Shown here: positions 1 through 64,000 of the stretch, in pieces
How positions within the stretch are numbered: the first letter of the stretch is position 1
How the letters are laid out: each line of letters starts with the position of its first letter
Origin: Candidatus Caldarchaeum sp.
GTDB lineage: Archaea > Thermoproteota > Nitrososphaeria_A > Caldarchaeales > Caldarchaeaceae
Direction: 5' to 3'
Assembly: GCA_038844785.1 (NCBI GenBank)
Contig: JAWBRA010000004.1
Span: 1,496 to 65,495, forward strand
Length of the DNA stretch: 64,000 nt
Made by a program: the position numbers and the translations under genes
The notes under the pieces: model-generated
The model's input: the letters and a program-made list of their open reading frames with translations, nothing else
The model's database searches: none
What the model was told of the DNA's origin: nothing

Positions 1-2
1 GC

Positions 3-857
3 GAGCTTCAGGTTAAGGTTGTCGACCCGGACGGCAAACCGGTTAAAGGCGTTGGAATACTTGTAGGAGCTGCAGGGTATGGGAACTTCACAAGCGGTTT
101 CTCAGATGACCACGGAACCTTCTCAGCAGGCCTTCTTCCACTGTCCTCGAAAGTGGGAGACTATGTTGTGTCTATCTTCAGAGGCAGGGCTAGGATACAG
201 GCTGAACCGATATCACTCGACTCCGCCAGGAAAGTAGGGGAGATAATTCTGAGGTTTCAGCAGCTTAGTCTAAGGGTTACGGATTACGCTGGAAACCCGT
301 TGAACAACGCTGAGATAATGGTCATCGACCCGCAGACAGGCCGTCAGTCAAACACAACGACGGCGAACGGCGTCGCCAGCCTAAACGTTTTCCCGGGGAC
401 GAACGAGCTATTGATAACATACAAGCAGAAACAGGTTTACAGACGAAGCATAGATATTGCAGGCGGCGAGCTAAGCATAAGGCTCAACAGCGTCAACTTC
501 CCCGTCACCGTGAGGGTTTTAGACGGAATTGGCAGGTTTGTTGAAGGCCTGCGCTTAACCGTTAAGGTTGACGGCGTTGAGGTGGTTGACAGGCTGACCG
601 GCGTTGAACCCGTTTCAGTTATGCTGGAGCTTCCCGGAGAGGTTGTTGTAGAGGTTCACGACGGCGGAAGGCTGCTGGCCAAGGAAAGGCTTTTCGCCGA
701 AGGCCCCTCCAGCATGGAGATCCGGTTTACAGACTTCGTCGCCGTTGGGGGAAGCCTCATCCCACTCCAGACCATAGCCTCGACAGCTCTTGCCGCTGTC
801 CTAGCAGGAGCGCTAGGTGTTTTGGCTTATCGTCTACTGGTGAAAAGACAACGTTAA
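3..857 (+). CDS. 5'-partial surface/secreted protein with repeated beta-sandwich (carboxypeptidase-regulatory-like, VKVVDxxGKPV) modules and a C-terminal TM anchor followed by KRQR
   Basis: Frame 3 is open from base 3 (ELQVKVVDPDGKPVKGV...) into the listed 153..857 ORF. Repeated short motifs typical of Cna-B/CarD-like beta-sandwich domains. The C-terminus is a hydrophobic stretch plus basic tail. Confidence 0.45.
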   Translation, partial: ELQVKVVDPDGKPVKGVGILVGAAGYGNFTSGFSDDHGTFSAGLLPLSSKVGDYVVSIFRGRARIQAEPISLDSARKVGEIILRFQQLSLRVTDYAGNPLNNAEIMVIDPQTGRQSNTTTANGVASLNVFPGTNELLITYKQKQVYRRSIDIAGGELSIRLNSVNFPVTVRVLDGIGRFVEGLRLTVKVDGVEVVDRLTGVEPVSVMLELPGEVVVEVHDGGRLLAKERLFAEGPSSMEIRFTDFVAVGGSLIPLQTIASTALAAVLAGALGVLAYRLLVKRQR

Positions 858-888
858 AATTAGGGCAGCTCGATTTTTCCGCGCCAGA

Positions 889-1200
889 GTGAGGGTTAAA
901 TTGCCCAACTGGACGCTTAGTAAAGAGCCGACACCTGTCTGCAACCCTCTCTGCAGGTTCTTCAGATGCGCCAAGAAAGTCCTTGACTTCCGACACGACC
1001 CGCCGTGGTGCAACTGGGTTGACGCACCATGCATAGGCTACCAATGTCCCTACGCCCAGTGCAACCAGATGAAGCTGCTGCCGGACGGCCGGTGCGGGCT
1101 CTTCGTCAAACGTAAAACCGTCGAGGAAGAGGCGGAGCTGAAGCTCCAGCCGTTAGCTGCTTCGAAGGCACGTAAGAAGCTCGACAGGCTCGGGCTGTAA
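889..1200 (+). CDS. small cysteine-rich protein (9 Cys, CxxxC/CxxxxC spacing), possible metal-binding; hypothetical
   Basis: ORF translation with regularly spaced cysteines; basic C-terminal tail; sits between the surface-protein gene and cofE on the same strand. Confidence 0.3.
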   Translation: MRVKLPNWTLSKEPTPVCNPLCRFFRCAKKVLDFRHDPPWCNWVDAPCIGYQCPYAQCNQMKLLPDGRCGLFVKRKTVEEEAELKLQPLAASKARKKLDRLGL

Positions 1201-1209
1201 CACAGCCTG

Positions 1210-1974
1210 GTGTTCCAGTTGAATAAAATCGAGATAATCCCCGTAAAGGGGATTCCAGTCGTCGAGGAAGGGTTGAGCGTGGGTGAGGCCATTGTTAAGG
1301 CTCTCGAGAGCTCCGGCGAGAGGCTTTTTGACGGGGATGTGGTGGTTGTGGCGCACTCGGTTGTTTCGAGAGCCGAGGGGTGTAGGGTTAGGCTTTCGGA
1401 TGTTAAGCCTTCGCCCTTCGCAGTCCAGCTTGCAGAGATGACGGGGAAAGACTCTAGGCATGTCGAAGTAATTCTCCAGAACAGCAGGAAAATCGTCAGA
1501 ATCGGCGACGGCGTGATAATCTGCGAGACTCCCCACGGGTTTGTATGCGCCAACGCTGGAGTCGACGCCTCCAACTCAGGCGGTGTCGAATACGTCATAA
1601 CACTACCCAAGGACCCCGACAAATCTGCGGCGAAGATACGTGAAGACATTAGACGGCATGCAGGTGTAGACGTGGCCGTCGTGATAACCGACACGTTCGG
1701 GAGGCCGTTCAGGAAAGGAGCTGTCAACGTCGCCATTGGATGCAGCGGAATAAACCCGTTGTGGGACAGACGGGGGGAGAAAGACCTTTTCGGCAGAACT
1801 CTCCTCTCGAAAGTCATCTGCATAGCGGATGAGATAGCTTCAGCGGCGGAGCTGGTCATAGGCGAGGCGGACGAAGGCATTCCAGCAGCCGTGGTGAGAG
1901 GGCTTCGTTTTGACAGGACAAGCCTTCCAGCCAAAACACTCGTCCGAGAAGAGGCTGAAGACCTTTTCCGCTAG
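1210..1974 (+). CDS. cofE: coenzyme F420-0:L-glutamate ligase-like protein (CofE family)
   Basis: GTG start. Translation contains ICETPHGFVCANAGVDASN and GVDVAVVITDTFGRPFRKG, characteristic of the CofE/FbiB N-terminal fold. The long antisense ORF 1050..1934 is low-complexity and rejected. Confidence 0.65.
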   Translation: MFQLNKIEIIPVKGIPVVEEGLSVGEAIVKALESSGERLFDGDVVVVAHSVVSRAEGCRVRLSDVKPSPFAVQLAEMTGKDSRHVEVILQNSRKIVRIGDGVIICETPHGFVCANAGVDASNSGGVEYVITLPKDPDKSAAKIREDIRRHAGVDVAVVITDTFGRPFRKGAVNVAIGCSGINPLWDRRGEKDLFGRTLLSKVICIADEIASAAELVIGEADEGIPAAVVRGLRFDRTSLPAKTLVREEAEDLFR

Positions 1975-1980
1975 GAAAAC

Positions 1981-1988
1981 TTTTAAAA
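1981..1988 (+). promoter_or_regulatory. TATA-box-like element (TTTTAAAA) about 28 nt upstream of ATG 2013, implying a leaderless transcript
   Basis: AT-rich octamer in otherwise GC-rich context at canonical archaeal spacing. Confidence 0.4.
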
Positions 1989-2012
1989 CAAACTTGCTAG
2001 GAGAAAACAACG

Positions 2013-3125
2013 ATGTATAAAGGCGGCCGCAAAGCTGTGAGCACAGTCATAGCCGCGATGATAGTAACGGGGGTTTTGCTGGCGTTGTTCAGCGGCCTCT
2101 TATCCGTTCAAACCCGCTTACATCAGGCCGAGGTTGAAGCCGTCAGAAGAGAGGCTGAGAGAGCGATGGAAGCACCGTTCCAAATATACTGGATAAACAG
2201 CACGCATGTGAGGCTCTTTAACAACCACAGCAGCGTACCAGTTATTCTAAGGTTTTGGATAACTTCAGGTGCAACGGTTTCGGTGACAAGCCTAGACCCA
2301 TCCATTTATTCGGTCGGGCCTGGAACGTTCAAAGATGTGAAGGCCGCCGACCTGCCGCGGGTAGTTAACAAGGTTTACAAAGTTGTTTCCGAGAGGGGGA
2401 GCGTTTTCGTCGTGGGTGACATGCCGTCTGAACCCTTCTCCCTCTTCAAGATGTTAGTAAGCGAAAAGCAGGTCAGGCCTGGTTTCACAAGCTCCTCTCA
2501 AGGACCGTTGACAAGCATATTGCTCGGAACCGGGCCAGAGTTCGGTGGAGGGCAGGTAAGCCTTTCATGCGTCTCAGCCTTCCCACCACCAGCATCATGC
2601 GTAGGATGGAGTATCTCGTTCAACCCATCAAGCCCTGTGTATGTTCCGTCGGGTGGAGCCTTGGTAGTAAACGTGCTGGGGAACATACCTGTCGGAACAC
2701 CTTCAGGAACATACTTCATCCGCCTCCGCGCCGACACGGGGGGTTTTGTGAAAGAGTTTCTGCTACAGGTGATGGTGGGAGATTTTACCTTCGCTGTAAA
2801 CCCCGGCTCGATTACTATAGGACGGGGTTGCGCCGGATCGGTGACTCTGTCAATAACGCCGACAAACTATGGAGAATCCATCTCCTTCAGAGTGCTCTCC
2901 GTGACTCCTGCCGACGCCAGGTTTCATTTCGCGTTCACGGCAAACCCGCTCGACCTAAGCCACGGTCAATCAAGCACAAGCCTGTTGATTTACATCAATT
3001 TCGCGACACCTAACACGGCTGTAACTAGAACGGTAGTTGTGCAGGCCTACGACGGCTTAGGTCCTTCAAAAACTGCTTCGATAACCGTAACGGTGAACCC
3101 CAGGTCTGCTACTGGAAACTGTTAG
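2013..3125 (+). CDS. large pilin-like protein with archaeal class III (type IV prepilin-like) signal peptide
   Basis: N-terminus MYKGGRKA|VSTVIAAMIVTGVLLALFSG: basic patch, Ala cleavage context, then an about 20-aa hydrophobic helix. The rest is Ser/Thr/Gly/Val-rich beta-type sequence. Confidence 0.6.
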   Translation: MYKGGRKAVSTVIAAMIVTGVLLALFSGLLSVQTRLHQAEVEAVRREAERAMEAPFQIYWINSTHVRLFNNHSSVPVILRFWITSGATVSVTSLDPSIYSVGPGTFKDVKAADLPRVVNKVYKVVSERGSVFVVGDMPSEPFSLFKMLVSEKQVRPGFTSSSQGPLTSILLGTGPEFGGGQVSLSCVSAFPPPASCVGWSISFNPSSPVYVPSGGALVVNVLGNIPVGTPSGTYFIRLRADTGGFVKEFLLQVMVGDFTFAVNPGSITIGRGCAGSVTLSITPTNYGESISFRVLSVTPADARFHFAFTANPLDLSHGQSSTSLLIYINFATPNTAVTRTVVVQAYDGLGPSKTASITVTVNPRSATGNC

Positions 3126-3228
3126 GATGGCCAAAGTAGTACCAGTCCACTATCACCGTAAAAAAAGTACAGTATATCCAAAAACCGCTCGACTCAAACT
3201 CATATACCAGAAATGCCGACCCCTCGCC

Positions 3229-3672
3229 ATGAAGGGTCGGTCTTCGGTTGGGTTAAGCCCTCTGGTTGCTGTGATACTGTTGATAGCCATAACGGTCGCT
3301 GCAGCGGTGGTGGTGGCAGGCGTTTTCTTCAACCTCAGCAGCATAGCCGGCAGAAGGCCGACAGCAATCATCGACCAGATAAAGCTCGTCGCGACCCCTG
3401 CTGGAGCAGGAACGTGGGCGGTTGTCATCAAAAACACAGGCGACGTGAGAATTACAGGCCTCTCTACTCCTACGTTCCCCGATGGATGCTCGGCGGCCGC
3501 CGGATGGACCTGGAACCCCTCAACAAACGTTAACCCCGGCGCGACCACCGCCGGCACTGGTAGCGCGTCTGGATGTACGCTAGGAAACACCTACCGTATA
3601 TCAATAACAGTGACCTTCCAAGACGGTTCAACACAGGTTTTGGCAACGGCGGTAACAGCATCAATAGCCTAA
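3229..3672 (+). CDS. archaeal type IV pilin / archaellin-like protein (class III signal peptide)
   Basis: MKGRSSVGLSPLVAVILLIAITVAAAVVVAG matches the archaellin/pilin N-terminal consensus. The listed ORF begins at 3127, but the internal Met at 3229 gives the canonical prepilin N-terminus. Confidence 0.6.
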   Translation: MKGRSSVGLSPLVAVILLIAITVAAAVVVAGVFFNLSSIAGRRPTAIIDQIKLVATPAGAGTWAVVIKNTGDVRITGLSTPTFPDGCSAAAGWTWNPSTNVNPGATTAGTGSASGCTLGNTYRISITVTFQDGSTQVLATAVTASIA

Positions 3673-3716
3673 ACCCATAAACATTTTTTAAAATAAACCT
3701 GCAAAGACTTAAAAAG

Positions 3717-3724
3717 GTTATAAA
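3717..3724 (+). promoter_or_regulatory. TATA box (TTATAAAT) with A-rich BRE-like upstream, about 27 nt before ATG 3747
   Basis: aaaaaggttataaatcat motif in the 75-bp intergenic region. Confidence 0.45.
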
Positions 3725-3746
3725 TCATTCCACACCCAGACGACGG

Positions 3747-4151
3747 ATGGCTGTGAAAACCGGTGGAATCAGCTACGTAGCCGGAGTCCTCCTCGTCCTA
3801 GCCGTAACCGTCTCGACCATAGCCCTTTACACTACGGTGGTGGGATTCCAGTCCCAAACCATCCTCAGCCTCTCAGCCCTCGACATACGCAGAGCAAGCG
3901 AAAGCCTCATTATCGTCGAATACCACAGACCAACCAACACTTTAGTAGTCTACAACAACGGGCTCATCCCGACATGCTTCGTCGAAATAACCGTCGCCGG
4001 AATGGGCGTGGTGTACAGCAACCCATCCTGCACCCCAATCCCACCAAATCAAGCCACAACCCTAACCCTAGCACTTATAAACCCGCCACAAACACTCACA
4101 CTAATAGCCAGAACAATCCACAACAAAATACTCACATACACAATCAGCTAA
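3747..4151 (+). CDS. small pilin-like protein (class III signal peptide) with Thr/Pro/Asn-rich C-terminal low-complexity tail
   Basis: MAVKTGG|ISYVAGVLLVLAVTVSTIAL N-terminus; third consecutive prepilin-like gene. Confidence 0.55.
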   Translation: MAVKTGGISYVAGVLLVLAVTVSTIALYTTVVGFQSQTILSLSALDIRRASESLIIVEYHRPTNTLVVYNNGLIPTCFVEITVAGMGVVYSNPSCTPIPPNQATTLTLALINPPQTLTLIARTIHNKILTYTIS

Positions 4152-4201
4152 ACAGCAAAAAGACTTATACCAACCCAGCCAAAAAATAACACGGGAAACA
4201 A

Positions 4202-5128
4202 TTGGCGGCAAAGACAAAGAAAGAAATACTCAAACTCCTCAAAGAAGACGAAGAATTCCGATACGCAGTAGCAGGACTCATAGGGCTGGAGGAAACCCTG
4301 AGAAGACTGGACAAACTCGACCAAAGAATGACAGAACTCCACGAACAACAGGTAAAACTCTGGGAGGAACTCAGAACCCTGAGAGAGGGCCAGGAAAAAC
4401 TCTGGGAGGAGGTCAGAAGCCTAAGAGAGGGCGAGCACAGGCTTTGGGAGGAGGTGAAAAGCCTTAGAGAGGGTCAGGAAAAGCTTTGGGAAAACCAAGG
4501 CAAGCTATGGGAGGAGGTCAAAAGCCTAAGGGAAGGGCAGGAGAAGCTGTGGGAAACCCAAAGCAAACTCTGGGAGGAGGTTAAGAGCCTTAGAGAAGGT
4601 CAGGAAAAGCTTTGGGAGAATCAAAGCAAGCTATGGGAGGAGGTCAGAAGCCTTAGAGAAGGGCAGAACAGGCTGGAGGAATCCATGATCCGCCTTCAAG
4701 ACGCCGTTACACTGCTGACTCAGGCTCACAGGGAGTTGGCGAAACAGGTTGGCGCCCTCTCCGAAACCGTTGGCTTCGGGCTTGAGGACATAGCTAAAGT
4801 CGTTGTTCCTGGCTGGCTCCAAAGGCATGAGGGAATAGTGATGGCGGAGGAGTTCGTCCGCAGATGGATAACGGTGGACGGGGAGGAGATAGAGGTAAAC
4901 CTTTACGGCGAAGGGGTGAAAAACGGCCGGAAACTAGTCATCGTCGGCGAGGCCAAGTCGAGGATATACAAGCGTGAGGTTGAGGCATTTGACGCATGGG
5001 CTGAGAAGGTATCTGCGAGCGTCGGCGGGGAAGTGTACAAGTTCATGTTCGGATACCTCATACATCCGTCAGCCGAGGAAGAGGGAAGGAGAAGAAAAAT
5101 AACGCTAATAGCGTCCTACATGCGTTGA
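4202..5128 (+). CDS. coiled-coil protein with about 9 tandem 14-aa repeats (KLWEEVKSLREGQE) and a C-terminal putative PD-(D/E)xK nuclease-like domain
   Basis: DNA-level 42-bp (and 21-bp half) repeats at about 4350-4680 with synonymous variation. C-terminus has ITVDGEEIEVNLYGEG...KLVIVGEAKSR, a D...E-x-K pattern in beta-strand context. Confidence 0.55.
   Translation: MAAKTKKEILKLLKEDEEFRYAVAGLIGLEETLRRLDKLDQRMTELHEQQVKLWEELRTLREGQEKLWEEVRSLREGEHRLWEEVKSLREGQEKLWENQGKLWEEVKSLREGQEKLWETQSKLWEEVKSLREGQEKLWENQSKLWEEVRSLREGQNRLEESMIRLQDAVTLLTQAHRELAKQVGALSETVGFGLEDIAKVVVPGWLQRHEGIVMAEEFVRRWITVDGEEIEVNLYGEGVKNGRKLVIVGEAKSRIYKREVEAFDAWAEKVSASVGGEVYKFMFGYLIHPSAEEEGRRRKITLIASYMR
4350..4680 (+). repeat. 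in-frame 42-bp tandem repeat array (about 9 units) inside CDS 4202..5128
   Basis: Repeated gggaggaggt(c/t)a(a/g)aagcct(a/t)agaga(a/g)gg(c/t)cag... units visible by eye. Confidence 0.7.
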
Positions 5129-5203
5129 GAGAATTTTAAACGAACAGCGAGGCTATCCAGTATACCCAAAAGGCGTGATTATTAATGCTACGGCTCTAAA
5201 CCT

Positions 5204-5751
5204 GGGACTGTCAACTTAAGGTCTATGGCCTGGGTCTTTCTATTCGTTGGGGTGGATAGAGTTGGGGTTGGCCTAGGCCGTCTTATAGGTTTCTTCGGTG
5301 ATAGGAATGTTTTTCCCCGTCTCAGGACGTCTCCGTGGGTTTAGGGCTGTCGGCGTTAGGCTATATGTCGAGGGGCTCAGGAGGGTAGCTGGGATGTTAT
5401 GCGAGCTAGGGTTTCAGGTAAGCCTTGAGTCTGTCAGGGGTTGGTTCCATATCTCGTCAGGAGGGCCTATGTATGGGCTGATAGCCGAGTGTATAAGGTT
5501 TCTTGAGGTGGTTAGGGTTAGGTACGCTAGTAACCCTGCCGTCTACAGGGATAGAGTTCCATGGTATGGATGGCCTATGAAGGTTCTGGGCTTGAGGAGG
5601 GTGGAGACGTTCGGCAGGAGGAACACGATAGAGTCATGGTTCAGCGGGCTGAAGAGGAGGATAAAACAGTTCAACACGTGCTCCCCAACATACAGGCCGA
5701 AGGTACCGGAGAAGTGGATAAAGGCATGGGTGTCATTAAGTTGACAGTCCC
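5204..5751. mobile_element. IS6-family insertion sequence derivative (internally deleted, about 548 bp) with perfect 16-bp terminal inverted repeats GGGACTGTCAACTTAA and 8-bp target-site duplication CTAAACCT (5196-5203 and 5752-5759)
   Basis: TIRs at 5204-5219 and 5736-5751 are exact reverse complements. The flanking 8-bp direct repeat matches IS6-family TSD length. The internal ORF has an IS6-like HTH and C-terminal N-x-IE-x7-KRR motif but lacks the DD catalytic core. Confidence 0.65.
5298..5744 (+). pseudogene. truncated IS6-family transposase (N-terminal HTH plus C-terminal E-motif region; central DDE segment missing)
   Basis: GMLCELGFQVSLESVRGWFH resembles the IS26 Tnp HTH. RRNTIESWFSGLKRRIKQFN resembles NNxIExxHxxxKRR. 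Length is 148 aa against about 230 aa for intact IS6 transposases. Confidence 0.5.
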
Positions 5752-6056
5752 CTAAACCTCGTCGCCAAACTGAAGGCTACCTCACCCTTGGCCACAGCCC
5801 GTCTCACATACCTGATGTGGATAGAAACACCTAAGGCCAGAACAAAGACTTCAACCGCTAAGCCCAGCGATATGTTGAGGAAAAACGTGAGGGGAACCAG
5901 CAGAATGATTGAAACGATTGCTTCACCGGGGTTTTCGACGGTGTTCACATATCTTCTCCGTCTTTGACTCTCCAGCGCGGTCGACGGTCCAAAATCTTTC
6001 TCGAGCTCCTCCACCATCCCAAAACCGCTCTCTAAATCTGCCCAAAAAGGCGAAAC
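5736..6056 (-). pseudogene. partial paralogous copy of the FlaJ/TadC-like membrane-protein gene (equivalent to about residues 120-250 of the 6156..7544 product), truncated by the IS insertion
   Basis: Translation ...WADLESGFGMVEELEKDFG...RRRRYVNTVENPGEAIVSIILLVPL... aligns with ...GEDLESGFGVVEKVEKYLE...WRRYVDTVETLGEAIVSIILLVPL... of the intact gene. DNA similarity is visible (5913-6060 vs 7046-7190). The stop codon is supplied by the IS terminal repeat. Confidence 0.55.
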
Positions 6057-6155
6057 TCATGGCTTAGATGGCAATACTTGGTCTAAAATGAACACGGGAA
6101 ACCACTGGTCATGCGGAACGTGAACCAGGGAGGTAGTCACGAAACCCCGCATGCA

Positions 6156-7544
6156 CTAGACAAAGAGCGAAGCTATTGAGTAGGCGACGAGCGTGGCTAT
6201 TACTCCTGCACCAGCCCTCCAGACGGCTGCAACAGTCTGGTCTTCGGTCTTGGAAACCGCCACCCCCAGACTGAAGGAAACTATGAGTGCGTTTGGCAGT
6301 ATGGGTTCAAGGGACGGCGTTATGACAAGCTTTTGAACCTCACTTGAGACTTCAGGCGGTAGTGACGTGAACGGCATGATTGCGAAGCTTGAAACGGCTA
6401 TGATTGCCGCGCCGCTTGCGATGGCTAACGCGTCGTAAAGCTTCATCCTTGCTCTTGCGTTGGTGAAGCTAAGGTAGATTGTTATGGCTAGTCGGGCCAT
6501 CAGGCTAAGAGCTTCCGCGCCCAACCCGCCTAAACGAGCCAGCTTGACGGTTTCGATGGACATTCTCATGAACCGGTTCAACGGCTTTACTTCAATACCT
6601 CTCACGATAGCCTTTGCGTACCTAGCGTAGCGCGGGTCGGCAACCATCTCCAAGCTCTTGCCCACAGGGTACCCCGCCCTAAGCCGTGCCGCCACGCTGT
6701 CGAGAAGCAGGAAGGAAGACTCTCCTTCTGAAACACAACGCCTGATATATCGAAAGTGTACGAACAATCCCCAGCCCAGAAGGAGAAGACCGATGGCGGG
6801 CGGAATCATCACCAACGACGTGTTGAGAAAGAACATGAACAAAAATGCTCCAGACACGGCTATGAGAGCTGTTGAGGTGTAGACAATTATGCGTGGGATG
6901 TCAACCAGATGCATAGGCTCGCTTGCAGACGCAATAGTATAGAAGACCGCCGCAGCACCCACTGAAATGAACACGGAATAAAAGGGGGGGAAACCTCCCA
7001 ATATGCCGCCCACGACGTACATCAAAGGAACCAGTAGTATGATTGAGACGATTGCTTCTCCGAGAGTTTCGACGGTGTCGACATACCTTCTCCATCTCTC
7101 GCTCTCCCTCGATATAGATTGTTCCAAATACTTCTCAACTTTTTCCACGACTCCGAATCCGCTCTCCAAATCCTCTCCTAGGGAACCTATCAACAGAGAG
7201 AACTCGCGGCTCGGATGAACGTATTTCTTGAAGCTCTCAGCCAGAGTTGTTTTTTCCCCGACTCTTCTCAGATAACCCGCCTCATGTGAGAGCTTGGCGA
7301 TTATTTCTCGCTTATGCGCCGCCTCCGTCAAAGCATGCAGCACCGTCTTGCCGCTTCTCAAGATGATGTACAGTATCGCAAGAAAATACGTCTGCTCCCT
7401 CTCGGCCGCGGCCTTTTTCTCAGAGTCTGAAATCCTCCGTCGAAGCAAAAGAACCGCTACGGCGAATGATACAATCGATATATGAGGCCAGTAGCTGGAC
7501 ATGAAGCTGAGCAAAAAACGACCTATCGCTTGGGTTTCAAGCAT
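6156..7544 (-). CDS. FlaJ/TadC/PilC-family polytopic membrane protein (type II secretion system F-domain), pilus assembly platform
   Basis: 462 aa with multiple TM helices and two cytoplasmic helical domains. Sits in an operon with the PilB/FlaI-like ATPase. Confidence 0.65.
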   Translation of the reverse strand: MLETQAIGRFLLSFMSSYWPHISIVSFAVAVLLLRRRISDSEKKAAAEREQTYFLAILYIILRSGKTVLHALTEAAHKREIIAKLSHEAGYLRRVGEKTTLAESFKKYVHPSREFSLLIGSLGEDLESGFGVVEKVEKYLEQSISRESERWRRYVDTVETLGEAIVSIILLVPLMYVVGGILGGFPPFYSVFISVGAAAVFYTIASASEPMHLVDIPRIIVYTSTALIAVSGAFLFMFFLNTSLVMIPPAIGLLLLGWGLFVHFRYIRRCVSEGESSFLLLDSVAARLRAGYPVGKSLEMVADPRYARYAKAIVRGIEVKPLNRFMRMSIETVKLARLGGLGAEALSLMARLAITIYLSFTNARARMKLYDALAIASGAAIIAVSSFAIMPFTSLPPEVSSEVQKLVITPSLEPILPNALIVSFSLGVAVSKTEDQTVAAVWRAGAGVIATLVAYSIASLFV

Positions 7545-7555
7545 GACGCCAGCAC

Positions 7556-8503
7556 CTAAATCTTCTCTACCTCTATGCCGAATGTCTCACCTGTTTTAAA
7601 CGCGTTATCCTCCACGTCCGCTCCAGCGATGAACCATCGAACGCGGCCCACAACACCTTGGATGGCTGTCTTCTCGATGTCAAACCTTTTGACCGTCCAC
7701 GAGACTATGTCAAGTGAGGTAACCCTGTACTTGACTGTGTATATCCTTGTCTCAGACTTCTCGCCGCTTATTGCTACAATGTCGAGGAGGTGTTTGGTTC
7801 CGCTTATGCCGATAACTTCAACTTTCTCCCTTACTTCAAACCCCTCTGAGATGAGTTTTCTGATGAGTATCTTCAAAGGGTTGGCTGACTCTATCAGGCT
7901 AAGACCTTGGTCGGTCAGCTCGTATTCTCTGAGAATCATCTGGTCAGCATTTTTTAGTTCGTCGAACCATTCGCATGAAAGACATTCAGCAAGGTAAAGA
8001 GGTTCTGTGAAGATGTTTCCGCACGTGTTGCAGACAAACCTGAAGCCCGCGGTGTTTAAGCTTTTTTCAAGGGTATCTCTACACTTGGGACATACGTCCA
8101 AAGTTTTGACGACGTTTTCAGGTATTACCGCACCGCAGCTATGCATAAAGATGAGAGATTTTGTGATGTCTTCAGACCTGCACGACGTGCAAGCTGTCCG
8201 CGGGTTGAGAAGCGCGCCGCTACATTTAGGGCATCTTAATAGTTTTCTCGAAAACTTTGACCTGAGAAGGTTGTTGTTAACAAGGAAGTCAAGTCTTTCC
8301 ACAAGTTGTTGAACTGACGTGTTTGCTGGCAAATCAGACGAGAGCCTGACCTCGTTAAAAGGCTGGATGACTTCGAAAAAAGTATATGGTTTTCCCTGCC
8401 TAAACATCTCGGCAACACGCATGAGGATCGCAAAATCCTCGGGCTTTAAGCTACTCTGCGACAACTTCCTCCCATCTTCGCTGTTGGTCAACTGCTTTTG
8501 CAA
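7556..8503 (-). CDS. winged-helix-like N-domain plus double zinc-ribbon (CPKC..CTSC, CPKC..CNTC, CLSC) protein of unknown function embedded in the pilus operon
   Basis: Cys pairs in the translation. N-terminal helical HTH-like segment. Lies between the ATPase and the membrane-protein genes. Start may be the internal Met at 8422, which removes the 53-nt overlap. Confidence 0.45.
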   Translation of the reverse strand: MQKQLTNSEDGRKLSQSSLKPEDFAILMRVAEMFRQGKPYTFFEVIQPFNEVRLSSDLPANTSVQQLVERLDFLVNNNLLRSKFSRKLLRCPKCSGALLNPRTACTSCRSEDITKSLIFMHSCGAVIPENVVKTLDVCPKCRDTLEKSLNTAGFRFVCNTCGNIFTEPLYLAECLSCEWFDELKNADQMILREYELTDQGLSLIESANPLKILIRKLISEGFEVREKVEVIGISGTKHLLDIVAISGEKSETRIYTVKYRVTSLDIVSWTVKRFDIEKTAIQGVVGRVRWFIAGADVEDNAFKTGETFGIEVEKI

Positions 8504-10022
8504 GTTCCTCCGCCCTCATTTTAGCATTTTGCTCAAGAAGTTTTTCAATGATGGCAACATTCAACTCGTATCTTCTTCTCAGCTTTGCATCGTTTACAAG
8601 CGTTGGGGAGTTCAAGGCCAGCTGTCGCCGGTTCTCGGGGAAAAATCTATTCAGCGACTGGTCGTACCATGATATTAAATGCTCCTTGCCGACTTTCTCG
8701 ATCTCCCAAACACCTATGACTCTTCTGCCTCTAGGAGTTCCTCTTATCAACACAACGACGTCAAGGAAGCTGAGTTCTTCAGGTAACACGCCCATGCTGA
8801 CCGACGTTAGCCTCTGGTAGACATCTTCGAGGCCTTCGGCATGTATTGTCGAGGCCATGCCATGGCCTGTTGCGGCCGCGGAAAACATGACCCTAGCCTC
8901 TAATCCTCTAACCTCGCCCACAACCGTGTAGTCGGGTCTATGTCTTAGGCTGAGTCGCAGTATGTCGGCGAGGCTGTAGGCTGTTTCGCCGAGTGTTCTT
9001 CGGGTAACGAACCTGTGCCAGTTTTTGTGCCAAGAAAGATTGATCTCTGGATGATAGTCCTCGAGCGTGAGGATTTTGGCGTTGAAGGGTAGGAGCTGGA
9101 GCATGGCGGACAGGAACGTGGTTTTCCCACTTCCCGTCGGCCCAGCCACGATTACGAACTTCTTCGCCTCCAGCATCGTCCAGATGTATGCCGCAGTTAT
9201 TGGGTTGACTGTTCCGTTTCTGATGAGGTCTAAGATTGTGTAGGGCGATCGTGGAAACTTGCGGATGGTTATTGTGCTGGCGCCGGGTGTAAGCTCTCCT
9301 GCATATGTTAATGCAATCCTGTCGCCGTCATGTGTCATAACCTCGGCTGAAGGCTTTGCGATGCTCAGCTCGGCACCGTTCCTCTCAGCAAGAAGCCTCA
9401 CCTGCTTGTCCAGCTCCTCAGCCGTGAACTCGATGTTCGTCTCAATCCAAAGCAGGTCGGGATGTCTTCTGTGTATCACATAGGCTGGCCCAGGCTTGGT
9501 CACGGTTATGTCTTCCAGCTCCTCGTCACGTATCAAAGGCTCAAGCTTCCAGCTGCCCTTCAAATCCTTGACAACATGATATGTAACAGTTTTGAGCTCT
9601 ACTTCATCAAGCTCCAGGTCCTTGAGAATCTTTGAAGGCTCAACACCCTTCTTCACGTAGGCCTCCTCTATCTCGGCGACAATCCGCGCCAGTCTTTCGT
9701 CCAGAGCCGGTTCCTCCACAACGTATTTCACAGACCCATCCTTTTCAATTATCTTCACACTTAGGATTTCATCCACAGTATAATGTTCGATTACAGTTGG
9801 TTCAACGGTCTCTTGAGCAGGATGTGTTTCCTCCTCCTTTTGCATGGGTTTACGACGTCTTCGAAGAAAAGCAAAAGTTACTAAGACGGCTGCTCCTACG
9901 GGTGCAGCAACTATGGATGCGTTTAAGGGACTGGAGAGGATGAAACTGATAAAAATCAGGAATAGGGAAGTCACGATAGCGGCTACCTGTGATAGCGAGG
10001 AGAGCAGCTGCTCTAAGAACAT
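8451..10022 (-). CDS. type II/IV secretion-system ATPase (PilB/FlaI/VirB11/GspE family) with N-terminal hydrophobic extension
   Basis: Walker A VIVAGPTGSGKTTFLSAML, Walker B/His box region, and typical N-terminal domain. The first about 55 aa contain two hydrophobic segments. A TATA element 30 nt upstream supports the 10022 start. Confidence 0.8.
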   Translation of the reverse strand: MFLEQLLSSLSQVAAIVTSLFLIFISFILSSPLNASIVAAPVGAAVLVTFAFLRRRRKPMQKEEETHPAQETVEPTVIEHYTVDEILSVKIIEKDGSVKYVVEEPALDERLARIVAEIEEAYVKKGVEPSKILKDLELDEVELKTVTYHVVKDLKGSWKLEPLIRDEELEDITVTKPGPAYVIHRRHPDLLWIETNIEFTAEELDKQVRLLAERNGAELSIAKPSAEVMTHDGDRIALTYAGELTPGASTITIRKFPRSPYTILDLIRNGTVNPITAAYIWTMLEAKKFVIVAGPTGSGKTTFLSAMLQLLPFNAKILTLEDYHPEINLSWHKNWHRFVTRRTLGETAYSLADILRLSLRHRPDYTVVGEVRGLEARVMFSAAATGHGMASTIHAEGLEDVYQRLTSVSMGVLPEELSFLDVVVLIRGTPRGRRVIGVWEIEKVGKEHLISWYDQSLNRFFPENRRQLALNSPTLVNDAKLRRRYELNVAIIEKLLEQNAKMRAEELAKAVDQQRRWEEVVAE

Positions 10023-10047
10023 CCCCGGACTCCTACGGTAACGGTTC

Positions 10048-10056
10048 TTTATAAAA
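10048..10056 (-). promoter_or_regulatory. TATA box (TTTATAAAA) about 30 nt upstream of the ATPase start at 10022
   Basis: AT-rich nonamer in the divergent intergenic region. Confidence 0.4.
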
Positions 10057-10135
10057 ACTTGAGAAAAACTTGGAGGGGCTAGCTTGGGAATAGGACATAT
10101 GAATTATCGTGCATATACCCGAGTAGTATTACAGC

Positions 10136-10144
10136 TTTTATATT
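10136..10144 (+). promoter_or_regulatory. TATA-like element (TTTTATATT) 26 nt upstream of ATG 10166
   Basis: Spacing is consistent with a leaderless start at 10166 rather than the GTG at 10148. Confidence 0.35.
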
Positions 10145-10165
10145 CACGTGTTGTTGTGGTGGGTG

Positions 10166-10735
10166 ATGCCAACAACCAGCTTCTCGTCAAGAGTTGAGGC
10201 GGCGCTGGCTGCGGTTGAGCAGGGTGTTGAGCCTGAGAAAGTTGTTAGAGAACTGTCTTGGAAGGAGATGGAGGAGTTAGTCTCCGCCGGCTGCAGCCGT
10301 GCCGGCTTCAAATGCGTCAGGGACCTGCGTCTTAGCTTTGGAGGTAAACGTATCCAAGCAGATGTGGTCGCTGCAACGCCAAGCCTTTGTCTTGTCATAG
10401 ATTGTAAGAGATGGAGGAAAAGTTTGTCGGGGCAGGTTCTCAGCACGACAGTTATCAAATCCGTTGAAAGGACTAAGATTGTGGCTGACTTTTTGGGCAG
10501 CCAGTACCCGGGGGAATGCTTGGTGTTCTTCGCTCCTTTGATGATATCGCTCTACGAGCCTGACAAACGCATTGTGGCGGGTGTGTTCGTTCTTTCGGTT
10601 AACGCTTTGACCGGTCTTCTCAGAAACTCCGAGAATTTGCTTGCAGGGACGACGATAGTGAAAAAGCTCAGCCCCCGCTGGCTGGGATTTTTCGAAAGCT
10701 ACAACTTAAATCAAAGCAGGTTGAAAAAGGTTTAG
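10166..10735 (+). CDS. hypothetical protein with putative PD-(D/E)xK nuclease-like core (ADVVA...LVIDCKRW)
   Basis: ORF translation; the D...(D)xK motif arrangement is only suggestive. Confidence 0.35.
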   Translation: MPTTSFSSRVEAALAAVEQGVEPEKVVRELSWKEMEELVSAGCSRAGFKCVRDLRLSFGGKRIQADVVAATPSLCLVIDCKRWRKSLSGQVLSTTVIKSVERTKIVADFLGSQYPGECLVFFAPLMISLYEPDKRIVAGVFVLSVNALTGLLRNSENLLAGTTIVKKLSPRWLGFFESYNLNQSRLKKV

Positions 10736-10736
10736 A

Positions 10737-11228
10737 TTGGACAGGCTGTGGGCGCCTTGGAGAATGAGCTACATAAAGTCGTCGAAAAAAGAGCATGGAT
10801 GCATATTCTGCGAAGCTGTTAAAACCACTGACGACAGATCCAAATATGTTGTCCACCGTGGTAGCTCTGCTTTAATCATGATGAACCTATACCCTTACAA
10901 CAACGGCCACCTAATGGTTTCACCTTTCCGCCATATTCCATCCCTAGAGGACATGTCGGACAACGAAATGCTGGAGGTCATGAAGCTGTTGAAGCTGGCT
11001 ATAGAGCTGACTAAGAAGGTTTTGAACCCTGAGGGCTACAACATAGGGGTCAACTTGGGGAGGTCTGCTGGCGCTGGGATAGAAGACCACATCCACTTTC
11101 ACGTCGTGCCTAGATGGAGCGGTGACACCAACTTCATGACTACCCTGTCGGAAACGAGGGTCCTTCCTGAAACCATCGACCAAACGTATAACAGGCTTTT
11201 GGAGGCTAAGTCCGGTTTAAGCGTGTAG
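10737..11228 (+). CDS. HIT-family (histidine triad) nucleotide hydrolase
   Basis: HIHFHVVPR histidine-triad motif and CIFC zinc-binding motif. Confidence 0.75.
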   Translation: MDRLWAPWRMSYIKSSKKEHGCIFCEAVKTTDDRSKYVVHRGSSALIMMNLYPYNNGHLMVSPFRHIPSLEDMSDNEMLEVMKLLKLAIELTKKVLNPEGYNIGVNLGRSAGAGIEDHIHFHVVPRWSGDTNFMTTLSETRVLPETIDQTYNRLLEAKSGLSV

Positions 11229-12216
11229 CGACATCCAGATAATAACGGCTCGAAGGGTTGGCGAGAAGGACAACCCTGCTTACATCATCCTCAACAACTT
11301 TCTTAAAGCCTATTAAGCCAGCAAGGTTTTCAGCGAACACCCCTATCTCTTCAACGGATGGCATGTTTGTCTTCTGGAGCCTTAGCTGCGACTCGCCCAC
11401 ATGTGTATAGCCCTTGCATTCTACAAAGTCTGGTGAGGCCAGCTTGATGAGGTCGGCATATTTTTCAGGGCAGTGCATGTTGACGTTCTTGACTAGGGTG
11501 AGCCGTATTACCTTCCTGCAGGAGAACTTAGCCATCAGCTCCAGGGATTTGAGCAGCCTCTCCCAGCTGTCTGGAATGAGCGGTTTACATGTCTTAACAT
11601 GAGTCTCTTTATCTGGTCCGTAGAGGCTTATGTAGAGAGATGTAGGCTGAGCTTTTTGGATAAGCTCTTCAAGCCTCTCCGGCATCGTTCCGTTTGTTAC
11701 AAGGAAAGTGGTCATACCCCTGTTGGAAGCCTCCTGTATGAGGTCGGCGAGATATGGGTAGAGAGTTGGCTCCCCGTCCAGCGAAATCGCTAAATGCTTT
11801 GGCGTCATAGCCTCATTAAACATCTGTTTTGATACTTTGGGGTTGCCGCCGAAGCCTGACAAAAGCTGGCGTTGTTCAGCGATAATCATGTCCAGGAGCT
11901 TAGAAGGCTCTTCCCAGCCGCCGTCGAAAGGCTGAACCCTGTTGAGAGTATGGAAACGCCAGCAGAAGACGCACATCATGTTGCAGTACTGCAGCGATGG
12001 AGTCATCTGGATACATCTGTGGCTTTCTATCCCGTACCAGCTCTTGTAGCACATCTTTCCCCCGCGCAAAGCGGACTTCGTCCAGTGGCATACTTTGACG
12101 GCTGAATGATTTCCCACTATCCTGTATCCCGCCTGCTTAAACTTCTCAACCTGCTTCACTTCTTTTCGGAAGGGTTTCTCGACTCTAGCGACCTCAATCG
12201 TCTGAGCCATTCCCAA
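11206..12216 (-). CDS. taw1: radical-SAM tRNA 4-demethylwyosine synthase (Taw1/TYW1 archaeal homolog)
   Basis: CNMMCVFCWR radical-SAM CxxxCxxC. Upstream auxiliary cluster region KVCHWTKSALRGGKMCYKSWYGIESHRCIQMTP matches archaeal Taw1. Confidence 0.75.
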   Translation of the reverse strand: MGMAQTIEVARVEKPFRKEVKQVEKFKQAGYRIVGNHSAVKVCHWTKSALRGGKMCYKSWYGIESHRCIQMTPSLQYCNMMCVFCWRFHTLNRVQPFDGGWEEPSKLLDMIIAEQRQLLSGFGGNPKVSKQMFNEAMTPKHLAISLDGEPTLYPYLADLIQEASNRGMTTFLVTNGTMPERLEELIQKAQPTSLYISLYGPDKETHVKTCKPLIPDSWERLLKSLELMAKFSCRKVIRLTLVKNVNMHCPEKYADLIKLASPDFVECKGYTHVGESQLRLQKTNMPSVEEIGVFAENLAGLIGFKKVVEDDVSRVVLLANPSSRYYLDVATRLNRT

Positions 12217-12410
12217 ACCGTTAAGAAATCCGACCCATTAAAAAAGGTTGAGAAAATACATGACTAAAAACCGTCTCTGGAGCGAAGGGGAGGAGAAAAC
12301 ACTTCAGTCCTCAATATTTATAAATAGGCGTCCAGAAGCACCTTTTTTCCTGTAAACGGTTTGTGTTTTCAACGGAAATTGAAGGTAGGGAAAAATAGGG
12401 GGGAGGTTTG

Positions 12411-12498
12411 GCTGGAGGCAACCAGCATGACAACACTTGAGGCAAAACGTGTTGGAAACCCAAGCGACCTAACACTGGAGGCAACCAGCATGACAACA
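12411..12498. repeat. two exact 25-bp direct repeats CTGGAGGCAACCAGCATGACAACAC separated by a 38-bp unique spacer
   Basis: Copies at 12411-12435 and 12474-12498. Geometry is CRISPR-like but there are only two units and no cas genes in the window. Confidence 0.6.
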
Positions 12499-12824
12499 CC
12501 TAAGAACCCCCAAAGAAGAGAGAGGCCGGTATGTTAAATACATAGTCATGTATGGGATTGTGAGACCCATACATGTTAAAGGCTTTGTCATACCGGCTTG
12601 GGGTTTTTCTCTGCTGTCTATGGTGGTATGACCTCCAGCCTCTCTCCTGACAGCCTCTCTGATTCTTCTTATCGTTTGTTCCTCGTCTTTGGCCTTTATC
12701 CCTGTTCCTCCTTTTGATACCATCGTCAGACGCTGTAGCGTTTTTCGGAGATGTCCGTTGAATATCTTCGGTTTTCCGCTTTTCCTGTCTACCTTGTACA
12801 GTCTGAGGTAGTCTTTGATTTTTC

Positions 12825-13160
12825 TTATAAGTCTATGTATGTCATAAGCTCGGCTAAAGATTCTCTCGCCATCAGATGGTTATCTCCCCCGATTCCCAGA
12901 GCCTCGACAACCCTATTGTAGGCGGGTATCCTTTTACCCGCCTCAGAGACTATAATCTCCGCCATTTTAGTCATCTTCTCCTCCAAAGACTTGACAGCAT
13001 CTTTCAAGACCTCTCTTTCAACTCCGCTTAAAGCCCTCATCCTGTTCAACACGCTTCGACAGCTCTTAAACAGGCCCCTATACCCGCAGGTTAATCTACG
13101 CATAACAAGGATGTCTTCATTGACCTCTTTGAACCCTCTGCTCTCCAAAGCCATCAACAC
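12825..13160 (-). CDS. hypothetical small protein (111 aa)
   Basis: ORF with protein-like composition in an otherwise degraded region; no recognisable motif. Confidence 0.25.
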   Translation of the reverse strand: MLMALESRGFKEVNEDILVMRRLTCGYRGLFKSCRSVLNRMRALSGVEREVLKDAVKSLEEKMTKMAEIIVSEAGKRIPAYNRVVEALGIGGDNHLMARESLAELMTYIDL

Positions 13161-13379
13161 CTAGAATATCCCTATGGGTTGAAGACGGAACACCACATTT
13201 CAGCTATGGGAAGCCTCTGTTTATTCCATCAGGCCGTCAGCCAAATTATGACAGGAGATATTGTAGAAAATGCTGTCAAACCTTCTCCAACAGGGATAAA
13301 CACCCCAACTACAACAGAATACTAAGGAAAAAACCAAGAAAAAAGAGAAAAAGAGCGTCTCAGAGCTTTTAACAAGCCC

Positions 13380-13687
13380 TTTAGGAACTTCCGTAGGCTT
13401 TGCAGAACCTGTTGGTGGAGACAGCTGGCGATGTATTTCGGTGCTGTTCCGGTAGTAAGCGATCACTTCGCCATGCCTGAAATAGTGGGTGACGCCGGTG
13501 TCGTGGTAAAGTGCCTAACAGGCTCTGGAACGACGATGGAACTCACAACTGGGAGTTTAAGAAAAAGCTGGACGAAGGGCCTTACGAGGAGTTGGTGGAA
13601 AGGATTGTGGACGTGGTTCACGTGCTCTTAGACGACGATTACTGGGAAAATCTTTCCGTCAAACCCATAAATCGAGCAATCTTTTAA
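13380..13687 (+). pseudogene. C-terminal remnant of a family-1 (GT4-type) glycosyltransferase, split by a frameshift near 13505-13515
   Basis: Frame A reads ...LAMYFGAVPVVSDHFAMPEIVGDAGVVVK. Frame B reads NDDGTHNWEFKKKLDEGPYEELVERIVDVVHVLLDDDYWENLS. Both resemble the conserved GT1 C-terminal region. No N-terminal half is present. Confidence 0.45.
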
Positions 13688-13696
13688 AAGAAACTG

Positions 13697-14581
13697 ATGC
13701 GGGTTGCTGTGGTGGGGGCCCTCACAATAGACATCACACACGGTAAAACCTGCATTATCGGGGGCCCACCTTGGTATGCGGGCACAGCTGTACATGCTTT
13801 GAGAGCCGACGCCGTGCTATACTCAGCAGTGGGAGGGGATTTTCCAGACGATTTCATGCTGAAACTGGCGGAAGCTGGGCTTGACACCTCTAACGTCATA
13901 AAAGTTGAGGATGCCAGCAGCTATGTCTTCGAACCCGTTTTTAAAGACGGGGTGAGGGTTCTTAGGCTAGTCTCACAAGGCCCTCCGCTCCCTCAAAACA
14001 TTCTCGAAAACGTGGACACCGAAGCTGTGATAGTTTCGCCCGTGTTCAAAGAGGTTGGGAAAGAACATGTTATGCAACTTCGGTCGAGGACAGAGGTTTT
14101 GTCAGTGGATCTGCAAGGTTTTCTGAGGCAGCGGGACAGCAACGACTACATATTTTTACGCGGTCTTACGTTAACTGAAATATTCAGGGTGGCGGATGTA
14201 ATCCATTGTTCAGCTGAGGAGGCGGTTGCCTTGACCGGCCGCGAAAATGTTTTGGATGCTGCCTCTGCCTTGGCGAAGCTAGGGGCGAAAAACTGTTTGG
14301 TCGGTTTTACGGATGGGCTTCTCCTCACAGACTCCCGAAGTTTATCGCTCATTGAGGTAGTTGAACCAGTCATTACGGACGAAGGAACAGGCGCCGGAGA
14401 CATACTTACTGGCGCGTTCACCACGTTGTCTGCGGCTGGAACACCTCCTGAAGAAGCTGGCGTTAAAGCCTTGGAGGTTGTCGCGCGCTCACTCAAGAAT
14501 CCGCCGCCTGACCGTGTTCCCAAAGACTTGGAGCTCACTGGAAAGCTTTGCCGCGTTGTCTGGAGGAAATCTCTCGCCTAG
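13697..14581 (+). CDS. PfkB-family carbohydrate/nucleoside kinase (ribokinase-like)
   Basis: C-terminal TGAGD motif (EGTGAGDILTGAF) and N-terminal GG-type glycine motif. Confidence 0.7.
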   Translation: MRVAVVGALTIDITHGKTCIIGGPPWYAGTAVHALRADAVLYSAVGGDFPDDFMLKLAEAGLDTSNVIKVEDASSYVFEPVFKDGVRVLRLVSQGPPLPQNILENVDTEAVIVSPVFKEVGKEHVMQLRSRTEVLSVDLQGFLRQRDSNDYIFLRGLTLTEIFRVADVIHCSAEEAVALTGRENVLDAASALAKLGAKNCLVGFTDGLLLTDSRSLSLIEVVEPVITDEGTGAGDILTGAFTTLSAAGTPPEEAGVKALEVVARSLKNPPPDRVPKDLELTGKLCRVVWRKSLA

Positions 14582-14816
14582 CCTTCGAAAAAGCAAACCT
14601 AGCTTTAGAGGTAAGCCTAGGATATTTTTGTCTAAGCGCTGACTCAACTATTTTAGCCAGCTCGTCACTTATGCTGTACCTAGGTATAACGTTTTTTCTG
14701 TAGTTCAAGATTGCGGCTGCTAACGGCGAGTAGAAGGCCAGCCTCGGCTGCTTTAGAGCTTGCTTCACTGCTTCTCGCAGTTTTTTCTCATCTATCTCTT
14801 CTTTCTGTTTTTTCAT
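14535..14816 (-). CDS. hypothetical small basic protein
   Basis: ORF only; overlaps the kinase 3' end by 47 nt. Confidence 0.2.
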   Translation of the reverse strand: MKKQKEEIDEKKLREAVKQALKQPRLAFYSPLAAAILNYRKNVIPRYSISDELAKIVESALRQKYPRLTSKARFAFSKARREISSRQRGKAFQ

Positions 14817-15216
14817 GATTATTTGGTTTAATTTTTACCTTATAACGTTTACCTCTTCTTAGCAAATTTTCGTTGTTCGAAAAATCGAACAAAGTATGAG
14901 ATTAAATAGGAAGGCGTTAATTCAACCAAGACCGCATCTCAAGGGAGACCGAGTTATTTCCTCTTTGATAAGTAAACGGAGGTTGTTTTAGGTGGTTTTC
15001 AGCGGCTATAGAAGCGGGATAACACCCCCAGAGTCCACTTAAAGCAGGTTCAAGTAAGCAAATCGGTTTTGGGTATCGGACAGTTGGATGAATAATTCGA
15101 TGCTTGTTTAGTTAACTTTTTGGGTCCGAAGCCTGTCTTTCCCTAGGCGTTTTAAAAATAAAACAAGGAGCTTTACCTCCGTTAGGCAGTGTATGTTCTG
15201 GTAAAAGGTAAAAGTT

Positions 15217-15594
15217 TTACGCCGAAGACCTGTCAGCTATATGTTTGACGAATCTTTCTGGACGAAGTCGTTGGACCACAGCCTCGAAGGCTTTCTCCGG
15301 CTCTGACTCCTCTCCGCAAGTGTATATGTCGACTGTGGCGTACCGGTATTGGTGCCAGGTGTGGATGGCTATGTGGCTTTCCTTCACCAAAGCTATGACG
15401 GAAACGCCTCCCTTCTCCCCTCCGAACTTCCACGACCTGATCGAGACAAGCGTCATCTTGGAAATGTTGACTGCGTCCAAGACGGTCTGTCTGAGGAACT
15501 TCTGGTCTTTGAGCAGGTTTTCTGGACATCCATAAAGGTTGCCGAAGACGTGTTTACCGACAATCTGCTTTTGAATTGCTTTGCTTTCCAGCAT
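15217..15594 (-). CDS. speH: pyruvoyl-dependent S-adenosylmethionine decarboxylase proenzyme family (SpeH/archaeal ArgDC-like)
   Basis: KESHIAIHTW self-cleavage (ES|S) motif; size 125 aa. Confidence 0.75.
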   Translation of the reverse strand: MLESKAIQKQIVGKHVFGNLYGCPENLLKDQKFLRQTVLDAVNISKMTLVSIRSWKFGGEKGGVSVIALVKESHIAIHTWHQYRYATVDIYTCGEESEPEKAFEAVVQRLRPERFVKHIADRSSA

Positions 15595-15803
15595 CGCTTA
15601 CTCTACTTACCTCGCTCGTTTTCAAAAAATCATAACTTATAAAGTGTTTGCTTGAAGAAGATTTGACTTCATAGAAATTCACCAATTTTTGTCGGCTGAC
15701 TAATTTTTTTACCTGAAAAATACGCCGAGTTACTGATTGTACAGCGATGCAAAATTTTGGCCATCGAAAAAGCTAATTTACCTGTCTTTTACATCAGTGT
15801 TTG

Positions 15804-16244
15804 ATGCGAACACCTGAGCCTGGTGTGTACAGCAGGGGGGAGCTGAGCTTCACAACTCTGTTTGACTCCGTTTTGAAAGAGGTTTCAGACGGATCATGCG
15901 GTGCAGCAGCTTTTTTTGTGGGGATCGTGAAAAGACGTGGAAGAGGTGTCAAAGATGTGGAGAGCCTTTACATGGAATCCTATCATGAGCATGCGAACAA
16001 GGCATTGAGAAAACTGTGCGAGGAAGTGAAAGCAGAATATGGTTTACGGTTTCTTGGAGTCTGGCATTTGGTCGGCAGCTTCGCAGTCGGAGAGGCTGTG
16101 GTGATGGCGGCCGCAGCGGGGGGGAGCAGGGAAGAGGTTTTCAGGGGCTTGAGATTAGCCGTCGAAAGATACAAAAGAGAGCCTGCCCTTTTCAAAAAGG
16201 AAGTCTACGTCGACGGCTCTGGAGCCTGGCTTGAAGGGGCATGA
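15804..16244 (+). CDS. moaE: molybdopterin synthase catalytic subunit MoaE
   Basis: ESYHEHANKAL...GLRFLGVWHLVGSFAVGEAVVMAAAAGGSREEVF conserved MoaE core; ATG at 15804 preceded by TTG. Confidence 0.65.
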   Translation: MRTPEPGVYSRGELSFTTLFDSVLKEVSDGSCGAAAFFVGIVKRRGRGVKDVESLYMESYHEHANKALRKLCEEVKAEYGLRFLGVWHLVGSFAVGEAVVMAAAAGGSREEVFRGLRLAVERYKREPALFKKEVYVDGSGAWLEGA

Positions 16245-16525
16245 AAATACAGACTAGGTATTTTGCATTCATGAGGGAGAAACTCGGCAGGGATTCCGAG
16301 GAGTTTGAACTACATGAAGGCGCAACCGTCCAAGATTTCATAGAAGTTTTCAAAGCTAAGTATGCCGAAAAGCTCAGCGACCTGTTTGAAGCAGAAGGTC
16401 TAAAGACTGGTTTTGCACTAGCATTGAATGGTGAAAACCTCGATAAGCCACGCTGGCGTCAAACGAAGCTGAAGGAAGGTGATGTAGTGGTTATCCTTCC
16501 GCCTATTGCTGGAGGGTTTACCTGA
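16241..16525 (+). CDS. moaD: MoaD/ThiS-family ubiquitin-like sulfur carrier; C-terminus is ...PPIAGG followed by two extra residues (FT)
   Basis: Beta-grasp-size protein ending GG+FT, overlapping moaE by 4 nt. Confidence 0.5.
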   Translation: MKIQTRYFAFMREKLGRDSEEFELHEGATVQDFIEVFKAKYAEKLSDLFEAEGLKTGFALALNGENLDKPRWRQTKLKEGDVVVILPPIAGGFT

Positions 16526-17036
16526 AGCTGGGAAGCCTAACACCCCTCTGGCCCTGATATCTCCCGCTGTAGGGTTTCTCTACTATCGACGAGAGACGGG
16601 CAAAGACAACGTGGAGAAATCTATCGCCGCTGTACAGCCTAACGGGAAAATCTCCGCCCACTATCTCTATCGTCAACTCCCCCTCAAAGTTTGCGTCAAT
16701 GATTGTGGGTGGGATTGTGAGCCCTATGCGGGCGTAGCTGCTCCGAAGGTTTACGAACCCCATCAAATCCTTCGGCAACGCAAGGTACTCCTGCGTATGG
16801 AGTAGAACATGTTCCCGCGGGTTTATTAAGAACGAATCACCTTCCTCGAAGAAGTAGAAATCGGCTGCGGAAGAGGTTTTCGTGTCGAAGATTTTGTCGT
16901 TTTTGTTAAACCTGGCGACCTGCCGTCCTATCCTGAGGTCTAACCCGTTCTCCCTTACGATGTCTTCGCTGAAAGGCTCTATCTTCAGCCTCCCGCTTCT
17001 GATGTAGTTCCACAGGTCGAAGTCTGACAGAATCAT
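16518..17036 (-). CDS. dcd: dCTP deaminase
   Basis: MILSDFDL N-terminus and dUTPase-fold motifs (GxVDxGYRGE-like EGELTIEIVGGDFP). Confidence 0.8.
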   Translation of the reverse strand: MILSDFDLWNYIRSGRLKIEPFSEDIVRENGLDLRIGRQVARFNKNDKIFDTKTSSAADFYFFEEGDSFLINPREHVLLHTQEYLALPKDLMGFVNLRSSYARIGLTIPPTIIDANFEGELTIEIVGGDFPVRLYSGDRFLHVVFARLSSIVEKPYSGRYQGQRGVRLPSFR

Positions 17037-17058
17037 AGGAGGGCTACGGCAAGCCCAT

Positions 17059-17841
17059 TTATATCTCTATGAAAGCCATGTCCTTGGCTATGATCAGCTT
17101 CTCGAGACCAAGGTTTTCCAGAGCTTTCTTAATCCTGTCCTCCCGCCCCTGCCATGCTGGGTAGAGATGGGTTACAATCAGCACTCTCGGCATTATCTTG
17201 GAAACGATGGTCGCTAGCAGTTTTTCAGAGGTGTGTTTTCCTAACAATTTCTCGTGGGGGAAGCTGCACTCATGTATGAGTATGTCGCAGCCGCGGGCGA
17301 GCTTTACCAACCTATCGTCAGGGATTGTATCCCCCGAGTAGACAACCGACCCCTCGGTTGTTTCAAAGCGGTAGGCTATGCCGTTGTAGTGCTCAACCTC
17401 AGCTGAAGAAACTTTCACCTGCATCAAATGCCACGAATCTCCGTCAGCCATTTCCTTCACGGAAGTATACCTTAGACAGCCCATAGTTTTAGAGAGGTAT
17501 GAGAATGCATCTATATCGACCGCTATGTTTTGGATAAGTCTTGCGAGTCCGCGGGGGCCGATGAGCCGGAGGGGTTTTGGACTTGGTGACGGGCTGCCGT
17601 CGACATCGTACGCCCAAAGCATCAAAAGTGGAAATAGGTCGGAGACATGGTCTAGGTGGAAATGAGATATAAAAACTGCGTGGAGGTCTTGAGGCTTCTT
17701 TCCTAAGCGCCTCAACTTCTCCAGAACTCCGGGTCCAGGGTCTATCAGAAAGCTTACGCTTGAGGACTCAGCATAGACGCCGCTTCCAAACCTGTCCTCT
17801 GTGGGTACAATACTGCCTGAGCCGAGGACGATGATTTTCAA
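17059..17841 (-). CDS. metallo-beta-lactamase-fold hydrolase, RNase Z-like
   Basis: HFHLDH motif and downstream His/Asp ligands. Confidence 0.55.
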   Translation of the reverse strand: MKIIVLGSGSIVPTEDRFGSGVYAESSSVSFLIDPGPGVLEKLRRLGKKPQDLHAVFISHFHLDHVSDLFPLLMLWAYDVDGSPSPSPKPLRLIGPRGLARLIQNIAVDIDAFSYLSKTMGCLRYTSVKEMADGDSWHLMQVKVSSAEVEHYNGIAYRFETTEGSVVYSGDTIPDDRLVKLARGCDILIHECSFPHEKLLGKHTSEKLLATIVSKIMPRVLIVTHLYPAWQGREDRIKKALENLGLEKLIIAKDMAFIEI

Positions 17842-18368
17842 GCCGGTCTTCCCCTAGCTATGTATACTATGTGCGGTAGCTCAGGCCCGAAAATCTCTAG
17901 AGCGAGGCCGACGGCCTCAGGGGAGCCGGGCAGCGCTATGACTAGTTTTCCGTTGGCGACGCCTGCAATCGTTCTTGAAAGAGCTGCCGCTGGACCTATC
18001 CTTTTGTAGCTCTCGAGCCTGAATATCTCTCCCCAGCCGTCAAGCTCCTTTTCCAGCAAAGGGCGTAAAGCCTCCACCGTCACGTCTCTGGGGGAAACAC
18101 CCGTCCCCCCTGTGACGAGGATGACGTCAAACTCTGACTCAAAGGCTTTGACGACCTTGTTCCTTATCATCCAAAGGTCGTCGTTGACAACCCCTAGGTA
18201 TTCAACATCGTGTCCAAGATTTCTCAAGATGGATACTGCTTTGTCGCCTGACTCGTCGGCGAACGGTTGGCCGCCTATTTTCTTGAAGAACCTAGAGCTG
18301 CTAGCCGTTATCACCGCTATCTTCAGTTTTTTCGGGCTTTCGTTCCTATGGTGCTCGTGTGGTTTCAT
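17838..18368 (-). CDS. moaB: molybdenum cofactor biosynthesis protein MoaB/MogA family
   Basis: GGTG motif (ILVTGGTGVSPRD). Confidence 0.7.
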   Translation of the reverse strand: MKPHEHHRNESPKKLKIAVITASSSRFFKKIGGQPFADESGDKAVSILRNLGHDVEYLGVVNDDLWMIRNKVVKAFESEFDVILVTGGTGVSPRDVTVEALRPLLEKELDGWGEIFRLESYKRIGPAAALSRTIAGVANGKLVIALPGSPEAVGLALEIFGPELPHIVYIARGRPA

Positions 18369-18807
18369 CAGCCTTCACCTTAGAAACGACTTTAACGCCG
18401 TATATCTCTGTGTTTGGATATTGTCCCTGTTCGTCTTTTTCATACTGCTTCACGGCATCCCAGATGTTTAGCAATGCGAGGGATACAGCGGTTAACGCCT
18501 CCATCTCTACACCTGTTTTCTCAAACGCCACGACCTTTACACTAACCTCGACATAGTCTTCTCCGATTTTCTCACGCACTTCTACATTTTCCAGCTTCAG
18601 CTGATGGCATAGGGGTAGAAGCTGAGGCGTTGATTTAGCTCCTAAGATTGCGCCTAAACGGGCCAGCTGAAGTGCGTCGCCTTTCTCCAAAAACCCCTTC
18701 CTAATCCTTTCCAGCGTTTCGGGTTTGAGCTTTATTCTGCCCACTGCCGTGGCCTCCCTCCTCTGCACTGGTTTTCCAGAGACGTCAACCTGTTTAAGGC
18801 TCAACAA
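18346..18807 (-). CDS. moaC: cyclic pyranopterin monophosphate synthase MoaC
   Basis: Conserved MoaC core (...MEALTAVSLALLNIWD...). Confidence 0.75.
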   Translation of the reverse strand: MLSLKQVDVSGKPVQRREATAVGRIKLKPETLERIRKGFLEKGDALQLARLGAILGAKSTPQLLPLCHQLKLENVEVREKIGEDYVEVSVKVVAFEKTGVEMEALTAVSLALLNIWDAVKQYEKDEQGQYPNTEIYGVKVVSKVKADETTRAP

Positions 18808-18852
18808 ACCACCATCTTTTCAGACGTTATGTTGGGAATAAAGCATTATCTC

Positions 18853-19290
18853 TTACACGCGCCTACCCCTGCGGCCTCCTTTCTTCCTGACACTGTCGTG
18901 AGGGATAGGGGTTACGTCCTCTATACGTCCTATAGACACGCCAGACCTTGCAATAGTCCTGATGGCGGCTTGTGTGGCTGGTCCAGGAGTCCTTGACTTA
19001 ACTCCTCCCGGAGCTCTGACTAGAATGTGTACGGCGTTTATCCCCGCCGCTTTCGCCGCCTCCATAATATATGCAGCCGCCCGCATGCCTGCGTAAGGCG
19101 TAGGCTCAAGCCTGCCAGCGTCCACAAACATCCCTCCAGAGGCCTTAGCTATCGTTTCAGCCCCAGTCAAATCCGTTAGATGTACTATGATGTTGTTGTA
19201 GGATGAATATATGTGGACGATGCCCCATTTCTGCTGTGTTTTATGCTCGGCGGCCTGTTTCTGTCCCTGCGGTTGGCTCTCCTCAGCCAT
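18853..19290 (-). CDS. rps11: 30S ribosomal protein S11 (uS11)
   Basis: [18 protein letters not shown]...[11 protein letters not shown] signature. Confidence 0.85.
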
Positions 19291-19810
19291 TTGGGTTGCT
19301 CACCTTTGCTCCCGCAACCGCTGGAATAGTCTCCGCAAGCCTAATGGTTTCCTCCTCATCTCTCATGACATGGTAACTGGGAGCTCTTACTTTTCTACCG
19401 CCGACGTAAACTTTACCATGGGTTATCAGCTGTCTTGCGTGGAAGATTGTTTTGGCTAGTCCAAGCCTGTAGACCATAGTCTGAAGCCTTCTGTCCAGCA
19501 TGTCTCTGACCGTCAGCTTGAGAACATCATCTAGAGTGGCTCCTTGAGGAAGCAGACCTAGACGATAAAGCTTACCCATTAGCTTGGCCTCCAACTGCAC
19601 ACGCTTCTCGCCAACAGCTGTGAATAGAGACCTAGCCATAGCTCTGTATTTCCTCAGCTTGCTCAGAGCTCGCCACAGCTCGCGCTTGTTTCTTAGACCG
19701 TATTCGCCGACAAGCTTCAGCTCCTCTTCAAGGTTCTCCCTCCGCCAAGGATGGCCTGGGGTTTCATACTTTTTGCGGATTCTTTTGGGGTCTCCCATCT
19801 TCTGAAGCAT
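19283..19810 (-). CDS. rps4: 30S ribosomal protein S4 (uS4)
   Basis: [19 protein letters not shown]-terminus and S4 domain. Confidence 0.85.
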
Positions 19811-19892
19811 GTTGAAAAGCTATGATATAAATGTCGGCTTTCCTGCAGCGTGTCCAAACAACGTTTAAATAAACTGGGAGTTTAAACCACGC

Positions 19893-21032
19893 ATGCAAGA
19901 GCGTGACGTGATAGTCGTCGGGGGTGGTCCAGCCGGGGTCTCGGCCGCCAAGGCTGCTGCATCCCTGAATGTTGAAGTCCTGCTCTTGGAGAAGTATCCT
20001 ACGATAATGGCCAACAAACCCTGCGGAGAAGCTGTGAGCAAGGAAACCCTCGTCACCGCCGGGGTTAAGCCGAGCCCACGAATAGTAATGCATGAGGCCT
20101 ACGCCCTCGTGTATTCGCCCAGCATGATCGAGGTTGTAATCCCCCAGATAGGATACAACATAAACAAGTCGTTGTTCATCCAGGAAATAGCTGCTCAGGC
20201 CGCTGAATATGGTGCCGACATACATGTAAGAGAAGAGGTAAATGGAGTCAAGAGGGAGGATTCAAGGGTTGTGGTTAAGACGAACAGGGAGACATACCTT
20301 GCCAAAGTAGTGATAGGCGCAGACGGGTACAACTCAACAGTTGCAAAAAGCCTGAACATCACGGAGAGGCCTGAGCCCATACCGACTGTCCAATACATAA
20401 TGGCTAACTGCAAGCTTAAGCACCCTGACGCTGTCAGGTTTTACCTCGGCAACAAGGTGGCTCCGGGTGGTTACGCATGGATATTCCCCCGCAGCGAGAA
20501 GCTGGCTGAAGTGGGCATCGGAGTCAGAGGTGGCGTGGCAAAAGAATACCTCGACGCATTCGTAAAGAGGTTCAGCGACGAACTAGGAGGCGCAAGAATA
20601 ATCGACTACAGAGGGGCTCCAGTTCCCATAGGGGGTGCGATATCCGAAAGCGTCTTCGACGGCGTCATGCTTGTGGGAGATGCGGCTGGACATGTAATAC
20701 CTTTGACAGGAGCTGGAATCCATTCATCTGTCGCAGCAGGCCTTGCCGCTGGACGCGTTGCCGCCGAAGCTGTAAAAGAAGGCGATACATCCAAGCAAAG
20801 GCTTTCACAGTTCTATAAACTCTACGAAAACTGGCTGACCAGGATTAGAAAAAGCCTGAAGGCGATGAGGGCTGTTGAGAAGCTGTCGGACGAGGAGTTA
20901 GACACATTGGCGAAGATCTTCCAGGCTGACGATATACTGGACTTGGCGAACGGCTTGGACGTAGGCAGGGTGGCTAGGAAACTTCTTAGTCATCCGGTTC
21001 TGGCTATGAAGCTGGCTCGCCAGCTCTTATGA
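19893..21032 (+). CDS. geranylgeranyl reductase family FAD-dependent oxidoreductase (archaeal lipid saturation)
   Basis: DVIVVGGGPAGVSAA FAD motif and GDAAG motif. Confidence 0.7.
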   Translation: MQERDVIVVGGGPAGVSAAKAAASLNVEVLLLEKYPTIMANKPCGEAVSKETLVTAGVKPSPRIVMHEAYALVYSPSMIEVVIPQIGYNINKSLFIQEIAAQAAEYGADIHVREEVNGVKREDSRVVVKTNRETYLAKVVIGADGYNSTVAKSLNITERPEPIPTVQYIMANCKLKHPDAVRFYLGNKVAPGGYAWIFPRSEKLAEVGIGVRGGVAKEYLDAFVKRFSDELGGARIIDYRGAPVPIGGAISESVFDGVMLVGDAAGHVIPLTGAGIHSSVAAGLAAGRVAAEAVKEGDTSKQRLSQFYKLYENWLTRIRKSLKAMRAVEKLSDEELDTLAKIFQADDILDLANGLDVGRVARKLLSHPVLAMKLARQLL

Positions 21033-22356
21033 AAACCAGCGCATGATGAGCAACCGACTTCCAGAAATGACTTGCATATATGTTTTCGTTGGGAGCGTGA
21101 AGCCTCGACCCAGGATGTGAAAGTGATGTCAGCATAGCTGTAGGCACTCCCATCTTAGTGAAGTGGTACAGCGGGCCGGTTCCGAACATGTTCGGAAGAA
21201 TGTTTGGCCTCCTTCCGTAAACCTCCTCAGCTGCTTTGACGGCGATTTTCACGATGGGCTCGTCTAAACTGATGCGAGAGGGGTAAGCCATCGAATGAAC
21301 TACGACATCAACGTCGCGCAGCATTCTTTTCAGGGCTCTTAAAATCTTCTCAGGGTCCTGGTTTGGGACGAGTCTAAAATCTATCTTCACCGAAGCTGTT
21401 GAGGGCACTATCGTTTTGGAGCCGGGTCCTGTATAACCCGATACAATGCCCGCGATGTTGCATGTGGGTTGATAGACAAGGCTCTCCACCAAATCCGTCT
21501 TCCTCACCGTCAGTTTTTCGACGCCCAGAGCTTTTGCGAGCGCTTCTGGCTGCAGCTTCACTGAAGACATCATCTTCCTCTCAGATTTTGTTGGTTTTAA
21601 AACGTCTCTGTAAAAGCCTGGGACAGTTATGCGGCCTTTTTTATCTTTAAGCTTCAACACCGTTCTTGCCAGCTTCTCGGCTGCGTTTTCAATGATTGGA
21701 GCGTACATCGAATGTGCGTCTGCCTGTGCTGTCTTTACGCTCAGCTCTACGTAAAGCATTCCTTTCACTCCTAGGTAGAAGCTTGGTGTATCGTTTACCA
21801 TGTCTCCCCCTTCCCACAAACATCCGATAGAGCCTTTGAACAATGTTGCGTGCTTGGATAAGAGCTCCGGAATGCTGGGGCTTCCAACTTCCTCCTCCCC
21901 TTCGATGAACCATTTAATTGTGACAGGCAGTTTTCCCTGCAGTTTTTCAACGACACGGACAGCCGCTAGCCTTGCAATTATTTCGGCCTTGTTATCGGCG
22001 ACACCCCTTCCGTATAAAAATCCGTCTCTCTCAACGAGCTCGAAGGGTTTGGTGTTCCACTGCTCCAAAGGCTCCGGAGGCTGTACATCATAATGGTTGT
22101 AAAGCAGGATGGGTTTTTCACCGTCCCTTTTCTCCGCATATACCGCAGGCCTGCCTGTTTTAGTATCCAGCAGACGAGTCTCAAAACCATCACGTTTAAG
22201 AAGCTGTTGGACCAATTCGGCACATTCAACTACTCCCTCGTTTCTTGCGGAGACGCTTGGCTGCGAGACGATTTTTGAAAGGTCTGAAAGAATTGTATCC
22301 TTCTCGTTCTCGATAAGCTCGTTAATCTTGGCCAGAATCTCGCTGGAGGCGCTCAC
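21004..22356 (-). CDS. M20-family metallopeptidase/deacylase (ArgE/DapE/LysK-like)
   Basis: LYNHYDVQP and GRGVADNKA metal-binding motifs. Confidence 0.7.
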   Translation of the reverse strand: MSASSEILAKINELIENEKDTILSDLSKIVSQPSVSARNEGVVECAELVQQLLKRDGFETRLLDTKTGRPAVYAEKRDGEKPILLYNHYDVQPPEPLEQWNTKPFELVERDGFLYGRGVADNKAEIIARLAAVRVVEKLQGKLPVTIKWFIEGEEEVGSPSIPELLSKHATLFKGSIGCLWEGGDMVNDTPSFYLGVKGMLYVELSVKTAQADAHSMYAPIIENAAEKLARTVLKLKDKKGRITVPGFYRDVLKPTKSERKMMSSVKLQPEALAKALGVEKLTVRKTDLVESLVYQPTCNIAGIVSGYTGPGSKTIVPSTASVKIDFRLVPNQDPEKILRALKRMLRDVDVVVHSMAYPSRISLDEPIVKIAVKAAEEVYGRRPNILPNMFGTGPLYHFTKMGVPTAMLTSLSHPGSRLHAPNENIYASHFWKSVAHHALVFIRAGEPAS

Positions 22357-22405
22357 GCTGAGTTAGACTGCAACGTTATTATTTTAGAGTTATCTTTCAA
22401 CATTT

Positions 22406-22996
22406 GTGGCGGACGTGGAAATTCCACAGCCCCAGAAGGTAAAGCTAAGCCCAAAAGACTCTGGGCTGATAATAGTGGACATGCAGAACGATTTCTGCCA
22501 CCCAAGCGGCCGCTTATACGTGCCCGCGGCGCCTTCAACAATACCCGCTGTAAAAAGGCTTTTGGACATGGCCAGGAAGAGCGGCGTGAAGGTTTTCTAT
22601 ACCCAGGACTGGCATGATAAGGGTGATCCCGAGTTCGCCATATGGGGTGAACATGCTTTGGCGGGCAGCTGGGGGGCTGAGATTGTTGAAGAGCTTAAAC
22701 CCGTTGCTGGGGAGATTGTTGTTAGAAAGCTAAGGTACGACGGGTTTTACGGAACACCCCTAGAACACTACCTACGGCTTTACAACGTCAAAAACCTCAT
22801 AGTCACAGGGACGGTTGCAAACATCTGCGTCCTTCACACCGCCGGTAGCGCAGCCCTTCGGTGGCTGAACGTCTACATTCCCGTGGACGCCGTCTCCGCC
22901 TTGAACGAGTTTGACATGAAAGCAGCACTAAGACAAGTCACATTCCTTTACAGAGGTATTTTAACACGCTCAGACCTGGTTGAGATAGAACAATGA
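22406..22996 (+). CDS. pncA: isochorismatase-family nicotinamidase/pyrazinamidase
   Basis: IIVDMQNDF and catalytic Cys in TGTVANICV; adjacent to NAPRTase. Confidence 0.65.
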
Positions 22997-24204
22997 GTAG
23001 AAAGCCTTCTCTCTTCGTGGCTTCTCCAGATAGAATTAAGAAAGGAGACGTAACCGATATTTACTTTCAAAGGACTAAGGCGATTTTGGAGAGAAACGCC
23101 ACTTCGGATGTTTCGGTTGTCGCTGAAACCCACGCCTATTCTCTGCCGCCGGGCTATGAATGGGCTGTTCTAGCGGGTGTTGAGGAAGTGGCTTGGCTTC
23201 TTGAAGGCTTACCCATCAACGTTTACTCGGTGGATGAAGGAACTATCTTCACTGAGATGGAGCCGGTTATCAGCATTGAAGGCCGTTACACGGACTTCGC
23301 TGTCTACGAGTCCTCTCTTCTAGGGATACTGAGGCATGCCAGCAGCGTGGCTACAAAAGCCGCAAGGGTTAAGATTGCGGCAGGCGAAAAATCTGTTTTG
23401 TTTTTTGGATTAAGATGTGTGCATCCAGCTGTAACCCCCATGGTTGACAGGGCCGCATATATAGGGGGTTGTGATGCTGTTTCAGGCGTTGTTGGAGCCG
23501 AGATGCTGGGCGTCAGGCCAATGGGCACTATGCCCCACGCCTTAATAATAGCTATGGGAGATCAGAGGAGGGCGTGGAAACTCTTTCACGAGGTAATGCC
23601 CCCCGAGGTCCCCCGTATAGCCTTGGTTGACACTTTCTCCGACGAGAGGTTCGAGTCGCTGTTGGCCGCTGAAACGCTTGGAAAAGACCTGTACGGCGTC
23701 AGGCTGGATACGCCGAGCTCCAGACGAGGGAACATCCGTAAAATCATAGAAGAGACGCGCTGGTCTCTTGACATCAACGGGTTCAAGAATGTAAAGATTT
23801 TTCTGAGCGGTGGAGTGGATGAGGAGACGGTTAGGGAGCTGAGGGATGTAGTCGACGGCTTTGGTGTTGGAACATCGATTGCATTCCCAGCCTCCATAGA
23901 CCTCTCCCTCGACATAGTTGAAAGGGATGGGAAACCCGTCTCCAAGAGGGGGAAACTGCCCGGAAGAAAGCAGGTTTACAGATGCAGCAGCTATCATGAC
24001 ATTGTTACATTGTGGGGTAAAAGATTAGAATCATGTCCTGTATGTTCCTCCGAGGTCAGACCTTTGTTGAAGCCTTTGATAGAGAACGGTGAAATAGTCG
24101 GAGAACTGCCATCACCGAACGAGATCAGGGAATATGTTTTGAGCCAGCTGCGGCAGCTAAGTAAGCCGGGCGTTGTCTTCGGCAGGCCTAAGTTTTTCCT
24201 ATAA
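22993..24204 (+). CDS. pncB: nicotinate phosphoribosyltransferase (archaeal type)
   Basis: Size and conserved NAPRTase regions; 4-nt overlap with the nicotinamidase gene. Confidence 0.65.
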
Positions 24205-25591
24205 TGCCTCCTTTCGTCAGCTTCAGAAGGTCTAGGGTTTTTTCCACTTCAGCAGGCATTAGGATGTTTTCCTCAACCAGAACATCTTTGATGGTCTTGT
24301 TTTCTGCAAGCATCTTCTTCGCCACCTTGGCAGCCGCATCATAGCCTATGAGTGGTGCAACAACTGTTACCAGCGCTGGACTGGATTCCGCAAGCTTTCT
24401 GGCCCGTTTGACGTTAACCTTTATGCCTGCTATGCACTTCGCCGTAAGGTTGTCGCAAGTGTTCGAAAGCGTTGCAATTGATTCAATTAAGTCGTAGGCG
24501 ATGAGCGGCAGCCCCATGTTTAGCTCCAGCTCACCTAGCTTGCAGGCCTCCTCAACCGCCTTGTCATAACCTATGACCTGTGCGGCGGCAAGCATAGCTG
24601 ACTCAACGATAACCGGGTTGACTTTGCCGGGCATTATTGAAGATCCTGGCTGCACTGCGGGCAGCTCTATCTCGTTGATCCCTGTGTTCGGGCCGGAGGA
24701 CAGAATTCGCAGGTCGCCGCATATCTTCAGTAGCGAAACTGCGATGCTTCGTAGGGCTGCGGAGACTTCGAGGCAGCAATCCCGGCTTCCCATGGCTTCA
24801 AACCTGTTCTCAGCCAGTCGAAAATCTATGCCGGTCATCTGTTTCAGCTTCTCAACTACAAGCTTTCCAAACTCTGGATGCGTGTTAAGCCCGGTTCCTA
24901 CAGCCGTTCCCCCTATAGGAAGCTCGAGAACACTTTCGAAGGCTTTCGTAACCCTCGCCTTACCTTTCCTCACCATGGCTGCGTATCCTGAAAACTCTTG
25001 GCCGAAGGTCAGCGGGACAGCGTCCTGGAAATGAGTCCTCCCAGGCTTGACAACTTCACTGTATTCCTCAGCTTTCTTCGCCAGCTCTCTCTCAAGCCTT
25101 TCTAGGGCGGGGACCAGTCTCTCCTTTATCAGCATCGCGGTTGAAACGTTTATGGCTGTAGGTATGACGTCGTTGGTCGACTGGCCCATGTTCACATGAT
25201 CGTTTGGATGAATTATCTTCTTGTCTCCCCTTTTCTCACCCAGTATCTCCAAAGCTCTGTTGGCTATGACCTCGTTTGCGTTCATGTTGGTTGACGTACC
25301 TGACCCGGTTTGGAAAACGTCTACCACAAACTCCTTGTCGTGAAGACCGTCTGCTACCTCTATCGCCGCTTTCGCTATCGCCTCGCCTATTCTTCTGTCG
25401 AGGAGTCCGAGCTGCATGTTGGCTTCTGCAGCCGCATACTTGATTAAGCCCAGAGCCCTTATGAAGGGACGTTGAAACCTCAAACCTGATATCGGGAAGT
25501 TTTCGACGGCTCTGGCGGTTTGGGCGCCGTACAACGCGTCCGCAGGCACCCTCATCTGCCCAAGAGTGTCATATTCATACCGGTACGCCAT
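24188..25591 (-). CDS. fumC: class II fumarate hydratase / aspartase-family lyase, probably FumC
   Basis: GSGTSTNMN and [10 protein letters not shown] signatures. Confidence 0.7.
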
Positions 25592-25623
25592 GCAGGAATT
25601 TCGGTACAGGTAGATAATATATG

Positions 25624-26658
25624 TTAGATGAGCTGCGTTTCGGACAGGATGTTGACTATCTCTGGCTTGCTGAGCTTTCTTCTGTGGAGAATTGTGTATC
25701 GGTCAGGCCTTATCTGCGGCGCTTTTTCGACAGCTTCTATGAAAAGATCGGCGTCTACGCCCAATTTCTCGAGGTTGTGGGGTGCGCCCATAATGGCTAG
25801 GCTGTCTCTTAGCTTTTTCCAGTTACCTTTATGGAGGTATGAGGTGAAGACGGCAGCCACTCCGCATCTCTCGCCGTGTAACGGCGGCTTCTCCATCAAA
25901 GTTTCTAAAGCGTGTGCGATGAGGTGCTCGCTTCCGCTGCATGGCCTGCTGCTTCCTGCAACGCCCATCGCAACCCCGGCGCTTATCAACGCCTCCACCA
26001 CAGTTCGGACGCCTTCCAACGAGCCGTCCGCTATCAGCCTTGCCGACTTTATTACAACCGACGCGCTCAAGTAGGCGAGATGAGCTGCATACCGGCCGTA
26101 ATACTCGCCTGTTACCTTGTGCGCCAACCACCAGTCCCTTACGGCGCTGTGCTTAGCCAGCAGGTCTCCGCACCCGCTTAACAAGTATCGACGGGGGGCT
26201 AGGCTTATCACATCCATGTCCGCGAAGACCTCAGACGGCATTACGGATTTTCTCGAGTAGGCTTGGCTGTTCTGCCGGTAGGAAGTCATGGGGCTGGCTA
26301 TTCCGTCATGTGATGCGACGGTCGGCACGCTGAAGAAAGGTTTCCCAGCGACCTCTGCAACGACTTTCGAAACATCAGCAACTCTTCCGCCACCCAAGCC
26401 CATGACGACGTCAGCAGACCTAGACTCCCTAGCAAAGTCTTCAAAATTCACCAAAAGCTCGTCGATAAAACTGACCTCAAAGAGCAGGTCGTCACCAGCA
26501 GCTTCCACAATCTTAGACCCATACAGCTTAAACGGTGTTTTGCTGGTTATCATTACACACTTCCGGTAACCGTGTTTCCTCAACCGTTGGACAATCGTCT
26601 GCTCAAGCCCCCTGCCTATAGCCACGTACCGGGGTAGCTCCATGTCATGCTTATCCAT
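25624..26658 (-). CDS. egsA: sn-glycerol-1-phosphate dehydrogenase (archaeal lipid backbone synthesis)
   Basis: GGGRVADVSK and ASHDGIASP motifs of the DHQS-like/Fe-ADH superfamily with G1PDH-like spacing. Confidence 0.6.
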   Translation of the reverse strand: MDKHDMELPRYVAIGRGLEQTIVQRLRKHGYRKCVMITSKTPFKLYGSKIVEAAGDDLLFEVSFIDELLVNFEDFARESRSADVVMGLGGGRVADVSKVVAEVAGKPFFSVPTVASHDGIASPMTSYRQNSQAYSRKSVMPSEVFADMDVISLAPRRYLLSGCGDLLAKHSAVRDWWLAHKVTGEYYGRYAAHLAYLSASVVIKSARLIADGSLEGVRTVVEALISAGVAMGVAGSSRPCSGSEHLIAHALETLMEKPPLHGERCGVAAVFTSYLHKGNWKKLRDSLAIMGAPHNLEKLGVDADLFIEAVEKAPQIRPDRYTILHRRKLSKPEIVNILSETQLI

Positions 26659-26671
26659 CTAAAGTTTTAAC

Positions 26672-27646
26672 ATGCCTCTGCTTTATAAACATCCAGCGCG
26701 TCTTATAGACGTGTTCCCTCCCTGCGAGATTATGGCTAGGTATTTCCTGCCTGCGGTAAGAGGTGTTGTTGTCCACATGCTGAGGAGAAACGGCGTAGGC
26801 CAGCCGACCATAGCCAAGATGGTTGGCGTAACTCAGGCAGCGGTAAGCCAAATACTGCGGCGGGATGAAAGAAGCTACTTGAATGCGTTGGAGAAGATGG
26901 GTGTGGAGAGAAACGAAGCATTGTTGCTGGCTGGAATTCTCTGTGATGCCTTGGCTGAGAACCCGGCCCAGTCCACCGGCATACTTTACTCGTTCTGGCG
27001 TGGCCTGCTTTCCGAGGGGAGGCTATGTGCCTTCCATAGAAGTATGCATCACCAGCTATCCGACTGCGACATCTGCATGTCGCCGTCGCTCGATAGGTTT
27101 TTGGATGAGGAAAGGATGGCTGTTCTCCGAACTCTTGACAGATGTGTTAAAAGGCTTGAGGCATCTGTAACGTTTGAAAAGCTGATACCTGAGGTAGGCT
27201 CCAACATAGTATACTGCCTTCGGAAGGCTGAGACAATAAACGACGTGGCTGGCGTGGCTGGCCGCATAGTGGTGGTCGACGGTCGTGTGAGGTCTGTCGG
27301 CAGACCATCTTTCGGAGGCTCACGTCACCTAGCCAGCGTACTCCTAAGAGTTAGGGTGTACGACCCCTCTGTACGTTCTGCCATCAACATAAAAAACAAC
27401 CAAGATGTGAGGAGGATTCTTGAGGAGATGGGTGTGGAGTTGACTGAGGTTGAGCCGCGTTCCAAGCTTTTGTCAGAGGAGGAGGTTTTGCAGGATGTTG
27501 AAAGTTGTTTCAGAGAAAAAGTTGTCGAAGCCGTGCTTCACGGAGGAGGGATAGGATACGAGCCGGTGACATACCTCTTCGGAAAAAACCCAGAAGAGCT
27601 CGTCGAGAAGGTCTTGAAAATGTCGAATAGAATACTTAAGCCTTAG
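26672..27646 (+). CDS. HTH DNA-binding domain fused to ThiN-like (thiamine-phosphate synthase-like) ligand-binding domain; ThiR-type regulator candidate
   Basis: QPTIAKMVGVTQAAVSQIL HTH; C-terminal region with PEVGSNIVY...AGRIVVVDG pattern. True start is probably the Met at about 26732. Confidence 0.5.
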   Translation: MPLLYKHPARLIDVFPPCEIMARYFLPAVRGVVVHMLRRNGVGQPTIAKMVGVTQAAVSQILRRDERSYLNALEKMGVERNEALLLAGILCDALAENPAQSTGILYSFWRGLLSEGRLCAFHRSMHHQLSDCDICMSPSLDRFLDEERMAVLRTLDRCVKRLEASVTFEKLIPEVGSNIVYCLRKAETINDVAGVAGRIVVVDGRVRSVGRPSFGGSRHLASVLLRVRVYDPSVRSAINIKNNQDVRRILEEMGVELTEVEPRSKLLSEEEVLQDVESCFREKVVEAVLHGGGIGYEPVTYLFGKNPEELVEKVLKMSNRILKP

Positions 27647-28020
27647 ACGCAGACGTTGCACGAATCCACGTCTATATCTGGCTCTAGCTTTTTGTGTATC
27701 TCGCATAACATACGCATGCTACGTATGTTTTTAACAGCCTCGTTAATCTTTCTAGCAACCTCTTCCTTTGTCTGGTTTTTCAACACGGCTTCCACGACGA
27801 AGTCAACCCACTTGTTCAGCTCCTCGTTCCTCTCCCATTCGACCGACCATCCACGGACGCCTCTCAAGTAGTTGCTGACGGCTGCCTGAGTAACCCCCAG
27901 AACCTTGGCCACCTGTTCCTGCGTGAATTTTTTCTCGTAAACAAGCTTCTTCGCAGTAAGAGCCCTTATCATCGGTATCGTGACCTTCGACTCTATTTCA
28001 GCGGGCAGCAGCATTACCAA
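27643..28020 (-). CDS. small HTH regulator paralogous to the N-domain of 26672..27646, with C-terminal Cys cluster
   Basis: FTQEQVAKVLGVTQAAVSNYLRG against GQPTIAKMVGVTQAAVSQILRR; CEIHKK...DSCNVCV. Confidence 0.5.
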   Translation of the reverse strand: MVMLLPAEIESKVTIPMIRALTAKKLVYEKKFTQEQVAKVLGVTQAAVSNYLRGVRGWSVEWERNEELNKWVDFVVEAVLKNQTKEEVARKINEAVKNIRSMRMLCEIHKKLEPDIDVDSCNVCV

Positions 28021-28062
28021 TTAACATGTATTTCATCGATATATAAACGCTTACCAACATAA

Positions 28063-28865
28063 CTAAACTTTGATAACTTCAACGCCGAGCCTTTCGAGTG
28101 TTTTAAGCAGGTTGTTACGGTGCTCCGCTTTCAAGCCATCCCAGTCGACGAGGGCTGTTCGAGGGTTTTCCAAAGTCTTCTCCAAAGCTTGGCTGACCAT
28201 TCTCTCCGGCAGCGGGAAATGATGTTTCGAGGCTATGTGGCCTACAGCCGCGTCACCTTTCAAAACCGTCCTGAAGATATCTCTTGCGTAATGGCCTCCG
28301 CCAAAGCCGACGGCGTAGGTCTTGGGCTTTTCGCTTTTTTGGCCGCATACCTTGACACATGCTTCGGCCGTGGCCTCCGCCATTCTCAAGTCACTCCAGC
28401 TCTCCGGTGATGAACCCACTTCAACGAATATCAAAGGTTTTTCCGAGTATGGTCCGTGATGTGTTGCCTCTAGTCCGACCTCGACGTTTGTGAGCCCTGC
28501 ATTTTCGACAGCTTGAAGGCATGCGTGAACCGCTCTGTAAACAGCTTCCGCCGAAGTCATGGAAAGCGTCCACGGCCTACCCCCGTAGTCGGCTTTTTCA
28601 CTCCAGTTACCCGTGGAATGGACTAAAATGCATCTTCGCCCTGTTTCTGAAACATGTTTTGAGGCTACGACTATCAGGTCTGCGTTGACTGAGGCAACTA
28701 CTTTGTCTGCATAGAGCATGGATTCGTCCACAACCACCGCTTCCACCTCTTCTCCACGGTAAACGTTTGGAGAAGCATCTTCGACGAACCCAAATTTCTC
28801 CCTCAACATTTTTAGAATATTGGCTGCAGCGATGTCTTCAGAGGACATCATTATGACCGCCTTCA
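28063..28865 (-). CDS. dtdA: archaeal-type D-aminoacyl-tRNA deacylase (DtdA/DTD2)
   Basis: VHSTGNWSEKADYGG, ATHHGP, GFGGGHYAR and VDWDG match DtdA. A likely TTG start at 28865 (LKAVIMMSS..) replaces the 60-aa N-terminal extension of the listed ORF. Confidence 0.7.
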
Positions 28866-28922
28866 ACCCGCTGGTTCCCGAGCATGCTTGGTTAAATATT
28901 AATGCCTTATCTTTGATTATGT

Positions 28923-29768
28923 TTGTGGACGCCTCGAAGTATACCTCTTTTGGCGGGTGTTGAGGCACAGCGAATACTAGGGCTGAAGGGGAAGAAAGGT
29001 GAGGCAGAGGTCTCGCTGGACATAGGTTTGACACGTAAACCCTGTCTAGTGAGCGGGGACGGGATGTTTGTCGGCAAGCTTAAGGTCGGCTGGCGGCAGT
29101 TGGAGGAGATGGCGGAAAGCCCAGAGGATGTCTTCATACTCAAACGGAAGCCCCAAAGGCTTAGCTGGTTCGACGGCTCCTATTATAGAATGGTCCTCCC
29201 CAAGTGGGGGCATGCACCAACCCTTGAGATCAACGGCATCAGAATGCATCGAACGGTCGACATCTCTCCTGAGAGGGATGCGTTGCAGAAAGTTAGCCTC
29301 CTTCCAAGCCTCAAAAACTCCACAGTCTTAGACGTTTGCACTGGCCTCGGCTACACAGCCATAGCAGCCCTCAGGAGAGGTGCCTATCGTGTAGTGACCG
29401 TTGAAAAAGACCCTAACGTGCTGGAGATGGCTTCATACAACCCTTGGTCTAGGGAGCTGTTTGACAGACGTGTTAAGATTGTCTTGCGGGATGCTTTAGA
29501 TTTTCTACCCCGTTGTAGAATGGTATTCGATGCCGTGGTCCACGACCCGCCAACCATCAGAATAGCCGGCGACCTATACTCCCTAGATTTCTACCGCGAG
29601 CTTCACAGAGTTTTAAGGAATGGAGGTGTGTTGGTCCATTACGTGGGGCAGCCGGGCGTTAAAAAAGGTGTAAAAATTTACGTGGGGGTTATGGAGAGGC
29701 TCAGGATGGCCGGGTTCAAAACCCGCTACGTTCCATGGGCTCGCTGTGTATGGGCTGTTAAGGTATAA
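28923..29768 (+). CDS. class I SAM-dependent methyltransferase (RNA/protein MTase-like)
   Basis: VLDVCTGLGYTAIAA motif I and D/E-loop VEKDP; start may be an internal Met. Confidence 0.55.
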   Translation: MWTPRSIPLLAGVEAQRILGLKGKKGEAEVSLDIGLTRKPCLVSGDGMFVGKLKVGWRQLEEMAESPEDVFILKRKPQRLSWFDGSYYRMVLPKWGHAPTLEINGIRMHRTVDISPERDALQKVSLLPSLKNSTVLDVCTGLGYTAIAALRRGAYRVVTVEKDPNVLEMASYNPWSRELFDRRVKIVLRDALDFLPRCRMVFDAVVHDPPTIRIAGDLYSLDFYRELHRVLRNGGVLVHYVGQPGVKKGVKIYVGVMERLRMAGFKTRYVPWARCVWAVKV

Positions 29769-29776
29769 CAAATACC

Positions 29777-31372
29777 ATGAAGACCTCCTTTCGGGCAATG
29801 GACGAAAAACAAATGATAGGGCTTGGCACGTGGATAGACAAGCTGGCTTGGCGGATTGTTGAGAGAGAAAAGTCGTTAGAAAGGAGTCTAGAGATGCTAC
29901 GGACTGAGGCTGGGATAGCCGCGTCGGGTTTCGTACACATAGGCAGCATGTCAGATTCTGTCAGGGCTTACGCGGTTTCCCTCGCTCTCAAAAACCTCGG
30001 CTACAATTCTGAAATGGTCCAGTTTGCCGACGACATGGATGGGCTGCGAAGCGTGCCCGCCGAGATACCCAGAGAATACGAGAGATACTTGCTCCAGCCC
30101 GTTTCGCTGATACCCGACCCTTTCGGCTGCGATGAATCATACGCCGTCCACATGGAAAACATGCTCCTTGAAGCTCTTTCGAAGGCTGGGATGGAGGCTA
30201 AGCTTTTACGCGGATACAGAATGTACGCCGACGGGTCGCTTAAGAAACAAATAACCGCTATACTCTCTAACTGGAAGAGCATCGGCGAAATCATAGAGAA
30301 GTTCACAGGACAGCAGAAGTTCAAGACGATGCTGCCGTATTTTCCATTATGCCATGCGTGCGGAAGGATTTACACGACGCATGCAGAGGTCTTCGACGAA
30401 AAAACCGGCCGCGTGCATTATGTCTGTAAAGGGGTTGGAATTAAGAAAAGGTGGTTTGATGGATGCGGCTACGAGGGAGAAGCTGATGTTTCGAAGGCCG
30501 AGGGGAAGCTCTCGTGGAAGGTGGAATGGGCTGCTAGATGGGCTGCGTTAGACATAAGGTTTGAGGCATACGGCAAGGATTTAGCGGACTCGGTCAAGGT
30601 CAACGACTGGGTATGTAAAAACATTCTTGGGTTCGAGCCTCCCATGCACGTCCAGTACGAGCTGTTCTTAGATGAGTCTCGAAGAAAAATCTCGAAGTCG
30701 AGAGGTGTTTCTGTATTCACGCCCAGCGCTTGGTACAGGTATGCAAGCCCTCAAAGTCTCGTGCTGTTGCTGCTCAAAAGAATTAAAGGAACACGAGTTG
30801 TGTCACCAAGCCTGATACCAGCACTTATGAACGAGCTAGACCGTCTCGCTCAACAGCACTATTCAGGTAAGGGTGACCCACGTAAAACTGGACTTTATTC
30901 TTACGCCTATCTTCTTAATCCGCCGAAAACCCCTCCGAACACCATACCGTACAATCTCTTGGTTTTTCTGGCCTCCCTAGCCCCGCAAGGCCGTGAAATC
31001 GACTTCATCTTGTCGAAGCTCAAACGCTACGGATACAAAGTTGACGAACAGGCGGCAGAACGCGCCCAAATGGCTATAAACTACTACAAGTCATTCGGAG
31101 AACCTTCTGTTCAACACGTAGTTTTGGAGGGGCCGGTTAAAGCCGCTGTTTCAGAGGTTGCTGAAGCCATCAAACAGGCAGCCGACGTTGAAGGGCTGCA
31201 GTCCTCAGTTTTCGAAATAGCGCGAAAGCACGGAATCAAGCCCCCGATGCTCTTCCAAACTCTTTACAGGATTTTGCTGGGTCAGGACAGCGGTCCACGG
31301 TTCGCCACATTTGTGGTTGAAGACCTTGGGAAGGAAAAGGCTTACGAGATGATCAAAGCCTGCCTAGCATAA
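29777..31372 (+). CDS. lysS: class I lysyl-tRNA synthetase
   Basis: HIGS (HxGx) motif, DPFGCDESYA, KISKSRG (KMSKS) and archaeal LysRS-I layout. Confidence 0.85.
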   Translation: MKTSFRAMDEKQMIGLGTWIDKLAWRIVEREKSLERSLEMLRTEAGIAASGFVHIGSMSDSVRAYAVSLALKNLGYNSEMVQFADDMDGLRSVPAEIPREYERYLLQPVSLIPDPFGCDESYAVHMENMLLEALSKAGMEAKLLRGYRMYADGSLKKQITAILSNWKSIGEIIEKFTGQQKFKTMLPYFPLCHACGRIYTTHAEVFDEKTGRVHYVCKGVGIKKRWFDGCGYEGEADVSKAEGKLSWKVEWAARWAALDIRFEAYGKDLADSVKVNDWVCKNILGFEPPMHVQYELFLDESRRKISKSRGVSVFTPSAWYRYASPQSLVLLLLKRIKGTRVVSPSLIPALMNELDRLAQQHYSGKGDPRKTGLYSYAYLLNPPKTPPNTIPYNLLVFLASLAPQGREIDFILSKLKRYGYKVDEQAAERAQMAINYYKSFGEPSVQHVVLEGPVKAAVSEVAEAIKQAADVEGLQSSVFEIARKHGIKPPMLFQTLYRILLGQDSGPRFATFVVEDLGKEKAYEMIKACLA

Positions 31373-31424
31373 ACTTATATACTCCACACAACGTGCATAA
31401 CTGCAAAAAGAGTGAACAAAGGAA

Positions 31425-31853
31425 TTGAGCGAGCTTGTTAAGATTGGAAGCCTAACCCCGCGTTCTAGGGGTGTAAACCTTGTTGCAAAAATTGTTGAGA
31501 AACCAGAGCCACGCATTGTCTCTTCGCAGTATGACCAGGCTGAGCATCGGCTGACGGAGGCGTTGATAGCAGATGAAACAGGCGCCATAACCTTGGTTCT
31601 ATGGGACGACAACATAGACATTGTGAGCGAAGGTGATTCGGTGAAGGTTACTAACGGGTTCATAAAGTTGTTTAAAGGTAGGATGCAGCTGAACCTGGGA
31701 AGGTTTGGGAAAATCGAGCCCGCAGACGTAGAGGTAACAAACGTAAACGTGGAGAACAACCTTTCGCAGAAGGAGAGCTATTTCTCGGAGGAAAGAAGAG
31801 GGAGAGGCGGGTTCAGGTCTAGAGGTTTCCAGAGACGGCGGCCGTTCAGGTAG
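31425..31853 (+). CDS. ssb: single-stranded DNA-binding protein (OB-fold) with C-terminal RGG-rich tail
   Basis: ALIADETGAITLVLWDD OB-fold core similar to crenarchaeal SSB; RRGRGGFRSRGFQRRRPFR tail. Confidence 0.6.
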   Translation: MSELVKIGSLTPRSRGVNLVAKIVEKPEPRIVSSQYDQAEHRLTEALIADETGAITLVLWDDNIDIVSEGDSVKVTNGFIKLFKGRMQLNLGRFGKIEPADVEVTNVNVENNLSQKESYFSEERRGRGGFRSRGFQRRRPFR

Positions 31854-33114
31854 CGTTCTCCGGTTCTACGATGAAAACGCCTTTCTCACGCCCAACTATT
31901 TTTACCTTTTCCTGCTCCCCCACTTTTTTGAGAGCTTTCGCCTTCCAATATTCCCCGTCCACCACGATATAGCCTATCCCGCCGGGCTCAATCGGTTCAA
32001 CAGCCCTGCCATATCTTGACATCCATTCCCCAGGCCTTTTTTTCTGGGCTCTGTAGGATTTGTAGCCGAGAAACCCTAGGAATGCTGCAGCAAACACCGC
32101 AATAGCTATCACGGTTGTCTGGAACCGTGTGAGCCATTCCTGAGCGACGAATCTAGGAACCGGATTGTATCCTCCCAGAAGTATAATCCCTACTGTGAGG
32201 GCGAATATACCACCAGCTCCCGCCAATCCGAACCCCGGAGACATGAGCTCGTACAGCAGTAAACCGACGCCCACGGCGGTTAGCAGAGCGCCCGCAACGT
32301 TGATGTTTAAGCCCTGACCCACCAAGCCTAGGATTATCATCAATCCTCCAGCCACTTCACCGCCCCAGCCTGGCGAGGTGAGCCCAACAAGAAGGACCAG
32401 TATGCCTAGGGTTATCAAAAGGCTTGAGACAAGCGGGTCTGAGAGCAGAGCAACAGCACCCGCCGTAATGCTTGGTCCTACCTTCGTAAGCGGCAGGCCT
32501 TTCACTCTTAACACTTTCTCACCGGCTAGGGTTTTAACCACTTTGCCGTCGGCATTTGATAGAAGTTCCTCCACATCGGTGGCCACAGCCTCGATAAGGC
32601 CTGCTTGCAAGGCTTTCTGAGGGTTGAAGTTTTTGTTCTCCAACACTATTTTTACAGCCTCGTCCCTGTTACGGCCTTGGGCCTCTGCAAGGGTTCCCAT
32701 CTTCTCGGCGAAAAAGTTCAAAACCTTAGAGTCGGTGACGGGCTCGCCTCCCGACACGGGCTGGGCGGAGCCTATAAGCGTTCCAGGAGCCATGGCAGCA
32801 TAATGCGTAGCCATAAGGATGTATGTCCCAGCCGACAGAGCCTTTCCCCCAGCCGGGTAGACATACCCTATCACTGGGACGGGTGAACGCTGAATTGTTT
32901 CTACTATCTTCAGCATCGCATCAGCCTGGCCGCCCAACGTGTCGATGGTGATCAACACAGCTGAGTACTGGGATGCATGTGTGAACGCTTCCTCGACGTA
33001 GGTGGCTGTCCCAAGCGAGATGTAGCCGTTTATCTCAACCCATAAGATGGCATTCTGTTGGCCGGCTGCTGAAAAGACGGCTGCCAGCAAGATAGCCGCG
33101 AATAAAAACCTCAT
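31846..33114 (-). CDS. NfeD-family membrane-bound serine protease (stomatin-operon partner)
   Basis: ClpP-like fold motifs (IDTLGG, GKALSAG) plus C-terminal TM and OB domain. The Met at 33114 gives an ATGA overlap with the stomatin gene. Confidence 0.7.
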   Translation of the reverse strand: MRFLFAAILLAAVFSAAGQQNAILWVEINGYISLGTATYVEEAFTHASQYSAVLITIDTLGGQADAMLKIVETIQRSPVPVIGYVYPAGGKALSAGTYILMATHYAAMAPGTLIGSAQPVSGGEPVTDSKVLNFFAEKMGTLAEAQGRNRDEAVKIVLENKNFNPQKALQAGLIEAVATDVEELLSNADGKVVKTLAGEKVLRVKGLPLTKVGPSITAGAVALLSDPLVSSLLITLGILVLLVGLTSPGWGGEVAGGLMIILGLVGQGLNINVAGALLTAVGVGLLLYELMSPGFGLAGAGGIFALTVGIILLGGYNPVPRFVAQEWLTRFQTTVIAIAVFAAAFLGFLGYKSYRAQKKRPGEWMSRYGRAVEPIEPGGIGYIVVDGEYWKAKALKKVGEQEKVKIVGREKGVFIVEPENAT

Positions 33115-33929
33115 TCCTGTTTTTTGGATCCCACGACCCCTAGCATAGTGGCCAGCTCTCTCGCACCGGAATCTGTAACCACAATCATGTTCTTTTCTCT
33201 GGCTATCTCGCTCCATGTCTGAAGCTCCCTTAAACGTAGTGCGATTGGGTGTTGTGCGTAGTAGTCAGCGGCTTGGGCCATTTTCTCAGCGGCCATAAGC
33301 TCTCCTTCAGCCGTTATTATCCTGCTCCTACGCTCCCTCTCAGCTTCAGCCTGCTTAGCTATGGCACGCTGCATCATTTCTGGGATGACAACATCCCTTA
33401 ACGCCACTGTGGTAACTTTAATCCCCCACGGCTCTGTTGACTCGTCAAGAATTTGCTGAATCCTCTTGTTGAGCTCGTCGCGTCTGGTCAGCAGGTCGTC
33501 AAGCTCGACCTGTCCTATCACATCCCTTAAAGTCGTTTGCGCCAGCAAAGCAGAAGCCGTAAAGTAATCCTTCACCTTCAGCACAGCCATCTGCGGGTCT
33601 ATGACCCTGAAGTACACTATGGCATCCACATCGACTGTAACGTTGTCTTTCGTAATAATACGTTGTTTGGGGACGTCGAACGTAACAAGCCTCAGGTCTA
33701 TGATACGGCGTCTATCTATGAATGGTAGAATTATCACTACGCCGGGGCCCTTGACGCCGATAAGCCGTCCCAAACGAAAAATGACCGCCCGCTCATACTC
33801 GGTGACTATCTTTATCGATGCTGAGAGAATTATCAAAAGCAGGAGCAGAAGTAAGAACAGTGGAATTATAGTTTCTGCTCCCAGCAGCAAGGAGAGATAA
33901 ATTGATTTAACTTCTGGCAGCAAGTTCAA
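33111..33929 (-). CDS. SPFH/stomatin-prohibitin family membrane protein
   Basis: N-terminal TM followed by SPFH domain (YERAVIFRLGR...). Confidence 0.8.
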   Translation of the reverse strand: MNLLPEVKSIYLSLLLGAETIIPLFLLLLLLLIILSASIKIVTEYERAVIFRLGRLIGVKGPGVVIILPFIDRRRIIDLRLVTFDVPKQRIITKDNVTVDVDAIVYFRVIDPQMAVLKVKDYFTASALLAQTTLRDVIGQVELDDLLTRRDELNKRIQQILDESTEPWGIKVTTVALRDVVIPEMMQRAIAKQAEAERERRSRIITAEGELMAAEKMAQAADYYAQHPIALRLRELQTWSEIAREKNMIVVTDSGARELATMLGVVGSKKQE

Positions 33930-34052
33930 TCCACTAAACCCATAGATATTTCGAGGTTATTTAGGCTTTCTTTATCGGCGAAATACCTATGAATCATCTT
34001 AAAACATATTCGAATTATATGTAAAAAGAGGGGAAGTTATAGTCTTATATCA

Positions 34053-35513
34053 TTGCGTTTTGAATTAGACATGACAACTATGGACGACGGCTCTGAAAGC
34101 TTTGGCCAGGAGGCGAAAGGTTTGGAGGAGGGTGAGACAACCGAGCTTCTAACCGCTTTGAAAAACATGGGAGTAGGCCCTAGTCAGGTAAAGAAGTACG
34201 TCAAAGCAGCGTTGAGGCTTAGGGAGCTGGAGAAACAGTATGGAAAAAGCTACAACGTGCTCGTCAGAGATTATGAGAAAAAGTTCAGGGATAGCGTGAA
34301 GCTTGAGTACACCATAAACGAGCTTCTCGAGAAAAGAAAGCGTATCGAAGACGACTTGAAGGTTTACATGGAGCAGCACAAACTCACGCTCGAGACAATA
34401 AACAAAGTCGTCGCCGTCCTCAAAACGCTTGAACAATATTCTGTTGACGTAAACAACCTCGAAAACCTTGCCAAAACAGCTGCCAAAATGTCTCAGGCAG
34501 GGCTTGATGTGAAAACGGTGTTCGAACGGTTCGCCCGTCTCGAGGAAGCTGAAAACAGCTTAAAGGCTGTTAACGAGAAGATTTTGGAGCAGCAGATGAA
34601 ACTTTCTCAGATTCAGTCCGAGCTCGCTGAAAAAGAGGAAAGGCTGCGTAAAATTACCCAGTGGATGCCTGAGCTGGAAAACCTCGAGCAGGTGAGGGAG
34701 ACGCTGGAAAACAAGGTTTCCGAGCTTGAAACCAAACATGCCGAACTCTCCAAAAAGCTCGAGAAGATGGCCAAAGAATACGAGACCCTATATGGTTTCA
34801 AGGGTGATGCGGAGGCCGTCTTCAAGGCCATAGAAGAAAAGAAGGCTGAGCTTGAGAGGCTTAACGATGAAATCGAGAGAAAAAGGGAGACCGTGGAGAT
34901 TTTGGAAGAAGAAGTCTCATCCGCCCGCTCGCTGTTGATGCTCCTCCAAAACCCGGAGCTGGTCAGAAGGGAGGATCTCGAGACGCTTTCACGCCAGCTT
35001 GCAAACGTAGCCAGCGTTAAAGCTGGTGAGATACCTATTCTAAAGCCTTTGGAACAACCTCTCGTGGAAAACGTTAGGAAAAGAGTAGTTGAACTCGTTC
35101 TTCCAGTGATAAAGAACGACCTCATACCGCGCTGGGTTTTTGAAAAGCTTGAGAAAGAGTTTAAGGAGGTTGTTGCCAAGAAGGCGCAGCTGGAGGAGGA
35201 GAACGAAAAGCTGAAAACCGAGCTGCAGCGATACACTGCCGCAAAACCCGTCTCATCCGAAGCTGCTCCTACTCAATCTGCCGTCTTCTTCAGGCTTCGG
35301 AAGAAAGCGATACTCCTTCAAGACGACAGAGGTGTCAGGGTTAGGCTTAAATGCCCATACTGTCAATCGACCAATCTTCTGGTCCTTCCTTCTAAGATGG
35401 AGTTAGAGAGATGCATGGGCGACGGCGAACTGCTGGTGACGACATGTAATGGTTGTGGAAAAGACATCTCAGTGGACCCTGTCTACCTACATGAGAGGTT
35501 CTACAAGGGGTGA
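34053..35513 (+). CDS. long coiled-coil protein with C-terminal zinc-ribbon (CPYC...CNGC)
   Basis: Heptad-rich translation for about 400 aa; four Cys at the C-terminus. Confidence 0.5.
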   Translation: MRFELDMTTMDDGSESFGQEAKGLEEGETTELLTALKNMGVGPSQVKKYVKAALRLRELEKQYGKSYNVLVRDYEKKFRDSVKLEYTINELLEKRKRIEDDLKVYMEQHKLTLETINKVVAVLKTLEQYSVDVNNLENLAKTAAKMSQAGLDVKTVFERFARLEEAENSLKAVNEKILEQQMKLSQIQSELAEKEERLRKITQWMPELENLEQVRETLENKVSELETKHAELSKKLEKMAKEYETLYGFKGDAEAVFKAIEEKKAELERLNDEIERKRETVEILEEEVSSARSLLMLLQNPELVRREDLETLSRQLANVASVKAGEIPILKPLEQPLVENVRKRVVELVLPVIKNDLIPRWVFEKLEKEFKEVVAKKAQLEEENEKLKTELQRYTAAKPVSSEAAPTQSAVFFRLRKKAILLQDDRGVRVRLKCPYCQSTNLLVLPSKMELERCMGDGELLVTTCNGCGKDISVDPVYLHERFYKG

Positions 35514-35893
35514 TGTTTTTGAGAGACGTTAACCCTGTTGTTAAAATGTTGAAATGGAAGACTAGGTTGTTGACTGAGGAAGAGATCATGCAGGTGTTGG
35601 CGGCCGTGGCCAACATCGGTAAAACACCTTTCACGCTTACCGACTTAACAGACACGCTCGCCGACTCGCTTTCGAAAGACGAGAAAAAGAGGCGAAGCAT
35701 TTCAACGTTCCTGACAAACTTGGTTGAGATAGGCTATCTGTCCAAGCCATCCGAGAGAAAATGGGTGAAGAACGCTGCAAGCTTCAGCAGATACCTAAGC
35801 CCGTTACTTATAGAGCTTAACGAGATAGAGAAAAACCCGCCTGCACGTGAAAGGCAGGAGAGAAAGATTATACAGTTGGAAGGCAGCCGATAG
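35510..35893 (+). CDS. small winged-helix-like hypothetical protein, translationally coupled to the coiled-coil gene
   Basis: ATGA overlap; helix-rich with FTLTDLTDTLADSL...LVEIGYLSK segment. Confidence 0.4.
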   Translation: MMFLRDVNPVVKMLKWKTRLLTEEEIMQVLAAVANIGKTPFTLTDLTDTLADSLSKDEKKRRSISTFLTNLVEIGYLSKPSERKWVKNAASFSRYLSPLLIELNEIEKNPPARERQERKIIQLEGSR

Positions 35894-35901
35894 AGAAGGC
35901 C

Positions 35902-36327
35902 ATGCCTAGAAAACCTTCTGACCCGAAGTCACCCCGCTACAAAGCCAGGATTGGATACGAGGGCGAATACAGTCTGCTGAGAAAGTTTGTGGCCATGGGT
36001 GAAAAAGGATTTTACGCTTTGAGGACTCCCGGAAGCGGCTCTGGGAAGATGGCTAAGCCGGACATTGTGGCAGTGGACGGCGGAGAGTTTCTCGCAGTTG
36101 AGGTGAAGAGCAGCGGGAAACCGTATGCCTTGCTCACTGCTGAACAGGTGGCGAGGTTGATGGAGTTTGTTCAGAGGTTTGAAATCAAATGCCCCCACTG
36201 CGGTAAAAGATTTAACCCTAAACCTGTCGCCGCTATAAGGTTCGTGGGCAGGGGATGGCGTTTTATCGACTTGTCAAAACATACCATCGAGAAAGGAGTT
36301 ATCGTGAGATGGGATGAAAATGGCTGA
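35902..36327 (+). CDS. hjc: Holliday junction resolvase Hjc
   Basis: GYEGEYSLLRKF..GFYALRTPGSGSG..PDIVAV..EFLAVEVKSSGK...RGWRFIDL matches the Hjc catalytic core (E..D..E.K), with a short CPHC-containing insertion. Confidence 0.75.
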   Translation: MPRKPSDPKSPRYKARIGYEGEYSLLRKFVAMGEKGFYALRTPGSGSGKMAKPDIVAVDGGEFLAVEVKSSGKPYALLTAEQVARLMEFVQRFEIKCPHCGKRFNPKPVAAIRFVGRGWRFIDLSKHTIEKGVIVRWDENG

Positions 36328-36772
36328 AGTCGACGATCTTGATAAAAAGATTCTATCAATACTCTACGAGGACGGTAGGGCTTCTTTCGCGGAGATAGGT
36401 AGAAGGCTTGGAGTAAGCGAAAACACCGTTCGTTTTCGTTTCAACCGGATGGTGAAAAACGGCGTGATAAGAAGAGTGACAGCATTGACCGACCATGCAA
36501 AGCTAGGGTTGAAAAACTCAGCGGCCTTGATGATTAAAATTGAACCATCCGGATTAGAAAACGTCCTTGAAGAGCTTAAATCCTTCAGGGAAGTTTACAA
36601 CATTTACCAGCTTTCAGGAGATTATGATGCGATAGCTGTTGTAATAGGCTACGACCTTAACCACGTTAGACAGGTCGTTGAGAGCATAAAGAAGATTAAA
36701 GGGGTTTTGTCGGTTAATACCTACGTTACGCTGAGGGTTGTCAAGGCTGACACCCGCTACGCTCTTGTGTAA
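36314..36772 (+). CDS. Lrp/AsnC-family transcriptional regulator
   Basis: LDKKILSILYEDGRASFAEIGRRLGVSENTVRFR HTH plus RAM domain. Confidence 0.8.
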   Translation: MKMAEVDDLDKKILSILYEDGRASFAEIGRRLGVSENTVRFRFNRMVKNGVIRRVTALTDHAKLGLKNSAALMIKIEPSGLENVLEELKSFREVYNIYQLSGDYDAIAVVIGYDLNHVRQVVESIKKIKGVLSVNTYVTLRVVKADTRYALV

Positions 36773-36796
36773 AATACAGTAATATCCCTCGATTGT

Positions 36797-37960
36797 GTGT
36801 TAAGCAGCATGGAACCTAAACCATATGCCATAGTTCTACAGCATGATAGGTATAGACGTGAGTGTCTGAACCTAATAGCCAGCGAGAATGTGCTAAGCCC
36901 TGCTGCCAAAAGGGCCCTAGCGTCAGACATGGCCTCTAGATACGGCTTCAGACCAGAGTTTTACTCGGGCACTAGTAAGATACATGAGATTTGGATGTTG
37001 GCTGAGGAGCTTGGGAAGCAGGTTTTTAAAGCAGAGCACGTCAACGTCACACCTCTCTCAGGACACGTTGCCTTGATGACCTGTCTATATGTTTTGTGTG
37101 GAAAAAATGGAAAGATAGCCTGCGTAGACCCTTCAGCTGGTGGTTACCCTGGTCTTTTGCCCGACAAGATTCCGGAAATCTACGGATGTAGGGTTGTAAA
37201 CATCCCCTATGCCGACGTACATGTTAAAGCCGAAGAAGCCTTGAGCATACTGGACCGCGAAAAGCCTGATGTGGTTGTACTTGGGGCGAGCCTGTTTTTG
37301 TATCCCATTCCCGTCAGGGAGATTTCTGAATTCGTTCACTCCTACGGCGGACGCGTGGTATACGATGGTTCCCACGTGCTAGGACTAATAGCGGGCGGAG
37401 TTTTTCAAAAGCCTCTCGAAGAAGGGGCCGACGTGCTGCTAGGTTCTACACATAAATCTTTCTTCGGACCACAAGGAGGCATAATCCTAACAAACGACGA
37501 AAAAATTGCAAAACAGGTTGACGTCTCCACTTTCCACAAGTTTGTCGACAACATACACTTCAACAGGGTTGCAGCGCTTGCCGTTGCTCTTGACGAGATG
37601 AAAAGAAATGGACGCAGGTATGCTGAGAAAGTTGTGTCAAACTCCGCTGAGCTGGCCCGTTCTCTTGAAAACAACGGTCTTAATCCCTTTAAAACAGTTC
37701 ATGGATACACTAAATCTCATCAAGTATACCTGCCTTTTAAGGAAGATGAGGCTGTTAAAGTTAGGGACGTTCTTGAACGGTCGCGAATACTGGTGGACAT
37801 GGGGGTTAGGGTTGGAACAGCTGAAGTGACGAGAAGAGGTATGGGGCTTAAACAGATGTCAGCGATTGCAAAGCTCTTCAGAAGGGCTTTGAACGGTGAA
37901 AAAGTCGCCGCTGAAGCACGAAGCCTCGCTCTACGTTTCATCGATGTTAAGTTCACGTAG
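36797..37960 (+). CDS. glyA: serine hydroxymethyltransferase-family PLP enzyme (short archaeal form)
   Basis: LIASEN, VNVTPLSGHVA, STHKSFFGPQGG (THKTLRGPRGG-like) motifs. Confidence 0.6.
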   Translation: MLSSMEPKPYAIVLQHDRYRRECLNLIASENVLSPAAKRALASDMASRYGFRPEFYSGTSKIHEIWMLAEELGKQVFKAEHVNVTPLSGHVALMTCLYVLCGKNGKIACVDPSAGGYPGLLPDKIPEIYGCRVVNIPYADVHVKAEEALSILDREKPDVVVLGASLFLYPIPVREISEFVHSYGGRVVYDGSHVLGLIAGGVFQKPLEEGADVLLGSTHKSFFGPQGGIILTNDEKIAKQVDVSTFHKFVDNIHFNRVAALAVALDEMKRNGRRYAEKVVSNSAELARSLENNGLNPFKTVHGYTKSHQVYLPFKEDEAVKVRDVLERSRILVDMGVRVGTAEVTRRGMGLKQMSAIAKLFRRALNGEKVAAEARSLALRFIDVKFT

Positions 37961-37969
37961 GCGGGCGGT

Positions 37970-38935
37970 TTGAAGGCACGGGCCACAGCCCACACCATGG
38001 AGGGCTTAATCAAATACCACGGACTTAAGGACTGGAGTCTCAGAATACCCTACCACGACAGTATATCTGTAAACCTAGATGCTTTCACAACAGTAACTGA
38101 AGTTGAGTTCGGTGATTTTGGAGAGGATGCTGCTTTCATTGACAACGTGGCTGTTTCGGGTAGAGAGTTTGAAAGAATACGTCAATTGGTTGACCATGTG
38201 AAGAAACTCGCCGACATCTCCGAGAACTTCAGAGTTGTTTCCTTCAACTCTATACCTAAGGGGAGGTTTAAGGGATTGGGTTTTTCTTCCTCGGCGGGCG
38301 CGGCCTTGGCAGCAGCAGCCTACAAAGCATCTGGCCTGCATAAAATCTATGGATGGGACATGCGTCTTGTCTCGAGAATAGCTAGAAGGCTGGCCGGCTC
38401 AGCTTGCAGAAGCGTTGTGGGGAAGTATGCTAGATGGTTTGCGGGAACTTCGGACGAAGACTCTTACGCTGTTTGCTTTGCCGATGAGAAAGACCTTCCG
38501 CTCAAGGTTGTTGTTGTACCTCTTTCGTCAAAATACTCGACGGAAGAGGCTCACAGGGAAGCCGAGCTATCCACCTTTTTCGAGGCAAGGTTGAAAAACG
38601 CCAGCCTTAGATGCGACGTTATGGAGAGGGCCATCAGGGAGGGTGATTTCAAAACATTTGGCGAGCTCAAGGAGCTCGACGCAATAGAGCTCCATGCAGT
38701 CACTGCTACTGGTCCAAAAAGACTCATACTCGCTACAGACGAGAGCCTGAGGGTAATCTCTGAAGTCCGACGGCTGAGAGAGGAGGGGGTGGAGTGCTAT
38801 TTTTCGATGCAGACCGGGCCGACGGTCTTCATAAACGTACATCCAGAAGACTCTGGCTACGTTTTCGGCATGGTTGAGGACCTTGGGTTCAAGCCCATTC
38901 TCTCAGGGGTGGGCGGCCCCGTCAGAGTTGAGTGA
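37970..38935 (+). CDS. GHMP-kinase superfamily mevalonate-pathway decarboxylase (diphospho-/phosphomevalonate decarboxylase-like)
   Basis: EGLIKYHG (KYWGK-like) and GLGFSSSAGAALAAAA GHMP motif. Confidence 0.55.
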   Translation: MKARATAHTMEGLIKYHGLKDWSLRIPYHDSISVNLDAFTTVTEVEFGDFGEDAAFIDNVAVSGREFERIRQLVDHVKKLADISENFRVVSFNSIPKGRFKGLGFSSSAGAALAAAAYKASGLHKIYGWDMRLVSRIARRLAGSACRSVVGKYARWFAGTSDEDSYAVCFADEKDLPLKVVVVPLSSKYSTEEAHREAELSTFFEARLKNASLRCDVMERAIREGDFKTFGELKELDAIELHAVTATGPKRLILATDESLRVISEVRRLREEGVECYFSMQTGPTVFINVHPEDSGYVFGMVEDLGFKPILSGVGGPVRVE

Positions 38936-38973
38936 AGTTATTAAGCAGCTTTAACGTTATATGCGGTGCAAAA

Positions 38974-39141
38974 ATGGTTGAAATATCCGAGGAAGACATA
39001 CCGTTCTTCGCAGAGGTAACAGCAGGGGGAAGGATAACAATCCCTGAGGAGATTAGGAAAATCTTCGAGATAAAGGACGGCGACTCGCTGCTGTGCAGGA
39101 TAAGAATCGTCAAGAGGAAAATACAGCACGCCACCACATAA
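38974..39141 (+). CDS. AbrB/SpoVT/MazE-type swapped-hairpin DNA-binding protein
   Basis: GGRITIPEEIRKIFEIKDGDSL motif; start at MVEIS (38974). Confidence 0.5.
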   Translation: MVEISEEDIPFFAEVTAGGRITIPEEIRKIFEIKDGDSLLCRIRIVKRKIQHATT

Positions 39142-39150
39142 CCCTGGCCT

Positions 39151-39426
39151 TCACAGCCTTAGACCGAAAACTGCGGCAAACCTCTCAAAACGTCTGAACT
39201 CGGAGAGATAGCTCAACCCTTTCTCAGTTATTGTGTACAGGGTTTCAGACTCACCTGTTTTCTCTACCAAGCCTTTCTCCAAAAGTATGTTCAGGTATTT
39301 GACAAGCCTGTCGTAGGAGAGGTTGGCGTCCGTCATAATTTTAGTTGGTCTCGCATATTTTTGTGAGGCGATTGACTCCAGTATGTCGGCGTATATTCTA
39401 GCCTTAGAACGATAGTCTTTCACCAT
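39151..39426 (-). CDS. small winged-helix transcription regulator
   Basis: ARIYADILESI...LSYDRLVKYLNILLEKGLVEK wHTH; internal Met start preferred. Confidence 0.4.
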   Translation of the reverse strand: MVKDYRSKARIYADILESIASQKYARPTKIMTDANLSYDRLVKYLNILLEKGLVEKTGESETLYTITEKGLSYLSEFRRFERFAAVFGLRL

Positions 39427-40036
39427 GCATGAGCACCAGTAACACAGCTGTGAGGAAGAAAGCCAGCGAGACCATCTGGACAAAATGAGCCACCAGATAC
39501 AACAGGATCGATAAAGGCGTCAGCAAGAAGAGTAGATGGCTTACCAAAAGCAGCGAGAATGCTATCAAAACATAGCTCGAACGGTTTTCGCCAGAGACCT
39601 TTAGTAGCTGGTAAACGACGAACATCAGCATGACGGCCGAAAGAGCTTCGAAGAGAGGGTTGTATATGAAAGATACTGGAGCCAGTAGAGCCGCTCCACT
39701 ATTTTTCTTCAAAGGATAGGCTGCGTAAAGATAGAGAAACACAACGTAAGCGCTGAGCCTCACAACCGAGTAAACAAACTCCTGAACCTGAAGGAGTAGG
39801 AGTGGAAGTAAACGCAGCGGCGGTGTTGGGGTAGATGCCGTAAAAGCCCAGCTTACCAAGATGACACGAGCTATCATTGCCGCTGCCATCAGATAGAAAC
39901 CGAGTGAAAAAAGAAAAAGAGACCTAGCTCCAACTCTACGCCATGCTAGGAAGGCTATAGACGCTATCATGAAGCTGAATACGAAGCTTACAGCCTCGAA
40001 CACAATATCCAGTCTTAACAGTGTTGGAACTATCAA
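39404..40036 (-). CDS. polytopic integral membrane protein (6-7 TM), unknown function
   Basis: Strongly hydrophobic translation; upstream of the wHTH gene. Confidence 0.45.
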   Translation of the reverse strand: MIVPTLLRLDIVFEAVSFVFSFMIASIAFLAWRRVGARSLFLFSLGFYLMAAAMIARVILVSWAFTASTPTPPLRLLPLLLLQVQEFVYSVVRLSAYVVFLYLYAAYPLKKNSGAALLAPVSFIYNPLFEALSAVMLMFVVYQLLKVSGENRSSYVLIAFSLLLVSHLLFLLTPLSILLYLVAHFVQMVSLAFFLTAVLLVLMHGERLSF

Positions 40037-40078
40037 CCCATGATCTTGAACTGCAAAGAAAATAAATAGGTGTGGGTT

Positions 40079-40570
40079 TTAGGCTGTGGGAGTTGAGAGG
40101 AGATTCTGGGGAAGAATGGCTGAAGCCTCGACACCAGTTGACAGGTCTGATATGCTTTTGAGTATGCGCGCTGTGGTGATGACTCCGCTTGGCCTGGTCA
40201 CCGTTATGCTGAGAACAGTGGCTCTAATTCTGTCGCCTATGTTTAGGCTGTCGTCGGCGAAAAGCTTGAACCAAGTCTTTCTCTGTCCTTGCACTGTCCA
40301 GTGATGCGGCGCAGCCAGCCTTACCTCTCCGTTGTTTGTGTTGACAACCAAGTAGCCCCAGTCAGCGTCAACTATAACGCCTTCCACGGCATCCTCAGAC
40401 GTTGTCACTCGGGTGTAGTTATGCCAAAAACCACCGCCTCCCCTTCCCCATCCCCATCGATGTAGCGGGCCCATGGCATTGGAGGCTGCCAAAGCGTTGA
40501 CAGCTGCTAACCCAGCCACCAACGCCGCCAAGGATGCCAGCAAAACCGTTGCAGCGACCATTCTTTTCAT
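40079..40570 (-). CDS. secreted hypothetical protein with N-terminal signal peptide and Gly-rich segment
   Basis: MKRMVAATVLLASLAALVAGLAAVNA signal-like N-terminus. Confidence 0.4.
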   Translation of the reverse strand: MKRMVAATVLLASLAALVAGLAAVNALAASNAMGPLHRWGWGRGGGGFWHNYTRVTTSEDAVEGVIVDADWGYLVVNTNNGEVRLAAPHHWTVQGQRKTWFKLFADDSLNIGDRIRATVLSITVTRPSGVITTARILKSISDLSTGVEASAILPQNLLSTPTA

Positions 40571-40913
40571 GACTCCCCAGTATGGGATGCCTGTTCTCAG
40601 CATATATATGCGATGTATGAAAGGTCTATGCCAAACCTTTTCTAGAGATTTTCACACGCCAGAACCCATCATACCTGATAACGACGGAGTCCTAGCGGTT
40701 CGCAGACGAGAGTATGGAGGTCTTGGCTGTGGATTCAACGTCTGTTATTATCTCCGCAACATCATCTTGCCCCATCTTCTCCGAGAGCTTTCTCGTCTCA
40801 ACCATGGAGTACGGACATATCCGACCCCGTGTATCCAGAGTGACGGATGGCTGCGTCTCGAGAAGTCAGCGCGAGTTCTGGGTGCGCATGATTTCGACAC
40901 GCAATCCCCTTAC

Positions 40914-41263
40914 CTAAATGAATATTACGATACCTCCGTTTTTCGCCGCGGGCAGGGCCTGTTTTAAGAACAAGCCTAGATCTTCCAAGCCTACGCCATC
41001 CTCAACAGTTTCTGCCGTTATGCCTTCTTTTGTAAGCACATCTCTTGATACAGCGCATGCAAAAACCTTGTCGCCAAGTTTTAAGGCGTCCCGCAAAACT
41101 TTGTCAAACGGCGGTAACCCGGCGGCTGTAAGTTGGCCGCCTTTCGGAGAATGTTCAAGGCCCTCTGGCTATAGTATATCTGTGCCTTCAAACCTATGGA
41201 CGCAACACCCATCGCGAGCTGGAATGCTGGATAGACGCGCGGGGGCTCGTCGCTCACCAACAC
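40914..41263 (-). pseudogene. DsrE/DsrF/TusD-family protein split by a single frameshift near 41105-41120
   Basis: Frame 1 gives MLVSDEPPRVYPAFQLAMGVASIGLKAQIYY... Frame 2 gives ...LTAAGLPPFDKVLRDALKLGDKVFACAVSRDVL...GGIVIFI. Together they form a typical 115-aa DsrE-like protein. Confidence 0.5.
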
Positions 41264-41340
41264 TGTGTGAGCCTCTACTGGCTCATTGCTTTAGGCTGGT
41301 ATAAGCCCATGTTTATATTTAGAAAATTTTCGTTTGATGT

Positions 41341-42315
<975 letters not shown>

Positions 42316-44271
42316 TCACCCCCCGCTCCTCTTAACTATCCTAGGGCTGCCCCGAATCACTGCTTCCTTCAACCCGTCTCTCATCTCCGAGAAAGAGAAA
42401 GGCCTGCCGTTGTACTTGCATATTAGGTGGTCTACTTGATATCCTGTTCGGGCTCTCAGTAACGTGGCCAGCTGTCCCGTGTAGTTCTGCTCGACGCAGA
42501 TGACTTTTCTGTATGAGGAGATTAGGTTTTGCATGAACCTTGTGGGGAACGGGTTTAGAACTTTTATCTGGGCGAAGGCGAACCTCAGCCCCTCAGTCTG
42601 AAGATACTCTAAAGCATCCAGTATAGCTCCCTTGGTGGACCCCCAGCTTATCACTAGGTATGGAGCGTCGTGGTCCCCGTATATGGCAACTCTCTCGCTG
42701 TCAGGGATTTCTGCATCAGCTATCTCAATCTTTCTCATCCTCTTCTCCATCATTCTATCCCTGGTCGAAGGTTCTTCGCTTATGTGGCCGAACTCATCGT
42801 GCTCGTCGCCTGTGTTCCAGAAAATTCCGTTCTCAGTGCCTAAAACAGTGCGTGGTGATATGCCGTCCTCAGTAAATTTGAAACGTTTGTAGAGCCCGAG
42901 GGAGCTGTCCCAAGAGGTGAGTATCTTCCCACGGTCTATCAGGACTTTACTGGTGTCAAACACGTCGACTGTCATAGTGCTGTTCGCCAGAGCCTTGTCA
43001 AGGATGTGGATTACAGGTGTTTGATATCTTTCGGCGTAGTTGAACGCCTTTGCCACATCGTAGAAAGCTTCCTCTATGTCCCCCGAGGCCAAGACTATTC
43101 TGGGAAACTCTCCGTGTCCGCCGAAGATCGAGAAGAGTAGCTCTCCCTGCTCGTGTCTGGTCGGGAGACCTGTGCTCGGCCCGCCCCTTTGGTAGAGGGT
43201 GATGACTATAGGCACTTCATTCATCCCAGCCCATCCAATACCTTCAACCATGAGGTCGAACCCTGGACCAGAGGTTGCGGTGGAAGCTCGAACCCCAGCC
43301 AAGGCCGCTCCCGATATCATGTTTACAGCAGCTATTTCGTCCTCGCTCTGGACCACCACAATGGAGCCATGTCCGTTAAGAACCTCAGCCTCCTCGAGAT
43401 GTGGAAACTCGTTCCTGAGGTTGAAAACTTGATGGTCCTCAAGGTAAACGCTTTCATCGGCTGCCGGCGTGATGGGGTAGTATGTCTGGAATCTACATCC
43501 AGCCACAATTTTTCCAAGAGCGACGGCGGAGGTTCCGGAGATAAACAGCATTGGTTTTTTCTGTAGTGGTTGGACACGGTATGGGAAGTCCGGTGGAAAT
43601 GTTTTCTGAGCGAATTCCGTCGCTACCTCGGCGGCGGTTAGATTGTATTTCACCACTTTCGCCTTGGCTTTGAAAACCTGCGCCAGCGCCGTCTCAAGAT
43701 GGGTCAACGGTATGTTAAGCAAATGGAGGGAAACACCAACGGCTATTGTGTTTGTCATTCTTGCGAGAGCGCTGAGCTGTTTCTCACCCGTCAGCCCGCC
43801 AACCTTCTTAAGAAGTTCCATGTACGGTATTGGGTACAGTCTTACGCCGTTCCGACGCGCCACCTCCAAAACATCTCCAACTGTTTCACCCAGCTGTTCC
43901 CGTGTAAGTCTGGCTTGAACCCTTTCGAGAACGTTTTTCTCCAAAGTGGGGATTGAAGTTATTTTCTCGTTGACGGCCATCGAATCATAGATTATGCCGC
44001 CACCCCCAACCACCTCCCACGCATGCCTTATGATGGTTTCAGAGTCGAATGTGGCTAGAAGATGAACCTCATCCATGTGAGATCGAACCGGTTTGTCGGA
44101 GATGACGACGGAAAAATAGCTATGCTCACCTTTTATGTTTGAGTAATATTCTCTTTTTCCGAAAACATACAGGCCGTAGATGGCTGCTGCTCGGGCGAAT
44201 ACGTTCGCGGACGAGTCCACACCGGAGCCCTGCGCACCTCCTATCATCCAAGAAATTTTTGTATTAGCCAT
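42316..44271 (-). CDS. korA: 2-oxoacid:ferredoxin oxidoreductase alpha subunit (fused alpha/gamma, Sulfolobus-type two-subunit OFOR)
   Basis: 651 aa; N-terminal gamma-like domain and PFOR domain I/II motifs; directly upstream of the beta subunit. Confidence 0.8.
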   Translation of the reverse strand: MANTKISWMIGGAQGSGVDSSANVFARAAAIYGLYVFGKREYYSNIKGEHSYFSVVISDKPVRSHMDEVHLLATFDSETIIRHAWEVVGGGGIIYDSMAVNEKITSIPTLEKNVLERVQARLTREQLGETVGDVLEVARRNGVRLYPIPYMELLKKVGGLTGEKQLSALARMTNTIAVGVSLHLLNIPLTHLETALAQVFKAKAKVVKYNLTAAEVATEFAQKTFPPDFPYRVQPLQKKPMLFISGTSAVALGKIVAGCRFQTYYPITPAADESVYLEDHQVFNLRNEFPHLEEAEVLNGHGSIVVVQSEDEIAAVNMISGAALAGVRASTATSGPGFDLMVEGIGWAGMNEVPIVITLYQRGGPSTGLPTRHEQGELLFSIFGGHGEFPRIVLASGDIEEAFYDVAKAFNYAERYQTPVIHILDKALANSTMTVDVFDTSKVLIDRGKILTSWDSSLGLYKRFKFTEDGISPRTVLGTENGIFWNTGDEHDEFGHISEEPSTRDRMMEKRMRKIEIADAEIPDSERVAIYGDHDAPYLVISWGSTKGAILDALEYLQTEGLRFAFAQIKVLNPFPTRFMQNLISSYRKVICVEQNYTGQLATLLRARTGYQVDHLICKYNGRPFSFSEMRDGLKEAVIRGSPRIVKRSGG

Positions 44272-44335
44272 TCTTGGCCTATGGGAATCGTTGCTTTATT
44301 TAACTGTGTTTAAAAAACAAAGAATTTTAGTCTTG

Positions 44336-44914
44336 TCACTCCACCTTGATTCTCTCGCCCTTAGGTTTGGTGGTTTCCTTCTTAGGAAGGGTAACGCTGA
44401 GAACTCCGTTGTTGTATTCGGCTTTAACCCCCGTGCTCTCAACTTCAGCGGGCAGCTCCAACTCCTTGTAGTATTTTCTCTCAGCCGTGTCAACCCTTAT
44501 CGTAAGCCTCCTATCCTCAAGCAATAGCTCAATATCCTCCTTCCTAACTCCAGGCAGTTCCGCAACAACCTTAACAGTCTTGTCCTCGTCTATAATGTCT
44601 ACCAATGGCTCTCGCTCCGCCCTGACTTCAACCCCTTTAGGCAGGGCAGAAGGCAGTATGTTTCCGAACTGTCTGAACACAGGTTTTCCGTCGGGGCCTA
44701 TAGTGATGGAGTAACCGTACACAAAAGGCCCGTACTGTCTTCTCACACCTGTTGGTGTTCTGGTCTCTCTCACCAGCTCTCTCGGTATGTAGTCCATCAT
44801 CCTTCTCAGCTCCTCCATAAACTCCCTCTGCATTTCCTCTATCATAGACTCGAACTCTTCAAAGAAGCTTGCCGGCCTTCTTTTCCTTCTGCTAAACCAC
44901 CATTCGTCTGACAT
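44336..44914 (-). CDS. small heat-shock protein (Hsp20/alpha-crystallin)
   Basis: Alpha-crystallin domain (VKVVAELPGVRKEDIEL...AEYNNGVLSVTLPK). Confidence 0.85.
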   Translation of the reverse strand: MSDEWWFSRRKRRPASFFEEFESMIEEMQREFMEELRRMMDYIPRELVRETRTPTGVRRQYGPFVYGYSITIGPDGKPVFRQFGNILPSALPKGVEVRAEREPLVDIIDEDKTVKVVAELPGVRKEDIELLLEDRRLTIRVDTAERKYYKELELPAEVESTGVKAEYNNGVLSVTLPKKETTKPKGERIKVE

Positions 44915-44953
44915 CGGTTATACTAGCGTAAAAGTTGTATAAAACGTTTAACG

Positions 44954-46120
44954 GTGAACAAAGTGATGACGGATTTCTTTCAAGTCTTCACCACGACGCT
45001 AGCCTTGTTGTTTGTCATCGTATGGGCAGCTATATTTTGGGCAAAGCTTAGGATATCTCGTGTGGTTGAAAAAATCTGCCGCTATCCATCTGAGCCTGTA
45101 CAAGACAAAGTTTCTATAATCATACCCGTGAGAAACGAGGAGAAGACGATCAAAAAATGTATTGAATCGCTGTTGTCCCAGAAGGGTTTTTCGAAAGAGA
45201 TTATAGTTGTTGACGACAATTCGACAGACTCGACATGGGAGGTGGCTAAAACATTCATTGCTGAGGGTGTCAAACTAGTTAGAGTTGGTGACCTGCCTGC
45301 TGGATGGGTTGGAAAAACATGGGCCTGCAACGTCGGGTATGAAAACTCAACAGGTGAATGGCTTCTTTTCACCGATGCGGATACAGAGTTTTCCGATGAT
45401 GTGGTGGTACGGGCCTTAAATGCTGCGAAAAGCTTGAGCGTCGACATGCTCACGTTTTATCCACGTTTAAGGTTCAGCAGTCTTCTCCACAAGACAGTGA
45501 TGCCCATACTTTTGACCGGGTTGTACTTTACGGGTAGGCCGCATGTTTTTTCAAAAGGGAGGTCGGCCTTCGCTTTCGGCAGCTTTATGCTCATAAGAAG
45601 ACAGGGTTACGAGAGGATAGGAGGGCATTCAGCGGTCAGAAACGCTGTCCTAGAAGACCGGGCTATAGCTGTTAGGGCTATGAAAACCGGGCTGCGTGCA
45701 TACTTTATCGACGCTACTGAAAAGCTTACTACTTCATGGAACGATGACTCCAGATCGTTGTGGAACGGTATGTTAAGGCTCTTCATACCTCTGTTTCTTA
45801 ATGCAGATTTGAAGCAGTTTCTGGTCTACTTTTCTCTGGCCGCAGCATGCTTTACGATTCCGTTGTCCGTTTTCCTGATGGGAAACTATTTGGCTGGGTT
45901 TGTCAGCTATGCTGCGGCTGTGCTGGTTCTCGGCCATGAAGCAAGACATCATTCGGCATCTGTCTGCCATGGTTTGCTCTGGCCACTGGGTGTAGCTGCT
46001 GTGGCGGCGGCCTTGCTAGTCGCATTCTATAAGTCGAGGACGAGACCCACGGTTAGCTGGCGAGGTAGAAAATACTTTGTAGAAATGGGCGAGCTCCACG
46101 AGGTTGCTACCGTTTGCTGA
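44954..46120 (+). CDS. family-2 glycosyltransferase with N- and C-terminal TM segments
   Basis: VSIIIPVRNEE...IIVVDDNSTDST DxD-type GT2 motifs. Confidence 0.7.
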   Translation: MNKVMTDFFQVFTTTLALLFVIVWAAIFWAKLRISRVVEKICRYPSEPVQDKVSIIIPVRNEEKTIKKCIESLLSQKGFSKEIIVVDDNSTDSTWEVAKTFIAEGVKLVRVGDLPAGWVGKTWACNVGYENSTGEWLLFTDADTEFSDDVVVRALNAAKSLSVDMLTFYPRLRFSSLLHKTVMPILLTGLYFTGRPHVFSKGRSAFAFGSFMLIRRQGYERIGGHSAVRNAVLEDRAIAVRAMKTGLRAYFIDATEKLTTSWNDDSRSLWNGMLRLFIPLFLNADLKQFLVYFSLAAACFTIPLSVFLMGNYLAGFVSYAAAVLVLGHEARHHSASVCHGLLWPLGVAAVAAALLVAFYKSRTRPTVSWRGRKYFVEMGELHEVATVC

Positions 46121-47075
46121 AGTAAATAATGCTTTCACGAGTCTCACCTATTTTCACTACTCTTCTGGTTGTGGCAGCCCTTTTACTAACAGCCACTATC
46201 CTGTCTACGGTCAACCCGACATCCTCAGCGATTTTAGCTGTCTCAACATCTGTTTCCACAACTTTGTCGGGAAAAACTCCTCCCCCGACGACCATCACAC
46301 CCTTTCCCCCCGGTTTGAGAACCCTGTTGATTTCAGCCAACGCCCTCTTCATGTCCTCGAAATAAAGAAAGGCCGCTGGAGGAAGGTCTCCGGAATACTC
46401 TGAATAGTTGATTTCTCTAGGCCTGACCCCTATGTAGGAACGCATGGATGGATGGCCTTCCCCCGAAAAGAAAAGCTCGTATTCGGGCCAGTAGCACTTG
46501 GTATACTCGATTTTGTTAAGATAGGGAGGTGAAGTGATTACGGCGTCAACTGTCTCATCCTCTAAGAAGCTTAAATCTCTGGCATCCCCTAACCTGACCT
46601 CCGCCGTCACATTCTTCAGAGGCATAGCTTCCACGTCTTTTATCATCATGTTGCACACCCTTCTCAAGGCCTTTCTCAACGACGGTATTCTAGGCTTGTC
46701 CCTCACCACTTTGACCACGGCCCCATCCCTATAGATGTAGGATGATCTTTCGGCGGCGGTGATTAAGGCTAGGGTGAAAAACCTTCGGTATTTTTCGTCC
46801 TCCACAGTCTGAAGCACTTTTTTGAAGAAAAAGATGTCTTCGAGGACGGGTTTTGGGAAAAGTTTTTTCAGAAAAGGCTGAACGACATATTTCTGCGGCT
46901 GAAACCTTTCACCAAGTATCCTGTCCCTTAGACTCCTGAGCAGGGCTACGTTGTAGTCCTGGATTTTGACGTCAGCTATGAATTGGAAGAGGGGTGAAAC
47001 CTCCACCCCCACAGAAGGAATTCCAACCTCACGGCAGGCCAGGCATGTTGTTCCAACACCCACGAACGGGTCCAA
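46107..47075 (-). CDS. (D/S)PPY-type amino-methyltransferase (DNA N6A/N4C MTase-like), TTG start, possibly 5'-truncated
   Basis: Motif I LDPFVGVGTT at the extreme N-terminus, motif IV VITSPPY about 155 aa later; no restriction endonuclease nearby. Confidence 0.5.
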   Translation of the reverse strand: MDPFVGVGTTCLACREVGIPSVGVEVSPLFQFIADVKIQDYNVALLRSLRDRILGERFQPQKYVVQPFLKKLFPKPVLEDIFFFKKVLQTVEDEKYRRFFTLALITAAERSSYIYRDGAVVKVVRDKPRIPSLRKALRRVCNMMIKDVEAMPLKNVTAEVRLGDARDLSFLEDETVDAVITSPPYLNKIEYTKCYWPEYELFFSGEGHPSMRSYIGVRPREINYSEYSGDLPPAAFLYFEDMKRALAEINRVLKPGGKGVMVVGGGVFPDKVVETDVETAKIAEDVGLTVDRIVAVSKRAATTRRVVKIGETRESIIYFSKR

Positions 47076-47240
47076 GACTATGTGTTTCTCTGAAAGGTTA
47101 AGCTGGGAGATAATTAGTTTGACGAAGGTGTGCGAAAAACCTTCTTTAAAGAAAAAACCATCTATGACGAGGTATGTTTCTGTTGGGCTTGAAGGTCACC
47201 AGAACGCCTAGATCATAACGTTCTTCAACCGTGAAAACTT

Positions 47241-47747
47241 TCACCGGAATTCACCGGGCTTTATTATTGCTTTTACGAAAAGATGGAGGTCTGAGGGGCC
47301 TCTGGACGTTATCAGGTTTCGGTCGACTACGACAGGTTTGTCGACGTATTTTGCTCCAGCGTTTTCAACATCGTCTTTTATCGCGGCTGCACATGTAGCC
47401 GTATAGCCTTTGAGTGTTTTAGCAGATATAAGAAGCTGAGGACCGTGGCATATTGCTGCAACAGTTTTGCCTGCGTTGAAAAACTTCGCGACAAAGTCGA
47501 CAACTTTTCTGTTTCTACGCAGCCGGTCAGGCGCCCAGCCGCCGGGTATGACCAAAACATCGAAGTCATCTGGCTTCACCTCATCGATTGACTTTTCAGC
47601 TTCAACGTTTATGCCGTTCTTCCCTGTGTAAACGGTCTTTTCAGGCCCAACCACGGTCACCTCGTACCCCTCCTCCTTCAACCTGATCAGCGGATAGTAA
47701 AGTTCCAAGTCTTCAAACTCGGGACCGGCAAGGATACAGGCTTTCAA
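47241..47747 (-). CDS. pfpI: DJ-1/PfpI-family intracellular protease/glyoxalase
   Basis: AICHGPQLL nucleophile elbow; VLVIPGG. Confidence 0.8.
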   Translation of the reverse strand: MKACILAGPEFEDLELYYPLIRLKEEGYEVTVVGPEKTVYTGKNGINVEAEKSIDEVKPDDFDVLVIPGGWAPDRLRRNRKVVDFVAKFFNAGKTVAAICHGPQLLISAKTLKGYTATCAAAIKDDVENAGAKYVDKPVVVDRNLITSRGPSDLHLFVKAIIKPGEFR

Positions 47748-47844
47748 CCCGTAGACCTTGATGTTCGCCTAGCTTTAATGGTTTAACCTATGCTTTACGC
47801 TAGCTTGCTGCATACTTATATTTACGGAATCCGTTGTCTGCTAC

Positions 47845-48150
47845 ATGCCATCAGTCGAGCAAGTGATGGAGGCGTTGAAAAACTGCTACGACCCTGAGAT
47901 TCCAGTCAATATCGTCGACCTTGGGCTAGTATACGACGTCAAGATAGTTGACGACAAAACTGTCTATGTAAAGATGACTTTGACCGCGCCCGGCTGTCCT
48001 GTGGGAGCGTTTGTAGCAGAGCAGGTGAGGGAGGCTGTCATGACGCTCGTAGAAGGGGTTGAGAAAGTTGACGTTGAAATAGTGTTCGACCCGCCTTGGA
48101 CTCCTGACAGAATGAGCGAGGAAGCCAAGGCTATTCTCGGGTTCGTCTAA
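47845..48150 (+). CDS. DUF59/SufT (MIP18-family) Fe-S cluster assembly protein
   Basis: CYDPEIPVNIVDLGLVY...LTAPGCP motif. Confidence 0.7.
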   Translation: MPSVEQVMEALKNCYDPEIPVNIVDLGLVYDVKIVDDKTVYVKMTLTAPGCPVGAFVAEQVREAVMTLVEGVEKVDVEIVFDPPWTPDRMSEEAKAILGFV

Positions 48151-48184
48151 ATCTTAAATTGTTCGTCTAAACCGTTCAAAAAGG

Positions 48185-50512
48185 ATGAAGCTTAAGCCCC
48201 TCATCGAAGAGAAAGCATGGAACCCTAGCCTAGAAAAAGACATATTCAAAACTTGGGAAGAGACGGATATTTACAGGTTTAACAGCAAATCTCGGAAGAA
48301 AAAGTTCGTCATAGACACGCCTCCTCCATATCCGTCGGGTAGGCCCTGGCATATAGGCGCTGCAGCACAGTACAGCCAAATAGACATGATAGCGAGGACG
48401 GCGAGGATGAGCGGCTACATGACGCTGTTCCCGATAGGGATTGACAGGAATGGGTTGCCTGTGGAGATGTACACCGAGAAAGAGTACGGCATATCACTAC
48501 GCTCTACACCTCGTGAAAAATTCATCGAGCTCTGCGCAAAATCTCTCGACGAGCTCGAAGATGAAATGATAGCTATAATGAAGAGGATGGGGTTGAGCGG
48601 CGACTTCAAACACCGCTACAGAACTGATTCGCCGGAGTTCAGGAGGTTGACGCAAGCTACTTTCGCAAAGCTTTGGAAGAAAGGCTTGGTTTACAAAGCG
48701 ACGCGGCCAAACAACTACTGCCATGTATGCGGGACGACTATAGCTGACGCAGAGGTGGAGCATGAACCTTTACCAGCCAAACTCCACCATATAAAGTTCG
48801 GTCTTGAAGACGGGGACGAATTAGTCATAGCTACTACGAGGCCTGAGCTAATAGCCTCCTGCAGGGCGGTGGTCGTAAACCCCGATGACGGAAGGTATTC
48901 CGGTCTACATGGAGCGAGCGTCATAACACCCATATATGGAGAAAAAGTACCCATAATTCCACGGCCTGAAGCCAGGCCTGAATTCGGAACAGGAGCTGTA
49001 ATGGTCTGCAGCTACGGCGACTACATGGACGTCAGGTTGTTCAGAGAGCTGAAGCTAGAGGAGAAGATAGTCATAGGCCTTGACGGAAGGATGAATGAAA
49101 AAGCAGGTTTCCTAGCAGGCCTCACGGTGGAGGAGGCGCGTTCTAGGATTGTTGAGAGGCTTGGGGAGGAGGGTCTCCTGGTGAAATCTGAGGAAATCAT
49201 ACACATGACACCCGTCTGCGAAAGGAGCAAAAACCCGATAGAAATAATCCCCATGGATGAGTACTATCTTAAACAGCTTGATTTCGCCGAAGACCTTAAA
49301 AAAATGGCGTATAAGACGGAGTTTCTACCTGATGGGTCCCGGCAGCTCCTTATCAACTGGATAAACTCCCTCACCATCGACTGGCCTATCTCAAGACGTA
49401 GATATTATGCAACCGAGATACCTGTATGGTACTGTGTGAAATGTGGCGAACCTTATGTTGCTGACGACGGCAAATATCACAGGCCATGGGCTGAGAAACC
49501 GCCGATAGATGCTTGTCCGAAATGCGGCTTCAATGAATTTGTAGGCGACGATAGAACCTTCGACACCTGGATGGACTCAAGCATCACCCCGCTTTTCATA
49601 ATAAGCGATAGGAAAACAGGGAAGATCTCTTGGAACCTTTACCCAGTAACAATAAGGCCTCAAGGCAAGGACATCGTTAGAACATGGCTGTACTACACCA
49701 TGCTACGCTGCTATCAGCTGACTGGAAGACCGCCTTTTAAGAAGGTTTGGCTGGGAGGACTAGGTTTAGACGAACATGGTGAAAAAATGAGCAAAAGCCG
49801 CGGGAACGTCATAGACCCAATACCTATTCTGGAGAAGTATGGAGCGGACTGTTTTAGGTTCTGGTCAGCCCAAGAGGCAAGCCTGGGTGAAAACTTCAGG
49901 ATCTCCGAGGCGCGGATCGCAGGTGCCGGAAAGTTTCTGTCGAAGATTTGGAATATCGGAAGGTATGTTTCCATGTTCGCTAGACCGAGAAGAGCTTTTC
50001 TACAACCTTCTGACAAGTGGATTCTCTCTGAACTTTCAAGAACCGTGGACATCTGCTTAAAAGGTTATCGCGAGTTCAACTTCTTCATACCCGCAAACGA
50101 GGTGAGAAGATTTGTCTGGAACATCTTTGCACCACATTACATCGAGATGTCTAAGCCTCGGGCCTACGGGTTAGGCTTCACCCTTGCCGAGCAGAAGGCA
50201 GCAGCATACACCCTCCACACAGTCTTCAAAACAATTCTCCTACTTCTCGCCCCGATAACACCATTCATCACAGAATATCTTTGGCTCAAGCTCTACGGCA
50301 AGAAAAGCATACACTTAGAAACTTTTCCAAAACGGCTATGGCGGAGGGATTTCGCAAGATACACCGAGAGGATTATGGAGTTCAACTCTAAGGTTTGGGC
50401 TTATAAAAAGAGTCACGGTCTTTCTCTCAAGGATGAGGTTAGTTTGGAGGTTCCTCCGGCGCTCAAACTATTTGAGAAGGATTTGAAAGCGATGCATAGG
50501 TTGAAAGGTTGA
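48185..50512 (+). CDS. valS: class I aminoacyl-tRNA synthetase, most likely valyl-tRNA synthetase
   Basis: DTPPPYPSGRPWHIGAA (HIGH), GIDRNGLPVE, KMSKSRGN. HIGH-to-KMSKS spacing of about 470 aa and total length 775 aa fit archaeal ValRS better than Leu/IleRS. Confidence 0.6.
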   Translation: MKLKPLIEEKAWNPSLEKDIFKTWEETDIYRFNSKSRKKKFVIDTPPPYPSGRPWHIGAAAQYSQIDMIARTARMSGYMTLFPIGIDRNGLPVEMYTEKEYGISLRSTPREKFIELCAKSLDELEDEMIAIMKRMGLSGDFKHRYRTDSPEFRRLTQATFAKLWKKGLVYKATRPNNYCHVCGTTIADAEVEHEPLPAKLHHIKFGLEDGDELVIATTRPELIASCRAVVVNPDDGRYSGLHGASVITPIYGEKVPIIPRPEARPEFGTGAVMVCSYGDYMDVRLFRELKLEEKIVIGLDGRMNEKAGFLAGLTVEEARSRIVERLGEEGLLVKSEEIIHMTPVCERSKNPIEIIPMDEYYLKQLDFAEDLKKMAYKTEFLPDGSRQLLINWINSLTIDWPISRRRYYATEIPVWYCVKCGEPYVADDGKYHRPWAEKPPIDACPKCGFNEFVGDDRTFDTWMDSSITPLFIISDRKTGKISWNLYPVTIRPQGKDIVRTWLYYTMLRCYQLTGRPPFKKVWLGGLGLDEHGEKMSKSRGNVIDPIPILEKYGADCFRFWSAQEASLGENFRISEARIAGAGKFLSKIWNIGRYVSMFARPRRAFLQPSDKWILSELSRTVDICLKGYREFNFFIPANEVRRFVWNIFAPHYIEMSKPRAYGLGFTLAEQKAAAYTLHTVFKTILLLLAPITPFITEYLWLKLYGKKSIHLETFPKRLWRRDFARYTERIMEFNSKVWAYKKSHGLSLKDEVSLEVPPALKLFEKDLKAMHRLKG

Positions 50513-50964
50513 GTACGAAGATTCCCGAGCTGACGGTTGGAGCTTTTATAGTAGCTCATGATGGCAGCGTTCTACTTGTCGTAAGCCCCAAATGGGGTTA
50601 TCTTTACTCTATACCGGGCGGGCACGTCCGTCACGGCGAGAGTGTTTTTGAAGCCGTCGTCAGAGAGGCGAGAGAGGAGGTGGGGGTTGAAGTAAAACCA
50701 GTGAAAGTGATTGCTTTCCAGGAAGTTTGCCACCCTACGCAGTTCTACGATAGAGACAGGCATTTCATCTTCGTGGATATTTTATGTAGAGCTTCTTCGA
50801 AAAAGGTGAGGGTGGACGGGCAGGAGGCAGTTGGCTACGCATGGGTTATGCCGAGGAAAGCGTTGGAGCTTCCGCTTGAACAATACACCGAAAGACTCAT
50901 ACTTTATTATCTGAAAAGCAGGAGGCTCACCAGCCCAGCCTTCTTCCCATCAGCTTTCCAATAG
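50509..50964 (+). CDS. NUDIX hydrolase
   Basis: GGHVRHGESVFEAVVREAREEVG Nudix box. Confidence 0.7.
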   Translation: MSTKIPELTVGAFIVAHDGSVLLVVSPKWGYLYSIPGGHVRHGESVFEAVVREAREEVGVEVKPVKVIAFQEVCHPTQFYDRDRHFIFVDILCRASSKKVRVDGQEAVGYAWVMPRKALELPLEQYTERLILYYLKSRRLTSPAFFPSAFQ

Positions 50965-52210
50965 CAACCGCCGAAACAAGACTTACGGCTGCGATGGTTG
51001 TCGCCCACCACTCCATATTCTCCCCGACGATGTTGGGGATGGAGATCTGGAAGGAGAGTGAGGCCGAAGACCCTATTATGACGACCTTCGTAGACCAGTG
51101 TGGGATGTAGAGTACTATCTGAATCCCGCTGCCGGTTATGGCTAAAAAGTATTTGGGCTCGTTTGAACTGCCTGAAAGAACTTCTGTCACGGTTTGCGCA
51201 AGCACTGCTGGAGAGCCGTCCACCCTGACCGTGATGTCACGGGTCAGGTAGTTTCTCATGAAGCTTTTGTCCACGTCTATTATCACCAGCTTTCCAGCGT
51301 TTTCTCTGGTTGAGGAAAGAACGAGACGGACGAGGTTTTGCTCAAAGGCATAGCTTTGGACGACCACGTCGTACTCTGTTTTGTCTAGCTGAAGCTTGTT
51401 TGACGGCCTGCTGAGAGAGATCACCGCTCCTATGGCGGTGTTTTCACCTAAATGTATCTCTTTTTCCTCGTTAGCCGGCCCGACGCTTTTCACGGTCTCC
51501 CGCTGTATTATCAACGTGTTACCTAGGTTTATGAAGGCGTTTTTTGAGACTACGACGGTGTCGTTCGGATAGCGCAGCCTCTCCTCTGTGAAATATACTT
51601 TAACAACTTCCCTTGAGGTTGAAATCGACGCAATGCTAACTTCTGTCTCTTCCCCTTCGGCCTCACCGGTTCTCCTGACTTTTATGTTCAGCGGTTTGCC
51701 GGCTAGAACTGTTTTGACACCCTCCAGAAGTGTTTCGGCTTTGCTGAGCAAGGATGATGAACCGGCGTCGTCAGAGGCCTGCTCGAACAGTTGTTCTGCT
51801 GCGTCAACCAAGGCCGCCGCAACTCCCTGAGCCATGCTCTTAAGCAGGTAAACATCGCTCAAAACGGACAGAGCTTTACCAGCTTTCTCCGGGTCTTTTT
51901 CGTAGAACCTCCAGACCTTTTGGAGCTGGCGGGAAAGCCTGCTCACTGTTGTCTGCATCTCCGCAAGAACGGTGGACGGGGTTGCAGGATCTTTTAGACG
52001 CGTCTCTGCCTGCGTTAGGATGTTTTCGAAGACTTCAACCTTGAACCCCGCTTCTTTGAGTTTTGTCAGAACGGTGTGAGCGTTGCGGATATTTTCATTC
52101 CCCTGTATGCTGAGGGAGAAAGCTGGATCGGCCAGAGTGAATGCCGAGAAAGCCAGCACCATCACGGCCAGCAAAGTAGCTAACGCGACTCTTACCAAAC
52201 CTAGCTCCAC
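50927..52210 (-). CDS. membrane-anchored/secreted hypothetical protein (N-terminal signal-anchor, C-terminal TM)
   Basis: Hydrophobic termini, otherwise beta-rich sequence. Confidence 0.4.
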   Translation of the reverse strand: MELGLVRVALATLLAVMVLAFSAFTLADPAFSLSIQGNENIRNAHTVLTKLKEAGFKVEVFENILTQAETRLKDPATPSTVLAEMQTTVSRLSRQLQKVWRFYEKDPEKAGKALSVLSDVYLLKSMAQGVAAALVDAAEQLFEQASDDAGSSSLLSKAETLLEGVKTVLAGKPLNIKVRRTGEAEGEETEVSIASISTSREVVKVYFTEERLRYPNDTVVVSKNAFINLGNTLIIQRETVKSVGPANEEKEIHLGENTAIGAVISLSRPSNKLQLDKTEYDVVVQSYAFEQNLVRLVLSSTRENAGKLVIIDVDKSFMRNYLTRDITVRVDGSPAVLAQTVTEVLSGSSNEPKYFLAITGSGIQIVLYIPHWSTKVVIIGSSASLSFQISIPNIVGENMEWWATTIAAVSLVSAVAIGKLMGRRLGW

Positions 52211-52299
52211 ACTCTAAAGCCCCTATTTATTGAAATTATAGTCTAACTAGTTAGAACAAAACAGTTTATACCCTCCGAGTTCGAAGTTAGAAGGTAAAC

Positions 52300-53163
52300 A
52301 TGGCGGCGGAAAAAGGTTCAGATTTAGTTAGCGTGTCTAATGCATTAGAACAGAAGGATGAAAAACTACTGTTTTATACTCTGCTGAAGAATCCGGTAAG
52401 GAGACAGATAATATCCCTTTTAAAGGAAAACGGCGCCATGGCCGCCACCGAGCTTAAAAAGATTTTAGGGATTAGCGTGGGAACCCTCTACTACCACCTG
52501 GAGTTTATGCATCCATACGTTGTCAAAACCTCGAAAAGAAAGTACATGCTGAGCGATAAAGGGTTTCGCTTGGTCGAGTCGATGAAAATATCCGATTTAC
52601 TCGCCGAGTCGAGCTTAGGAACACTGCAGGGGCCGAGGAGAATTCTTCTAGCCCTGTCTCTCAACCCGTTGCTTGACAGAATACAGCTTTCCAACGCGAC
52701 TCTGATACCTGTTTCAGCCCTCTCAGCAATCCTCTACATGCTGTTTTCATGGCGTGTCTCCAACAGCCAGCTGCTTTTCCATTTTCGGCAAATGCCTTCC
52801 CCAGAGCTGGCTTTGTTGATGTCGGCGGGAAACATTCTGCTTCTGTTCACGCTTTTAACTTTGGCCGGTCTTGCTGCCAGCATGCGGTTCGGAGGAGAGT
52901 CGGTAATACTTGCAACGCTGCCTATCGCGCTAACCCCCTCGAACATCCTATTGACATACTTTACAGTTCTTTCAGGCTTCGGCCTGCTATCCAACCCTAC
53001 AGTAGCATCAGCTACCACTTTGGTGTACATATTCAGTCACGTGTGGCAGCTAGCAGCGATATCAGCTGTCTTGGTGAGCGCGAAGGGTGTCAGCTGGGAA
53101 AAGTCTGTAGCCGTTACAATAGCCCTGTCATACGTCAGCCTTTTTATCTCACAGAACTTTTAA
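52300..53163 (+). CDS. ArsR-type winged-helix domain fused to a C-terminal multi-TM domain
   Basis: LLKNPVRRQIISLLKENGAMAATELKKILGISVGTLYYHL wHTH; about 5 TM helices downstream. Confidence 0.5.
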   Translation: MAAEKGSDLVSVSNALEQKDEKLLFYTLLKNPVRRQIISLLKENGAMAATELKKILGISVGTLYYHLEFMHPYVVKTSKRKYMLSDKGFRLVESMKISDLLAESSLGTLQGPRRILLALSLNPLLDRIQLSNATLIPVSALSAILYMLFSWRVSNSQLLFHFRQMPSPELALLMSAGNILLLFTLLTLAGLAASMRFGGESVILATLPIALTPSNILLTYFTVLSGFGLLSNPTVASATTLVYIFSHVWQLAAISAVLVSAKGVSWEKSVAVTIALSYVSLFISQNF

Positions 53164-53195
53164 ATTAACGTCTTGAGTCATCTGCGGTTGAAAAA

Positions 53196-54032
53196 ATGAA
53201 GGACTACGTCAGGATGACCAAGCCTAAGATAACTCTACTCAACATTCTTACGGCTGCAACAGCTCATATACTCGCCGGCTGGCATCCCGCCAGCCTTCTA
53301 CATCTGGCTGTGGCTGGCTATCTATCTGTCGGCGGTGCTAGCGCGATTAACCACTACTTTGACAAGGATGTTGACGCCAAAATGGCTAGGACTGCGAAGA
53401 GACCTATCCCATCAGGCCGTGTCAAGCCAAAGTATGCGTTGGCGTTCGGCTGCGGGCTTTTAGCGTTGTCTGCTGTCTACTCGGCGGTTTTCCTGAACCT
53501 TTTGACCTTAGGATTCATCATGCTCGGCGCCTTTATTTACATCTTTGTTTACACGGTTTGGCTTAAGCGCCGGTCTATGTTGAACATCGTGATAGGCGGG
53601 GCTGCGGGAAGCTGCTCCCCTCTGGCTGGATGGGCGGCTTCCGGAAGAGAGATAACACTCGTTCCGATACTCATGGCCTTGGTCGTATTTCTATGGACGC
53701 CGGGCCATTTCTGGGCTCTCGCCATCAGGGCTGCCAAAGACTATCAGGCTGCAGGAATCCCCATGCTGCCCGTCAAGCATGGTGTGAAAGCCTCGGGTGT
53801 AGCTGTTTTGGTGTCGAACTTGGCGGCTGTAGCTGCAGCAGCAGCCCTCGCCGCATACGTTCAAGACCCGGCAGCATATCTAGCTATAACAGCTCCGGCT
53901 TCCGCCTGGCTTTTGTACGAGAATTTTAAAACAATTCAGCTCTCTTCCATGGCTTATGCTTGGAGGTCTTTCAAAGTATCGAGCCCATGGCTTGCCGCCG
54001 TCTTTTCAGCTCTACTCTTATCACTACGTTAG
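53196..54032 (+). CDS. ctaB: protoheme IX farnesyltransferase (heme O synthase), UbiA family
   Basis: NHYFDKDVDAKMARTAKRPIPSGR first Asp-rich motif; about 8 TM. Confidence 0.8.
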   Translation: MKDYVRMTKPKITLLNILTAATAHILAGWHPASLLHLAVAGYLSVGGASAINHYFDKDVDAKMARTAKRPIPSGRVKPKYALAFGCGLLALSAVYSAVFLNLLTLGFIMLGAFIYIFVYTVWLKRRSMLNIVIGGAAGSCSPLAGWAASGREITLVPILMALVVFLWTPGHFWALAIRAAKDYQAAGIPMLPVKHGVKASGVAVLVSNLAAVAAAAALAAYVQDPAAYLAITAPASAWLLYENFKTIQLSSMAYAWRSFKVSSPWLAAVFSALLLSLR

Positions 54033-54737
54033 AAAGACTGGGAGGTTTGACGAACACCAGTAGACAGTGCCAAATACGTCCATGTGTGTTTTCACGGCGC
54101 GTACTTCGACACCAGCCTCAGCTGCCTTCAGGAGAAGCTTCCTGATTTTAGGGTCTCCCTCATCGCAGGGGGTGAAAAACTTTGCTAGCGGGTGGGCTGC
54201 CACAAAAACAATTATCGAAGGGTTTTGTTTGCGGAGAGACTCAAGCAGTTGTATGTGGCGTCTCCCCCTCATGGAGACTGTGTCGGGGTACATGGCCGCC
54301 CCGTCCTCCCGCAGGTAGACAGCGGATTTAAGCTCGACGAAAGTTTTTCCCCCTCTCTCGTCTGCAAAAACATAGTCTAGCCGGGTTTTCCCGACGACAA
54401 CCTCTCTTCCAACCATTTTCAATCCTTTTAACCATTGTATTAGGCCGTTGTTGAAAGCTGTCTCGAATGCTTTAGATTGAAGCCTTGTGTCGATTAGGGC
54501 TGCGTGTTCTCCCACCACAACCCCGACCAGCGTACCAGCTGTTTTATGGGACTTTTTGGGTATGTACAGTATTTCAGCTCCTTCGACGAGCAAGTCCGTG
54601 AGCTTGCCAGTGTTGGTTATGTGCAGGACCAGCTTCTCGCCGTCTAGTTGAGCCTGTCCAGAAAACCTGCTGAGCCTCGTGTTGAAACGGGCGCGTCGAA
54701 CATCGAGTCCGAATAACGGCGTGCAGTCACCTTTCAT
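54024..54737 (-). CDS. sfsA: SfsA-family (sugar fermentation stimulation protein) nuclease-fold protein
   Basis: Conserved SfsA N-terminal OB region and C-terminal PD-(D/E)xK-like core (LDYVFAD...GGKTFVELKS). Confidence 0.65.
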   Translation of the reverse strand: MKGDCTPLFGLDVRRARFNTRLSRFSGQAQLDGEKLVLHITNTGKLTDLLVEGAEILYIPKKSHKTAGTLVGVVVGEHAALIDTRLQSKAFETAFNNGLIQWLKGLKMVGREVVVGKTRLDYVFADERGGKTFVELKSAVYLREDGAAMYPDTVSMRGRRHIQLLESLRKQNPSIIVFVAAHPLAKFFTPCDEGDPKIRKLLLKAAEAGVEVRAVKTHMDVFGTVYWCSSNLPVFLT

Positions 54738-55859
54738 CTAGCTGCACATACTTTCTAGGAGACGGGCCAACATAAACAGCTCTCGGCCTTATCACACGGT
54801 TATCCTCCCAGTATTCCAGCACATGAGCTATCCAGCCCACAGACCTGGCAACAGCAAACATCGGTGTGAATATTTCCTTCTCGAGCCCTAGCAGATGGAA
54901 GACAGGCCCCGAGTAGAGGTCTATGTTTGGAATGACCGATTTCATACCCAGCTCACGCACCATAACCTCCCCCAGCTTGTTAGCTATGTTGAGAAGCGTG
55001 TAGTCTTTTTTAATCTCGGACAACTGTTCAAGGTATTTTTTGTAGATAACGGCCCCAAGGTCAAAGGTCTTGTAAACCCTGTGTCCAAAACCCATTATCT
55101 TTTTCTTTGCAACAGGCTGTTCAAGGACATATTTTTCGGCTTTCTCGGGAGACCCTATTGACATGAGCATTTCGAGAGCGCGTTCATTTGCACCACTGTG
55201 CAAAGGGCCCTTCAAAGCCCCTATCCCAGCGGTGATAGCTGAGTAAAGGTCTGCCATCGTTGATGCAACCACTAAGGCTGCGGTCGACGAGGCTGGAAGC
55301 TCATGCTCCGCATGTAAGATGAACGCCATGTCTATAACCTTTGATTCAAAACTGCTTGGCCGCCGTCCAGTAGCCATGTAGAGAAAGTTTGCGGCATGCG
55401 GTAGGCTGGGGTCTGGGTCAACGGGTTCGAGGCCTTTCTTCAACCTGTAGACGGAGGCGGCCAAAGTTGCCAACTTTATTATTCTCACGGCGGCTTTCAT
55501 CCATGCATCAACACACGTATTTTCAGCGTCGTTATCATATAGTGATAGTATGTCTAAGGAAGCTCTGACCACGCTTATCATCGGAGCTTCGCGAGGAAGT
55601 TCTTTAACAATATTAAGACAGCTGCGGGCAGTCTTCTTTCATCCCACAGTTTTCTGGAAAAATCTTCCAGCTCTTTCCTCGTCGGCAGCCTGCAGTGTAG
55701 AAGCAGGAAACACACCTCCTCGTAGGTAGAGTGTTCCGCAAGCTCTTCTATAGAGTAACCTAGGTAGTAGAGCTTTCCCCGCTCCACATCTATGTTTGAG
55801 AGTATTGTCTGCTTGATGGGGATGTTGTCGAGCCTTTTGTAAACACCTATGATGCTCAT
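54727..55859 (-). pseudogene. gltA: citrate synthase split into two reading frames by a frameshift near 55595-55612 (N-part 55859..55578, C-part 55581..54727, ATGA junction)
   Basis: The N-terminal 93 aa (GKLYYLGYSIEELAEHSTYEEVCFLL...) and C-terminal 284 aa (GFGHRVYK signature) together equal a normal archaeal citrate synthase of about 377 aa. The C-terminal frame stays open upstream (..LNIVKELPREAPM..) and aligns to the conserved LPKNTHPM region. Confidence 0.7.
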
Positions 55860-55901
55860 GAAGCGTGTTGAAATGTCGCAGCTATAAATAGATGTAGAAG
55901 T

Positions 55902-57608
55902 TTAAGCTTGCTGTTGTTGGGCCTTCTCTAACACTATTTCCCGTACACGCCTTCTCAACATTTTTCCCACGAGGGTTTTCGGCAACTCGTCGACAAAAAC
56001 AAACTCAGAAGGTCTCTTGTATTCCGCAAGCTTCTTGCTACAACGCTCCATCAGCTTCTCCACCTCTTCAGATTTTTTCCTGTCAGGTTTGAGGACAACA
56101 GCCGCCACGATCTTCTCACCGACCACAGGGTCTGGAACACCGACTACGCAGGCTTCTTTGACAGCGTCGCTTTCGTACAAAACTTTTTCAATCTCCGCAG
56201 GAAAAACAGTAAAGCCTTTATGCTTTATGACATCCTTCGCCCTCTCCACAAAGTAGAAGTAGCCTTCTTCGTCGACGCGGCCGAGGTCTCCTGTCAACAG
56301 CCATCTTCTGCCAGCCTCCATTATGAAGACATGAGGTTCTCGCATGCCTAAATACCCCTGCATAACCTGCGGCCCTGAGACGGCGATTTCCCCGACCTGG
56401 CCTGGAAGGAGAAACTCCCTCGTCTGGGGGTCTACTATAGCTGCTAAAGTTGAGGGTATCGGTATGCCGAAAGAGCCTTTCTTCGTTCTGTCAGGCGGGT
56501 TGACATGGGTCACGGGCGACGCCTCGGTCAGACCGTAGCCCTCGACAATTCTCTTGCCGAACTTTCTTTCAAATTCATCAGCAACTTCTGCTGGGAGCAT
56601 GTCAGCCCCTGAGATAACCAGCTTCAAGCTAGGATACTTCACTTCCTCCGCCAGCTTGTGCTTCGACATAACGTTGAAAAGCGTGGGCACGCCCGGGAAA
56701 ACGGTGACAGCGTATTTGCTCAGGTCTTTCATGAATTTTTCAAGCTCAAGCCTCGGGAAGATGATGAGCTTATTCCCTTTCGTGAGACCGGTGCCTATGA
56801 GAACTGTTTGGCCGTAGATGTGGTAGAACGGGAGTATGGCTGCGAATACCTCCCCAGCCTCCACGACGTAAGGCTTTATCATCTCATACATCTGGAAAAT
56901 GTTTGACAGAATGTTTGCGTGTGTAAGCATGACACCTTTCGGAAAGCCTGTGGTGCCGCCGGTAAACTGCAGAGACGCCAAATCTTTCTCAGGGTCGATT
57001 TCCGCTTTCAGCTTTTCCTCCGGAGTTTTGAGCATGTCTAAATAAAGTTTTATGTAAGGGTGCGATGGAAGTTTTTTAGAAGGTATCTTCTTCAGCAGTT
57101 TGCCCAATGTTCTCTTGAAGCTTGGAAGATGGTCGGCTATGTTGGTCACAATAATATGTTTAAGATTGGTTTTCGGCAATGCCTCCATTACGCTGTCTAC
57201 GAAGAGGTCCAAGCATATTATCGCTGACGCCGAGGAGAGGCTGCAGAGCTGGGCAATCTCGCTCGCTGTGCTTAACGGGTTTATTGGAACGACGGTTGCA
57301 CCTGTTTTCAAGCTACCGTAGTAAGCAACGATAAACTGAACGCTGTTGGGTAGGAGGATGGCAACGTTACTACCTTTACCAACCCCAAGCTTGGACAAGG
57401 CCGTCGCAAACCTAGCAACATACTGTTTCAGAGCAGAGAAGGTGAAGGACGTGTCTAGGAAAACGCATGCAACTTTTTCGCTGTACTGGTCGCAAGCTTG
57501 GTCAAAAAAATCTGGCAACGAAATTCGAGGAGCCGATATGTTCGGGTTAACCGTTTTATCGTAAAACCTTGTCCAAGGTCTACTAAGCACAAACTCTAAA
57601 CCATTCAT
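55902..57608 (-). CDS. AMP-forming acyl-CoA synthetase / fatty-acid--CoA ligase
   Basis: LQFTGGTTGFPKGVMLTHANI AMP-binding signature. Start at the internal Met (57608) is supported by TATA spacing; the longer 57716 start is rejected. Confidence 0.75.
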   Translation of the reverse strand: MNGLEFVLSRPWTRFYDKTVNPNISAPRISLPDFFDQACDQYSEKVACVFLDTSFTFSALKQYVARFATALSKLGVGKGSNVAILLPNSVQFIVAYYGSLKTGATVVPINPLSTASEIAQLCSLSSASAIICLDLFVDSVMEALPKTNLKHIIVTNIADHLPSFKRTLGKLLKKIPSKKLPSHPYIKLYLDMLKTPEEKLKAEIDPEKDLASLQFTGGTTGFPKGVMLTHANILSNIFQMYEMIKPYVVEAGEVFAAILPFYHIYGQTVLIGTGLTKGNKLIIFPRLELEKFMKDLSKYAVTVFPGVPTLFNVMSKHKLAEEVKYPSLKLVISGADMLPAEVADEFERKFGKRIVEGYGLTEASPVTHVNPPDRTKKGSFGIPIPSTLAAIVDPQTREFLLPGQVGEIAVSGPQVMQGYLGMREPHVFIMEAGRRWLLTGDLGRVDEEGYFYFVERAKDVIKHKGFTVFPAEIEKVLYESDAVKEACVVGVPDPVVGEKIVAAVVLKPDRKKSEEVEKLMERCSKKLAEYKRPSEFVFVDELPKTLVGKMLRRRVREIVLEKAQQQQA

Positions 57609-57630
57609 GGGTTTAATGTCTGAACAAACA

Positions 57631-57640
57631 CTTAAAAGGA
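57631..57640. promoter_or_regulatory. palindromic TATA element (CTTAAAAGGA) flanked by purine-rich BRE-like sequence on both sides, positioned 25-28 nt from divergent leaderless starts at 57608 (-) and 57661 (+)
   Basis: Spacing to both start codons; A-rich sequences on each side. Confidence 0.35.
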
Positions 57641-57660
57641 TTTTCTCCTCCCTATTAGAC

Positions 57661-58023
57661 GTGGTCGAGATAGTATACAGCCCCGTCAAAGCCATAGTCA
57701 TACTGGAGTATATCAAGTACTCGACGGCTGAGGAGCTTATCAGAAACCTGTTGCTTCCGCCAGGCCAGCCCGCTGTCCTCTACTGGGCTGAAGGCGTTGT
57801 CTTTTTCCCGATACCTCTGGCTGCCAACAACACGAAAGTTGTTGAGGAGCTGATGAACGGCCGGATTTACTGGATGAGCGTCTCATTCGCTCCTATGACC
57901 GCTTATACTCCTATGTTGAGCGCTGAGAAAGGCCCTGAGGCGATGGTTATCAACGTCTCCCGCAGCCAAACTCTTTCACAAGTGGCCAAATGGCTTAAAG
58001 AACGGTTACAAGCTGGTTCTTAG
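57661..58023 (+). CDS. hypothetical protein (about 120 aa, GTG start) filling the 400-bp gap between two minus-strand genes
   Basis: Protein-like translation (…AVLYWAEGVVFFPIPL…RIYWMSVSF…). The GTG at 57661 sits 25 nt from the TATA centre. The listed 57607 start abuts the acyl-CoA synthetase start and is unlikely. Confidence 0.3.
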   Translation: MVEIVYSPVKAIVILEYIKYSTAEELIRNLLLPPGQPAVLYWAEGVVFFPIPLAANNTKVVEELMNGRIYWMSVSFAPMTAYTPMLSAEKGPEAMVINVSRSQTLSQVAKWLKERLQAGS

Positions 58024-58788
58024 GTCTAGGACCCAGTGCCACAGCTTCGGAGAATAGGATTTGACAGCCCGTTTGCCTTCCAGCTCCAGTTTAAAACCCT
58101 GCTCGTCTGCTATCGCCTTACAGCGTTCGTAAAGATCTTTCCATCCGTCAACTGGTTTAGCCAGCTCGTGGAAATGTATGTGACCGCCCTCAACCTTAAC
58201 AATCTTTAAAGCCGTCGGAAAACAGTCCAAAGTGCCGGGAAAATATCCCATTACAACCCTGTTGGCTGAAGCCTCTAAACCGTAGGAAGGAGCCTTCCTG
58301 CAGTCGTCCAGGAAAGCCGTCACCTTACGCTCCACTTTGTTGAGCTTGAGGTTTTCAATGAGGTATCTGTATGCTTCGGGGTTTATCTCGAATGCGTAAA
58401 CCTTTTCGGCCTGAGACTTGGCCAGTGGTATGGTGAACTGGCCGACTCCGGCGAACATGTCTACTATAACCTCTCCTCGCCGAGGCAGGCTTCTCATCCT
58501 TCTTCTCTCAAAGCTGTTTCCCAGGGAAAACATCAGCTTTTGGACGTCGAGCTTGTAGACGATGCCGTTTTCACGGTGGAGTGTCTCCGTCACAGGCAAT
58601 CCAGCCAAAACCCTTGTTCTAGGAACCCTGTGAACCCCTTCTACCCCCTCAATCAAAACCACGGTTTTTACCCTGCTGTTCTCTCTTAGAAGTTTCTGAG
58701 CTACTTCCTCCACACTGTCCTTAAACCCCAGAGGGATACGCATCAGAGCAACATGTCCTAAATATTTGACGCTCGGCCTCGACAGCAC
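58006..58788 (-). CDS. Met-10+/Trm5-Taw2 family tRNA methyltransferase (m1G37 or wyosine-pathway Taw2)
   Basis: IVDMFAGVGQFTIPLA SAM motif and NLKLN motif region; 260 aa. Confidence 0.55.
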   Translation of the reverse strand: MLSRPSVKYLGHVALMRIPLGFKDSVEEVAQKLLRENSRVKTVVLIEGVEGVHRVPRTRVLAGLPVTETLHRENGIVYKLDVQKLMFSLGNSFERRRMRSLPRRGEVIVDMFAGVGQFTIPLAKSQAEKVYAFEINPEAYRYLIENLKLNKVERKVTAFLDDCRKAPSYGLEASANRVVMGYFPGTLDCFPTALKIVKVEGGHIHFHELAKPVDGWKDLYERCKAIADEQGFKLELEGKRAVKSYSPKLWHWVLDLRTSL

Positions 58789-58858
58789 GGCTTCCCGGAA
58801 TAAGTTTACGGCAGACAGGTTTTAAGCCTTAATAGATAAAGACAGTTAAGGAAAGCCC

Positions 58859-59239
58859 GTGAGCGAGGAGAAGAAAAAGAAACCTGAAAAGAAGAAGGCA
58901 CCTGAGAAGAAGGAGGAGACAGCTCAAAAAGGGGTTTTAGGCGTGTCCACTCCCTCGTTGGACGAGGTGACCGATTTCCTCAAGGGTGTGAAGGTTGTTA
59001 CACCTTCTCTTTTTGCGGAGAGGTTCAAGACCAGGGTTTCCGTAGCCAAATCGATTTTACGCGACCTCGTCTCCAAAGGCCTGTTACGGGAGGTAGTGGG
59101 CGTCAACAGGATACGGGTTTATGAGCCGTTGGTAAAGGTGCAGGCCACAGCTTCGGGGCCGAAAGTGGTGGAAGCGGAAGTTAAGCCGAAGAAGGCTAAG
59201 AAGTCTTCAAAACAAACCGCATCCGAGACCCAACCCTAG
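58859..59239 (+). CDS. rps25e: 30S ribosomal protein S25e (eS25)
   Basis: Lys-rich N-terminus and VVTPSLFAERFKTRVSVAKSILRDLVSKGLL wHTH typical of S25e. Confidence 0.65.
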   Translation: MSEEKKKKPEKKKAPEKKEETAQKGVLGVSTPSLDEVTDFLKGVKVVTPSLFAERFKTRVSVAKSILRDLVSKGLLREVVGVNRIRVYEPLVKVQATASGPKVVEAEVKPKKAKKSSKQTASETQP

Positions 59240-59570
59240 CTTTCTCCAAAACAACATGCCCAGCGCCTACGGAGCCAATTTTCAAGGTTTGAGCCCTCGG
59301 CACATGTTCTCTCAACGATACGCCGACGACTCTCTCAGGGGGCCAGTAGAATATGTCTCCAGCGGAGAGCTTGGGTGTTGATTTTTCAACACCCCGCTGC
59401 ATGTCTGTTACTATGTAGACCGCATTATCCCAACGTGCCACAAACCCCTCCAAAGGCATTCGCTTAACAATCTCAGCAACAGTCAAGGGTGCTGAAAACC
59501 TGTGGAGCTCGCCTTCAACTGGTTCGAGGCCCTCAACCTGTACAATTATTGGAATGCGTGCGGCTGTCAT
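59196..59570 (-). CDS. hypothetical protein, possibly cyclophilin-like fold family; coupled by ATGA to apgM
   Basis: ORF only; weak recollection of family. Confidence 0.3.
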   Translation of the reverse strand: MTAARIPIIVQVEGLEPVEGELHRFSAPLTVAEIVKRMPLEGFVARWDNAVYIVTDMQRGVEKSTPKLSAGDIFYWPPERVVGVSLREHVPRAQTLKIGSVGAGHVVLEKARVGSRMRFVLKTS

Positions 59571-60799
59571 TCGCCGAACATCTCAAGGACCCCGAGGTAG
59601 TTGGCTATGATAGGCATTAGGTCGACGCCCCGTATCCTTCCAAGCCCGCCTTGCGAGCATGAGATTTCGTCAAACATATTGACCATGTCCCCCCTCACTT
59701 CAGTCCCCCACACAAGCAGCGGAACCGGGTCTCCTCGATGGTCTCCAATCTCCGAGGGAGTGGTATGGTCTCCGGTCACGCTTAAGTATGTGTTTGACGG
59801 TATGCGGTCGACCAAAGCCTCTAACGCCCCCGCTATCTTCTCTATCATTCTGACTTTTTCCAACGGCTTCCTATCATGGCTAACTGTGTCCGTGGCTTTG
59901 ACGTGGAGGAGGACGAACTCATGGGTTTTGAGGGCTTGTAGGGTGGCTTCAACCTTTCCCACGAGGTTTGTGTTAACAGTCCCCGTAGCCCCCTCTACTT
60001 CTACAACGTTGAAGCCAGCAGCCTTACAAACCCCTTTGTAAAGAGCTCCCCCCGCCACCACGGCAGCATTCAATCCATACTTTTCCTTGAAGCTGGGAAT
60101 CTTCGGCAGAACGCCTGCGCCGCGGGTGAGCAGAAAGTTGGCTGGATGCAGCCCCTTCTTCAACCTCGCCAGGTTGACTGGATTGGCTGAGAGCACATCC
60201 TTGCTCCATGCCAGAAACTTCGCTAAAACCTCTGCAGTAAAACGTGCTTCTTTGCTTCCGTCCAACGGCCTAGGCATCTGCACGGGGACACCGTTTTGAT
60301 GCGGGTCGACGTTGGAGACTTTGTGCGAGAGGCCATCGCCCCTCATGACAAGCACGCCCCTGTGCTCTACTGTGTGTTTGATGAAGATCTCCACACCGTC
60401 TATGGTTGTTTTTCCGATTTCCTCAGCCAGCTGACGCCCTTCCTCTGTAGATATCCTTCCCGCTCGACGGTCTATAAGCACGTTGTTCTGGCTGACTGTT
60501 CCGAAGTTGCATCGAAAAGCCACGTCGTTCTCCTTTAATTCAAAACCAGCTCCCAAAGCCTCGAAAGGCCCACGGCCAGTATAGTAGCGGTATGGGTCAT
60601 ATCCTAATAGTGCTAAGTGTCCCGTGTCGCTTCCGTTGGGAACGCCGGGGGAGACTACGTCGACCAGCCCTGTCTCCCCCTCAGCCGCCAGCCTGTCGAA
60701 CAACTTTGCCCGAGCAGTTTGAAGAGGGGTTAAGCCATTTAAAGCCTTGCAACGCCTGTCTCCCAGCCCGTCCAAAACAATCAAAACAGCGTTCATCAC
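59567..60799 (-). CDS. apgM: 2,3-bisphosphoglycerate-independent phosphoglycerate mutase, archaeal type
   Basis: MMNAVLIVLDGLGDR N-terminus; metal-binding Asp/His/Ser pattern typical of ApgM; 410 aa. Confidence 0.8.
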   Translation of the reverse strand: MMNAVLIVLDGLGDRRCKALNGLTPLQTARAKLFDRLAAEGETGLVDVVSPGVPNGSDTGHLALLGYDPYRYYTGRGPFEALGAGFELKENDVAFRCNFGTVSQNNVLIDRRAGRISTEEGRQLAEEIGKTTIDGVEIFIKHTVEHRGVLVMRGDGLSHKVSNVDPHQNGVPVQMPRPLDGSKEARFTAEVLAKFLAWSKDVLSANPVNLARLKKGLHPANFLLTRGAGVLPKIPSFKEKYGLNAAVVAGGALYKGVCKAAGFNVVEVEGATGTVNTNLVGKVEATLQALKTHEFVLLHVKATDTVSHDRKPLEKVRMIEKIAGALEALVDRIPSNTYLSVTGDHTTPSEIGDHRGDPVPLLVWGTEVRGDMVNMFDEISCSQGGLGRIRGVDLMPIIANYLGVLEMFGE

Positions 60800-60869
60800 C
60801 TCAGTCCCAGTAGAGCCCGCTATTAGTTTTTATAAGCCGCAGTAAAATGTTGTAAATAGGGTTGAAGCG

Positions 60870-61838
60870 TTGACAATAAAGGAAACCCGTTACACATACC
60901 TTGAGGAACTTCCCGGCGTAAGCAAGGCTTTAGCGGACAAGCTGAGGGAGATGGGATATACAACGGTCGAATCCGTCGCCACAGCCACGGTAGCCGAGCT
61001 GATGGCGGTAGGTTTTGACGAAAAGCATGCATCACAGGTCATTGCAGCCGCAAGAGAAGGCATCGAAATCTCATGGGTTACTGCGAAAGAGCTCGCTGAA
61101 GTCAAAACATCGATAGGCCGTGTGACTACAGGAAGTAGCAGGCTTGACATGCTACTGGGAGGCGGAGTAGAGACTCAGGCTATTACAGAGTTCTTCGGCG
61201 AGTTCGGAACGGGCAAGTCTCAGATATGCCATCAGCTGGCAGTCAACGTCCAGCTGCCTGTCAGGAGAGGAGGGCTGGACGGAGCCGCCTTATACATAGA
61301 CACCGAAAACACTTTCAGACCCGAGAGAATAGTTGCGATGGCGAGAAACGTGGGGCTGGACCCAGACGAGGCTATGGAACGTATAATCTACTCTGAGGCA
61401 TACACAAGCGACCATCAAATGCTCCTCCTCGAGAAAGCGGACAAGGTGATAAAGGAGAAGAACGTCAGGCTTATAATAGTTGATTCTCTTACATCGCATT
61501 TTAGAAGCGAATACTTGGGCAGGCAGCTGCTTCCCGAGAGGCAGCAGAAGCTCAACAAACACATGCATAAGCTGGTCAGGCTTGCGAGAGCCTTCAACGC
61601 AGCCGCCGTAGTAACAAATCAGGTCATGGCCAAGCCAGACGATATATTCAGCACATCCGCCGTCTTCCCCGTAGGCGGGCACATAGTAGGTCACACCAGC
61701 CACAACAGGGTTTTGCTTAGGAGGGTAGCTGGAAGAGCCATAAGGATAGCGAGGCTCGTCTCAAGCCCATACCTACCCGAGGGGGAAGCAGTTTTCAAAA
61801 TAACTGAAAACGGAGTGGAGGATGTAGAGGATGGCTAG
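60870..61838 (+). CDS. radA: DNA repair and recombination protein RadA
   Basis: N-terminal HhH domain, GEFGTGKSQ Walker A, Walker B IIVDS. Confidence 0.9.
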
Positions 61839-61840
61839 AG

Positions 61841-62203
61841 GTGTTTGAGATGTCGCCGAAAGAGGTTGCTGGGTTTCTCGAGCAGCTTTTCAAAAACAAG
61901 TTCGCCGAAGCGGAGCGGATGCTGCAGCAGCTCGAGGAAAAATATCCAGAAGAGAAGAGGTACATCCACGCACTCAAAGGCATATACCATTCCTATTCGG
62001 GTGAGGACCACGACTCACTAATCTACATGCTCTACTTGAATGAGGAGATTAGGAAACGGAGGCGTGAAATAATCGGCCACTTGGAAAAGCTTTCAAAGCT
62101 GTTGGGAAAGGAGGATAGATATTTTACCGCATGGAGAGACGTTATACAGCTTTCAGACAAGCTTCCAAAACCCGCGAAAGCTTCACCTACATCAGAAGGT
62201 TGA
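61841..62203 (+). CDS. hypothetical helical protein immediately downstream of radA
   Basis: ORF; 3-nt spacing from the radA stop. Confidence 0.3.
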   Translation: MFEMSPKEVAGFLEQLFKNKFAEAERMLQQLEEKYPEEKRYIHALKGIYHSYSGEDHDSLIYMLYLNEEIRKRRREIIGHLEKLSKLLGKEDRYFTAWRDVIQLSDKLPKPAKASPTSEG

Positions 62204-62486
62204 AGAAAACAATCCATGAAAGAAGGTAGACGCCAGCATATCCTCCAGCCCCGTTCACGTATGATTGCCGTCTACGGACCCGCATGCCACCTGCCCTCCA
62301 CAAAACTTCAGCCAAAACCATGTACAGCAAGCAGGCTGAGAACAAGAGTAGGTAGGTGTACAGCGGGGTTTTAAACAGGGCTACGGCGTAGGCGGACAAG
62401 TATCCGTAGACCGCAGCCGTCAAAACCTTTATCCAGTAAACGTAGTCGAAACCCAAAACTATCCGTTGTTCTGCCTTCAAAACCAT
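62187..62486 (-). CDS. small membrane protein (3 TM), hypothetical
   Basis: Hydrophobic translation. Confidence 0.3.
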   Translation of the reverse strand: MVLKAEQRIVLGFDYVYWIKVLTAAVYGYLSAYAVALFKTPLYTYLLLFSACLLYMVLAEVLWRAGGMRVRRRQSYVNGAGGYAGVYLLSWIVFFNLLM

Positions 62487-62543
62487 GAATTAAATCTTGG
62501 CTGAACCGAGGTTTTAATCCAACCATGCCCTAGTTTGTCTGGG

Positions 62544-64000
62544 ATGGTGCAGCTGAGCTCGGCGGAGATAGCCGTGCTGGTTAAGGAGATAGGCCCGATA
62601 GTTAGGCAGTCTTTTGTGAAGAACGTTTATGGAGTGGGCTCTAATTCCTTGGCGCTCAAGCTTTCCAAGCCTGGCTTCGGTACCTTCGAGCTCTGTCTTG
62701 CCGCCGGCTCGGCTTTCTACTACACCGATAAAACCCTGCCCAAGCCCGAAAAGCCCAGCGACCAAATAGCTCGGCTGAGGAAGCTGATAACGGGGCTAAA
62801 AATAACGGAGCTGGTGCAAAAAGGCTCTGAAAGAATAGTAGAGTTACGGTTTGAGAAAAACAATCTTTACCTCGTGGTTGAGCTGATGCCTCCGGGCAAC
62901 ATAGTTTTGTTGAAGGATGGGCTGGTTGTCTGGGCTTTGGAGTTTTATGAAAAGGCTTCTAGGACGGTTAAAAGAGGAGTTGAATACAAGCCTCCCGCTG
63001 AAAAGTTCTCTGCCCTGCCTGGGGTCCTTCCGAAAAACTTTTTCAGCATGCTGAACCCAGGCTCCCCCATCGTCGCCTCCCTGTCAAGAGACCTTGGACT
63101 AGGCGGCAAGTATGCCCAGGAAGTGCTTTTCCGAGCAGGCGTAGACAAACAAGCTAAGACCTCCTCGCTCACGGATGAGGAGAGGCAGAAAATCTCCGAC
63201 GCTTTGTCAGCTGTTTTGACCGAGGTTGAATCGCCTAAGCCAGCCGTCTACTATGTCGGTGATGAAGCGGTCCCATCCGTCATAGAACTGAAGTCTCTGG
63301 CTGACGCCAAACACGTCAGTACAAACATTTTCAGCGAAGCCGTGATGACAGCCCATCTTCATGATATGGCCGAACAAGAGAGGAAACTTTTAAGCAAACA
63401 AATAATCGAGAAAATAAAGAATCTCGAGAAAGAAAAGAACGACAGACTCTATGTTGTGAAAACCCTATCGGAAAAGATGAAAGTCCTGGAAAATTTTATT
63501 GAGAAAATACGTTCTGCATCCCACCTACTCGAGGATGTTTGGACAGATCCTGAGAAAAAGGCCGCAGCTATAGCGGAGGCGGCAGGATGCAAAGCAGTTG
63601 TGAAACAGGATCTTTTACAGCTGGAGATGGGGGAGGCAAAGCTGACCCTTAGGAAAGGCGAGCCACTCCACCGACAGCTGGGTAAGCTTTTTGACGAGAT
63701 GAAAGCTTTGAGGAAAACGGTCGCTAAGCTGCAGAACGAGGTTGAACAGCTAGAAACTAGGATTAAACAAGCTGAAGCGGAGAAGCAGGCTTTAGCCGCT
63801 TTGGTAACTGTGAGAAAGCCTGAGGCAAGAAAACCGAGAAAACCTTTCATGGAGTTCAGGACATCGGGCGGTTTCACCGTCATGTTGGGCAGAGACGCTA
63901 GCTCTAACGTTCTTCTTCTCAGAAAACACCTGTCAGACGATGATTTGGTGCTACATGCCGATATCCCAGGTTCGCCAGCAACCATATTGAAAAATGGAGC
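62544..64000 (+). CDS. 3'-partial NFACT-family protein (archaeal RqcH/Tae2/FbpA-like; NFACT-N, coiled coil, NFACT-R/DUF814)
   Basis: Continuous open frame from ATG 62544 to the window end (about 485 aa) that is absent from the ORF track. N-terminus MVQLSSAEIAVLVKEIGPIV...; C-terminal FMEFRTSGGFTVMLGRDASSN...LVLHADIPGSPATIL resembles DUF814. The antisense ORFs 62945..63172 and 63449..63985 are rejected. Confidence 0.65.
   Translation, partial: MVQLSSAEIAVLVKEIGPIVRQSFVKNVYGVGSNSLALKLSKPGFGTFELCLAAGSAFYYTDKTLPKPEKPSDQIARLRKLITGLKITELVQKGSERIVELRFEKNNLYLVVELMPPGNIVLLKDGLVVWALEFYEKASRTVKRGVEYKPPAEKFSALPGVLPKNFFSMLNPGSPIVASLSRDLGLGGKYAQEVLFRAGVDKQAKTSSLTDEERQKISDALSAVLTEVESPKPAVYYVGDEAVPSVIELKSLADAKHVSTNIFSEAVMTAHLHDMAEQERKLLSKQIIEKIKNLEKEKNDRLYVVKTLSEKMKVLENFIEKIRSASHLLEDVWTDPEKKAAAIAEAAGCKAVVKQDLLQLEMGEAKLTLRKGEPLHRQLGKLFDEMKALRKTVAKLQNEVEQLETRIKQAEAEKQALAALVTVRKPEARKPRKPFMEFRTSGGFTVMLGRDASSNVLLLRKHLSDDDLVLHADIPGSPATILKNG

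What the first reader, a model, noticed from the sequence alone, without database searches (positions are those of the whole stretch)
2013..10022. Archaeal type IV pilus (Ups/Aap-like) assembly locus with three prepilin genes, FlaJ/TadC platform, PilB/FlaI ATPase and an embedded zinc-ribbon protein
Three consecutive plus-strand genes carry class III signal peptides; one encodes a large 370-aa pilin-like protein. On the opposite strand there is a secretion ATPase, a Cys-rich WH/zinc-ribbon protein and a FlaJ/TadC-type membrane protein. This is the component set of crenarchaeal adhesive or UV-inducible pili. The locus also holds an IS, a partial gene duplicate and a repeat protein, so the region looks accessory.
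Basis: partly seen in the sequence, partly recalled or inferred. Interest (0 to 1): 0.55.

Follow-up and report, generated by a model that had tools for sequence, protein, structure and literature searches.

The report
Caldarchaeum type IV pilus gene locus
This is an intact type IV pilus assembly locus from a hot-spring aigarchaeon (Candidatus Caldarchaeum), of a kind already catalogued in its relatives, so it is a correct but largely ordinary finding with a few unstudied details.

Summary
Window 2013-10022 contains two convergent operons. One encodes three prepilin-like proteins (370, 147 and 134 aa). The other encodes a secretion ATPase (523 aa), a Cys-rich TackOD1 protein (302 aa) and a TadC/FlaJ platform protein (462 aa). 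Between the operons lie a coiled-coil repeat gene, a 548-bp IS6-derived element with perfect 16-nt inverted repeats and an 8-bp target duplication, and a decayed tadC fragment.

The organism is Candidatus Caldarchaeum (Aigarchaeota/Caldarchaeales), not a crenarchaeon of Sulfolobales or Thermoproteales. No component reaches the NCBIfam cut-off for Ups, Bas or archaellum proteins.

The ATPase-TackOD1-TadC module matches the double-Zn-ribbon arCOG06883 (TackOD1) association reported for thaumarchaeal pilus loci (Makarova 2016; Galperin 2018). The core layout recurs in all 10 of the 12 relatives' loci that extend past tadC, so the pilus system is a lineage core feature. Only the IS and the coiled-coil gene are accessory.

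Less-described details:
- A clade-specific N-terminal membrane anchor on the ATPase.
- A predicted winged-helix / Zn-ribbon / PD-(D/E)xK-fold architecture for the TackOD1 protein.
- Replacement of the pilin cassette between close relatives.

Verdict: new member of a known kind, low to moderate interest.

The parts
2013..3125 (+). Large prepilin-like protein (370 aa). Likely a minor pilin or adhesin. First gene of the pilin operon.
3229..3672 (+). Small prepilin (147 aa from ATG 3229). Proposed major pilin.
   Evidence: N-terminus MKGRSSVG|LSPLVAVILLIAITVAAAVVVAG. TIGR02537 arch_flag_Nterm scores 25.9 bits, above its cut-off of 20. Pilin_N gives 2e-4, and there are weak UpsA and BasC hits. The helix is nearly invariant in orthologues, and the gene occurs in 1-3 copies in relatives.
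3747..4151 (+). Small prepilin (134 aa). Second pilin family.
   Evidence: N-terminus MAVKTGG|ISYVAGVLLVLAVTV. Orthologues keep [KR].[GA][LVI]SY[IV]VGVLLVL. Weak hits to Pilin_N (0.035) and BasB (4e-4). 93% identical to the L005 orthologue.
4202..5128 (+). Coiled-coil repeat protein (308 aa) with a globular C-terminal domain. Accessory passenger gene, not a core pilus component.
   Evidence: It carries 14-residue LWEEVKSLREGQEK repeats (42- and 63-nt DNA units). The protein is 259, 308 or 336 aa in relatives. It is present in L005, L008/L011, L009 and L015, and absent in L012, L013, L014, L016, L017 and L018. PADLOC family C3a181 matches the N-terminal part only.
5204..5751 (.). 548-bp IS6-family derived element containing a truncated transposase ORF (5298-5744, +).
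   Evidence: Perfect 16-nt terminal inverted repeats GGGACTGTCAACTTAA. An 8-bp target duplication CTAAACCT lies at 5196-5203 and 5752-5759, and L005 has the empty site. transpos_IS6 scores 1.2e-9 and covers only profile positions 112-194 of 202.
5752..6155 (-). Decayed tadC duplicate (pseudogene remnant). The 93-aa ORF at 5736-6017 runs into the IS.
   Evidence: 40-56% identical to residues ~132-290 of the relatives' TadC proteins, and 75% identical at DNA level over 146 nt to the window's own tadC. The same remnant sits in IS-free relatives L005 and L009, broken across reading frames.
6156..7544 (-). TadC/FlaJ-type polytopic platform protein (462 aa).
   Evidence: Pfam T2SSF scores 27.2 bits (cut-off 25.2). 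The NCBIfam UpsF model aligns over residues 10-409 at 1e-21, far below its cut-off. About 7 hydrophobic segments. 94% identical to L005, with dN/dS 0.15.
7556..8464 (-). Cytoplasmic winged-helix / TackOD1 multi-Zn-ribbon / PD-(D/E)xK-fold protein (302 aa; 315 aa if the TTG at 8503 is the start).
8451..10022 (-). Secretion ATPase (523 aa) of the FlaI/GspE2/CpaF superfamily, with a clade-specific N-terminal membrane anchor (residues ~5-55, followed by RRRRK).
   Evidence: T2SSE at 4e-31. The FlaI model gives 1.5e-70 and BasE 1.6e-59, both below cut-off. PDB matches are 2oap (5e-61) and FlaI 4ii7 (1.6e-54). The hydrophobic N-terminus scores KD >=2.2 in all 9 clade orthologues and is absent from 7 more distant homologues. 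Walker A (GPTGSGKTT) is readable in the sequence.
10048..10057 (-). TATA-like box TTTTTATAAA about 30 nt upstream of the ATPase ATG. Putative promoter of the ATPase-TackOD1-TadC operon.
   Evidence: Read directly from the sequence. Inference only; no archaeal promoter tool was available.
1981..1988 (+). TATA-like box TTTTAAAA about 28 nt upstream of the 370-aa pilin ATG. Putative promoter of the pilin operon.
   Evidence: Read directly from the sequence. Inference only.

Best explanation
The locus is a functional type IV pilus (T4P) biogenesis system of a Candidatus Caldarchaeum species. It belongs to the TACK 'clade 4' group and to the subtype that carries a TackOD1 (arCOG06883) protein.

Proposed mechanism. 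Steps 1-3 are inferred from homology; step 4 is the least certain.
1. The pilin operon (370, 147 and 134 aa) yields prepilins with class III signals. A PibD/FlaK-type prepilin peptidase encoded elsewhere in the genome trims them.
2. The hexameric ATPase is held at the membrane by its own N-terminal hydrophobic anchor. It docks on the TadC platform and uses ATP hydrolysis to extract processed pilins from the membrane and add them to the filament base.
3. The 147-aa PilA/UpsA-like pilin forms the shaft, possibly together with the 134-aa pilin. The 370-aa protein has a pilin helix plus three beta-sandwich domains and is a minor pilin or adhesin. The likely role is adhesion, biofilm formation or cell-cell contact.
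4. The TackOD1 protein is translationally coupled between the ATPase and TadC genes. It is proposed to be a cytoplasmic, Zn-stabilised accessory or regulatory subunit of the motor complex. In Thaumarchaeota and other lineages the same module is fused to receiver domains and serves as a signalling output.

The IS6 remnant, the tadC pseudogene and the coiled-coil gene lie between the two convergent operons and interrupt nothing.
For: - Family hits: T2SSE, T2SSF and TackOD1 all score above Pfam cut-offs. arch_flag_Nterm scores above its NCBIfam cut-off.
- Class III N-termini are unique to these three genes in the window and are conserved in orthologues.
- Synteny: the ATPase-TackOD1-TadC module is in all 12 relatives' loci, and the convergent pilin genes are in all 10 that extend past tadC. 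This holds down to 37% TackOD1 identity, while genes outside the locus change.
- All genes are under purifying selection, with dN/dS 0.07-0.45.
- The genes overlap or abut: 14-nt overlap ATPase/TackOD1, 11-nt gap TackOD1/TadC.
- Three of four more distant TackOD1 homologues examined also sit in operons with T2SSE and/or T2SSF genes.
- REC-TackOD1 fusions exist (PMC5847659).
- The literature places arCOG06883 in thaumarchaeal T4P loci.
- The IS is a clean intergenic insertion with a target duplication.
Against: - There are no experimental data for any member of this subtype.
- No prepilin peptidase is encoded in the 64 kb.
- FlaFind and PilFind could not be run. The 147- and 134-aa proteins lack the canonical K/R at position -2.
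- The TackOD1 protein has a winged helix and a nuclease-like fold. These would also fit a DNA-binding regulator rather than a machine subunit.
- The pilus function (adhesion versus Bas-like or Ups-like roles) is not determined by sequence.
- In two other MAGs the contig diverges at the IS edge. In some genomes or assemblies the two operons are therefore not adjacent.
Confidence: 0.78

Rival explanations
1. Bindosome-like (Bas-type) pseudopilus. The machine builds a short envelope-embedded structure that positions substrate-binding proteins, not an extended adhesive pilus.
For: - BasE is the second-best NCBIfam hit for the ATPase, at 1.6e-59.
- BasC (3.5e-6) and BasB (4e-4) are the best or near-best hits for the two small pilins.
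- The component count, three pilin-like genes plus E plus F, mirrors basABC-basEF.
- Abby et al. describe a thaumarchaeal pilus 'related to Ups and Bas'.
Against: - All scores are far below the Bas cut-offs (202 vs 1000, 27 vs 260, 20 vs 230 bits).
- UpsA scores about the same as BasC.
- No Pfam or NCBIfam solute-binding family hit was found for any of the ten locus proteins scanned. Their N-termini were not individually checked beyond the window-wide class III motif scan.
- One pilin is a 370-aa three-domain protein, unlike BasABC.
Confidence: 0.1
2. The TackOD1 protein is primarily a DNA-binding transcription factor that controls the pilin or ATPase operons. It is not a physical part of the motor.
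For: - Relatives are fused to receiver domains, like classical response regulators.
- Makarova 2016 lists many T4P-linked regulators.
Against: - The presumed recognition helix (SVQQLVERLDFLV) is acidic to neutral, and by my count from the sequence residues 1-65 carry a net negative charge.
- The N-terminal domain is the least conserved part of the protein.
- The gene is wedged between the ATPase and tadC genes with overlap, which is typical of stoichiometric subunits.
- Tandem copies of the C-terminal domain in relatives suggest a binding or oligomerisation module.
Confidence: 0.25
3. Ups-like DNA-exchange pilus. The nuclease-fold/wHTH TackOD1 protein handles DNA at the cytoplasmic face, as in a competence or DNA-transfer function.
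For: - UpsF is the only NCBIfam model hit by the TadC (1e-21), and UpsA hits the 147-aa pilin.
- The C-terminal domain has a PD-(D/E)xK fold similar to AF1548 and NucS.
Against: - The scores are far below the Ups cut-offs.
- No UpsX or Ced homologue was detected in the locus.
- The canonical (D/E)xK of strand 3 is not conserved (YTVKY / YTVFY / YDVGY). The Asp of strand 2 is Asn in one orthologue. Nuclease activity is therefore unlikely.
Confidence: 0.06
4. The locus is a decaying, strain-accessory island disabled by IS activity.
For: - An IS remnant, a tadC pseudogene and a variable repeat gene lie in the middle of the locus.
- Contigs of two other MAGs diverge at the IS edge.
Against: - All six core ORFs are intact and under purifying selection.
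- The IS is intergenic and has a target duplication.
- The locus is conserved across the order.
- GC content matches the surroundings.
Confidence: 0.04

Closest known systems
Thaumarchaeal/TACK T4P loci with arCOG06883 = TackOD1 (Makarova, Koonin & Albers 2016, PMC4858521; Galperin et al. 2018, PMC5847659)
   Same: - An ATPase and a TadC occur together with a cytoplasmic double-Zn-ribbon protein.
- The TackOD1 Pfam model is hit above cut-off.
- There are 11 Cys forming 5 CxxC plus an H..C motif.
- Stand-alone and wHTH-TackOD1 architectures are both described.
   Different: - This one is in Caldarchaeales (Aigarchaeota).
- The ATPase carries an N-terminal membrane anchor. I found no mention of this in PMC4858521 (term search); supplements and figures were not seen.
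- The C-terminal PD-(D/E)xK-fold domain of the TackOD1 protein is not mentioned in the TackOD1 passages I read in PMC5847659.
- Whether the Ca. Caldiarchaeum subterraneum locus is already listed in their supplementary tables could not be checked.
Sulfolobales Ups pili (UpsX/E/F/A/B)
   Same: - Same clade-4 T4P superfamily.
- UpsF is the only NCBIfam model hit by the TadC, and UpsA weakly hits the 147-aa pilin.
- Simple layout of ATPase, platform and small pilins.
   Different: - All scores are far below the equivalog cut-offs.
- No UpsX detected.
- This locus has an extra TackOD1 gene and a 370-aa pilin.
- UV induction and a DNA-exchange role are untested.
Sulfolobus bindosome assembly system (BasABC-BasEF)
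   Same: - Three pilin-like genes plus ATPase plus platform.
- BasE, BasC and BasB are among the best NCBIfam hits.
   Different: - Scores reach only 10-20% of the cut-offs.
- No class III substrate-binding proteins were detected nearby.
- The large adhesin-like pilin and the TackOD1 protein are absent from Bas.
Archaellum motor ATPase FlaI/ArlI and A. fulgidus GspE2 (PDB 4ii7, 2oap)
   Same: Closest solved structures of the ATPase core (1.6e-54 and 5e-61). The FlaI model is the best NCBIfam hit.
   Different: - The FlaI model scores 238 bits against a cut-off of 550.
- No archaellins or FlaH, FlaG, FlaF, FlaX or FlaCDE.
- The N-terminal transmembrane anchor is not in those proteins' matched regions.

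Membership tests
Archaeal type IV pilus (TFF superfamily) assembly system | PilB/FlaI-family secretion ATPase (T2SSE) with an intact P-loop | tested here: met
   PF00437 at 108 bits (cut-off 24.9). Walker A GPTGSGKTT is readable in the sequence. PDB hits 2oap and 4ii7.
Archaeal type IV pilus (TFF superfamily) assembly system | Polytopic TadC/FlaJ/PilC platform protein (T2SSF) | tested here: met
   PF00482 at 27.2 bits (cut-off 25.2), a marginal pass. The UpsF model aligns over 400 residues at 1e-21. About 7 hydrophobic segments.
Archaeal type IV pilus (TFF superfamily) assembly system | Substrates with class III (prepilin) signal peptides | tested here: met
   My own motif and hydrophobicity scan finds 3 of 1148 candidate starts, exactly these genes. 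The N-termini are conserved in orthologues. TIGR02537 scores above its cut-off for the 147-aa protein. FlaFind and PilFind themselves were not available.
Archaeal type IV pilus (TFF superfamily) assembly system | Prepilin peptidase (PibD/FlaK/EppA, peptidase A24) | tested here: not met
   None is present in the 64-kb window. It is often encoded elsewhere in archaeal genomes, so this does not exclude the system.
TackOD1 (PF18551 / arCOG06883) | Match to the Pfam model above the gathering score | tested here: met
   66.5 bits against a cut-off of 32, E 3e-18.
TackOD1 (PF18551 / arCOG06883) | 11 conserved Cys: five CXXC motifs plus an HXXC-type motif | tested here: met
   Cys at 78/81, 92/95, 110 (with H108), 125/128, 145/148 and 161/164. 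All are invariant in the 8-sequence alignment. The His-Cys spacing here is HxC rather than the published HXXC.
TackOD1 (PF18551 / arCOG06883) | Location within a type IV pilus locus | tested here: met
   It lies between the ATPase and TadC genes here and in all 12 relatives' loci, though the ATPase gene is off the contig in L019. It is also T4P-linked in 3 of 4 distant homologues.
Ups pilus (Sulfolobales) | Orthology to UpsF and UpsA (NCBIfam equivalogs) | tested here: not met
   UpsF 77.3 bits against a cut-off of 400. UpsA 26.7 bits against 130.
Ups pilus (Sulfolobales) | UpsX gene in the operon; UV inducibility | not testable with these tools
   No extra conserved gene is present apart from TackOD1. 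I had no UpsX sequence or model to test against. Induction needs an experiment.
Bindosome assembly system (Bas) | Orthology to BasE, BasC and BasB | tested here: not met
   BasE 202 bits against 1000, BasC 27 against 260, BasB 20 against 230.
Aap adhesive pilus (Sulfolobales) | AapA/B pilins, AapE/F and AapX | not tested
   No Aap models or sequences were available in the libraries I searched. Nothing named Aap appeared among the hits.
Archaellum | FlaI/ArlI equivalog plus archaellins and FlaH, FlaG, FlaF | tested here: not met
   FlaI model 238.5 bits against a cut-off of 550. No archaellin or FlaH hits in the locus.
IS6 family insertion sequence | Terminal inverted repeats, 8-bp target duplication, DDE transposase | tested here: inconclusive
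   The inverted repeats (16 nt, perfect) and the 8-bp duplication are present. The transposase ORF is truncated, matching only profile positions 112-194 of 202, and scores 38 bits against a cut-off of 125. It is a non-autonomous derivative.

The most novel reading that the evidence does not exclude
The Caldarchaeales system may be a distinct T4P subtype. Its motor ATPase would be permanently membrane-tethered by its own transmembrane anchor. The wHTH / Zn-ribbon / PD-(D/E)xK-fold TackOD1 protein would be an integral third subunit of the motor. This subunit would either couple the pilus machine to nucleic acid (DNA uptake or exchange) or act as the docking point for two-component signalling. 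That would explain why the same module serves as a response-regulator output domain in Thaumarchaeota.
Probability: 0.12. Interest if true: 0.6.

Novelty: new member of a known kind. Interest (0 to 1): 0.3.

Why it matters
The locus adds a well-resolved Caldarchaeales example to the TackOD1-linked type IV pilus systems, none of which has been studied experimentally.

Three details are usable leads:
- A clade-specific membrane anchor on the assembly ATPase.
- A predicted domain architecture for the TackOD1 protein, whose function the literature calls obscure.
- Clear evidence that pilin cassettes are swapped between close relatives while the motor module stays constant.

None of these overturns current understanding. 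They refine the annotation of an uncultivated hot-spring lineage and suggest how receiver-TackOD1 response regulators might act on pili.

Tried and rejected
- Rfam scan of the whole window: no hits.
- PDB sequence search with the TackOD1 profile: only chance-level Zn-ribbon hits.
- PDB sequence search with the coiled-coil protein: nothing meaningful.
- PADLOC scan of the coiled-coil, Mrr-like, TackOD1 and 103-aa proteins: only coiled-coil noise and a C3a181 N-terminal hit. I rejected a defence-system reading.
- Search for a prepilin peptidase among all polytopic membrane ORFs in the window: none. The 210-aa candidate at 39404-40036 gives only a weak DUF7521 hit.
- Coiled-coil gene as a conserved pilus component: rejected, because it is absent from six loci of relatives.
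- Pilin operon and ATPase operon joined only by an IS-mediated or assembly artefact: rejected, because IS-free relatives have the same adjacency.
- One look-up of encoding contigs (LysRS) found nothing on record.
- The genome-contig scan used only C-terminal-domain peptide patterns. It therefore returned only Caldarchaeales and says nothing about the wider TackOD1 distribution.

Full report
**What is there**

On the + strand:
- 2013-3125, 370 aa.
- 3229-3672, 147 aa. The longer ORF from 3127 is an artefact; MAG annotations and orthologues start at the ATG at 3229.
- 3747-4151, 134 aa.
- 4202-5128, a 308-aa coiled-coil repeat protein.
- 5298-5744, an IS6 transposase fragment.

On the - strand:
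- 8451-10022, ATPase of 523 aa (T2SSE, 4e-31).
- 7556-8464, a Cys-rich protein of 302 aa (TackOD1 PF18551, 3e-18, above cut-off).
- 6156-7544, a TadC-type protein of 462 aa (T2SSF 27.2 bits against a cut-off of 25.2; the UpsF model aligns over 400 residues at 1e-21).
- 5736-6017, a 93-aa tadC-like fragment.

The ATPase and TackOD1 genes overlap by 14 nt, and TackOD1 ends 11 nt before tadC, so the three form an operon. TATA-like boxes sit about 30 nt before the ATPase ATG and about 28 nt before the 370-aa pilin ATG. This promoter reading is inference only.

**Class III signals**

A motif-plus-hydrophobicity scan of all 1148 candidate starts in the 64 kb picked out only the three pilin genes. 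The next candidate had no hydrophobic stretch.

Across orthologues the N-termini are conserved as follows:
- 370-aa family: M..GGR[KR][AG]|[VI]S.V[IV]A
- 147-aa family: [KR]..G|LSPLVAVILLIAITV
- 134-aa family: [KR].[GA]|[LVI]SY[IV]VGVLLVL

The 147-aa protein passes the NCBIfam archaellin/pilin N-terminal domain cut-off. FlaFind itself could not be run.

**Organism**

The TackOD1 protein and the ATPase occur with identical sequence in several NCBI hot-spring MAGs named Candidatus Caldarchaeum sp.. The related loci fetched come from Caldarchaeum or Nitrososphaerota MAGs. This is an aigarchaeon, not a member of Sulfolobales or Thermoproteales.

**Conservation**

I ran tblastn with the window proteins against 13 fetched loci. 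These represent 12 distinct contigs (L008 and L011 are the same contig) from 11 GTDB species representatives plus one look-up.
- The ATPase-TackOD1-TadC module is in all 12 (in L019 the ATPase gene lies off the contig end).
- The convergent pilin genes (a 370-type gene plus two to five small pilins of the 147- and 134-types) are in all 10 loci that extend past tadC. The 370-type gene itself was seen in 8 of them: L008's contig ends before it, L013 shows none in the ~0.5 kb left, and L018 shows only its last 41 residues.
- This holds down to 37% TackOD1 identity, while genes outside the locus differ.

All core genes are under purifying selection against the 89%-identical relative L005, with dN/dS 0.07-0.45. 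The pilus locus is therefore a core trait of the lineage, not an accessory island.

The accessory parts are:
- **Coiled-coil gene.** It is present in four distinct loci of relatives and absent in six, and its repeat number varies, giving 259, 308 or 336 aa.
- **IS element.** It spans 548 bp (5204-5751) with perfect 16-nt inverted repeats and an 8-bp CTAAACCT target duplication. L005 has the empty site.
- **tadC fragment.** It predates the IS, because IS-free relatives carry it too, broken across reading frames.

**The Zn protein**

- It has 11 Cys arranged as five CxxC plus an HxC, all invariant. This is close to the published TackOD1 description of five CXXC plus an HXXC motif.
- The AF2 model has pLDDT 81.
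- The canonical (D/E)xK is not conserved, so I consider nuclease activity unlikely.
- The presumed recognition helix is not basic, so DNA binding is doubtful.
- An exhaustive profile search finds 1779 cluster representatives. Many are ~320-aa proteins that align through TackOD1 and into the C-terminal domain. Several of the longer ones I read carry an N-terminal region consistent with a receiver domain, and one to three copies of the C-terminal domain (my reading of the sequences).
- Three of four distant homologues whose contexts I examined sit with T2SSE and/or T2SSF genes.
- Makarova et al. 2016 reported arCOG06883 in thaumarchaeal T4P loci, and Galperin et al. 2018 called its function obscure. 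The association is therefore known. Neither the TackOD1 passages of Galperin 2018 that I read nor my term searches of Makarova 2016 mention the three-domain architecture, so this prediction appears to be new detail.

**The ATPase**

- Its closest solved relatives are A. fulgidus GspE2 and FlaI.
- Homologues form a tight clade of >=64% identity, followed by a gap to <=42%.
- All nine clade members carry an N-terminal hydrophobic segment (Kyte-Doolittle >=2.2) followed by a basic cluster. Seven more distant homologues do not.
- The nearest outgroup with a TackOD1 neighbour also has the anchor; a more distant one does not.
- One MAG annotation starts after the anchor, giving 464 aa.
- A term search of Makarova 2016 found no mention of such an anchor.

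**The 370-aa pilin**

It evolves fast: 51% identity to L005 and 40% to L009, although L009's flanking CofE is 96% identical. This indicates cassette replacement.

**Comparison with known systems**

No NCBIfam equivalog cut-off is met for Ups, Bas or FlaI. No prepilin peptidase is encoded in the window.

The locus works like a simple TACK clade-4 pilus, and Abby et al. 2020 describe the thaumarchaeal relative as 'related to Ups and Bas'. It is not a member of the Ups, Aap or Bas families as defined. It is best filed with the TackOD1/arCOG06883-linked T4P loci.

**Verdict**

It is a new member of a known kind. Interest is about 0.3, resting on the anchored ATPase, the TackOD1 architecture and the pilin cassette swapping.

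Noticed in passing
window 5204 (IS left edge); L001:14819, L002:7695: Contigs from two other MAGs carry the identical ATPase operon but diverge from the window exactly at the left end of the IS. They continue into unrelated genes (NMT1-type binding protein; PAC2/TGT). This is either IS-mediated rearrangement between strains or assembly chimeras at a multi-copy repeat.
   Followed up: partly
window 2013-3672 vs L009:14264-16834: In a relative whose flanking CofE, 103-aa and CarboxypepD_reg genes are ~96% identical, the 370-aa pilin is only 40% identical and the 147-aa pilin 61%. That relative also carries two extra small pilin genes. Synonymous divergence against L005 ranges from 0.09 to 2.3 across the locus. 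Together this points to pilin cassette replacement or recombination.
   Followed up: partly
window 9848-10022 (ATPase residues 1-58): The secretion ATPase has a clade-specific N-terminal membrane anchor. It evolves fast (50% identity to L005) but stays hydrophobic. One MAG annotation omits it by starting at Met60.
   Followed up: partly
window 10148-10735 (+): A 195-aa protein is transcribed divergently from the ATPase. It has weak Mrr_cat and NERD (restriction-endonuclease-like) hits. It is conserved next to the locus only in close relatives.
   Followed up: no
window 889-1200 (+): A 103-aa Cys-rich protein has no family hit and is 96-97% identical in relatives. It lies between a CarboxypepD_reg-repeat surface protein with a C-terminal anchor (153-857, cut by the window edge; 564-565 aa in full) and cofE.
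   Followed up: no
window 34053-35513 (+): A 486-aa protein has no Pfam hit at E<=1e-5. It shows weak coiled-coil/PspA-like similarity and a C-terminal Zn-ribbon region with weak similarity to TackOD1 (E 0.055).
   Followed up: no
window 4202-5128 (+): The coiled-coil gene varies in repeat number between relatives, giving 259, 308 or 336 aa. It is present or absent even between near-identical loci (L015 vs L016). Its C-terminal part (…IVGEAKS…) looks like a PD-(D/E)xK motif by eye; this was not tested.
   Followed up: partly
window 1-64000: No Rfam family reaches its gathering score anywhere in the 64 kb. The rest of the window is housekeeping: LysRS, fumarase, POR, a class I aminoacyl-tRNA synthetase (tRNA-synt_1 family), RadA, citrate synthase and others.
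   Followed up: yes

Follow-up and report, generated by a model that had tools for sequence, protein, structure and literature searches.

A repeat-stalked protein with a predicted PD-(D/E)xK-fold head from Candidatus Caldarchaeum, a probable DUF8196 member akin to DUF3782/PDDEXK_10 proteins

The stretch of Candidatus Caldarchaeum DNA analyzed here, which we refer to as the window, spans 64,000 nucleotides and includes a gene for a 308-aa protein flanked by genes for pilins and for pilus assembly (Table 1). An earlier reading made from the sequence alone had proposed an ORF at this position, and both the ORF and its coordinates are borne out. Its TTG start and upstream sequence are the same in L007, a 93%-identical syntenic orthologue, and a search with a C-terminal query recovered 106 homologues, indicating that the ORF is real and conserved. 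Outside the repeat array, the codon differences from L007 comprise 24 synonymous and 11 non-synonymous changes, and purifying selection appears to act on this portion of the gene. Neither a signal peptide nor a TM segment was found in the 308-aa protein, and no paralogue of it was found elsewhere in the window. The sequence-only reading had also described the gene as adjacent to an IS and a pilus locus. Matches to Pilin_N, T2SSF, TackOD1 and T2SSE uphold the pilus locus, whereas the "IS" (5298..5744) has no Pfam match and looks like a repeated remnant, since fragments of it recur in other Caldarchaeum contigs. The order of the pilin genes is kept in L007, archaeon HR01 (L012) and Ca. C. subterraneum (L013), and the T2SSF/TackOD1/T2SSE genes are syntenic in L002/L012, L007 and L013.

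Table 1. Features of the locus, in positions of the window.
Feature	Position	Strand	Basis
Complete gene, 308 aa plus stop, TTG start	4202..5128	+	ORF list; homologue N-termini align to start
Conserved N-terminal module, aa 1-48, KEILKLLKEDEEFRYAVAGLIGLEETLRRLD...	4202..4345	+	Identity to DUF3782+PDDEXK_10 protein; PADLOC C3a181 match
Predicted continuous heptad coiled-coil stalk, aa ~29-186	4286..4759	+	Translation read in heptads; AF2 model
Tandem array, 6 x 14-aa units + 3 x 7-aa half-units = 15 heptads, 105 aa	4355..4672	+	TRF; unit table
Hinge, stalk to head, aa 187-193, SETVGFG	4760..4780	+	pLDDT; residue conservation
Predicted C-terminal PD-(D/E)xK-fold head, DUF8196-type, aa 194-308	4781..5125	+	
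Motif I candidates E195-D196, start of helix alpha-1	4784..4789	+	Both 80/80
E231-V-N233, strand beta-2; N233 at the canonical motif-II Asp position	4892..4900	+	Conservation; hhalign
Motif III E250-A-K252, strand beta-3	4949..4957	+	Conservation; hhalign
Three co-oriented pilin-like genes (370, 181, 134 aa), directly upstream, 50-bp gap	2013..4151	+	Class-III-signal-like N-termini; Pilin_N match (181-aa protein)
Convergent pilus-assembly genes: T2SSF-like membrane protein, TackOD1 protein, T2SSE ATPase	6156..10022	-	Pfam matches

The protein is probably a member of a large, already catalogued family rather than a new kind of protein, and the earlier statement that it could not be assigned to a known family is wrong. 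Many of the 106 homologues carry PF26618 (DUF8196), among them close ones that share 50-67% identity across the whole head, and one has the UniRef name "DUF8196 domain-containing protein". The assignment rests on these precomputed PF26618 labels, at about 60% identity; in our Pfam scan, whose models omit PF26618, the labelled homologues likewise lack a match to it. A profile search found at least 882 clusters at 50% identity and a GTDB scan found 161 family loci, both among archaea and bacteria. Some genomes encode two to three copies and the paralogues cluster together. Full-protein scans of Pfam and NCBIfam returned only sub-cut-off coiled-coil matches (DUF1664, SMC, Rad50, LegC2/C7 and others), which we rejected as identities, as they are compositional and all far under the cut-offs; PHROGs yielded no significant match.

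The N-terminal module and the head also connect the protein to the DUF3782/PDDEXK_10 (COG5493) family. Over its first 76 aa, the protein shares 54% identity (E 7e-17) with L018|6543, a bona fide DUF3782+PDDEXK_10 protein. This neighbouring paralogue served as a control and matches DUF3782 at 9e-26 and PDDEXK_10 at 3e-20; the 308-aa protein has no PF12644 or PF07788 match at E<=1 over its full length or at E<=10 with its head. A homologue search with the 52-aa N-module as query yielded only short ORFs and fragments, 32-91 aa in length and for the most part DUF3782-type, and no census of head types. The heads themselves align by hhalign with 90.6% probability (E 1.3e-6) over 103 columns and with their motifs in register, the sister alignment consisting of only four sequences. 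Taken as a whole, the best explanation is that the gene probably encodes a cytoplasmic member of DUF8196, a family that branches from the stalk plus PD-(D/E)xK-head proteins typified by DUF3782/PDDEXK_10.

The head, of about 115 aa, is predicted to adopt the a-b-b-b-a-b-a-b topology of the PD-(D/E)xK fold. A head-only Pfam scan, again with models lacking PF26618, gave no matches, while PDB sequence searches with the single sequence, a full-length profile and a head-only profile found only coiled coils, either designed or from GCN4, and insignificant matches. A search of viral folds in BFVD gave generic PD-(D/E)xK matches, none at E<=1e-3. Conservation in the head and hinge was counted over 80 relatives. 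The candidate motif I residues align with the conserved EE of the PDDEXK_10-type helix. In the second strand, EIEVN aligns with EVEID of the PDDEXK_10-type domain; position 231 is Glu in 73/80 relatives, and position 233 is Asn in 69/80 and Asp in 11/80. Motif III aligns with EV(K/S), its Glu being kept in 79/80 relatives and its Lys in 74/80 (Arg in 6/80), followed by S253 (73/80) and R254 (80/80). The Asp...Glu-x-Lys arrangement described previously is thus correct in part. The strings quoted for it are present and homologues keep the Glu and Lys of the near-invariant E250-A-K252, but its Asp was misassigned, as D226 is Asp in only 58/80 relatives and the motif-II position is instead Asn233. 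Among the features of the superfamily, the head displays the motif I acidic residue and the motif III (D/E)-x-K, but not the motif II Asp. Judging from the alignments, a fully canonical catalytic triad is absent from the head, due to the poor conservation of D226 and the Asn at the motif-II Asp position.

This substitution is the main source of doubt concerning activity. In classical PD-(D/E)xK enzymes, an Asp-to-Asn change in motif II usually abolishes cleavage, and inactive domains of the REase fold are common. With Asn in place of the canonical motif-II Asp, we put the chances that the head cleaves at about even. The most serious rival to our reading holds that the PD-(D/E)xK head is catalytically inactive and that the protein serves as a scaffold for nucleic-acid binding or tethering, or as an adaptor to a different enzyme. 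The Asn, which 86% of relatives share with this protein, speaks for such a role, as does the sub-threshold match (E 0.036) of a distant family member to NA-iREase3, a Pfam family of inactive restriction endonucleases. However, E195, D196, E231, E250 and K252 show little or no variation, which exceeds the usual needs of mere binding. Moreover, the Asp is kept by 14% of relatives in an otherwise identical pocket, suggesting that Asn and Asp are interchangeable within one function, and E231, located two residues before N233 on one strand, should by strand geometry face the N233 side and could supply the missing carboxylate. We hold an inactive head to be plausible but less likely than not.

A second alternative is that the protein is an effector of antivirus or antiplasmid defence, perhaps acting alongside type III CRISPR-Cas as an accessory, as the sister family C3a181 may do. 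Positions 4-109 of the PADLOC C3a181 profile match the N-module and stalk (E 6e-19), and the sister family appears as a candidate in a list of type III-associated genes (PMC6546367) and has been described as an operon partner of HEPN/MNT (PMC3710099). The patchy spread of the family over archaea and bacteria at about 50% identity, its clustered multiple copies and the MNT/HEPN-like neighbours at four loci are also compatible with defence. Against this, the type III association of C3a181 was based upon three loci with a low score (PMC6546367) and the match excludes the head. The profile (PADLOC PDLC01085) itself describes a DUF3782+PDDEXK_10 protein, which this N-module and stalk match and this head does not; its label "diadenylate cyclase" ill fits the DUF3782+PDDEXK_10 domain content that we found. 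The head has no PADLOC match of any kind, effector heads included, no partner gene is conserved across loci, the 64-kb window is free of CRISPR arrays, and none of the ten neighbours scanned looks like a cas gene. Relatives were found neither on viral contigs in an IMG/VR scan nor on plasmids in a tblastn search of PLSDB. Given the lack of an effector-head, viral-contig or plasmid match, a conflict role is not directly supported, and we regard a defence effector as unlikely.

The surroundings of the gene raise a third alternative, in which the protein works as part of the type IV pilus locus beside it and might, for instance, process DNA taken up or exchanged via the pilus. In keeping with this, the Sulfolobus Ups pilus operon is flanked by nuclease and helicase genes. 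The gene is co-oriented with the three pilin-like genes that precede it. L007, archaeon HR01 and Ca. C. subterraneum have it in the same place between these and the T2SSF/TackOD1/T2SSE genes, with heads that are 93-70% identical (tblastn, aa 180-308); a bacterial locus, L050, likewise has pilin-like neighbours. However, synteny among close relatives is explicable by simple inheritance, and pilin-like neighbours occur at only 5/84 loci, four of which are one syntenic block. The contexts of the Caldarchaeum copies L001, L008, L009 and L011 and of all distant relatives examined are unrelated, and the absent signal peptide and TM segment also argue against a pilus component. The family lacks a genomic context shared between phyla. 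The gene is linked to the pilus locus in some Caldarchaeales only, and adjacency to an IS or a pilus is no trait of the family. A pilus function is accordingly improbable.

The stalk is the most conspicuous part of the protein. It is predicted to form a coiled coil that runs through about 22 heptads without a break, and in the AF2 model aa 17-189 form one helix with pLDDT >90, whereas aa 184-192, toward the hinge, have pLDDT <50 in the full-length model. The hinge is conserved in sequence, with G191 in 80/80 relatives and F192 and G193 each in 75/80. When the translation is read in heptads, every d position of aa 53-186 is Leu, with V/L and Q alternating at the a positions. If this is a canonical coiled coil, the stalk would be roughly 23 nm long. 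The array contains full units of the form (K/R)LWEE(V/L)(K/R)(S/T)LREG(Q/E)(E/H/N), which begin at aa 52, 66, 80, 101, 122 and 143, and half-units KLWE(N/T)Q(G/S) at aa 94, 115 and 136, together holding nine "LWE" heptads. The repeat noted previously is real but had been miscounted, the array holding six full units and three half-units instead of about nine tandem 14-aa repeats. TRF detected a 42-bp period (4349-4491, 3.4 copies, 81% matches) and a 63-bp period (4441-4666, 3.6 copies, 82% matches), both without indels, and the higher-order unit is 63 bp or 21 aa; the window has no second tandem repeat. The synonymous differences reported among the 42-bp units were confirmed. The units at aa 101 and 122 encode the same protein sequence and differ at 8/42 nt, all synonymous, and unit-versus-unit comparisons total 71 synonymous versus 38 non-synonymous codon differences. 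That the array arose by recent slippage, or is an artefact of assembly, and has no selected function is barely credible, for although the family's repeats often break assemblies (13/86 loci terminate within the stalk) and close relatives differ in copy number, the units are just 81-82% alike in DNA and indel-free, protein-identical units have accumulated silent differences, frame and heptad phase are unbroken across 15 heptads and stalk length is heptad-quantised family-wide.

The comparison of repeat number among relatives, which the sequence-only reading had suggested, revealed considerable variation. Caldarchaeum relatives have from 1 to 10 "LWE" heptads, and L007 is shorter by exactly one 63-bp unit (21 aa). 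Across the family, the distances from the N-motif to the head fall into one residue class modulo 7 in 45/46 and 28/29 cases, over 14 and 13 distinct lengths, and every internal period of the stalk is a multiple of 7. The stalk is thus built of 14- and 7-residue units and gains or loses whole-heptad blocks (42, 21 or 63 bp), which accounts for the range of repeat numbers among close relatives. Selection holds the heptad pattern while the units come and go. As stalk length varies about three-fold in whole heptads only, the N-module would keep a fixed rotational relation to the head. From these sequence comparisons, the present analysis contributes both the variation in repeat number among Caldarchaeum relatives and the restriction of stalk-length change to whole heptads across the family.

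The protein comprises three modules, namely a strongly conserved N-terminal helix module of ~45 aa, the heptad stalk and the REase-fold head, the last joined through a Gly-rich hinge. Based upon these features, a tentative scheme can be proposed. The chains may form a parallel homo-oligomer, either a dimer or a trimer, in which two or three heads would sit side by side at one end, opposite the N-modules; an antiparallel dimer, if formed, would place the heads at opposite ends. Hetero-oligomers of neighbouring paralogues via matched stalks were considered as well and set aside because neighbouring pairs differ in stalk repeats and lengths. The stalk would then be a rigid spacer of adjustable length, and E195/D196, E231, N233 and E250-x-K252 of the head could make up a pocket that binds nucleic acid. 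In the cell, the protein would most likely process DNA or RNA in the course of genome conflict or repair, rather than serve pilus biogenesis. A more ambitious proposal is that Caldarchaeales recruited a stalked PD-(D/E)xK protein into a type IV pilus operon as a length-tunable "ruler" nuclease for exchanged or imported DNA, with rapid whole-heptad changes setting the reach of the head and, more broadly, that the family of ~880 clusters is an unrecognised conflict system with stalk length as the selected variable; we consider this quite improbable.

The significance of these results is mainly one of clarification, as a seemingly unassignable repeat protein is placed in a large catalogued family. 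Our literature searches found no experiment on any DUF8196 or sister-family member. Several points can serve as concrete handles for a first biochemical study of COG5493-like stalked REase proteins: an N-terminal module common to families with different heads, the motif-II Asp-to-Asn switch in most DUF8196 members, the variation in stalk length by whole heptads and the lineage-specific embedding in a pilus operon. By themselves they reveal no new mechanism.

Among known systems, the closest parallel is the DUF3782+PDDEXK_10 family (formerly DUF1626; PF12644 + PF07788; COG5493), which is found in thermophilic archaea and bacteria and shares the N-terminal helix module, the repeat-rich coiled coil and the C-terminal a-b-b-b-a-b-a-b PD-(D/E)xK domain. 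The coiled-coil plus REase architecture was published in 2007 without an assigned function (PMC1913061), its function was likewise left unassigned later (PMC3424549), and the coiled coils of these "endonucleases" have been studied structurally (PMC4786415). The N-module of our protein is 54% identical to its counterpart and the head remotely homologous, but the head belongs to a separate Pfam family, PF26618. Motif II has Asn where four aligned sister-family neighbours have an invariant Asp, motif III has Lys where DUF1626 often has Thr or Ser (PMC1913061), and the stalk is purely heptad, unlike crenarchaeal DUF3782 proteins with beta-layer nonads (PMC4786415). Both families have a patchy, HGT-like distribution (PMC3424549 and the GTDB scan), and genes of the DUF8196 and DUF3782/PDDEXK_10 types often lie side by side (eight loci). 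A more distant comparison is NucS/EndoMS. NucS has an N-terminal beta-barrel domain for DNA binding and dimerisation, no coiled coil, and the canonical motif-II Asp. The 308-aa protein has no NucS_C match and its N-terminal part is a coiled coil. The likeness of the head to the C-terminal nuclease domain of NucS/EndoMS (PDB 2vld, 5gke) exists at the fold level only, with 11% sequence identity and no sequence-level match to any PDB chain. Lastly, the stalk resembles Tcar0761 and other head-less DUF3782 coiled coils (PDB 5apz), repeat-built prokaryotic stalks of the same wider family, and a family profile including this stalk retrieved GCN4-fusion constructs of DUF3782 coiled coils from the PDB. 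Tcar0761 lacks a nuclease head and its nonad MATKDDIAN repeats form trimeric alpha/beta coiled coils (PMC4786415), whereas the Caldarchaeum protein combines canonical heptads with a head.

The window protein adds a new member to a kind of protein that is already known but functionally uncharacterised; it consists of three modules: a conserved N-terminal module, a coiled-coil stalk and a C-terminal PD-(D/E)xK-fold head. A search with aa 160-308 matched 106 proteins, every one of them from an archaeal MAG or a metagenome sequence, with Caldarchaeum proteins at 81-95% identity followed by those of Thermoproteota, Bathyarchaeia, Sulfolobales, Hadarchaeia and Asgard archaea. The sequence-only reading could assign no known family, which was mistaken: many homologues carry PF26618 (DUF8196), one UniRef entry is named 'DUF8196 domain-containing protein', and DUF3782 + PDDEXK_10 kin are already in the literature. 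The PF26618 link itself comes from precomputed Pfam labels on homologues. When a head-only profile was compared with 1.84 billion representatives, it recovered 882 clusters at E<=1e-3 and 567 at E<=1e-10, with the head C-terminal in every case and total protein lengths of up to 337 aa. A relative is encoded at 161 loci of the GTDB species genomes, sometimes in 2-3 copies per genome, across many archaeal lineages as well as bacteria (~50% identity; Anaerolineae, Dehalococcoidia, Desulfarculaceae, Aerophobetes, Clostridia, Moorellaceae and WOR-3). IMG/VR viral contigs and PLSDB plasmids yielded no relatives, no paralogue was found within the 64-kb window, and literature searches found no experimental function for the DUF8196 or DUF3782/PDDEXK_10 family.

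The TTG start of the gene is credible, because the syntenic orthologue L007, from a Candidatus Caldarchaeum MAG (93% identical), shares this codon and is almost unchanged over the 40 nt upstream of it, and because homologues open with the same M-x-A-x-hK-K/R-E-hL-K-LL motif as the window protein. Read in heptads, the translation is perfectly phased from aa 49 to aa 160. The repeat array is real, but it had been miscounted as about nine 14-aa repeats: there are six 14-residue units, (K/R)LWEE(V/L)(K/R)(S/T)LREG(Q/E)(E/H/N), at aa 52, 66, 80, 101, 122 and 143, and three 7-residue half-units, KLWE(N/T)Q(G/S), at aa 94, 115 and 136, making 15 heptads in total, nine of them 'LWE' heptads. A tandem-repeat finder (TRF), the check proposed for the unit count, returned periods of 42 bp (3.4 copies) and 63 bp (3.6 copies) with 81-82% matches and no indels, and the array is the sole tandem repeat within the window. 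The synonymous differences previously noticed between DNA repeats are equally evident, as the units at aa 101 and aa 122 encode the same peptide while differing at 8 of 42 nt, and all unit pairs together hold 71 synonymous versus 38 non-synonymous codon differences.

An AlphaFold2 model built with an 80-sequence alignment (mean pLDDT 90.3) contains a short helix at aa 3-15 and then a single unbroken helix at aa 17-189, with a low-confidence hinge at aa 184-192. The translated heptads carry Leu at each d position between aa 53 and aa 186, V/L and Gln in turn at a, and Trp or Arg at e; the stalk is predicted to be a continuous canonical coiled coil of ~22 heptads. Coiled coils rise by ~0.15 nm per residue, which would make it roughly 23 nm long. 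Its repeat number, which the sequence-only reading had proposed comparing among related strains, varies among Caldarchaeum relatives from 1 LW(E/Q) heptad (P0003) through 2 (P0005), 4 (P0002), 7 (L007 and L009) and 9 (the window protein and L011) to 10 (L008). The L007 orthologue, at 287 aa, is exactly 21 aa shorter, which corresponds to one 63-bp unit, and outside the repeat the two genes differ by 24 synonymous and 11 non-synonymous codons, indicating purifying selection. Other lineages have amplified units of 14 or 21 residues that are quite unlike these, ELAEAQKRTEERVE and KLTESLSTLTQRIDRLEQSHI among them. Self-identity reaches >=40% at some period in 45 of the 182 family N-regions that are 60 aa or longer, and all of these periods are multiples of 7. 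The spacing between the N-terminal motif and the G(F/Y)G(L/I)ED motif of the head is strongly constrained as well. Among 46 proteins with the EDEEFRYAV-type N-module, this distance leaves a remainder of 1 on division by 7 in 45, over 14 distinct lengths spanning 64 to 176 (the window protein has the longest); among 29 with a second N-module type, the remainder is 3 in 28, over lengths spanning 73 to 206. Stalk length, which varies about three-fold, therefore changes only in whole heptads, as repeat units come and go while selection maintains the heptad pattern. Such behaviour is consistent with an uninterrupted coiled coil holding the N-module and head in fixed phase. The N-region of the window protein (180 aa) is within the family's top 4% (median 105 aa). 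At 13 of 86 loci (L001, L010, L025, L029, L041, L045, L047, L056, L060, L062, L067, L077 and L085) the contig ends inside the stalk coding region; short-read assemblies are thus often interrupted by stalk repeats, which leaves long stalks under-represented among database lengths.

The fold proposed earlier for the C-terminal domain was correct. The compact head is modelled with helices at 194-210, 257-274 and 289-297 and strands at 219-225, 228-240, 243-251, 277-284 and 301-304, and modelled alone it reaches pLDDT 89.6 and pTM 0.83. Its pocket is conserved in both acidic and basic residues. In the 80-sequence family alignment, G191, E195, D196 and R254 are each present in 80/80, E250 in 79/80, K252 in 74/80 (R in the other 6) and E231 in 73/80, while R208, R220, L234, Y235, G236, G238, G249, S253, H288 and P289 are invariant or nearly so. 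E250-x-K252 is motif III, and E195/D196 is the candidate motif I. The Asp of the originally quoted Asp...Glu-x-Lys arrangement did not hold up: D226 is D in just 58/80, and profile-profile comparison with a PDDEXK_10-type domain aligns EIEVN(233) on EVEID and GEAK(252) on EV(K/S), therefore placing N233 at the canonical motif-II Asp position. The predicted catalytic set is incomplete in the classical sense for this reason, and in classical enzymes a motif-II D-to-N change normally abolishes cleavage. The head could accordingly be read as an inactive binding scaffold, since this position is N in 69/80; it is D in 11/80 and never any other residue, and this interchange, together with the extra conserved E231, tells against such a scaffold, which we consider a serious, if somewhat doubtful, candidate. 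Because of the same two features activity may persist, and the case for a putative nuclease is evenly balanced.

Enzymes with a PD-(D/E)xK fold usually work as dimers. In addition, Hartmann et al. (2016; PMC4786415) studied coiled-coil stalks grouped in DUF3782, from 'a family of prokaryotic endonucleases', and these are trimeric. On both grounds the window protein may form a parallel homo-oligomer that brings two or three heads together at the same end. Nucleic acid would be bound, and possibly cleaved, in the head pocket, and the conserved N-module could be the end that mediates oligomerisation or binds a partner. For a first biochemical study of this family, the motif-II Asn and the rapidly changing stalk with its heptad-quantised length offer useful points of entry.

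A defence or CRISPR accessory role seems unlikely. Shah et al. (2018; PMC6546367) included C3a181, labelled 'diadenylate cyclase', among candidates for type III CRISPR association, as a weak one with 3 loci; no CRISPR array was found within the 64-kb window. Profile matches identify the PADLOC model C3a181 as the DUF3782 + PDDEXK_10 sister family: L018|6543, a textbook DUF3782 (E 9e-26) + PDDEXK_10 (E 3e-20) protein, matches it at E 1e-28, its best stretch alone spanning profile positions 79-225 of 226, and the window protein matches positions 4-109 with its N-module and stalk only (E 6e-19). The PADLOC entry, PDLC01085, is named 'Diadenylate cyclase' while its domains are those of a DUF3782 + PDDEXK_10 coiled-coil REase-like protein, and the name appears to be a carried-over misannotation.

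A role linked to the pilus is still harder to credit. The gene does adjoin a pilus locus, as first described, with three co-oriented pilin-like genes upstream (the 181-aa one matching Pfam Pilin_N) and convergent T2SSF-like membrane protein, TackOD1 and T2SSE ATPase genes downstream, and its position is kept in L007, archaeon HR01 (L012) and Ca. C. subterraneum (L013). However, pilin-like neighbours occur in only 5/84 loci, and the Caldarchaeum copies L001 (beside a nos cluster), L008, L009 and L011, as well as distant relatives, are located elsewhere; the linkage is therefore lineage-specific, and is a lead rather than evidence of function. The TackOD1-domain protein is also kept in HR01 and Ca. 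C. subterraneum. At the locus's other edge, the 195-aa ORF is possibly a second PD-(D/E)xK-like protein; it is kept in L007 at 68% identity. The 93-aa ORF resembles the T2SSF-like protein at residues 132-183 (58% over 52 aa) and 238-290 (42%), and a similar remnant lies at the matching place in L007. The neighbouring 'IS' of the sequence-only reading is a 148-aa ORF without a Pfam match, and is probably the remnant of a repeated mobile element inserted there: fragments occur in other Caldarchaeales contigs (L008, 59% over 70 aa; L010, L017 and L001), and none were found at the syntenic loci L007, L012 and L013. That the repeat array is an artefact can safely be dismissed.

Features of the stalk-head gene and its neighbourhood in the window
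Feature	Coordinates	Strand	Remarks
Stalk-head gene	4202..5128	+	ORF, 308 aa, TTG start
148-aa ORF	5298..5744	+	'IS' of the sequence-only reading; Pfam scan, no match
93-aa ORF	5736..6017	-	Remnant copy of adjacent T2SSF-like gene
TackOD1-domain protein	7556..8503	-	E 3e-18; between T2SSF-like and T2SSE genes
195-aa ORF	10148..10735	+	Beside pilus ATPase gene; sub-threshold Pfam Mrr_cat E 5e-4, NERD E 1e-3

When the neighbour genes of all fetched loci were clustered, the commonest (8 loci) was another coiled-coil protein with the same N-terminal motif. At L004, L011, L017, L018, L033, L044, L046 and L081 the DUF8196 gene lies within 1-2 kb of a second stalked PD-(D/E)xK paralogue, often of the DUF3782 + PDDEXK_10 type, in divergent or tandem orientation and with different stalk repeats in the pair. 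In Aigarchaeota-type genomes, paralogues at L017 (4649..5344, -) and L033 (2984..3637, -) combine KLWEEVRSLREGQE-type stalk repeats and an N-module like that of the window protein with differing C-terminal heads (no significant Pfam match, one weak at E 0.24), which suggests that paralogues have swapped heads or exchanged stalks. Numerous short ORFs (32-91 aa; P0250-P0315) comprise only the conserved N-module and a few heptads, some on megabase contigs (P0257 and P0262, for example); they may be truncated sister-family pseudogenes or genuine head-less mini-proteins. The sister family has been placed in the PD-(D/E)xK superfamily as DUF1626 (PF07788, COG5493), with an N-terminal coiled coil and a-b-b-b-a-b-a-b topology (Knizewski et al. 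2007; PMC1913061); its function was given as unknown and its patchy distribution suggests HGT (Steczkiewicz et al. 2012; PMC3424549), and its operons with HEPN and MNT have been mentioned (Anantharaman et al. 2013; PMC3710099). The first 76 residues of L018|6543 are 54% identical to the window protein (E 7e-17) and its head is a remote homologue of the window protein's own (hhalign 90.6%, E 1.3e-6).

Follow-up and report, generated by a model that had tools for sequence, protein, structure and literature searches.

A 548-bp, very probably non-autonomous IS6-type element in Candidatus Caldarchaeum, derived from an archaeal insertion sequence by internal deletion

Our analysis of a 64,000-nt stretch of DNA from Candidatus Caldarchaeum sp. 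(assembly GCA_038844785.1, contig JAWBRA010000004.1, positions 1,496 to 65,495, forward strand; hereafter the window) suggests that the chromosome of this archaeon very probably harbors a non-autonomous element of 548 bp that arose by deletion from an archaeal IS6-type insertion sequence (IS), that was inserted in an already deleted form by a transposase supplied in trans, and whose open reading frame (ORF) is a relic. The element, its terminal inverted repeats (TIRs), the target-site duplication (TSD) and the small host ORF that was altered by the insertion are located as follows.

5204..5751, + strand: miniature IS6-type element, 548 bp, very probably an internally deleted, non-autonomous derivative, alignable to L005, L004, L134, L100 and L041
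5204..5219, + strand: left TIR, GGGACTGTCAACTTAA; GG at the tip, G at position 7, motif CTGT
5736..5751, - strand: right TIR, the reverse complement of GGGACTGTCAACTTAA
5196..5203, no strand: left copy of the 8-bp TSD, CTAAACCT, abutting the left repeat; a homologous single 8-mer is found at the empty site of a sister species
5752..5759, no strand: right copy of the 8-bp TSD, CTAAACCT, abutting the right repeat
5736..6017, - strand: 93-aa host ORF, its 3' end supplied by the insertion, with the final GLST and the stop encoded by the right repeat; 102 aa without the element

The two TIRs agree at 16/16 positions (GGGACTGTCAACTTAA at 5204-5219 against the reverse complement of 5736-5751) and the same 8-mer borders the element on either side, so that the perfect 16-bp repeats and the 8-bp duplication at both ends, which had been reported in a first-pass annotation of this DNA, were reproduced. 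In 200 first-order Markov simulations of the window, perfect 16-nt inverted pairs within 1.5 kb arose by chance at 0.045 per 64 kb, and this is before the flanking 8/8 repeat is demanded, a requirement for an exact 8-mer which multiplies the expectation by a further 1/65,536. No other good match to the 16-mer GGGACTGTCAACTTAA was found within the 64-kb window. The sole match with 3 mismatches, at 59968, sits in a 410-aa ORF and was taken as chance, and a second copy of the element in the window was accordingly rejected. Moreover, the same terminus is also found on family members in many Nitrososphaerota MAGs, and dozens of homologous elements share these ends (both among the TIR matches listed). 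One could still suppose that the inverted repeat and the flanking 8-mer are a coincidence and the ORF an unrelated small gene, and the sole support for this is the weak, below-cut-off family E-value that the 148-aa ORF of the element obtains when taken alone. In view of the simulated expectation and the many elements with the same ends such a coincidence has practically no chance of being true, and it is refuted by a precise empty site in a sister species.

This site, which the first-pass annotation had proposed to look for, was reached via a sister-species paralogue (P0030) and is represented by L136-L138, where gene order is kept, the element is absent, no family end sequences are present and the flanking genes are just 65 bp apart. 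Once the 548 bp and one 8-mer are taken out of the window, the remaining sequence is colinear with L136-L138 and gap-free at the junction (85.5% over 262 nt), and a single CAAAGCCT stands in place of the two CTAAACCT copies. Because the syntenic site of the sister species lacks the element and holds one copy of the 8-mer, we conclude that the element is a genuine insertion relative to the sister species and that 8 bp of the target were duplicated. The first-pass annotation had also called the insertion "recent", and it is indeed absent from the sister species, but it is carried by every contig found of the window's own population, so that the word holds only in a relative sense. Exact protein matches assign the window to MAGs of Ca. 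Caldarchaeum (Nitrososphaerota), and an origin from Thermococcales, first considered on grounds of sequence style, was thereby rejected. Contigs L001, L003, L122, L128 and L002, from five assemblies, share 99.94-100% identity with the window over 5-13 kb and are therefore samples of one population. In the MAG contigs L001, L002 and L003 the whole 548-bp element is 100% identical, and a search of JGI metagenomes for empty or occupied alleles with a 21-mer of the right junction gave no matches.

The element lies between the gene of a 308-aa coiled-coil protein on its left and the 93-aa ORF on its right, and its insertion cost the latter its last 13 codons, in place of which the right repeat supplies four codons and a stop. 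The 93-aa ORF is a fragmentary, short paralogue of the T2SSF-like gene next to it (462 aa), which itself belongs to a T2SSE/TackOD1/T2SSF pilus-type cluster. No uninterrupted 102-aa allele was found in the window's population, and the IS-derived C-terminus is present in 8/8 contigs that encode the 93-aa protein.

The IS6-family origin that had been proposed for the 148-aa ORF holds, in that IS6-family transposases and nothing else were matched. Residues 67-144 of this ORF align with positions 112-194 of 202 in the NCBIfam IS6 transposase model NF033587 (E=1.2e-9, 38 bits), a score which stays under the 125-bit curated cut-off because the ORF is truncated, and a comparison with Pfam gave no match. 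Three relatives from the protein search (P0007, P0005 and P0021) carry the middle segment that is missing from the window ORF, and P0007 matches the NCBIfam IS6 model at 5e-29. When a 208-aa transposase was reconstructed from P0007 and the C-terminal consensus, it covered profile positions 1-195 of 202 with 114 bits, still under the curated cut-off of 125, and in Pfam it matched PF13610 (DDE_Tnp_IS240) with 32.1 bits, above the gathering score of 27. In the HTH region of the relatives, P0010 matches positions 11-49 of the NCBIfam IS6 profile and P0002 positions 4-58. Membership in IS66, for which there was a marginal match to Pfam PF03050 (23.5 bits), was rejected because the NCBIfam IS6 model is matched from end to end, because there is one small ORF only, and because of the size of the element.

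Previous studies have characterized IS6 ends by GG at the tip, G at position 7 and the motif CTGT, along with duplications of 8 bp (PMC7986276, PMC6807381). In keeping with this, GGGACTGTCAACTTAA is a short TIR (15-20 bp in the family) with the GG tip, G at position 7 and cTGTt, and 8-bp direct target repeats surround the window element as well as its relatives (8 bp in L005, 8 bp in L041 and 9 bp in L134). The ORF is homologous to IS6-family DDE transposases, and the signature E--F---K-R described for archaeal IS6-type transposases (PMC6807381) is found as IESWFSGLKRR, with a C-terminus that reads W-I-K-A-W, i.e. W---W, as against the W---F-like motif of archaeal IS6. The window element does not encode a complete DDE triad of its own, the first Asp and about 46 aa around the (A/V)DET motif being deleted, and it is therefore a defective derivative of the family and no functional IS. 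It is also short, with 548 bp against ~700-890 bp in the family and 696-853 bp in its archaeal members (PMC6807381, Table 5), and the full-length relatives found here, at 675-685 bp, are likewise slightly shorter than those listed. Whether the archaeal clade belongs to IS6/IS26 proper is disputed (PMC7986276, PMC6807381), and neither Ca. Caldarchaeum nor Nitrososphaerota is among the archaeal IS6 hosts named in these two papers.

A search for full-length copies with the same TIR, again proposed by the first-pass annotation, led to relatives of 675-685 bp at other sites, with ends as in the window, 8-9-bp TSDs and a transposase of ~208 aa. The assembled copies are the following.

L005: full-length copy, 675 bp, TSD CTCGCTTC
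L041: full-length copy, about 652 bp, TSD AATTCAGC, 8 bp
L100: full-length copy, about 683 bp
L134: full-length copy, 685 bp, 9-bp repeat AATCCTGTT

At least one frameshift is present in every one of these (L005, L100, L134 and L041), and no intact full-length helper was found in any Ca. Caldarchaeum contig retrieved. Intact transposases of 207-214 aa (P0014, P0015 and P0017; 57-64% identity) do occur on short contigs of other metagenomes, and the element of P0014 ends in GAGACTGTCAACTTAAG. Among the TIR matches listed, many family ends sit at contig ends in related MAGs, and for this reason identical copies at high copy number may fail to assemble. The TIR scan of GTDB genomes provides examples and not copy numbers, and its matches are diluted by chance ones, estimated at ~1,000 across 596 Gb, given a 16-mer in which two positions are 2-fold.

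Deletions were mapped from a DNA alignment to L005, L004 and L006 (A2) together with a protein alignment (A3). Compared with the full-length form the window copy lacks 76, 56, 6 and 3 nt and has gained one T, and these changes have left the following parts.

5225..5344, + strand: 39-aa remnant ORF, the ancestral N-terminus (GVGLGRLIGFFGDRNVFPRLRT.PWV), matching the N-termini of P0007 and P0021
5298..5744, + strand: 148-aa ORF, most likely a truncated transposase relic, with a GTG start and its stop inside the right repeat
5343..5447, + strand: helix-turn-helix region (RAVGVRLYVEGL--RRVAGMLCELGFQVSLESVRGWF), with a 6-nt deletion between 5378 and 5379 (A2, A3)
5450..5451, + strand: junction of the 76-nt deletion, which takes out ...RAGEAFSLVDRRRRGPIAVDETVI... 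including the first catalytic Asp (A2 columns 268-343)
5451..5480, + strand: 30-nt block retained between the large deletions, read in a shifted frame as ISSGGPMYGL instead of NLVRRAYVWA
5480..5481, + strand: junction of the 56-nt deletion, which takes out AREVGTGEVMAVQVSRGR, the strands after the first Asp
5550..5552, + strand: codon of the second catalytic Asp, D85, in YRDRVPWYG (YTDRAPWYG in relatives)
5631..5660, + strand: catalytic Glu motif IESWFSGLKRR with E112, E--F---K-R

The 39-aa ORF is stopped by a TAG which arises from the extra T in the run at 5340-5342 (A2 column 151; comparison of copies), and this +1 frameshift disconnects the ancestral N-terminal 30 aa. The 148-aa ORF, confirmed at 5298-5744 within the element, starts instead at an internal GTG or ATG, and consists of a leader of ~15 out-of-frame codons, the HTH minus 2 aa, the 10-aa linker ISSGGPMYGL, itself out of frame, and then the C-terminal half of the catalytic domain, whose frame is restored, in the window copy only, by the sum of the two large deletions (76+56=132 nt). 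The IS26-like HTH of the first-pass annotation is therefore present as a region, but with a 2-aa deletion and with the ancestral N-terminus split off. The C-terminal NxIExx...KRR motif that it had pointed out is found in IESWFSGLKRR with E112, and in A3 the residues I111, W114, F115, L118, K119 and R120 are invariant and E112 nearly so (at least 90%). Its statement that the ORF "lacks the DDE core" was too strong, because D85 and E112 with E--F---K-R are kept; what is gone is the segment of about 46 aa with the first Asp, which rules out catalysis, and as judged from its sequence the 148-aa protein cannot be a transposase. Programmed -1 frameshifting at GGGTTTA was considered and rejected by frame arithmetic, since reading would pass from the N-terminal frame into a wrong one. 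As a speculative, lesser variant of the regulatory role considered next, +1 recoding at a shared GUU-UAG-G site (5339-5345) could reconnect the ancestral N-terminus.

The open frame might be taken to mean that the 148-aa protein, with its HTH and C-terminal part, is maintained as a trans-dominant regulator that binds the family ends or poisons the full transposase and damps transposition, with the KP repressor of the P element and the inhibitor protein of Tn5 as analogues. Consistent with this, the 132 nt lost in the two large deletions preserve the frame in the window copy, and other derivatives are also in frame and open (L019, P0002/L006, P0003 and P0010). We consider such a role very improbable, however, given that the closest copies of the same architecture, L094b and L078, carry an extra T at the second junction which puts the C-terminal part out of frame, with stops or further frameshifts, that L123b is frameshifted, and that the window protein itself has an HTH short of 2 aa and begins with ~15 codons of out-of-frame sequence. 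The excess of in-frame derivatives stems from the protein-based retrieval, which favors open frames: among seven copies that did not come from a protein search for their own ORF (L019, L041, L100, L094a, L094b and L078 from the TIR scan, and L123b as a by-product of another look-up) the frame is open in 1/7, namely L019 only. Selection on the miniature ORF was likewise rejected, as sister copies are frameshifted or have stops, and because the ORF is broken in these sister copies we regard the 148-aa ORF as most likely a catalytically inactive relic. If a trans-dominant regulatory role were nevertheless true, these proteins would be to an archaeal IS what the KP repressors are to the P element, and would explain why an intact full-length copy is missing from the assembled Ca. 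Caldarchaeum contigs.

That the element is a non-autonomous deletion derivative, as first annotated, is in agreement with the deletions mapped against full-length relatives, and can be refined to say that the deletions were made before the insertion into the window site. The window element aligns over all 548 bp with L094:2799-3343 (83.5%) and is 88.5% identical to L078, and both of these copies have the two large junctions in common with it at loci that are unrelated to that of the window. L129 and L130 are the same locus as L078, and a query of JGI metagenomes with the 76-nt-deletion junction for more window-type copies returned only this locus again (L129, L130). The junction of the 76-nt deletion, CCAT/ATCTCG, is identical in L094:2799-3343, L078, L123a/b and L125. 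The second deletion is found in a 54-nt version in L019 and L006 and in an out-of-frame 55-nt version (GGGCTGTATAGC) in L094b and L078. L019, with 636 bp, has of the large deletions just the 54-nt version of the second, L006, P0002 and L135 have an additional 18-nt deletion, and L123a, L123b and L124-L126 (P0010) are 316-380 bp long and of the window type with a further deletion between GTCA microhomologies. The sizes thus form a nested series from 675-685 bp through 636, 621 and 548 bp to 316-380 bp, and in another Nitrososphaerota MAG there are ORF-less pairs of the same ends with 141-178 bp (L017, L030). Since the same junctions are present at other loci, the deletions very probably predate the window insertion, the miniature form itself having been mobilized.

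Alternatively, a full-length IS might have inserted at the window site and been deleted in place, with the likeness to L094 and L078 brought about by gene conversion or by deletions that recurred at the same microhomologies. That family copies recombine with one another is clear: in L125 the left flank is that of L123a and the right flank that of L123b, which is what an inversion between these two inverted copies would produce, and L123b shares its locus and a left-end deletion with L078 and its internal deletion with L123a. Deletion in place is nonetheless very unlikely, because at three or more unrelated loci the two large junctions recur unchanged in copies that are 12-17% different elsewhere, and because the perfect TSD and TIRs of the window copy fit a simple and recent insertion of the element in its present form. 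Furthermore, no full-length allele of the site was present in the contigs retrieved for the locus (L001-L003, L122 and L128), and the IS-derived C-terminus in all eight contigs with the 93-aa ORF is also against it. Gene conversion rather than transposition could have spread the shared junctions, which we see as a minor alternative, and the simplest reading is that progressively deleted forms would have been mobilized repeatedly in trans by a full-length transposase.

By its size and its 148-aa frame the 548-bp window element falls outside a strict definition of MITEs (no ORF, under about 400 bp). It is multi-copy in the manner of MITEs, the window-type form being found at the window locus, at L094:2799-3343 and at L078/L129, and a further-deleted descendant at two L123 loci. 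L123a/b, with 316-380 bp, come nearer to a strict MITE than the window element.

Several observations concern further copies in the same strain. Two contigs break inside the element (L122 starts at window position 5274 and L128 ends at 5535), and in a comparison of L122 with the window over 6.5 kb all 4 SNPs fall within its first 65 nt, inside the element. In L002 and L003 an identical element and right flank are joined to an unrelated left flank (...GGTATTCCCAA) with no TSD, and L135 adds a second member of the family from the MAG to which L122 belongs. Together the contig breaks, the clustered SNPs, the flank swap and L135 point to at least one further near-identical copy in this strain. The flank swap may reflect a real rearrangement mediated by the IS, or else a join made across repeats during assembly; when its reciprocal junction was sought via the 308-aa left neighbor, the search gave the arrangement of the window and a contig that breaks off within the element, and nothing else. 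The primary insertion is the one in the window, where the TSD is exact.

Combining these data, we propose that a full-length transposase of the family, acting in trans, would have inserted the already-deleted element at the window site. Its HTH presumably binds the conserved GGGACTGTCAACTTAAGG ends, and the enzyme would make target cuts with an 8-bp stagger. By analogy with IS26, a replicative cointegrate may form between genome copies and would then be resolved by homologous recombination of the host. The exchange of a flank with loss of the TSD in L002 and L003, and the inversion between inverted copies in L123 and L125, would be indirectly compatible with such a pathway. The identical or near-identical extra copies may now serve as substrates for recombination and rearrangement.

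The closest known systems are the archaeal IS6-type ISs of ISfinder (ISH14/ISH29, ISC735/ISC774, ISPfu1 and ISSis1; 'clade A' of Varani et al. 2021, PMC7986276), with which the present family shares a single DDE transposase with an N-terminal HTH, short repeats with the GG tip, G at position 7 and CTGT motif, 8-bp and occasionally 9-bp duplications, a small size, E--F---K-R after the Glu, and a transposase frame that ends in or at the right repeat. In contrast to these ISs the window copy is a 548-bp defective derivative. Its end, GGGACTGT..., is similar in motif to that of IS26, and the target duplication is 8 bp in both. The IS26 end is GGCACTGTTGCAAA. In IS26 the flanking repeats are lost after intramolecular events or recombination, and L002 and L003 are similarly without a TSD. 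The protein similarity of the window family to this bacterial IS is distant, however, with E-DH---K as the signature after the Glu in bacteria, and the cointegrate and translocatable-unit mechanisms of IS26 might be carried over to archaea by analogy only. In the strict sense of IS6/IS26 argued for by Harmer and Hall the archaeal group is excluded. Similar to the IS6-family MITEs MITEBth2 and MITEHarch3 (227 and 336 bp), the window element is non-autonomous, has both IS ends and would depend on a transposase in trans, but whereas these MITEs have no ORF it retains ~80% of the IS and an open truncated ORF, and is thus an intermediate in the nested series. The P-element KP and maize Ds likewise are internal deletions of an autonomous element with the ends kept and with mobilization in trans, sometimes with in-frame truncated ORFs. 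For the window ORF both a truncated product and a regulatory role of it would be hypothetical.

For annotation, these results suggest that the 148-aa "hypothetical protein" is better described as a transposase pseudogene or fragment, and beyond annotation the relevance of this single element is slight. For the curation of MAGs it is of some use to note that repeats of the element break contigs and are associated with flank swaps, real or chimeric, in assemblies that are otherwise 99.9% identical. With regard to the family, the element and its relatives add to the archaeal IS6-type ISs a lineage of compact size (675-685 bp), which together with its non-autonomous derivatives is found in Ca. Caldarchaeum and in other MAGs of the Nitrososphaerota, and the related loci, as a series from the full IS via deleted forms to MITE-sized elements, illustrate the textbook genesis of MITEs.

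The N-terminus of the element's transposase is split by a one-T insertion at window 5336-5346 (TGGGTTTAGGG), which produces the string GUU-UAG-G; slippage by +1 at this string would re-establish the ancestral protein. We observe the same-site insertion in several diverged copies, namely that of the window, the deleted miniatures L078 and L123a/b, and full-length L041, and regard it as most likely a mere inherited lesion. Moreover, each assembled full-length copy of the family (L005, L100, L134 and L041) carries at least one frameshift, at positions that differ among them. Many family ends in related MAGs are located at contig ends, and intact high-copy elements may be systematically absent from these assemblies.

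Short elements with the same or related ends were found on four other contigs:
L017:6213-6390, ORF-less AT-rich element of 178 bp with GAGACTGTCAACTTAAG at one boundary and the complement of this sequence at the other
L030:2639-2779, ORF-less AT-rich element of 141 bp with the same boundaries
L004:2848-2950, and L129 around 2690-2780, elements of about 100 bp adjoining family IS copies

The first two, from MAG SJ3.Bin70 of another Nitrososphaerota lineage than that of the window, appear to be true MITEs with the family's ends; no clear TSD was seen at either. The approximately 100-bp elements have a related but different terminal repeat (GGCTCTGTTAACTTAGG...CCTAAGTTAACAGAGCC), and look like MITEs from a second IS6-type lineage.

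Near the element and at higher coordinates, the window contains the following features:
4202-5128, ORF of the 308-aa left neighbour, with tandem repeats at 4349-4666
5736-6017 (-), 93-aa ORF clipped by the insertion, 58% identical to the 462-aa neighbour across 52 aa and matching it in a second block
6156-7544 (-), adjoining gene for a 462-aa T2SSF-like membrane protein
12412-12504, direct repeat pair of 25-30 nt each (CTGGAGGCAACCAGCATGACAACAC...), 63 nt apart
13162-13348, degenerate, inverted copy of a 79-aa gene, 86.6% identical to L002:785-1046

The 93-aa ORF is a collapsed paralogue of the adjacent membrane protein gene and probably a gene remnant; its counterpart in the sister species has 68 aa. 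The 42/63-nt repeats of the left neighbour code for a series of reiterated LWEEVKSLREGQEK coiled-coil units; the C-terminal domain that comes after them is non-repetitive, and the protein's Pfam matches are weak and to coiled-coil only. The 79-aa gene, which forms the element's alternative left flank in L002 and L003, constitutes with its window copy a small, unannotated, multi-copy gene family that had no match in a Pfam search. The direct repeats, within a 1.5-kb stretch lacking a convincing gene, look like either a two-repeat CRISPR-like remnant or another repeat type. Contigs L001 and L003 both stop at window 12883, which suggests that a repeated sequence begins there.

Contig L123 holds two miniature copies, inverted relative to each other and 2.5 kb apart:
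L123:80-395 (-), miniature copy
L123:2905-3284 (+), miniature copy

L125 shares its left flank with one copy and its right flank with the other, the arrangement expected if recombination between the two had inverted the intervening segment, and L123b is itself a hybrid, with an L078-type left end and an L123a-type deletion. Family copies also adjoin citrate synthase and class Ib tRNA-synthetase genes in several MAGs (L006, L135, L004), between which the element's orientation is opposite or the flanks are exchanged, and this locus is a further site of IS-associated rearrangement.

Follow-up and report, generated by a model that had tools for sequence, protein, structure and literature searches.

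The window analysed here, that is, the whole stretch of 64 kb, carries an archaeal type IV pilus locus of a Candidatus Caldarchaeum (Aigarchaeota/Nitrososphaerota) MAG. The locus includes an intact gene for a platform protein, whose product is 100% identical to the MAG protein QXU87_01245 of Candidatus Caldarchaeum sp. Upstream of this gene and on the same (-) strand lie a gene for a T2SSE/FlaI-like ATPase (8451-10022) and, between the ATPase and platform genes, one for a TackOD1-domain protein (7556-8503). Two pilin-like proteins with archaeal class III signal peptides are encoded on the plus strand (3127-3672 and 3747-4151), convergent to the platform operon. A further convergent gene encodes a coiled-coil protein, and this neighbour is also present in L001, L002 and L003. 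The stretch from the coiled-coil gene to the platform gene holds the following features, in which the remains of a second platform-like sequence are called the relic:

4202-5128, plus strand: gene for the convergent coiled-coil repeat protein, 308 aa, which bounds the relic on its far side
5136-5195, minus strand: remainder of the relic on the far side, a continuation of the frame by 14 codons; another frame reads AFWVYWIASLFV-stop
5196-5203, no strand: left copy of the target-site duplication, CTAAACCT
5204-5751, plus strand: IS6-family element of 548 bp with perfect 16-bp terminal inverted repeats (GGGACTGTCAACTTAA)
5752-5759, no strand: right copy of the target-site duplication, CTAAACCT
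5736-6017, minus strand: open frame of 93 codons with an ATG, annotated as hypothetical protein QXU87_01250
5760-5885, minus strand: relic segment 2, corresponding to platform residues ~238-287, a transmembrane helix and the beginning of the second cytoplasmic domain (HxRYVRRAVAxGE motif)
5880-5890, minus strand: deletion junction of the window lineage, an in-frame loss of ~113 bp, placed by alignments with L002, L003 and L020
5862-6047, minus strand: relic segment 1, corresponding to platform residues ~122-183, the end of the first T2SSF domain and the first transmembrane helix
6107-6155, minus strand: spacer of ~49 nt directly after the platform stop, in the window lineage only and absent from L002 and L003 in a three-way alignment
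6156-7544, minus strand: intact platform gene, 462 aa, T2SSF/TadC/UpsF-like

Regarding the intact platform protein, the Pfam scan returned PF00482 (T2SSF) with an E value of 4e-6 and 27.2 bits, against a cutoff of 25.2, and the NCBIfam UpsF model matched with an E value of 1e-21, below its cutoff. Its 27 homologues, with identities of 55-100%, all belong to Caldarchaeum or Nitrososphaerota MAGs, and the full-length ones measure 458-466 aa. As in the T2SSF platform family (FlaJ/ArlJ, TadC, UpsF, AapF), the gene stands beside an FlaI/T2SSE-type ATPase and pilins with class III signal peptides.

Two of the neighbouring genes have features of their own. The TackOD1 protein (PF18551, E 3e-18) has several CxxC pairs, and in all the Caldarchaeum loci examined its gene stands between those for the pilus ATPase and the platform protein. 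It diverges much faster than its neighbours, with identities of 37-53% where those of the platform protein are 56-73%. Only one paper was found to mention the TackOD1 domain; it takes a census of two-component systems in archaea (PMC5847659). The coiled-coil gene (4202-5128, plus strand) contains tandem repeats of the type LWEEVKSLREGQEK at window positions 4349-4680, and these give many offset blastn matches. The length of the encoded protein varies, with 308 aa in the window, 336 aa in L002 and 259 aa in HR01.

A preliminary description of this DNA had proposed that the intact FlaJ/TadC-like (T2SSF) gene is followed directly by a partial paralogue, and a tblastn search of the window with the platform protein bears this out. 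Platform residues 125-183 match positions 6038-5862 on the minus strand with 62.7% identity over 59 aa (E 3.7e-15), and residues 238-290 match positions 5885-5748 on the minus strand, in the same frame, with 41.5-43.4% identity over 53 aa (E 9e-6 to 1e-8). Residues ~184-237 are absent from the window relic, the loss being in frame. No further tblastn matches of the platform protein were found in the rest of the 64-kb window beyond the gene and the relic. The similarity extends to the DNA level, which had been set as a check and proves to be beyond chance, 5893-6038 matching 7027-7172 with 74.7% identity over 146 nt (blastn, E 4e-24). The matched residues had been given as 120-250. The similarity stands, and the range has to be revised to ~122/125-290, with the relic continuing past the insertion element (5136-5203). 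Upstream of codon ~122 no homology rises above that of shuffled sequences, residues 107-118 giving a weak match in another frame (E 0.24), and in local alignments compared with shuffles the 49-nt spacer (6107-6155) resembles neither the platform gene nor anything in the rest of the window or in the fetched loci.

Where the relic aligns with the platform family, it covers the close of the first T2SSF domain, transmembrane helices and the beginning of the second domain. Unlike a member of that family, it spans ~35% of the length of a platform protein, has lost ~30% of the invariant residues and is broken in the sister strains. The ~121 N-terminal codons and codons ~291-451 are missing in all copies, and the full platform architecture of two T2SSF repeats with transmembrane helices over ~460 aa is thus not found in it. 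A Pfam scan of its 106-aa translation recovers no T2SSF domain, the sole match being a sub-threshold DUF2484. A search of the translation against 5.8 billion proteins returned only the MAG's own 93-aa annotation (P0028). The Rfam scan of 5000-6300 on both strands gave no matches, and the promoter and terminator scan gave counts not above those of shuffled sequences. The relic is a remnant and not a platform-family member able to function, and nothing in these scans points to a function for it.

Besides the two main segments, a short stub may derive from the same gene. On the minus strand, AFWVYWIASLFV-stop (WIASLFV-stop) is encoded just ahead of where the convergent gene stops, and the intact platform protein ends in VAYSIASLFV-stop; the stop of the stub lies 7 nt from that of the convergent gene. 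In local DNA alignment the tail fits best to the final 26 nt of the intact gene (nt 1363-1388 of 1389). Taken alone, the score of the stub is not significant (shuffle p 0.07-0.28, tblastn E ~1), and its supportive position was noticed post hoc. In HR01, the stop of the platform gene overlaps the convergent gene. The AFWVYWIASLFV-stop stretch, of ~10 residues, probably represents what is left of the C-terminus and stop codon of a second gene, and the agreement of its position with the overlap in HR01 suggests that this second gene formerly extended to a stop of its own at the ancestral position.

The relic is interrupted by an IS6-family element, with inverted repeats at 5204-5219 and 5736-5751 and an 8-bp target site that is single-copy in the strains free of the IS. 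Like members of this family (IS26/IS240 type; archaeal ISC774-like), it has an 8-bp duplication, short perfect repeats starting with GG and a single ORF (5298-5744), which resembles the C-terminal half of the IS6 transposase and matches the C-terminal part of the NCBIfam IS6 transposase model (E 1.2e-9). Unlike them, the window element is only 548 bp long, its score of 38 bits is below the NCBIfam cutoff of 125, and the Pfam scan of its ORF gave no match. Its relatives of 163-182 aa carry PF13610, and aligned with them the window ORF is ~45 residues shorter in its interior, the VDET motif being among the residues lost. This makes the element a deletion derivative of an IS6-type element and not a complete member, and it is probably non-autonomous and mobilised in trans. 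No other copies were found in the 64-kb window and the plasmid collection; in the population of the window, the IS is multi-copy.

The junction of relic and IS is identical in 8 independently assembled contigs. Two contigs from other assemblies, L015 (3806 onward) and L016 (3798 onward), share this junction and run past the IS into unrelated genes, PAC2/TGT in L015 and an NMT1-like gene in L016; a target duplication to match is missing. Either the assemblies were joined through the repeat, or the IS really did mediate rearrangements there.

It had been suggested that the IS both provides the stop codon of the copied frame and caused its truncation. As to the stop, the observation was accurate, since the last 5 codons and the stop of the 93-codon frame are supplied by the IS, the TAA lying inside the 16-bp inverted repeat at 5736-5751. 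As to the truncation, the data speak otherwise. With the IS and one copy of the target repeat taken out, the relic frame gains just 14 codons before it meets a stop of its own, and a distance of 68 bp separates the insertion site from the end of the convergent gene. The site is empty in L002, L003 and L020, whose platform proteins are 94-95% identical to that of the window and which carry the same truncated relic. The target duplication, the short remaining frame and the empty sites of the sister strains thus show that the large losses predate the IS and are unrelated to it. The IS is a late, strain-specific simple insertion into already dead DNA, and not the cause of the truncation.

The relic of L002, L003 and L020 occupies the same place as in the window, and these three strains allow its decay to be followed. 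All three hold ~113 bp missing in the window, from the stretch of residues ~185-237 with its two transmembrane helices; residues ~213-237 are restored by them, and the relic of L003 aligns contiguously to platform residues 122-247. The internal deletion of the preliminary description is therefore real, but it is a secondary loss specific to the window lineage. In-frame stops interrupt the relic at different codons, a TAA in L003 and a TGA in L002 and L020, and a frameshift is common to all three. Between strains, the relic and intergenic DNA is 78-81% identical versus 94% for the intact gene, and in closer pairs 93-94% versus 98-99%. The relic has thus diverged by 19-22% versus 6% for the gene, a difference of ~3x, and its divergence is near the synonymous divergence of the gene (pS 0.22-0.23). 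By the Nei-Gojobori method, dN between strains is 0.185 for the relic versus 0.029 for the gene, and dS is 0.28-0.40 versus 0.25-0.28. Among the 41-45 family-invariant residues that are covered, 13-17 (~30%) are changed in every copy; the window relic has 8 such changes within the well-aligned part of residues 122-290. In the 11 genome and 25 metagenome loci examined downstream of the platform gene, second copies or relics are confined to the clade of 94-100% platform identity, made up of L002, L003, L020 and the population of the window itself. No second copy was found in the ~30 loci whose platform protein shares at most 76% identity with that of the window, partial genes at contig ends included.

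Homology to the platform gene, lineage-specific lesions and an approximately neutral rate together identify the relic as a pseudogene. The broken frames, the fast divergence and the lost invariant residues indicate that the 93-codon frame QXU87_01250 is an accidental open remainder of it. Two observations run against the pseudogene reading. The differences between the relics of the window (5760-6047) and L003 (6444-6850) fall on the three codon positions as 11/15/27, a third-position excess (p 0.006), and dN/dS between relics is 0.47-0.69 and not 1, though both copies are clearly disabled; this residual signal may come from mutation or composition bias or from the NG86 method. The other is that the window keeps a 93-codon frame with an ATG, from which expression of a small membrane peptide is conceivable.

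This last point bears on the possibility that the 93-codon ORF encodes a functional small two-helix membrane protein, for example an exapted accessory subunit of the pilus. The open frame in the window lineage, the in-frame nature of the 113-bp deletion, the annotation of the frame by gene callers (P0028) and a relic-to-relic dN/dS below 1 would fit such a protein. In L002, L003 and L020, however, stops and a frameshift interrupt the equivalent frame, the 8 changed residues are invariant in the family, the C-terminus and stop come from a strain-specific IS, and no homologue besides itself exists among the 5.8 billion proteins searched, which makes a functional product very unlikely. A comparably low probability attaches to a proposal of the preliminary description, that of a reservoir or silent cassette recombining with the intact gene by gene conversion or antigenic-type variation. 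It could appeal to the closeness and common orientation of the two copies and to the mosaic nature of the pilus locus between strains. But relic and intact gene share no exact match longer than 11-13 nt, synonymous sites are saturated, and it is the pilins that vary, the platform gene being 94-95% identical between strains. Where the intact genes of two strains differ, the relic co-varies with the gene of its own strain at only 2 of 22 sites, so that among these informative sites there is no sign of gene conversion between relic and intact gene, and the proposal is not supported. The most improbable of all is a collapsed or chimeric repeat created in the assembly by the multi-copy IS. The joins of L015 and L016 to unrelated contexts do indicate that the IS confuses assemblies or mediates rearrangements. 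Against an artefact in the window, the 8-bp target duplication matches on both sides, the arrangement is reproduced in L014 and L017, and the IS-free sister strains, colinear with the window, have this relic too. Given the 8 contigs with the same junction and the IS-free relic in L002, L003 and L020, the relic is not an assembly artefact.

In order to understand the age of the relic, its differences from the neighbouring intact gene are informative. The preliminary description envisaged an old duplication followed by decay, and in being old and decaying the relic agrees with it. The disagreement concerns its being a partial copy of the neighbour. Such a partial tandem duplication would have taken codons ~107/122 to the stop of the adjacent gene, would have been dead from birth, and would then have decayed and been truncated by the IS. 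Its geometry is simple, with the relic directly downstream of the intact gene and in the same orientation, starting within the gene and seeming to finish at that gene's C-terminus and stop, and one NJ run places the relic beside the stem of the P0001/P0002 clade. The substitution pattern tells against it. Mismatches between relic and neighbour at codon positions 1/2/3 number 28/17/50 of ~92 in the window and 40/28/66 of ~127 in L003, and an equal distribution across positions is rejected (p ~1e-6). The dN/dS of this comparison is 0.08-0.21, with synonymous sites saturated (pS 0.65-0.74), and the third-position divergence of 52-55%, versus 18-24% at second positions, exceeds the ceiling for a copy evolving neutrally from birth (p 2e-5 to 0.017). 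Nor is the relic especially close to its neighbour, being 56-58% identical to it versus 60-61% to the orthologue of HR01. In a simple NJ analysis of ~131 columns, the bootstrap value for grouping with the neighbour is only 14%, versus 73% with the HR01 orthologue. Site patterns are ambiguous between a sister relationship to the neighbour and one to HR01, with counts of shared-derived sites of 3 versus 4. Segment 2 lacks the derived residues of the neighbour and keeps the family consensus at these places (I267, C270, S272, S276, S277 region). No intact gene of the relic type occurs among the 27 family members, and no sampled homologue is more than 61% identical to the relic. With the IS not being the cause of the truncation either, a duplicate dead from birth is an unlikely explanation. 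The third-position excess, the low dN/dS and the lack of special closeness to the neighbour all point to an old gene that was once functional. The relic therefore derives from a gene that kept its function through most of its divergence, and not from a dead-on-arrival partial copy of the neighbour.

Taken together, the segment is very probably a non-functional, decaying relic of a second T2SSF/TadC-like platform gene that formerly lay between the platform and coiled-coil genes. The second platform gene diverged from the present one while long remaining under purifying selection, and was cut down to residues ~122-290 and a probable C-terminal stub before the sampled strains split. After the split, evolution was approximately neutral, with different stops, frameshifts and deletions accumulating in different strains. 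The window lineage lost a further ~113 bp in frame, and the defective IS6-family element transposed in afterwards, giving rise to the 8-bp target duplication.

The surroundings of the relic differ between strains in an uneven way. Between the window and L003, the housekeeping neighbours are 94-97% identical at the protein level and the platform protein is 95% identical. The 181-aa pilin (3127-3672) is 61% identical to that of L003 versus 84% to that of L013, whose platform protein is only 60% identical. The 370-aa protein (2013-3125) is 40% identical to its counterpart in L003 versus 55% to those of L006 and L007, and the window ATPase is 86% identical to that of L003 versus 97% to that of L002 over the available part. 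Alleles thus appear to have been swapped between near-identical strains at 2013-3672, and the pilus locus is a mosaic, recombination-prone region.

Regarding the origin of the second gene, two histories can be proposed. One is a displacement in situ, in which an incoming divergent ATPase-TackOD1-platform block would have replaced the resident one and stranded its 3' part; we would give this history a chance just short of even. The other is an old full-length tandem paralogue that was later lost, a history to which we would give only slightly less chance than to the first. The data fit both about equally, and we lean slightly towards displacement because the pilus locus is demonstrably mosaic. 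Tentatively, the relic could then be viewed as the scar of a displacement by a block from another Caldarchaeum lineage, one end of which entered by homology and the other by an illegitimate join inside the resident gene.

Gene remnants have reportedly been left elsewhere by xenologous gene displacement in situ, and homology-facilitated illegitimate recombination is said to join DNA in this manner. Several features of the present locus resemble such remnants. A divergent homologue lies exactly at the place of the resident gene, the 3' part of an equally divergent second copy abuts the original downstream neighbour, the two copies show a signature of purifying selection between them, and the neighbouring pilins have been swapped between lineages. 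In contrast to such cases, no donor lineage was identified among the sampled homologues, gene-by-gene identities show mosaicism in the pilins and the ATPase but no recombination breakpoint in the flanks, including upstream, that could be tied to the relic, and the identities of the upstream and downstream genes to outgroups are not discordant. Homologous replacement of loci is on record for haloarchaea, in one of several papers that use the phrase (PMC3542582).

The segment is therefore an ordinary pseudogene relic with a later insertion of an IS6 derivative, and neither a working gene nor a recombination reservoir. For the annotation of the MAG this means that QXU87_01250 (93 aa) and QXU87_01255 (148 aa) are not genes, and that the former should be re-annotated as a pseudogene relic, the latter as a defective IS6 derivative. 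Events in the evolution of an uncultivated hot-spring archaeon can also be dated by the relic, the second platform gene having been lost before the sampled strains split and the IS having arrived after it, and it is useful as a marker of the recombination history of the pilus locus. If the displacement history is true, the locus would offer a concrete case of cassette exchange at a surface-structure locus in Aigarchaeota, of modest specialist interest. Together with the swapping of pilins, it would mean that in Aigarchaeota whole cassettes of type IV pilus loci are exchanged between lineages at species-level distances from one another.
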